Source: a virus. Taken from it: a stretch of 6,589 nt of DNA. The DNA is taken from IMG/VR virus record IMGVR_UViG_3300045988_019679, positions 1 through 6,589 of that record. One strand, given 5' to 3'. The notes beneath the pieces are model-generated. The model made no database searches. It was not told the DNA's origin and worked only from the letters and a program-made list of their open reading frames with translations. The first letter of the stretch is position 1; the number at the start of each line of letters is the position of its first letter. This document shows, in pieces, positions 1-6,589 of this stretch. The translations under genes were made by a program, and so were the position numbers.

Positions 1-55
1 CGGTAGAAACAAAGGCTGCCAATTCCGGGAAACCAGCTAAAGGTATACGAACGAC
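1..55. repeat. Terminal direct repeat, copy 1 (circular-contig assembly overlap)
   Basis: cggtagaaacaaaggctgccaattccgggaaaccagctaaaggtatacgaacgac is identical to 6535..6589, and it lies inside the VP1 reading frame. Confidence 0.95.
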
Positions 56-742
56 AGGATTGGTTGTTTCCTGATTGCTTATAAAATCATACCGAAGAGC
101 ATTAACAGGAGTCTTACAACCGTAATAATTAGGAACTACAGGACCCTTTTCGACGAGGATAGAAGATATATCGGAACCTTGTAGTGCTATAATCTTATTA
201 ATCGTTTCCGAGATACCACTTACATTTCCAAGATGCGTAAACGCCAAAGTTCCAAAAGAAGAAGGTTGATTTGCAGCATAAAAAGGTGTGCGAAGAATTC
301 CTTTAGTTTCAGAACCATAACTTCCAGTAATAGTAGTAGGTACGCCAAGATAATCAGCAAGTGTTCCGGTCTGCAAGTCGTCAAGAATATTGAACTGTTT
401 ATGCCCTTGTGGAGTATCTTCGGCAGTAGGGTCAATCCAAGGAGGCGTAACGGTCTCATCACCTCCGAAGAAGGACATCCAGTCTTCCCAAAGAGTACGG
501 GTACGAACATAAACAAAGTGTAACCGCACATAAAGTTGAGTCTGTATCGGGAATACAGTCGGAAGTAACTGCAAGTTGAAACGGGCGTTTATCTGAAACG
601 AATCACCAAATGAAGCAGGGAGCAGACACACAGGGGTGATTGCTCCAAATTTCATTGTCAAATTGTTTACAAAAGACAAGTCGAACGTAGAACGATTGAC
701 GCGGTCTATGTATGAGTCTTTTTTACGAAATATGTTTGCCAT
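1..742 (-). CDS. VP1: Major capsid protein VP1 (phiX174 F-like), N-terminal 247 codons. The ORF runs off the window start and continues in frame at 6534 (position 1 = 6535).
   Basis: I translated the minus strand by hand from ATG 742..740: MANIFRKKDSYIDRVNRSTFDLSFVNNLTMKFGAITPVCLLPASFGDSFQINARFNLQLLPTVFPIQTQLYVRLHFVYVRTRTLWEDW... There are no stops down to base 1. The R-x-x-FDLS...T...G...P...LP..GD pattern is the canonical microvirus capsid N-terminus. Frame arithmetic (742 and 6535 are both codon starts) joins it to ORF 5024..6556. It is missing from the ORF track because it has no stop inside this window edge. Confidence 0.93.
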   Translation of the reverse strand, partial: MANIFRKKDSYIDRVNRSTFDLSFVNNLTMKFGAITPVCLLPASFGDSFQINARFNLQLLPTVFPIQTQLYVRLHFVYVRTRTLWEDWMSFFGGDETVTPPWIDPTAEDTPQGHKQFNILDDLQTGTLADYLGVPTTITGSYGSETKGILRTPFYAANQPSSFGTLAFTHLGNVSGISETINKIIALQGSDISSILVEKGPVVPNYYGCKTPVNALRYDFISNQETTNPVVRIPLAGFPELAAFVST

Positions 743-744
743 AA

Positions 745-945
745 TCAAAAGTTAACATTAATGTCAGGAGTCTTTAAAGTATCCACACGCGTAGTAGTAG
801 ACTGTTGCGTGCCTTGAGAGGAATTCTGGTTTTTCCAGAATAAGGACATAGATGCAGTGCAACTATCCAGAAGAATAGCCGCGGCTACTCCAAGAATGAA
901 AGTAGTCGCGTGCTCTATAATCTTATATATCTGCTGCTTAGTCAT
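745..945 (-). CDS. 66-aa small protein with one predicted transmembrane helix (MTKQQIYKIIEHATTFILGVAAAILLDSCTASMSLFWKNQ...). Function unknown; candidate membrane or lysis-related protein.
   Basis: Internal ATG at 945..943 of the 745..1116 track ORF. It overlaps the end of the 74-aa ORF as ATGACTAA. Its stop, TGA at 747..745, lies 2 nt before the VP1 ATG (TGA-TT-ATG). The hydrophobic stretch is TTFILGVAAAILL, and third-position T bias matches the neighbouring genes. Confidence 0.55.
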   Translation of the reverse strand: MTKQQIYKIIEHATTFILGVAAAILLDSCTASMSLFWKNQNSSQGTQQSTTTRVDTLKTPDINVNF

Positions 946-1162
946 TTTCCGGCTCAATAAGATATTGTTCAAACATACCGTCCGGCAACTGACGATCAGT
1001 AACGATAAGCTGCATAGCTGCAGAGAGAGGAATGTGTTCACGAACAACAACAATAACAGGCATCTCTTCCTGAGTAGAAAGGAACTTGCGAGTTGTAAAA
1101 GTAACACGAGGTTCATTGTCTTGCGCTGTAACTGAACAGCAATCTACATTTAATTTTGTCAT
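938..1162 (-). CDS. 74-aa hypothetical protein
   Basis: ORF-track entry. Codons mostly end in T, like the recognised genes. It is packed between the 59-aa and 66-aa ORFs. I recognise no motif. Confidence 0.55.
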   Translation of the reverse strand: MTKLNVDCCSVTAQDNEPRVTFTTRKFLSTQEEMPVIVVVREHIPLSAAMQLIVTDRQLPDGMFEQYLIEPEND

Positions 1163-1174
1163 AATGTAAAAATT

Positions 1175-1354
1175 TTAAGTAAAACAAAAATTATTAGATA
1201 GAACTACCAAATAGTCATCTTGCATGAGACCAGGTAATTCGAAGTTTACAAACAATATGTATTCATCCAGCGTGTCAAAAGTACGATAAGAAATCTTATC
1301 TTTTTCGTAGTTTAACATCGTCTTCGGATAAATCTTAGCATAAATGTACGGCAT
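1175..1354 (-). CDS. 59-aa hypothetical protein, absent from the ORF track (probably below its length cutoff)
   Basis: Hand translation from ATG 1354..1352: MPYIYAKIYPKTMLNYEKDKISYRTFDTLDEYILFVNFELPGLMQDDYLVVLSNNFCFT, with stop TAA at 1177..1175. The start lies 2 nt after the VP4 stop (TAA-CT-ATG), the same junction form seen at VP1/103-aa and 66-aa/VP1. Confidence 0.5.
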   Translation of the reverse strand: MPYIYAKIYPKTMLNYEKDKISYRTFDTLDEYILFVNFELPGLMQDDYLVVLSNNFCFT

Positions 1355-1356
1355 AG

Positions 1357-1375
1357 TTACAAAGTTTCTTTGTAA
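1357..1375 (-). promoter_or_regulatory. Hairpin TTACAAAG-TTT-CTTTGTAA covering the last VP4 codons and its stop codon
   Basis: 8-bp perfect stem with a 3-nt loop. The minus strand reads TTACAAAGAAACTTTGTAA, with the TAA stop as the last 3 stem bases, followed by CT-ATG of the 59-aa ORF. Confidence 0.5.
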
Positions 1376-2754
1376 ATAGCAAGAATGTTCTCACTATCTG
1401 TCTTATATTTAACATAAGTTATATCTATCTCGGGCAAAGTTGACATATATTCACTCATAAACTCATGATGTTCACGTTTAGCTGCGGTCATCTTCTTGTA
1501 ATAATCAAGGTCAAATTCGTAAGCTTCAAGCATAGCCAAAAGAGGCTCAAGAATGTGTTCCATAACAATAAGGCTGTCCTCATGATGAATGGCGTAGAAG
1601 TTTTTCGCATTGTCAAAAATAAAGCGAGGGAAGCGATGTACACAGGTGTCGAAGTTGTAAAAGGGGAACTTTTCTCCAAGCCATTTACGGGTGATATTAA
1701 CCTCTTTATCAGGCATATGGAGATGTATCTGCCAAAGACATGCGCGAATTGACAAGAAATAGTCTACCAACTGAATAGTATCACGAATTTCTTTGCGAAT
1801 AAGCAGAGAAGGCGTGGGGTAGAGTTTCCGGCGAAAATAAGAGGGGATGTATGACGTAAAACGTTCACCTGTGAACTTATCGACAATCTCAACAGTCAGA
1901 ACGTCAGGATGTTGATAAAACCAAAGAACGTGGTCAAGACACCATTTGTAACCAAGACCGCCGCCGCGGCGGGAGGATAAGTAAAAAGTGGGCTTGCAAC
2001 CTGCAGGAACATCACTTTCTTTACGCATATATTTCATGCAATATTGAATGCCGCCTTGAGTACAAGGCTTGCAATAAACAAAACCAAGTTCACCTACATA
2101 ATCCCAATCAAAGCGATGAGTAAGTTTATTATAGACTCGTTTTCGAGCAGACCAAGCCTGATGAACAATTTTATACACATCCATAGCAGACATGTTAATA
2201 GGCATATTCCAAAGAATAAGGTGATAATGAGGCAATTTCGTATGGCTGCCATACTCAGCGGCGGCAAAATACCGTATCTTTTCAGTATAATCATAATCTC
2301 GAGTGAGAATCTGACGCAAACGTTTAAGAAAATCTTGTACATGTTTTTTATCTACGCCGTCAACAGGACGATTCGCAGGATTATAAGTCAGAGTGATAAA
2401 GTAAGGGACGGAACGAGATGATTGTGTTTCAGCAACAGCGCGAAACATCCATTCACGGGCATTTCTTTTTCGACAAAGAGCACATTTACGACAAGGAATT
2501 GCCAAAAACATAGGTACGGCATCATCGTCGCGATCAATGGCGTAATAGCTATCTTGATATGAAGCAAAGTTCTGAGAATCAATAGCTTTCGGAGAAAACA
2601 AAGCGTATGGAAAATTCCAGCGCCATGCGGCAAGTTGCATTTCCGGAACAAAAGTTGCATTTCCGTTGTAAACATATTTTCCTGTTCTCAAAAGTGCATC
2701 CTTAAATGCAGGATTTAAAATGTATTTCGGTTTTTCACAAAGAATATTTGACAT
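1357..2754 (-). CDS. VP4: Replication initiation protein VP4 (phiX174 gene A-like HUH rolling-circle endonuclease), 465 aa
   Basis: Motifs seen in the translation: Cys cluster CRKCALCRKRNAREWMFR, motif 1 FITLTY, HUH motif LPHYHLILW, and the paired catalytic tyrosines YCMKYMRKE (Y-x-x-K-Y). An in-frame TAA at 2763..2761 blocks upstream extension. Confidence 0.95.
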   Translation of the reverse strand: MSNILCEKPKYILNPAFKDALLRTGKYVYNGNATFVPEMQLAAWRWNFPYALFSPKAIDSQNFASYQDSYYAIDRDDDAVPMFLAIPCRKCALCRKRNAREWMFRAVAETQSSRSVPYFITLTYNPANRPVDGVDKKHVQDFLKRLRQILTRDYDYTEKIRYFAAAEYGSHTKLPHYHLILWNMPINMSAMDVYKIVHQAWSARKRVYNKLTHRFDWDYVGELGFVYCKPCTQGGIQYCMKYMRKESDVPAGCKPTFYLSSRRGGGLGYKWCLDHVLWFYQHPDVLTVEIVDKFTGERFTSYIPSYFRRKLYPTPSLLIRKEIRDTIQLVDYFLSIRACLWQIHLHMPDKEVNITRKWLGEKFPFYNFDTCVHRFPRFIFDNAKNFYAIHHEDSLIVMEHILEPLLAMLEAYEFDLDYYKKMTAAKREHHEFMSEYMSTLPEIDITYVKYKTDSENILAIYKETL

Positions 2755-2775
2755 AGTTTTTTATTTTTAATTTGG

Positions 2776-2840
2776 GCGTCCGGGCGGGCTATCCGCTCAA
2801 ACAAATCGGCTTCGCCGATACTCGCTCCTATCCCTGACGC
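2776..2840 (-). promoter_or_regulatory. GC-rich nested helix element in the VP4 leader: outer helix 2776..2784 / 2832..2840 enclosing hairpin ATCGGC-TTC-GCCGAT (2805..2810 / 2814..2819)
   Basis: gcgtccggg pairs with ccctgacgc (8 of 9 positions, one mismatch). The inner 6-bp stem is perfect. CTATCC occurs at 2789..2794 and 2828..2833, on either side of the inner hairpin. Confidence 0.4.
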
Positions 2841-2949
2841 GCTTCACTTCGTTACGCAATATATACGGAGGCGTCATCCAAGATGACAGAGAGGTGTTCG
2901 CGCTACCGCGCTCACGATTTCATAATTTCCTTTTATCTCTCAAGATGTG

Positions 2950-2957
2950 CAAAGATA
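2950..2957 (-). promoter_or_regulatory. Candidate -7 box TATCTTTG upstream of VP4 (no good -33 TTTG)
   Basis: The 8-mer is the same as in the 94-aa ORF promoter. It sits about 195 nt upstream of the VP4 ATG and is overlapped by the inverted repeat TTTATCT (2932..2938) / AGATAAA (2953..2959). Confidence 0.4.
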
Positions 2958-2993
2958 AAGTGTAGGCTAAAATATCGTTTATCAACCTGCGCC

Positions 2994-3033
2994 AAACTAT
3001 GTTAAAGTCGCTACGCTTGGTTTAACATAGTTT
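2994..3033. repeat. Perfect 13-bp inverted repeat AAACTATGTTAAA / TTTAACATAGTTT with a 14-nt loop (GTCGCTACGCTTGG)
   Basis: Read directly from the sequence: arms at 2994..3006 and 3021..3033. Direct repeats CGCCAAAC flank it at 2990..2997 and 3043..3050. Confidence 0.9.
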
Positions 3034-3157
3034 ACCACAGAACGCCAAACGCTATTTTTTCCTACGCATTGTTTTATTGCACGTCTCGAAAGAAAAAAGG
3101 AAAAATATGCTTTGATGTTTGCGATAGATAAGAGACAGAATGGATAAGAACGCAAAC

Positions 3158-3174
3158 CGAAGTTGGGAACTTCG
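3158..3174 (-). terminator. Hairpin CGAAGTT-GGG-AACTTCG. On the minus strand it is followed by GTTTGCGTTCTT; possible terminator after the 94-aa ORF or an ssDNA origin hairpin.
   Basis: 7-bp perfect stem with a 3-nt loop. The downstream tract is T-rich but imperfect. Confidence 0.35.
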
Positions 3175-3208
3175 TAGGGCTGTAGCCTTATAAGAGTTAT
3201 TGGGCAAG

Positions 3209-3227
3209 GCAGCCCAAGAAGGGCTGC
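3209..3227 (-). terminator. GC-rich hairpin GCAGCCC-AAGAA-GGGCTGC about 60 nt downstream of the 94-aa ORF stop; possible terminator, with no clear U-tract
   Basis: 7-bp perfect stem with a 5-nt loop. Each arm can also pair with other nearby segments (see findings). Confidence 0.35.
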
Positions 3228-3284
3228 TCATTCAAATCTTTCACACAAGCTGAGCAATGTGTCAGTTGTGCTACTTATATCAAG

Positions 3285-3569
3285 TTAGTCGATGCCGGAT
3301 GTTTCACCCGGTCCACAAGTTATCCGACAAAAGTCGGAATAAGATAGTTCTTCAATCACCTTGCGATTACAATACTGAGCATCTATTATGCCTACAAACA
3401 AGAATGAAGACTTGTATGATTCTTCCATATAATCTATAAAAGTAACAGCTCGATCATCCATGCGTTTATGATTAATTGCTTGGTAAATAGTATTGCAATC
3501 TATACCGGTTACCTTAACAAATACTTGTTTCTGTTTTCTAATGCTTAAAAACTGTAAAAGAATGTCCAT
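3285..3569 (-). CDS. 94-aa hypothetical protein with a possible N-terminal helix-turn-helix (AlpA/Xis- or XRE-like), preceded by its own promoter
   Basis: ORF-track entry. The segment KQVFVKVTGIDCNTIYQAINHKR resembles the V-x-x-x-TG[ILV]-x-x-x-T[IL]Y-x-x-I pattern of small phage HTH proteins. A Bacteroidetes-type promoter lies 50-80 nt upstream. Codon usage has visibly more A-ending codons than the structural genes. Confidence 0.5.
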   Translation of the reverse strand: MDILLQFLSIRKQKQVFVKVTGIDCNTIYQAINHKRMDDRAVTFIDYMEESYKSSFLFVGIIDAQYCNRKVIEELSYSDFCRITCGPGETSGID

Positions 3570-3615
3570 AATCGTAATGTTTTAAGGGTTTATAATCTTG
3601 TTTCTTTCAACACTA

Positions 3616-3647
3616 CAAAGATAGACATTCTTTATAATTTATCCAAA
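3616..3647 (-). promoter_or_regulatory. Bacteroidetes-type promoter for the 94-aa ORF: -33 TTTG (3647..3644), 20-nt spacer, -7 TATCTTTG (3623..3616)
   Basis: The minus strand reads TTCTTTGGATAAATTATAAAGAATGTCTATCTTTGTAG. This matches the Bacteroides sigma-AB consensus TTTG-N19-21-TAnnTTTG. An inverted repeat ATTCTTT/AAAGAAT (3627..3633 / 3645..3651) overlaps the -33 box and spacer. Confidence 0.6.
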
Positions 3648-3666
3648 GAATTCTCGTTAAAAAATG

Positions 3667-4710
3667 TTATTCTTTCGAAGAACGAGGATTAGTAAAAGGC
3701 ACAAAAGATGCAACATCACGGAGAACCAAATGAAGCTGTTGCATACTTCGTTCGAACTCATTCCAATTTTGATCCTGTAGCAAGTCAAAACGGAGACGGT
3801 CCGTTTCTGCACTCACCTTAAATCCAAGAGATTCATAAAAAGACGATAAGGCCTGATTACGTTTCTCATCAGACTTCATAAGAGGCAGTTTTCCAGCAAG
3901 TTCTTGAAAGGCAAGTTTAAGTTGCTCCTTAGAGACATCTAACTGACCTTGCATAACCTTAAGCTTACCATGTTCTATGAAAGAATCCAAAGCTACACGA
4001 ACGTGACGCTCCCAAATGCGAGAATCAACATCAGCAGCATTAGAAATCAAAAGGTCAACCTCAGATTTAATCTTACCAATAGTAGCATTAATTTGTTCAA
4101 CCATACTACGAGCTTGAGAAGCCTGAGAATCGTTAAGGTTAATCTTGCTACCGTTAACAAGAATAGTACTCTCAATAGTATCAAGCTGGCCTTGATTAAA
4201 CGCATCACGAAATGAAGCATCAGAAGCGAGAATGTCATTCGTATGTTTCTGACCCTCAGTTTCAGCATTAGTCTTAGCAACTTGAGCGGATAAAGCAGTA
4301 TCCGCAATAGCTTGAGAAGCAACACTACCAAGAGGTTTATAACGATTCCAGGCAGAAGTATCAGCAACAGGACCAGACGGAGTATGTCCGCCTTGAGCCT
4401 GAATAGAAGATCCTTGCAAGGCTCCGTTGGTAGCATACAAATCAGGATTGATTCCAGCAGCTTTCAAACGAGCCTGGACAGCAGCAGGAGTATTATACTC
4501 ATTATTAGCCTGCCAAAGCTGATAATTCCAATCATTCTGTGCCTCTCGTTCAGAGGTCTGCCATTTACGGGTCTTCTCAGCTTCTTCACGCGCCGCCGCG
4601 ATCTGTTTTTTGACAGATTGATTCTGAGAATGAGCGCCAAATAAATTAGAAATGCCGGAAAGTGCGCCACCAATTAGCGCACTACCAGCACCTGCAAAAA
4701 AACTTCCCAT
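3667..4710 (-). CDS. VP2: Minor capsid / DNA pilot protein VP2 (phiX174 H analogue), 347 aa
   Basis: Gly/Ala-rich N-terminus (MGSFFAGAGSALIGGALSG), then the VP2 signature NNEYNTPAAVQARLKAAGINPDLYA, followed by a long coiled-coil-like Q/A/S-rich region. The start overlaps the upstream stop as TAATG. Confidence 0.88.
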   Translation of the reverse strand: MGSFFAGAGSALIGGALSGISNLFGAHSQNQSVKKQIAAAREEAEKTRKWQTSEREAQNDWNYQLWQANNEYNTPAAVQARLKAAGINPDLYATNGALQGSSIQAQGGHTPSGPVADTSAWNRYKPLGSVASQAIADTALSAQVAKTNAETEGQKHTNDILASDASFRDAFNQGQLDTIESTILVNGSKINLNDSQASQARSMVEQINATIGKIKSEVDLLISNAADVDSRIWERHVRVALDSFIEHGKLKVMQGQLDVSKEQLKLAFQELAGKLPLMKSDEKRNQALSSFYESLGFKVSAETDRLRFDLLQDQNWNEFERSMQQLHLVLRDVASFVPFTNPRSSKE

Positions 4711-5021
4711 TACTTCAACTGTTTACGCTTTTCATTGTAGGCGGCTACAATCTTAGCGCGAGCATCACGTTGAGCATTCCAAACATCAGCAATATCCTGG
4801 CCTCGACGATATTCAACAGGAACAATCCACGATTCCTCATCAGTAAAATCATCGGAAGGTAACTGTGAGATATTCTGCGAAGAAATAGGTACACCAGCTT
4901 TAGCAGCTTCATACATCTGGGCGGGAGTGTAAGCAAGGTCGCCACGTACAGGAAGTTCGCCCGGTTTCCGAGTACATGTACACGTATGCGTGTTCCAAGC
5001 ATGAATTACTACTTGTTTCAT
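4710..5021 (-). CDS. 103-aa hypothetical protein between VP1 and VP2; function unknown (scaffold-like role is only a guess)
   Basis: ORF-track entry. Its ATG lies 2 nt after the VP1 stop (TAA-TT-ATG) and its stop overlaps the VP2 ATG. It has the same T-ending codon bias and contains YTPAQMYEAAKAGVP, which resembles the VP2 motif. Confidence 0.65.
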   Translation of the reverse strand: MKQVVIHAWNTHTCTCTRKPGELPVRGDLAYTPAQMYEAAKAGVPISSQNISQLPSDDFTDEESWIVPVEYRRGQDIADVWNAQRDARAKIVAAYNEKRKQLK

Positions 5022-5023
5022 AA

Positions 5024-6589
5024 TTATTCAATATGAGGAATTGAGTTACGAGGTATAGTTGTTTTCTTAGTAATATCAAAAGCAATACTACCTAGAATCT
5101 TATCACCACTTTCAGAAGTCATAGCAAACACATCATTGACATGATCTGGATTTACGAGCAAAAAGTCCTTAGACAACTCAGGGGCTTTATCAAACACACG
5201 ATTGATAAGGAAGTTTCTCATAGAACCACGGAATTCACCATGTACTTCATCGAATGACGAAATCAAATCCCAGTATGCACGTTGATAACCAAATACATTG
5301 TTAACATTTGCGGGATTCACAGCATAAGCCTGATAAGGACACAAATGCTTATACAACATAGGCTGATAGCTTATATTGTTGAACTGAGGGAAATGCCAAT
5401 CCAAAAGGTTCATACGGGTGAAATGAGGCGGCAACAGCTGCGAATAATTTGCAGCAGGTACGACAGACATGACACCAAGAATGTAGCCTTCTTCAGGACA
5501 ATACTTGCGAATAACATGACGCATGCCAGACTGAAGCGAGCCTTGACCGGCAAAACTACCTAAAGGATTTCCTTCAGTAGGGGTTGTCTGGGTTACCTTA
5601 TATACAGGAATAGTGTCAGAAATACCACCAAGGAATTCGGGCATCATAAGCTCATCATAGTCCAAATTCACATCAAAGAGGCCTTTTACAAGGTTCTTGT
5701 AACGCGGAGATTGACGAACACGAATCTCAAGGAAACGCTGAAGAGAGTTAACATTTCGGAAGTCAGAAATAGAGATACCAGATGTGGCCATACCGAGAAG
5801 GTTACGAACAACGTCAGCAGGAGCATTGGAACTCTTAACCTGGAAGCCTGTAACAGTATCACCATCTTCAGCAGTCTCAAGTTGAGCATGATACTCAACA
5901 CCAGCAGCATCTCTAAAGGTAGCCTCTCCAAGAGAAGTGATACCTACAAGAGGCGCGACACCAGCCTGCGGAGATTGCAAAGCGGTAGTGTAAGCATCAG
6001 GCTCCCAATTAGCATAACGCAACTGATATTTATACGTATCAGAACCGCCTTTCGTAGAGGGGACATATTTGTTATATTCAGGTTTACCATCAACGATAAA
6101 GGGATTGTTACGAATATCACGGCCAAAGGCATTGTAGTAAGATTCGTATGCACGAAATGGCAAGGCGGATAGGGGAATGGCCGGAAATCGGTTGGTAGTA
6201 GAAGTATAGAAAGGACAGTTTGCAGCTACAGGTTTTGTCCACTCATTTGAGGCCATAACGGCTGAAACCGGCAATTTATTAAATAAATCCAAAAATTTAT
6301 CAAAAATACCGTACCATTTGATACCTCCAGAACCAACATAAAGAGCGGATAAAACATCAGTTTCTGGGGTTCGTCCGTTTTGATATTCTATTAATAAATA
6401 AAATGTAAAAGACGACACAGCCGAACCGGCATTGAAAGATAATTCTATACAATCATCTTTTATAGTTGAATTGTCAATTTTTCCGCAAAAATCCGCAACA
6501 TTACCGTTTAGAGAGAATATGCAACCCAAACGACCGGTAGAAACAAAGGCTGCCAATTCCGGGAAACCAGCTAAAGGTATACGAACGAC
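5024..6589 (-). CDS. VP1: Major capsid protein VP1, C-terminal part (6535..6589 duplicates 1..55). The full protein is 750 aa across the circular junction.
   Basis: Long ORF with the microvirus capsid motif LSALPFRAYESYYNAFGRDIRNNPF. The track's M at 6556 is actually a TTG (Leu) inside the protein (...GFPELAAFVSTGRLG...), an artefact of linearisation. The stop is TAA at 5026..5024. Confidence 0.93.
   Translation of the reverse strand, partial: VVRIPLAGFPELAAFVSTGRLGCIFSLNGNVADFCGKIDNSTIKDDCIELSFNAGSAVSSFTFYLLIEYQNGRTPETDVLSALYVGSGGIKWYGIFDKFLDLFNKLPVSAVMASNEWTKPVAANCPFYTSTTNRFPAIPLSALPFRAYESYYNAFGRDIRNNPFIVDGKPEYNKYVPSTKGGSDTYKYQLRYANWEPDAYTTALQSPQAGVAPLVGITSLGEATFRDAAGVEYHAQLETAEDGDTVTGFQVKSSNAPADVVRNLLGMATSGISISDFRNVNSLQRFLEIRVRQSPRYKNLVKGLFDVNLDYDELMMPEFLGGISDTIPVYKVTQTTPTEGNPLGSFAGQGSLQSGMRHVIRKYCPEEGYILGVMSVVPAANYSQLLPPHFTRMNLLDWHFPQFNNISYQPMLYKHLCPYQAYAVNPANVNNVFGYQRAYWDLISSFDEVHGEFRGSMRNFLINRVFDKAPELSKDFLLVNPDHVNDVFAMTSESGDKILGSIAFDITKKTTIPRNSIPHIE
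6535..6589. repeat. Terminal direct repeat, copy 2 (circular-contig assembly overlap)
   Basis: Exact 55-nt copy of 1..55, running to the window end. Confidence 0.95.

Follow-up and report, generated by a model that had tools for sequence, protein, structure and literature searches.

A structured and conserved non-coding gap upstream of the VP4 gene of a microvirus, with a candidate viral-strand origin, a long hairpin and a junction-shaped element shared with plasmids

Genome layout and conservation of the gap

The DNA analysed here (the window) is a stretch of 6,589 nucleotides from a virus, IMG/VR record IMGVR_UViG_3300045988_019679. The window represents a circular microvirus genome with a terminal repeat of 55 nt, which gives a true length of 6534 nt. 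All genes are located on the minus strand: VP1 (742..1 plus 6534..5024), followed by an ORF of 103 aa, VP2 (4710..3667), followed by a gap of 97 nt, a gene for a 94-aa protein (p94, 3569..3285), followed by a gap of 530 nt (3284..2755), and VP4 (2754..1357), followed by small ORFs. Together the two gaps comprise 627 of the 6534 nt (9.6%), in agreement with an earlier note on this DNA, made from the sequence alone, which had put the non-coding part at about 10%.

The same note had described the 530-nt gap as free of ORFs. The ORF list does contain three frames in this region, one on the plus strand (40 aa, 2883-3005) and two on the minus strand (52 aa, 2997-3155, and 59 aa, 3052-3231), but all three are broken in relatives by indels that are not multiples of three, for example a deletion of 2 nt, an insertion of 28 nt and indels of a single nucleotide, and the description stands. 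It is therefore highly improbable that the gap codes for a small protein. The frames exist mechanically, and the best example, the 59-aa ORF (3231..3052), has an ATG start and is located on the gene strand; however, it is interrupted by the 2-nt deletion in 12 relatives and elsewhere by a 9-nt deletion and the 28-nt insertion, while the 1-nt indels affect the 40-aa and 52-aa ORFs. In addition, the substitutions in the gap match across hairpin arms and not codon positions. A scan for tRNA and tmRNA genes found none, and a scan of the gap for sigma-70 promoters gave hits at chance level.

Across 16 relatives the gap has a nucleotide identity of 91.5%, which is the highest of the compared parts (VP4 84.4%, VP2 82.6%, p94 73.4%), and at the upstream edge the conservation extends beyond 3284 to approximately 3316, into the 3´ end of the 94-aa gene. 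The comparison with relatives that had been proposed as a check thus revealed very strong conservation, compensatory changes in most of the hairpins and no conserved ORF. The sequence features described before were also recovered: five perfect inverted repeats of 7–8 nt are listed in the gap, as expected from the claim of at least five perfect hairpins, short direct repeats were found in the repeat search, and the GC-rich segment (2774-2840) has a GC content of 0.64 compared to approximately 0.41 for the genome. Furthermore, the inverted repeat search identified imperfect inverted repeats with arms of 55 nt and 27 nt. Folded as ssDNA, the virion-sense strand of the gap reaches -98.5 kcal/mol, compared to -67 kcal/mol for shuffled sequences (z -5.7), and the plus strand reaches -93.8 kcal/mol (z -5.75). 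Across all helices of the gap the ratio of G.T to A.C positions on the virion-sense strand is about 7:0, a bias that fits folding of ssDNA and of RNA equally, since the mRNA and the virion DNA have the same sense. On balance, we lean towards the reading that the gap is a cis-acting control region of the phage, built from separable modules.

Origin-like block, long hairpin and promoter box

The module at the upper boundary, which we call block A (3229..3316, minus strand), extends over the final 32 nt of the gene for p94. Its conservation per bin is 86–100% in 24 relatives. Dulem virus 258 and SH-CHD12, two viruses with a VP4 only 50–52% identical to the one encoded here, have an intergenic counterpart without annotation that is 87% identical to block A. 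Within block A lies TAACTTGATA (3278..3287, minus strand), a candidate cleavage motif for VP4 (Rep) that is placed between two hairpins and includes the TAA stop codon of the 94-aa gene (3287..3285). The hairpin 5´ of the motif, CCGGGTG-AAA-CATCCGG (3295..3311), was found by folding and is supported by covariation, its second pair being C-G in 12 of 23 distinct relatives and T-A in the other 11. On the 3´ side, a 12-bp hairpin GCACAACTGACA/TGCTCAGCTTGTGT (3243..3271) is invariant in the relatives and also kept in Dulem virus 258 and SH-CHD12; it contains one G.T pair, on the virion-sense strand. Next to block A follows a hairpin GCAGCCC-TTCTT-GGGCTGC (3209..3227, minus strand), in which five of the seven pairs show changes on both sides and not a single pair is broken in 23 relatives.

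Read from 3287 to 3278, TAACTTGATA is identical to the viral-strand decamer of the phiX174 type, CAACTTGATA, at nine of ten positions, and it has AACTTGATAT in common with the gene-A cleavage site of phiX174, CAACTTG^ATA (CAACTTG^ATATT in the phiX174 record, where the rep_origin is annotated at 4306). In the window the exact 10-mer AACTTGATAT is present a single time; it is invariant in the 24 relatives and also kept in clades in which VP4 is only about 50% identical. When the 30-nt phiX174 origin was compared ungapped, 20 of 30 positions matched (10 of 19 after the core), a value reached by 5% of shuffled genomes, so that the origin call rests on the 10-mer and its conservation. A literature search with the origin decamer returned unrelated primer sequences only. 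The motif TAACT[T/C]GATA is found between two hairpins with unrelated stem sequences in about ten divergent microvirus clades, and among 86 microvirus-like loci it is located on the coding strand in 46 and on the other strand in 11. VP4 itself matches PF23343 and phrog_942, both replication initiators, and contains the HUH motif HYHLILW as well as YCMKY with two catalytic tyrosines.

Because this layout of hairpin, motif and hairpin recurs in about ten divergent clades, block A is probably the viral-strand origin of the phage. The nick would, by analogy to phiX174, fall between G3281 and A3280: VP4, as an HUH rolling-circle Rep, would cut the virion-sense strand at TAACTTG^ATA (3281|3280), in a stretch presumably kept single-stranded by its position between the two flanking hairpins, and rolling-circle synthesis would begin and end there. 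The suggestion that an HUH Rep nicks at or near a stem-loop in this region has thus gained support from a phiX174-type motif between two hairpins, which straddles the upper boundary of the gap at 3284.

Downstream of block A the gap contains a long imperfect hairpin of approximately 190 nt and 69 bp (2921..3109, minus strand), which was recovered by the inverted repeat search, by folding of the single sequence and by folding of an alignment of 23 relatives. Its arms (3109..3022 and 3005..2921) are closed by a mini-hairpin tip at 3017..3006, AGCG-TAG-CGACT, which includes GCGTAGC, and its top is formed by a perfect palindrome of 12 bp, AACTATGTTAAA/TTTAACATAGTT. Five pairs show double changes in the 23 relatives, and on the virion-sense strand G.T occurs at about five positions and A.C at none; the hairpin folds, and it does so with a strand bias. 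It is confined to this clade: Dulem virus 258 contains block A and lacks both the long hairpin and the GC-rich module described below (block B). Folded on the virion-sense single strand, the hairpin most likely aids the conversion of the incoming ssDNA to the double-stranded RF, and it might do so like Frpo or like the RNA-polymerase-dependent minus origins of M13 and of ssoA plasmids.

The 3´ arm of this hairpin, which has a 3-nt bulge here, was found by pattern search to contain TATCTTTG (2950..2957, minus strand), a Bacteroidetes -7 box of the type TAnnTTTG. The box proposed in the earlier note thus exists, and it has an identical twin (3623..3616) in the 97-nt gap that precedes the gene for p94; against this, the motif is not enriched in the genome (10 observed, 6.95 expected). 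A -33 TTTG at the canonical spacing of 19–21 nt was not found for the box at 2957..2950. In the RF form this box is probably the VP4 promoter, and if so, just the 3´ arm of the long hairpin is transcribed. Transcription into the gap from the other side, that is, the long transcript running from VP4 round to p94, is probably stopped by a hairpin that was flagged in the terminator scan, CGAAGTT-CCC-AACTTCG followed by GTTTGCGTTC (3158..3174, minus strand). One of its pairs changes from G-C to C-G or A-T in relatives, and Dulem virus 258 has an equivalent hairpin, AAACTT-CCC-AAGTTT. Two further short hairpins on the minus strand are located 3´ of the long one, GCGC-GGTA-GCGC (2911..2900) and GTCATC-TTG-GATGAC (2887..2873), with compensatory changes at one and two pairs, respectively.

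The long hairpin could also be a folded ssDNA attachment site, in which paired inverted dif-like arms form a substrate for XerC/XerD as in CTXphi and allow integration into Bacteroidales. The palindrome AACTATGTTAAA/TTTAACATAGTT at its top resembles the XerD arm TTATGTTAAAT, the hairpin is located upstream of VP4 (Rep), and the phage encodes no integrase. Krupovic and Forterre described dif-like att sites upstream of Rep in Bacteroidetes proviruses, some with a second, inverted att copy, and drew the parallel to CTXphi (PMC3091885). However, the best match to the dif of E. coli, a 28-bp site with XerC and XerD arms around a spacer of 6 nt, covers 15 of 28 positions, which is unremarkable. In addition, the palindrome accepts a double compensatory change (CT/AG to TG/CA) in nine relatives; since it tolerates this change, a structural constraint fits better than recognition by a protein. 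A provirus of the clade was not found either: the genome scan gave a free 6.7-kb contig in a Chitinophaga assembly, and the longer contigs with VP4 relatives in the protein search are an RnfE-Rep chimera, an AraC-Rep chimera and a tandem dimer. We therefore regard the attachment site as improbable.

Block B, a junction-shaped element shared with plasmids

The GC-rich module, block B (2774..2840, minus strand), is separated from the VP4 ATG at 2754 by an A-rich leader (2755..2773). It reads GCGTC-A-GGGAT, then a hairpin with CGGC-GAA-GCCG, then AGCCCG-CCCG-GACGC-CC, and it belongs to a family that we define by a GCGTN/NACGC stem and, in order, AGGGAT, a hairpin of variable sequence, AGCCCG, a second hairpin that may be missing, and ACGCCC. 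A covariance model built from 83 diverse members (R1) gave a single match in the window, at 2840..2774, with 58 bits and an E-value of 6e-11. The fold is kept by covariation: in 115 instances the fifth pair of stem P1 is C-G in 53, T-A in 48, G-C in 13 and T.G in one, another pair shows all four Watson-Crick types, and the covariation score of 0.274 (0.058 for shuffles) was not reached by any of 500 shuffles. The strand carrying the motif outfolds its complement in 101–105 of the 115 instances, and the 5´ flank is far more structured than the 3´ flank (p = 1e-11). While the GC content ranges from 33% to 65%, the nucleotides of the junction are invariant, and the tail 3´ of the element is A-rich even in GC-rich replicons, with A at +1 in 34 of 49 cases and never G at -1. 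The loops are mostly GNA triloops.

Block B is present in many microviruses, in dsDNA tailed phages and in enterobacterial plasmids. It was found in 4,085 plasmid records, 3,106 of them predicted to be conjugative, and plasmids bear several copies each; in E. coli, 4,418 places on plasmids compare to 54 on chromosomes. The T-strand of the F plasmid contains two copies (58091-58172 and 63479-63560), each at a distance of 471 nt from the first gene of a unit assigned to Frpo (assignment by Couturier et al., PMC9849209) and adjoining the Frpo region. In both units block B is located 3´ of the Frpo region on the same strand, which mirrors the order of long hairpin and block B in the phage. The Frpo sequences given by Samuel et al. 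do not include the element, and the Frpo literature examined does not mention it. BLAST searches with one variant against GenBank phages, and with 2760-2860 (block B and flanks, not the long hairpin) against plasmids, gave no match, and clustering of the neighbouring genes revealed no single conserved partner. In close relatives of the phage, block B is deleted twice (L018, L025) and degenerate once (L030); it is therefore dispensable. The phage thus has, in block B, a copy of an accessory junction-shaped element that is widespread and movable.

Our preferred reading, held tentatively, is that block B acts on single-stranded or extruded DNA next to hairpin promoters, where it might be a priming site, a roadblock for a polymerase or a folding aid. 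The expectation that it is always located on the virion strand proved wrong: of 59 distinct microvirus instances, 14, belonging to at least five lineages, have it on the non-virion strand, and because the orientation varies, the reading as a single-strand origin is lowered. The earlier idea that a complementary-strand origin of the G4 or phiX174 kind lies in the gap remains plausible, with the virion-sense bias of the long hairpin and the position of block B beside the single-strand promoters of F in its favour; homology to the G4 origin (nt 3884-4019) did not emerge, as R1 has no match in G4 even in an unfiltered search with E-values of up to 10. A wider version of the preferred reading is possible, though we hold it a little less firmly: block B would represent an uncatalogued structured class found across replicons, acting on ssDNA or extruded DNA when a replicon becomes established, a device for entry shared by phages and plasmids and recognised by a universally conserved machine of the host.

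Less probable is that block B, perhaps together with the small hairpins preceding it, acts as RNA, be it as a 5´-UTR element, a tRNA- or ribozyme-like processing signal or a small independent ncRNA; its role here would be to shape the VP4 mRNA immediately before the start codon. Use of the -7 box at 2957..2950 would place block B in the VP4 leader, and in 45 microvirus instances it is located on the coding strand, at a median distance of 29.5 nt from the start codon. It also occurs in dsDNA tailed phages, in one of which (L044) a small hydrophobic ORF and a terminator come after it, and its invariant junction and A-rich 3´ tail are typical of functional RNAs. However, block B is antisense to all genes in the 14 microvirus instances mentioned above, where gaps of down to 104 nt leave no room for a promoter of its own, and in F and two other plasmids it is antisense to all leading-region genes around it. 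Among 44 larger contigs, only 17 have a gene of the same orientation downstream, and in 32 of 43 the gene upstream is antisense. Terminators 3´ of block B are lacking, and GNA triloops dominate over loops of the GNRA or UNCG type. A known structured RNA in the gap is not supported: the Rfam 15 covariance models gave no match in the gap, block B included, at E up to 10, nor over block B in two divergent loci (L060, L066). HDV-like, twister, pistol and hatchet ribozymes, the ykkC, guanidine-III, ZTP and preQ1 riboswitches, integron attC sites and relaxase nic sites were compared by eye and dropped, since strand order and motifs did not fit and Rfam was silent.

It is still less probable that block B is a selfish or module-boundary element, spread by recombination and of little benefit here, with the conservation of the gap due in part to recent exchange. 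Its patchy occurrence in close relatives, the two orientations and the several copies per plasmid would agree with this, as would its position, which differs by clade (before VP4, after VP1, before VP2, after VP4) and in tailed phages is at operon boundaries, beside TerS, TerL, ERF, ArdC-N and HNH genes. Yet a fold that is kept by covariation from replicons of the Bacteroidota type to those with 65% GC needs sustained selection, neither target-site duplications nor an association with transposases were observed, and the rest of the gap is equally conserved where block B is deleted. Action on single-stranded or extruded DNA remains the reading we prefer.

Significance and comparison with known systems

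Alpavirinae-like microviruses are among the commonest phages of the human gut, and to our knowledge no origin has been defined so far for those of the gut. The conserved TAACT[T/C]G^ATA between hairpins provides a directly testable candidate for the viral-strand origin, and it indicates that the cleavage motif of phiX174 greatly exceeds the coliphage group in age and in spread. In F, block B adjoins both Frpo promoters, sequences that are studied for early plasmid establishment and expression of anti-defence genes. If it acts at the single-strand stage, it links the entry biology of phages and plasmids and offers a new handle on the establishment of resistance plasmids; if it proves to be RNA, a new class of RNA that is widespread in phages and plasmids has been found.

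The candidate origin resembles the viral-strand origin of phiX174 and G4 in its core, AACTTGATA(T), on the virion-sense strand, in the two-tyrosine HUH type of the Rep and in the single motif copy per genome. In contrast to phiX174 and G4, where the motif is located inside the Rep gene, it lies here in an intergenic block, between hairpins and overlapping a stop codon, and the similarity to the phiX174 origin is weak past the first 11 nt (10 of 19). Like the primase site of G4 and the PriA (n´) site of phiX174, the gap presents intergenic hairpins on the virion strand of a microvirus.

With the minus origins of M13/fd and with ssoA, the long hairpin shares the orientation-specific folding of a long ssDNA in a non-coding part of a rolling-circle replicon. 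The CS-6 sequence of ssoA is TAGCGT, and the terminal loop of the hairpin contains TAGCGA, a weak resemblance of one 6-mer. The host here is Bacteroidota-like; we know of no minus origin of the M13 or ssoA type that has been characterised in Bacteroidota. The dif-like att sites of Bacteroidetes microviruses and attP of CTXphi are similar in their position upstream of Rep, in the lack of an integrase and in an inverted repeat that can pair in ssDNA, but differ in that the long hairpin has no significant dif match.

The Frpo and ssi class-1 promoters, which belong to the leading region of F and ColIb-P9 and work on ssDNA (Masai and Arai 1997; PMC9849209; PMC11541004; PMC12672017), also consist of a long imperfect hairpin with a promoter box in the stem, formed by the strand that arrives in the cell as ssDNA. 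The BLAST search of plasmids with 2760-2860 revealed no homology to Frpo of F or to ssi1-3 of ColIb. The long hairpins differ from that of the phage in having no sequence similarity to it, and the phage box is of the Bacteroidetes -7 type with no clear -33. Block B, recognised with the covariance model and located outside the listed Frpo sequences, is the one part that phage and plasmids have in common.

Gene order and a conserved non-coding gap

The genome is that of a circular, complete microvirus with a true length of 6534 nt, the window carrying a 55-nt terminal direct repeat (1-55 = 6535-6589). The coding strand of every gene is the minus strand, and in Microviridae the packaged DNA has the sense of the genes, here minus. 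VP4 (2754..1357, -), the rolling-circle Rep, matches PF23343 and phrog_942 and carries HYHLILW and YCMKY. It is followed in gene order by small ORFs (-), VP1 (751 aa; 742..1 plus 6534..5024, -), which wraps across the window ends, a 103-aa ORF (-), VP2 (4710..3667, -), which matches pilot-protein PHROGs, and a 94-aa gene (3569..3285, -). The latter has no Pfam or PHROG family, and its recovery by tblastn from most relatives, at 42-82% amino acid identity, indicates that it is a real gene, fast-evolving (73% nucleotide identity) yet conserved; the relatives L023 and L028 and the distant microvirus Dulem virus 258 do not have it. The 97-nt gap preceding it (3570-3666) is 75-86% conserved in its proximal part and variable and indel-rich in its distal part.

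Two metagenome contigs carry VP4 fragments in ordinary bacterial gene neighbourhoods, one 85% identical and fused in frame to RnfE (L177, 10001-11437), the other 78% identical and fused in frame to an AraC-type regulator (L178, 541-1512); these are either assembly chimeras or decayed insertions. A free 6689-nt relative with a 79% identical VP4 (NZ_QTJV01000041.1; L175, identical to L030) lies within a Chitinophaga silvisoli assembly, either a possible hint to the host or a contamination. An 11.2-kb NCBI contig (L179; GCA_005524035.1 PXZU01000154.1) consists of two copies of a roughly 6.1-kb microvirus genome joined head to tail and was rejected as a provirus.

The 530 nt upstream of VP4 (3284..2755) had been described in the earlier note as free of ORFs and as containing at least five perfect hairpins. 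Both observations hold: the three short ORFs present are all broken in relatives by 1-nt, 2-nt or larger indels, and the five perfect short inverted repeats are accompanied by two long imperfect ones. The gap folds far above shuffled sequence on both strands (z about -5.7), and its conservation exceeds that of the genes, with a mean nucleotide identity to the window over 16 relatives of 91.5%, compared with 84.4% for VP4, 82.6% for VP2 and 73.4% for the 94-aa gene. Substitutions in the relatives are paired across hairpin arms, and over all gap helices on the virion-sense strand G.T and A.C positions stand at about 7 to 0. The region is real and richer than was proposed. In a hairpin at 3227..3209 (-), five of the seven pairs are changed on both sides with pairing kept. 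Compensatory changes are also seen in a terminator-like hairpin at 3174..3158 (-), CGAAGTT-CCC-AACTTCG followed by GTTTGCGTTC, which was flagged by the terminator scan, has a counterpart in Dulem virus 258 and probably forms the end of the long transcript.

The long hairpin and a candidate promoter box

A long hairpin of about 69 bp with a GCGTAGC mini-hairpin at its tip spans 3109 to 2921 (-). Double changes were found at five pairs, including a two-pair swap from CT/AG to TG/CA in nine relatives. The hairpin contains about five G.T positions and no A.C position on the virion-sense strand, which points to folding of this strand rather than to a mere duplex palindrome. Dulem virus 258 lacks the hairpin, which is therefore clade-specific.

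The -7 box previously proposed as the source of a VP4 leader, TATCTTTG at 2957..2950, is indeed present in the 3' arm of the hairpin, but the motif shows no overall enrichment, and a -33 element is missing at the canonical distance. The 97-nt gap holds an identical box (3623..3616, -), 47 nt before the ATG of the 94-aa gene. Should the box at 2957..2950 act as the VP4 promoter, the 5' arm would fall between the terminator-like hairpin and the transcription start, which favours single-stranded DNA over RNA as the folded species, with read-through possible. A combined role in single-strand conversion and as a promoter element is plausible, and we give it about even chances. A rival reading, taken from Krupovic and Forterre (PMC3091885), is that of a folded attP of the Xer type; the genome and protein searches yielded no provirus of this clade.

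A structural family shared with tailed phages and plasmids

In a BLAST search against GenBank phages, the gap resembled unannotated DNA of distant microviruses in two short islands. The second island, 2840..2774 (-), is a GC-rich element termed block B, which the matched microviruses carry between VP1 and the next gene and not before VP4. In its consensus, the stem P1 (GCGTN paired with NACGC) is followed by an unpaired A, by GGG paired with CCC across an A/G mismatch, by a helix leading into a variable domain, by AGCCCG with an optional hairpin, and by the closure of P1, after which come CC and an A-rich tail. Of 115 distinct instances, 53 have C-G, 48 T-A, 13 G-C and one T.G at the free P1 pair, and all four Watson-Crick types occur at another pair; 99.9% of cells pair in 83 diverse sequences. 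The covariation score was 0.274 against 0.058 for shuffles (0/500) and at most 0.091 for slid controls, with the search pattern fixing eight of the ten pairs and only two pairs informative, both clean. In 101-105 of the 115 instances the motif strand gives a better fold than the complementary strand, and most loops are GNA triloops. The preceding base is never G, and the following base is A in 34 of 49 GC-rich cases. No Rfam match was found. As a structure, block B makes up a new and robust family, and its distribution is striking. In the relatives L011-L017 and L006, one more hairpin (CCCC-TTTA-GGGG or CGGC-TTTA-GCCG) is inserted after AGCCCG and ahead of the closing stem. This form predominates among tailed phages and plasmids; the copy in the window is a reduced one with CCCG instead of the hairpin.

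An exact 20-mer was found in 39 IMG/VR contigs and the degenerate pattern in at least 120, many of them 20-60 kb long and with a GC content from 33% to 65%; block B is also present in tailed phages that have terminase and capsid genes. The covariance model detected one copy in the window and none in G4, Dulem virus 258, SH-CHD12 or the relatives L018 and L025, where the motif is deleted; because of this patchiness, block B is accessory and movable. Neighbouring genes include ERF, ArdC-N, TerS, TerL and HNH genes, and 32 of 43 upstream genes in the larger contigs are oriented antisense. In a 28-kb tailed-phage contig (L044, 2459-2640), a hydrophobic ORF of 37 aa (MLKKWFNSLYPTQQGYIILGLIMLTIAFILHLLGIIK) and then a clean intrinsic terminator come after block B, and all three run antisense to the capsid-protease genes on either side; L039 shows the same arrangement, and in L054 a similar hydrophobic ORF of 75 aa directly follows block B.

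In E. coli, a 50%-GC variant occurs at 4,418 plasmid places versus only 54 chromosomal ones. In two plasmids it lies within the conjugative leading region, flanked by ardA and ssb/psiB, and occupies the strand opposite to all of these genes. The F plasmid has two copies (58091-58172 and 63479-63560; 64 and 53 bits), both on the transferred strand, the minus strand of the record. Each is separated by 471 nt from the gene that opens a leading-region unit, ssb for one and the gene pair adjoining oriT for the other. Frpo2 and Frpo1 are located in these regions (Couturier et al., PMC9849209), and the order on the transferred strand is gene complement, long Frpo-type hairpin, block B. The Frpo sequences given by Samuel et al. 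do not contain block B, and the Frpo/ssp papers examined do not mention it. An F copy matches 4,085 PLSDB records, 3,106 of them predicted conjugative. Annotated 'hypothetical protein' ORFs or pseudogenes overlie block B and the Frpo-type hairpin (L176, from the F plasmid NC_002483, 7808-8164, -; plasmids L172, 5842-6065, and L173, 4843-5065); these are probably spurious calls on structured non-coding DNA.

Where homologues of VP1 or VP4 are present, block B is found on the coding strand in 45 distinct instances, at a median distance of 29.5 nt ahead of a start codon, and on the opposite strand in another 14, which come from at least five lineages and sit in gaps down to 104 nt. Neither a strict role as virion-strand single-stranded DNA nor one as 5'-UTR RNA covers all cases. 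Across the family, the 200 nt 5' of block B show much more structure than the 200 nt 3' of it (-34.1 vs -23.5 kcal/mol, p = 1e-11, n = 90). We tentatively favour action at the DNA level beside hairpin promoters over action as RNA, which we regard as less likely; extruded DNA in the supercoiled RF, an independent RNA and a selfish element are possible readings as well.

A candidate viral-strand origin

The first BLAST island, block A (3316..3229, -), recurs in Dulem virus 258 and SH-CHD12, two phages with VP4 proteins of only about 50% identity to that of the window, and lies directly after VP2 in both. In virion sense it consists of a hairpin (CCGGGTG-AAA-CATCCGG), the segment CATCGAC-TAACTTGATA-TAAGTA and a 12-bp hairpin. 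Pairing in the first hairpin survives a C-G to T-A change, and the nick motif is invariant in 24 relatives. Its TAA is the stop codon of the 94-aa gene, so the element reaches beyond the boundary set in the earlier note: the gene-free stretch is real, but the origin-like element extends past 3284 into this gene, whose last 32 nt and stop codon form part of it. A second, less conserved TAACTTG (3322..3316) lies inside the gene, within a second TCGGATAACTTG (3316-3327, -; direct repeat D5) located 35 nt upstream of TCGACTAACTTG. This copy could serve Rep as a secondary site for binding or termination.

Of 86 collected microvirus-like loci, 46 have ACTTGATA on the coding strand and 11 have it on the other one, and other clades have the variant TAACTCGATA. 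About ten clades with unrelated flanks share a common layout of hairpin, 5-12 nt, TAACT[T/C]GATA, about 10 nt and hairpin.

In phiX174, the viral-strand origin is annotated at 4306, within CAACTTG^ATATTAATAAC. The window contains AACTTGATAT exactly and as a single copy (3286..3277), whereas the match to the full 30-nt phiX origin reaches only 20 of 30 positions, a value attained by 5% of shuffled genomes; what argues for an origin is therefore the core motif, where it sits and how well it is conserved. Comparison supports block A well as the probable viral-strand origin, and by analogy with phiX174 the nick is predicted between 3281 and 3280.

What the first reader, a model, noticed from the sequence alone, without database searches (positions are those of the whole stretch)
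2990..3050. Perfect 13-bp inverted repeat flanked by CGCCAAAC direct repeats: origin or dif-like attachment candidate
AAACTATGTTAAA(N14)TTTAACATAGTTT is the longest perfect palindrome I see in the genome. It is bracketed by CGCCAAAC at 2990..2997 and 3043..3050. Each arm (CTATGTTAAAG) matches 9 of 11 positions of the XerD-binding arm of E. coli dif (TTATGTTAAAT, quoted from memory). The preceding CCTGCGCCAAA loosely resembles the XerC arm GGTGCGCATAA, but there is no 6-bp central spacer. Microvirus-like proviruses exist in Bacteroidetes genomes and this genome has no integrase. As I recall, host Xer-mediated integration has been proposed for such elements, and CTXphi uses a folded ssDNA hairpin as its attP. 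The alternative reading is that this is the Rep nicking or ori stem-loop.
Basis: partly seen in the sequence, partly recalled or inferred. Interest (0 to 1): 0.65.

Follow-up and report, generated by a model that had tools for sequence, protein, structure and literature searches.

The report
Strand-specific promoter-bearing hairpin in gut microvirus
The 13-bp palindrome is the tip of a conserved 190-base DNA hairpin in a small single-stranded gut phage; it most likely marks where the host starts copying the incoming strand, and is not a chromosome-attachment (dif) site.

Summary
The perfect 13-bp inverted repeat (2994-3006 / 3021-3033) is the longest in this 6,534-nt circular microvirus, and 0 of 100 simulated genomes reach 13 bp. 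It is only the cap of a ~190-nt imperfect hairpin ("rod", 2921-3109) on the coding, presumably packaged, strand. The rod is nearly invariant in about 70 related contigs and has compensatory changes. Two other sequence versions occur in microviruses whose Rep is only 34-42% identical, and there the rod sits in a different intergenic gap.

Substitutions keep pairing on the viral strand only (G.T 12, A.C 1). A Bacteroidota -7 promoter box (TATCTTTG) lies in a conserved internal loop of the 3' arm, opposite a pure 18-nt pyrimidine tract.

The dif/Xer reading fails. The 9/11 XerD-arm match is at chance level, there is no XerC arm or spacer, no integrated copy was found, and every junction found maps elsewhere. 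Integrated Bacteroidales elements carry canonical dif-like sites.

The Rep nick site is elsewhere: TAACTTGATAT at 3287-3258, phiX174-like and conserved.

My best reading (about 0.5) is a complementary-strand origin of the single-stranded-promoter kind, like ssoA, M13 ori(-) or Frpo. No experiment supports it yet.

The parts
2921..3109 (-). Long imperfect hairpin ('rod') of about 71 base pairs on the coding/viral strand. This is the whole element, of which the reported palindrome is the tip.
   Evidence: fold: -41 kcal/mol as DNA, z = -8. (near-invariance and covariation in relatives). (strand asymmetry).
2994..3033 (-). Apical 13-bp perfect stem (2994-3006 / 3021-3033) with a 14-nt loop (3007-3020). 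On the viral strand the loop reads CCAAGCGTAGCGAC and contains a GCGTAGC mini-hairpin motif and TAGCGA.
   Evidence: Compensatory CT/AG to TG/CA and GC to AT changes in relatives.
2950..2957 (-). TATCTTTG, a Bacteroidota sigma-ABfr -7 promoter box (TAnnTTTG), in the 3' arm. Its central bases lie in a conserved asymmetric internal loop. It points toward Rep.
   Evidence: The same extended pattern sits in canonical promoter context in large Bacteroidota phages. Consensus from PMC7366714.
3088..3105 (-). Pure 18-nt pyrimidine tract TTTTTCCTTTTTTCTTTC in the 5' arm. It pairs with the region just downstream of the -7 box and is the putative template of a purine-rich primer RNA.
   Evidence: Invariant in type A and conserved in types B and B'.
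2990..2997 (+). CGCCAAAC copy 1, which overlaps the end of the 13-bp stem. It is not conserved.
   Evidence: Only the window and L015, among 21 relatives, keep it.
3043..3050 (+). CGCCAAAC copy 2, part of the paired 5' arm on the viral strand (GCGTTTG with TAAACG). It is invariant as a stem sequence.
3258..3287 (-). Candidate viral-strand origin (Rep nick site): TAACTTGATATAAGTAGCACAACTGACACA. The expected nick lies between G3281 and A3280, by analogy with phiX174.
   Evidence: Best match in the genome to the phiX174 30-nt origin: 20/30, with 10 contiguous bases. TAACTTGATA-N10-AACTGACAC is conserved in genomes whose Rep is down to 32% identical.
3158..3174 (-). Terminator-like hairpin CGAAGTTCCCAACTTCG followed by a T-rich tail, about 50 nt upstream of the rod.
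2755..2920 (-). GC-rich leader between the rod and the Rep ATG, with several covarying mini-hairpins (GCGC-GGTA-GCGC, GTCATC-TTG-GATGAC, CGGC-GAA-GCCG). In type-B genomes it travels with the rod as one cassette.
   Evidence: (helix 4).
1357..2754 (-). Rep (VP4) gene, an HUH rolling-circle initiator, downstream of the cassette.

Best explanation
The palindrome caps a ~190-nt hairpin that forms in the packaged, sense-polarity single strand and acts as the complementary-strand (single-strand) origin.

Proposed mechanism:
- After entry, the rod folds and stays duplex while SSB coats the rest of the genome.
- The fold rebuilds a host promoter in double-stranded form. Its -7 box (TATCTTTG, in the 3' arm) is already partly melted in an internal loop.
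- Bacteroidota RNA polymerase (sigma-ABfr) starts there and copies the 5' arm, whose first ~18 nt are pure pyrimidine. This makes a purine-rich RNA.
- A host DNA polymerase extends that RNA into the complementary strand.
- In the double-stranded replicative form the same box would serve as the ordinary promoter of the downstream gene (Rep here, the VP2 operon in type-B genomes).

Shown here:
- the structure, its conservation and covariation;
- pairing that is specific to the viral strand;
- a fixed orientation but a movable position;
- the promoter-box sequence in a conserved loop.

Inferred, not shown:
- that the strand carrying the genes is the packaged one (from the family rule and from the nick motif);
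- that the box is a working promoter;
- RNA polymerase priming.
For: 1. The rod is real and selected. DNA fold is -41.9 kcal/mol, z = -8.0. It is nearly invariant in relatives whose Rep is 79-98% identical. Cells changed on both sides number 25 against 7.8 +/- 2.7 in shuffles, 0/500. The type-B family has 12 compensated pairs against 2.2 +/- 1.3, 0/500.

2. It works as a single strand of viral polarity. The viral strand folds 3-10 kcal/mol better than its complement in 11 of 11 rods of three sequence types. Among 30 distinct type-A rods, minor pair states are G.T 12 and A.C 1.

3. Orientation is always that of the genes, but the position differs: VP2-Rep gap in type A, VP1-VP2 gap in type B, where Rep is 34-42% identical. 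Single-strand origins (sso) are described the same way (PMC5703833).

4. TATCTTTGCA is invariant in all types, and its centre lies in an internal loop. The opposite side of that loop varies but never complements it. The same motif sits in textbook TTTG-N19-TAnnTTTG promoters of large Bacteroidota phages (consensus in PMC7366714).

5. Both basal arms, including the pyrimidine tract 165 nt upstream of the box, never vary. A duplex promoter alone would not require this.

6. Apical triloops (GTA, TCT, CTT, TTT) and GCG-N-AGC motifs fit DNA hairpins. This point rests on my own knowledge.

7. A terminator-like hairpin lies 50 nt upstream, so in type A the 5' arm may be little transcribed.

8. Rival functions tested here failed; see the rival explanations.
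Against: - There is no experimental or read-level evidence.
- No -33 TTTG lies at the canonical 19-21 nt upstream of the box.
- G.T/G.U tolerance fits an RNA of the same sense equally well.
- In type-B genomes the rod starts 4 nt after the VP1 stop codon, so it is probably transcribed there and could act as an mRNA 3' hairpin.
- TAnnTTTG occurs 8 times on the viral strand, so one occurrence in a 900-nt gap is not rare by chance.
- Close relatives L083 and L084 lack the rod, so it is not essential to the clade.
- The known microvirus complementary-strand origins (phiX174, G4) use PriA or primase, not RNA polymerase.
Confidence: 0.5

Rival explanations
1. A transcription-level element. The rod is an RNA hairpin, or a duplex inverted repeat, that ends or stabilises the upstream mRNA and overlaps or regulates the promoter of the next gene. 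This would be a combined terminator/stabiliser-plus-promoter cassette with no role in DNA replication.
For: All genes have the same sense as the rod strand, so G.U pairs would serve an RNA as well. In type B the rod follows the VP1 stop codon by 4 nt. The cassette always sits directly upstream of a gene and contains a promoter box. phiX174 uses intergenic hairpins as mRNA stabilisers (my own knowledge).
Against: No U-tract follows the rod. The promoter lies inside the 3' arm, so the promoter's own transcript cannot form the rod. In type A a separate terminator-like hairpin precedes it. The apical loops are triloops and GNA motifs, typical of DNA rather than RNA hairpins. No Rfam family matches except noise hits to miRNA precursors. 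An operator for a dimeric protein would not produce the 12:1 G.T over A.C bias.
Confidence: 0.25
2. A complementary-strand origin of another mechanistic type. The rod is recognised by the host primosome (PriA-type, as in phiX174) or by primase (as in G4), and the promoter box is only the ordinary Rep promoter that happens to lie in it.
For: All of the strand-specific structural evidence applies equally. The only characterised microvirus complementary-strand origins are of these types (my own knowledge).
Against: This does not explain why the -7 box always sits in the internal loop, or why the opposite pyrimidine tract is invariant. The G4 and phiX174 signals are much shorter hairpins.
Confidence: 0.12
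3. A Xer/dif-type attachment site. The folded or duplex palindrome binds host XerC/XerD and integrates the phage at the chromosomal dif site, as in CTXphi or the BMV proviruses.
For: The arm matches the XerD arm at 9/11 positions. TGTTAAA is the only apex-proximal sequence shared by all three rod types. Alpavirinae-type proviruses flanked by dif-like sites exist, and their att site lies upstream of Rep (PMC3091885; my).
Against: - The 9/11 match is at chance level: 9 sites in the genome against 5.05 +/- 2.3 in shuffles, with a perfect 11/11 inside Rep.
- There is no XerC arm (...CATAA) or 6-bp spacer in either register or strand. The best full-site score at the rod is below the scores of coding sites.
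- Integrated Bacteroidales elements carry canonical ATAA-N6-TTATG(T/A)TAAAT sites at both ends, scoring 13-15 of 15. One carries the same nick motif as this phage. None has such a rod.
- No integrated close relative exists in 185,579 species genomes, in 401 Bacteroidales genomes, or among the IMG/VR contigs, whose longer members are concatemers.
- Of 38 metagenome contigs, the single long one keeps the rod intact and its junction lies in Rep.
- No integrase or excisionase-like gene was found.
Confidence: 0.05
4. The Rep nicking site or viral-strand origin. Rep would cleave in the 14-nt loop of the extruded stem-loop.
For: Many HUH initiators nick in hairpin loops. The element lies upstream of Rep in this genome.
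Against: A far better candidate exists. TAACTTGATAT...AACTGACAC at 3287-3258 is the genome's best match to the phiX174 origin (20/30). It is conserved in genomes whose Rep is down to 32% identical and always sits 100-530 nt upstream of Rep. The rod contains no CTTGATA. The loop sequence is not conserved between rod types. In type-B genomes the rod is about 1.7 kb from the nick motif and from Rep.
Confidence: 0.04
5. A selfish miniature palindromic repeat (MITE- or ERIC-like) of the host that has landed in microvirus intergenic regions and has no function for the phage.
For: It is a long imperfect palindrome found at different positions in different genomes.
Against: No copy was found in 401 Bacteroidales genomes; only 20-30-nt noise hits appeared. 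The base-motif scan of IMG/VR found rods only in microviruses. Orientation is always fixed relative to the genes. There is strong purifying selection and covariation.
Confidence: 0.03

Closest known systems
ssoA-type single-strand origins of rolling-circle plasmids (pT181, pLS1/pMV158, pE194)
   Same: Both are imperfect hairpins of about 160-190 nt in non-coding DNA. Both work in one strand and one orientation only, and their position relative to rep is flexible and cassette-like. ssoA is recognised and primed by host RNA polymerase (PMC5703833). The apical loop here contains TAGCGA, 5/6 to the CS-6 TAGCGT that marks ssoA loops (PMC4598088).
   Different: There is no sequence homology and no RSB motif. 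The CS-6-like hexamer is present only in type A. The host is Bacteroidota, with a -33/-7 promoter grammar, not Firmicutes. The replicon is a phage genome, not a plasmid. Function is untested.
Minus-strand origin of Ff filamentous phages (M13/f1 hairpins [B] and [C]) and the Frpo/ssi single-stranded DNA promoters of F-like plasmids
   Same: In both, folded single-stranded DNA mimics a duplex promoter and host RNA polymerase makes a primer RNA (Frpo: Masai and Arai 1997, as cited in PMC11541004). Unpaired bases in the -10 analogue are a feature of those elements (my own knowledge). Here the -7 box sits in a conserved internal loop.
   Different: Those elements use sigma-70 -35/-10 boxes, whereas here only a sigma-ABfr -7 box is evident and there is no -33. 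This is one long rod rather than two hairpins.
dif-like attachment sites of Bacteroidetes microvirus proviruses (BMV1-7) and enterogokushoviruses; CTXphi folded attP
   Same: They lie in the same intergenic neighbourhood, upstream of Rep, and the phage has no integrase. The XerD-arm-like core TGTTAAA is shared.
   Different: Those sites have the full layout of XerC arm, 6-bp spacer and XerD arm, and they flank integrated copies (PMC3091885; PMC7062461; my). The rod has neither, and no integrated copy exists.
phiX174 viral-strand origin (gene A protein nick site CAACTTG/ATATTAATAAC) and pC194-type dso
   Same: This microvirus has a 20/30 match that includes AACTTGATAT.
   Different: The match is at 3287-3258, not in the palindrome. 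It is a separate part of the same non-coding control region.
Complementary-strand origins of phiX174 (PriA assembly site) and G4 (primase site)
   Same: They belong to the same virus family and meet the same need: converting the incoming single strand to a duplex by means of folded DNA in an intergenic region.
   Different: They are short hairpins without promoter motifs, and they are RNA-polymerase independent (my own knowledge).

Membership tests
Xer/dif attachment site (IMEX attP) | 28-30-bp layout: XerC arm (...CATAA), 6-8-bp central region, XerD arm (TTATGTTAAAT) | tested here: not met
   No XerC arm or spacer next to either palindrome arm, on either strand. The best whole-site scores lie elsewhere and are low. 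Real integrated Bacteroidales elements score 13-15 of 15.
Xer/dif attachment site (IMEX attP) | XerD-arm similarity above chance | tested here: not met
   9 sites with at least 9/11 matches in the genome, against 5.05 +/- 2.3 in shuffles. A perfect 11/11 match lies in the Rep coding sequence.
Xer/dif attachment site (IMEX attP) | Integrated copies whose junctions fall in the site | tested here: not met
   No integrated close relative was found. Junctions in L026, L037, L038 and L127 map to window 2747, 2481/1659, 2257 and 2417. The rod is intact in L038 and L127, the two of these contigs that contain it.
Xer/dif attachment site (IMEX attP) | XerC/XerD-dependent recombination | not testable with these tools
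   Needs genetics or biochemistry.
Rep nick site / viral-strand origin (phiX174, pC194 type) | CTTG/ATA nick consensus on the viral strand, conserved along with Rep | tested here: not met
   Absent from the rod. Present and conserved at 3287-3258.
Single-strand origin (sso / ori(-) / ssi), functional class | Extended imperfect hairpin in non-coding DNA under selection for pairing | tested here: met
Single-strand origin (sso / ori(-) / ssi), functional class | Works in one strand only: fixed orientation, pairing specific to the displaced or packaged strand | tested here: met
   Computational proxy only. The viral strand is more stable in 11 of 11 rods. G.T to A.C is 12:1. Orientation equals gene orientation in all genomes.
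Single-strand origin (sso / ori(-) / ssi), functional class | Position relative to rep is flexible (cassette) | tested here: met
   VP2-Rep gap in type A, VP1-VP2 gap in types B and B'.
Single-strand origin (sso / ori(-) / ssi), functional class | Primes complementary-strand synthesis; its loss causes single-strand accumulation | not testable with these tools
   Needs experiments.
ssDNA promoter (M13 ori(-), Frpo) | Host promoter elements rebuilt in the stem, with unpaired bases in the -10 analogue | tested here: inconclusive
   The -7 box TATCTTTG lies in a conserved internal loop and matches genuine promoters. No -33 TTTG is found at 19-21 nt. Activity is untested.
ssoA sequence family | RSB motif at the base and CS-6 (TAGCGT) in the terminal loop | tested here: not met
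   Only TAGCGA (5/6) in the type-A loop. It is absent in types B and B', and no RSB-like sequence is present. The rod is not a sequence member of ssoA.
Host miniature palindromic repeat (MITE-like) | Dispersed copies in host genomes | tested here: not met
   0 of 401 Bacteroidales genomes hold more than a 20-30-nt chance match.
Known structured RNA (Rfam 15) | Match to a curated covariance model | tested here: not met
   Only sub-threshold hits to miRNA precursors: 24 bits against a 144-bit gathering score.

The most novel reading that the evidence does not exclude
The rod is a dual-use, horizontally exchanged cassette. In the replicative form its -7 box is the sigma-ABfr promoter of the downstream gene. 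In the packaged strand the mirror-image arm rebuilds that promoter with the box pre-melted. Bacteroidota RNA polymerase then lays down a purine-rich primer on the invariant pyrimidine tract and starts complementary-strand synthesis. This would be the first RNA-polymerase-primed complementary-strand origin in the Microviridae. It would also be the first single-stranded-DNA promoter written in the -33/-7 promoter grammar of Bacteroidota.
Probability: 0.35. Interest if true: 0.65.

Novelty: new variant of a known kind. Interest (0 to 1): 0.5.

Why it matters
Gut microviruses of Bacteroidales are abundant, yet almost nothing is known about how they replicate. This work locates both origins: a phiX174-like nick site, and a strand-specific hairpin that probably starts second-strand synthesis. 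That gives testable cis elements for building Bacteroides single-strand vectors and for reading host range, since single-strand origins are host-specific. It would also extend the single-stranded-promoter idea beyond sigma-70 bacteria. In addition, it corrects a tempting over-reading: a short XerD-arm resemblance is not evidence of lysogeny, and this clade shows no sign of integration.

Tried and rejected
- **dif/Xer site:** rejected; see the rival explanations.
- **Rep nick in the loop:** rejected in favour of 3287-3258.
- **Host MITE:** rejected.
- **Known RNA family:** none matched.
- **CGCCAAAC direct repeats as a functional pair:** rejected, because they are not conserved.
- **DnaA-box resemblance (TGTGGTAAA):** considered and dropped, because the G varies in relatives.
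- **ssoA CS-6 resemblance (TAGCGA):** kept only as a weak lead, because it is absent in the other rod types.
- **ORF94 as an excisionase-like protein:** no support from Pfam.
- **Wasted scan:** one search used a pattern with one A too many and found nothing. One search corrected it.
- **L026, L037, L038, L127:** these were followed as possible proviruses. Their breakpoints differ from one another and lie in or at the start of Rep. I could not tell assembly chimeras from real recombination.

Full report
**What the window is.** The window is a complete circular microvirus genome of 6,534 nt, assembled with a 55-nt terminal redundancy (an IMG/VR record). All recognisable genes lie on the window's minus strand:
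- VP1, about 752 aa, which wraps across the linearisation point;
- a 103-aa ORF;
- the VP2 pilot protein (4710-3667);
- a 94-aa ORF (3569-3285);
- a 530-nt non-coding gap;
- Rep/VP4 (2754-1357);
- two small ORFs.

Microviridae package the strand of mRNA sense (established knowledge). A phiX174-like nick motif also lies on that strand (see "The Rep nick site is elsewhere" below). I therefore treat the window's minus strand as the viral strand.

**Observation check.**
- The repeat is the longest perfect inverted repeat in the genome. None of 100 Markov-simulated genomes reached 13 bp (mean 8.7, maximum 12).
- The 9/11 match to the E. coli XerD arm is arithmetically correct.
- The CGCCAAAC direct repeat is incidental. 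The 2990-2997 copy is kept in only 2 of 21 close relatives.

**The palindrome is the tip of a much larger hairpin.**
- The repeat finder joins it to outer arms (I1: 2952-3006 / 3021-3075; I3: 2926-2952 / 3077-3103).
- As single-stranded DNA, 2921-3109 folds into one rod of about 71 pairs: -41.9 kcal/mol against -17.3 +/- 3.1 for shuffles, z = -8.0 (helices mapped).
- In 21 IMG/VR relatives whose Rep is 79-98% identical, the rod is almost invariant while flanking non-coding DNA varies.
- Where the rod does vary, the changes are compensatory. CT/AG becomes TG/CA inside the 13-bp stem, and GC becomes AT just below it.
- On 17 distinct sequences, 25 cells are changed on both sides, against 7.8 +/- 2.7 in shuffles (0/500). 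Sliding the partners by 1-3 columns abolishes pairing.

**Other sequence versions of the rod.**
- A scan of IMG/VR for the conserved 3' base of the rod, together with a GenBank genome (PQ006744), revealed two further versions, types B and B'.
- These genomes have Rep only 34-42% and VP1 about 39% identical to this one.
- The three types share these features: a basal 5' arm with a pure pyrimidine tract; the basal 3' arm TATCTTTGCA...AGAT(A/T)AAAAGG; a short TGTTAAA near the apex; and the overall length and shape.
- The middle and the loop differ but still pair. In type B, 12 pairs are compensated, against 2.2 +/- 1.3 in shuffles, 0/500.
- In types B and B' the rod lies between VP1 and the VP2 operon rather than upstream of Rep.
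- In every genome the rod's orientation is that of the genes.
- The element is therefore a movable, orientation-locked cassette. In type-B genomes it carries a GC-rich block homologous to window 2759-2840, part of the leader 2755-2920.

**Strand specificity.**
- In all 11 rods tested, covering the three types, the viral strand folds 3-10 kcal/mol better than its complement and has more G.T pairs.
- I collected 71 occurrences (30 distinct sequences) of the type-A rod from all loci, including 38 human-gut metagenome contigs.
- Among them, the minor states at paired positions are G.T 12, A.C 1, other mismatches 7 and alternative Watson-Crick pairs 8.
- A transition in a Watson-Crick pair gives either G.T or A.C, depending on which base changes. 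A 12:1 excess therefore means that pairing is kept on the viral strand only.
- This excludes a symmetric duplex binding site or a cruciform. It points to a function in single-stranded DNA, or in an RNA of the same sense.

**Promoter box.**
- The 3' arm contains TATCTTTG (2957-2950), an exact match to the Bacteroidota sigma-ABfr -7 consensus TAnnTTTG (PMC7366714).
- The same 20-nt pattern that I used as a probe also hit large Bacteroidota phages. There it sits in textbook context: a terminator, then TTTG-N19-TATCTTTG, then a short leader and the ATG.
- In the consensus folds of types A and B, the centre of the box lies in an asymmetric internal loop between the invariant basal helix and the covarying upper helix. 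The opposite side of the loop varies in sequence but never complements the box. In the single-sequence DNA fold, 3 nt remain unpaired.
- Transcription from this box in the folded strand would use the 5' arm as template. The first ~18 template bases are pure pyrimidine (3105-3088) and are invariant.
- No -33 TTTG lies at the canonical spacing.
- TAnnTTTG occurs 8 times on the viral strand, so the motif alone would not be significant.
- What carries the argument is its invariance, its placement in the loop, and the invariance of the distant complementary arm.

**The dif/Xer reading.**
BMV proviruses of Bacteroidales are flanked by dif-like sites upstream of Rep (PMC3091885). An enterogokushovirus integrates through XerC/XerD at a phage dif motif (PMC7062461).
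- I recovered such sites myself. Elements integrated in Prevotella multiformis, a Muribaculum MAG, Phocaeicola vulgatus and others carry ...ATAA-N6-TTATG(T/A)TAAAT. In those three, sites scoring 13-15 of 15 bound elements of 4.8-6.9 kb at both ends.
- The P. vulgatus element even carries this phage's type of nick motif, about 100 nt from its right dif-like site.
- By the same measure the window has no site scoring 13 or more, and none at the rod.
- A 9/11 XerD-arm match occurs 9 times in the genome, against 5.05 +/- 2.3 in shuffles. A perfect 11/11 match lies inside Rep, conserved as coding sequence.
- Neither strand of the rod offers a ...CATAA XerC arm at a 6-8-bp spacing.
- No integrated close relative was found in one genome from each of 185,579 species. 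The only close hit there is a free 6,689-nt contig in a Chitinophaga assembly.
- None was found in 401 evenly drawn Bacteroidales genomes.
- IMG/VR contigs longer than unit length are concatemers.
- Four contigs join this clade to foreign DNA. Their breakpoints are at window 2747, 2481/1659, 2417 and 2257, inside or at the start of Rep. The rod is intact in the two that contain it.
- The residual point in favour is that TGTTAAA, the outer half of a XerD arm, is the one apex-proximal sequence shared by all rod types. I cannot explain this.

**The Rep nick site is elsewhere.**
- The genome's best match to the 30-nt phiX174 origin is at 3287-3258 on the viral strand: TAACTTGATATAAGTAGCACAACTGACACA. 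It matches at 20/30 positions, including AACTTGATAT across the nick position (the phiX174 sequence is from my own knowledge).
- TAACTTGATA-N10-AACTGACAC is conserved in relatives that lack the rod (KX513875, PP511798), in type-B/B' genomes, and in a Bacteroides MAG contig whose Rep is 32% identical. In the genomes where I could place both, it lies 100-530 nt upstream of Rep.
- The rod has no such motif, and in type-B genomes it lies about 1.7 kb away from the nick motif.

**Other rivals.** Rfam gives only noise hits to miRNA precursors. No dispersed host copies were found. A terminator-like hairpin sits 50 nt upstream of the rod.

**Mechanism.**
- The best-supported reading is a complementary-strand (single-strand) origin.
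- It shares the properties that define sso elements of rolling-circle plasmids: about 160 nt, extensive folding in the single strand, function in one orientation only, flexible position, and priming by RNA polymerase (PMC5703833).
- It also resembles the single-stranded promoters M13 ori(-) and Frpo (PMC11541004).
- The specific version, priming by RNA polymerase from the pre-melted -7 box onto the pyrimidine tract, is inference.
- The main rival is an RNA-level or promoter-architecture role. I cannot exclude it, especially in type-B genomes, where the rod directly follows VP1.
- My confidence is about 0.5 for a single-strand origin working by the single-stranded-promoter mechanism. A further 0.12 goes to the same kind of origin primed another way (PriA or primase).

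**Novelty.**
- The kind of element is known.
- I found no description of this family in two targeted literature searches and in the Alpavirinae papers I read.
- It would be a new variant: a Bacteroidota promoter grammar, in a microvirus.
- Earlier AI notes of this scan on related genomes reached similar readings. They are not independent evidence, and I formed my reading before I saw them.

**Limits.** Everything here is computational.

Noticed in passing
window 3258-3287 (-): A phiX174-like viral-strand origin: TAACTTGATAT...AACTGACAC, 20/30 identical to the phiX174 origin. It overlaps the stop codon of the 94-aa ORF. It is conserved in microviruses whose Rep is down to 32% identical.
   Followed up: yes
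window 2755-2920 (-): A GC-rich leader between the rod and the Rep ATG holds several mini-hairpins that covary (GCGC/GCTC/GCAC-GGTA; GTCATC/GCCATC-TTG; CGGC/TCGC-GAA). It includes the d(GCGAAGC) motif and a terminator-like hairpin at 2805-2819. In type-B genomes it travels with the rod.
   Followed up: partly
window 3021-3027 (-), and the same place in L085, L087 and L104: TGTTAAA is the only apex-proximal sequence shared by all three rod types, although the loops and neighbouring stems differ. The factor that would recognise it is unknown.
   Followed up: partly
window 1407-1417 (-): A perfect 11/11 XerD-arm sequence, TTATGTTAAAT, lies inside the 3' end of the Rep gene. It is conserved in relatives as coding sequence (...YVKY). 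This shows how easily the motif arises by chance.
   Followed up: partly
window 3557-3633: A second TATCTTTG box (3623-3616, minus strand) lies inside another inverted repeat (30-nt arms, 77% complementary), upstream of the 94-aa ORF.
   Followed up: no
L026 1-3520 (IMGVR_UViG_3300045988_116266, 10.7 kb): A relative's Rep-VP1-VP2 block is joined, exactly at the Rep start (window 2747), to a tailed-phage lysis cassette (endolysins, holin) and an integrase fragment. It is either an assembly chimera or a recombinant; this is unresolved.
   Followed up: partly
L037 10514-11336; L038 1-1038; L127 1-3051: Three bacterial-looking metagenome contigs carry pieces of this microvirus clade with breakpoints inside Rep. 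L037 has an 826-nt Rep fragment between an rnf operon and L21/Prp genes. L038 has a fusion to an AraC-like gene. L127 is a 67.8-kb contig in which the virus abuts a 300-aa ORF with a YMDD reverse-transcriptase motif.
   Followed up: partly
L048 8460-13290 (Phocaeicola vulgatus chromosome CP091733): A 4.8-kb element bounded by dif-like sites (CGCATAA-TCACCA-TTTAGTTAAAT and TTATAA-TCACCA-TTATGTTAAAT) encodes a Rep relative. It carries the microvirus-type nick motif AACTTGATATATTTATGCTAACTGACAC but has no capsid-sized ORF.
   Followed up: partly
L039 (NZ_QTJV01000041, 6,689 nt): A close relative (Rep 79% identical, rod present) is a separate unit-length contig in a 'Chitinophaga silvisoli' isolate assembly. 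It may be a carried-over gut phage or a contaminant rather than a provirus.
   Followed up: no
L083 5908-6363 and L084 3674-4134: The nearest GenBank relatives by capsid (KX513875, PP511798) keep the nick motif but lack the rod. Their nick-to-Rep gap holds different small hairpins, so the putative single-strand origin module is exchangeable.
   Followed up: partly
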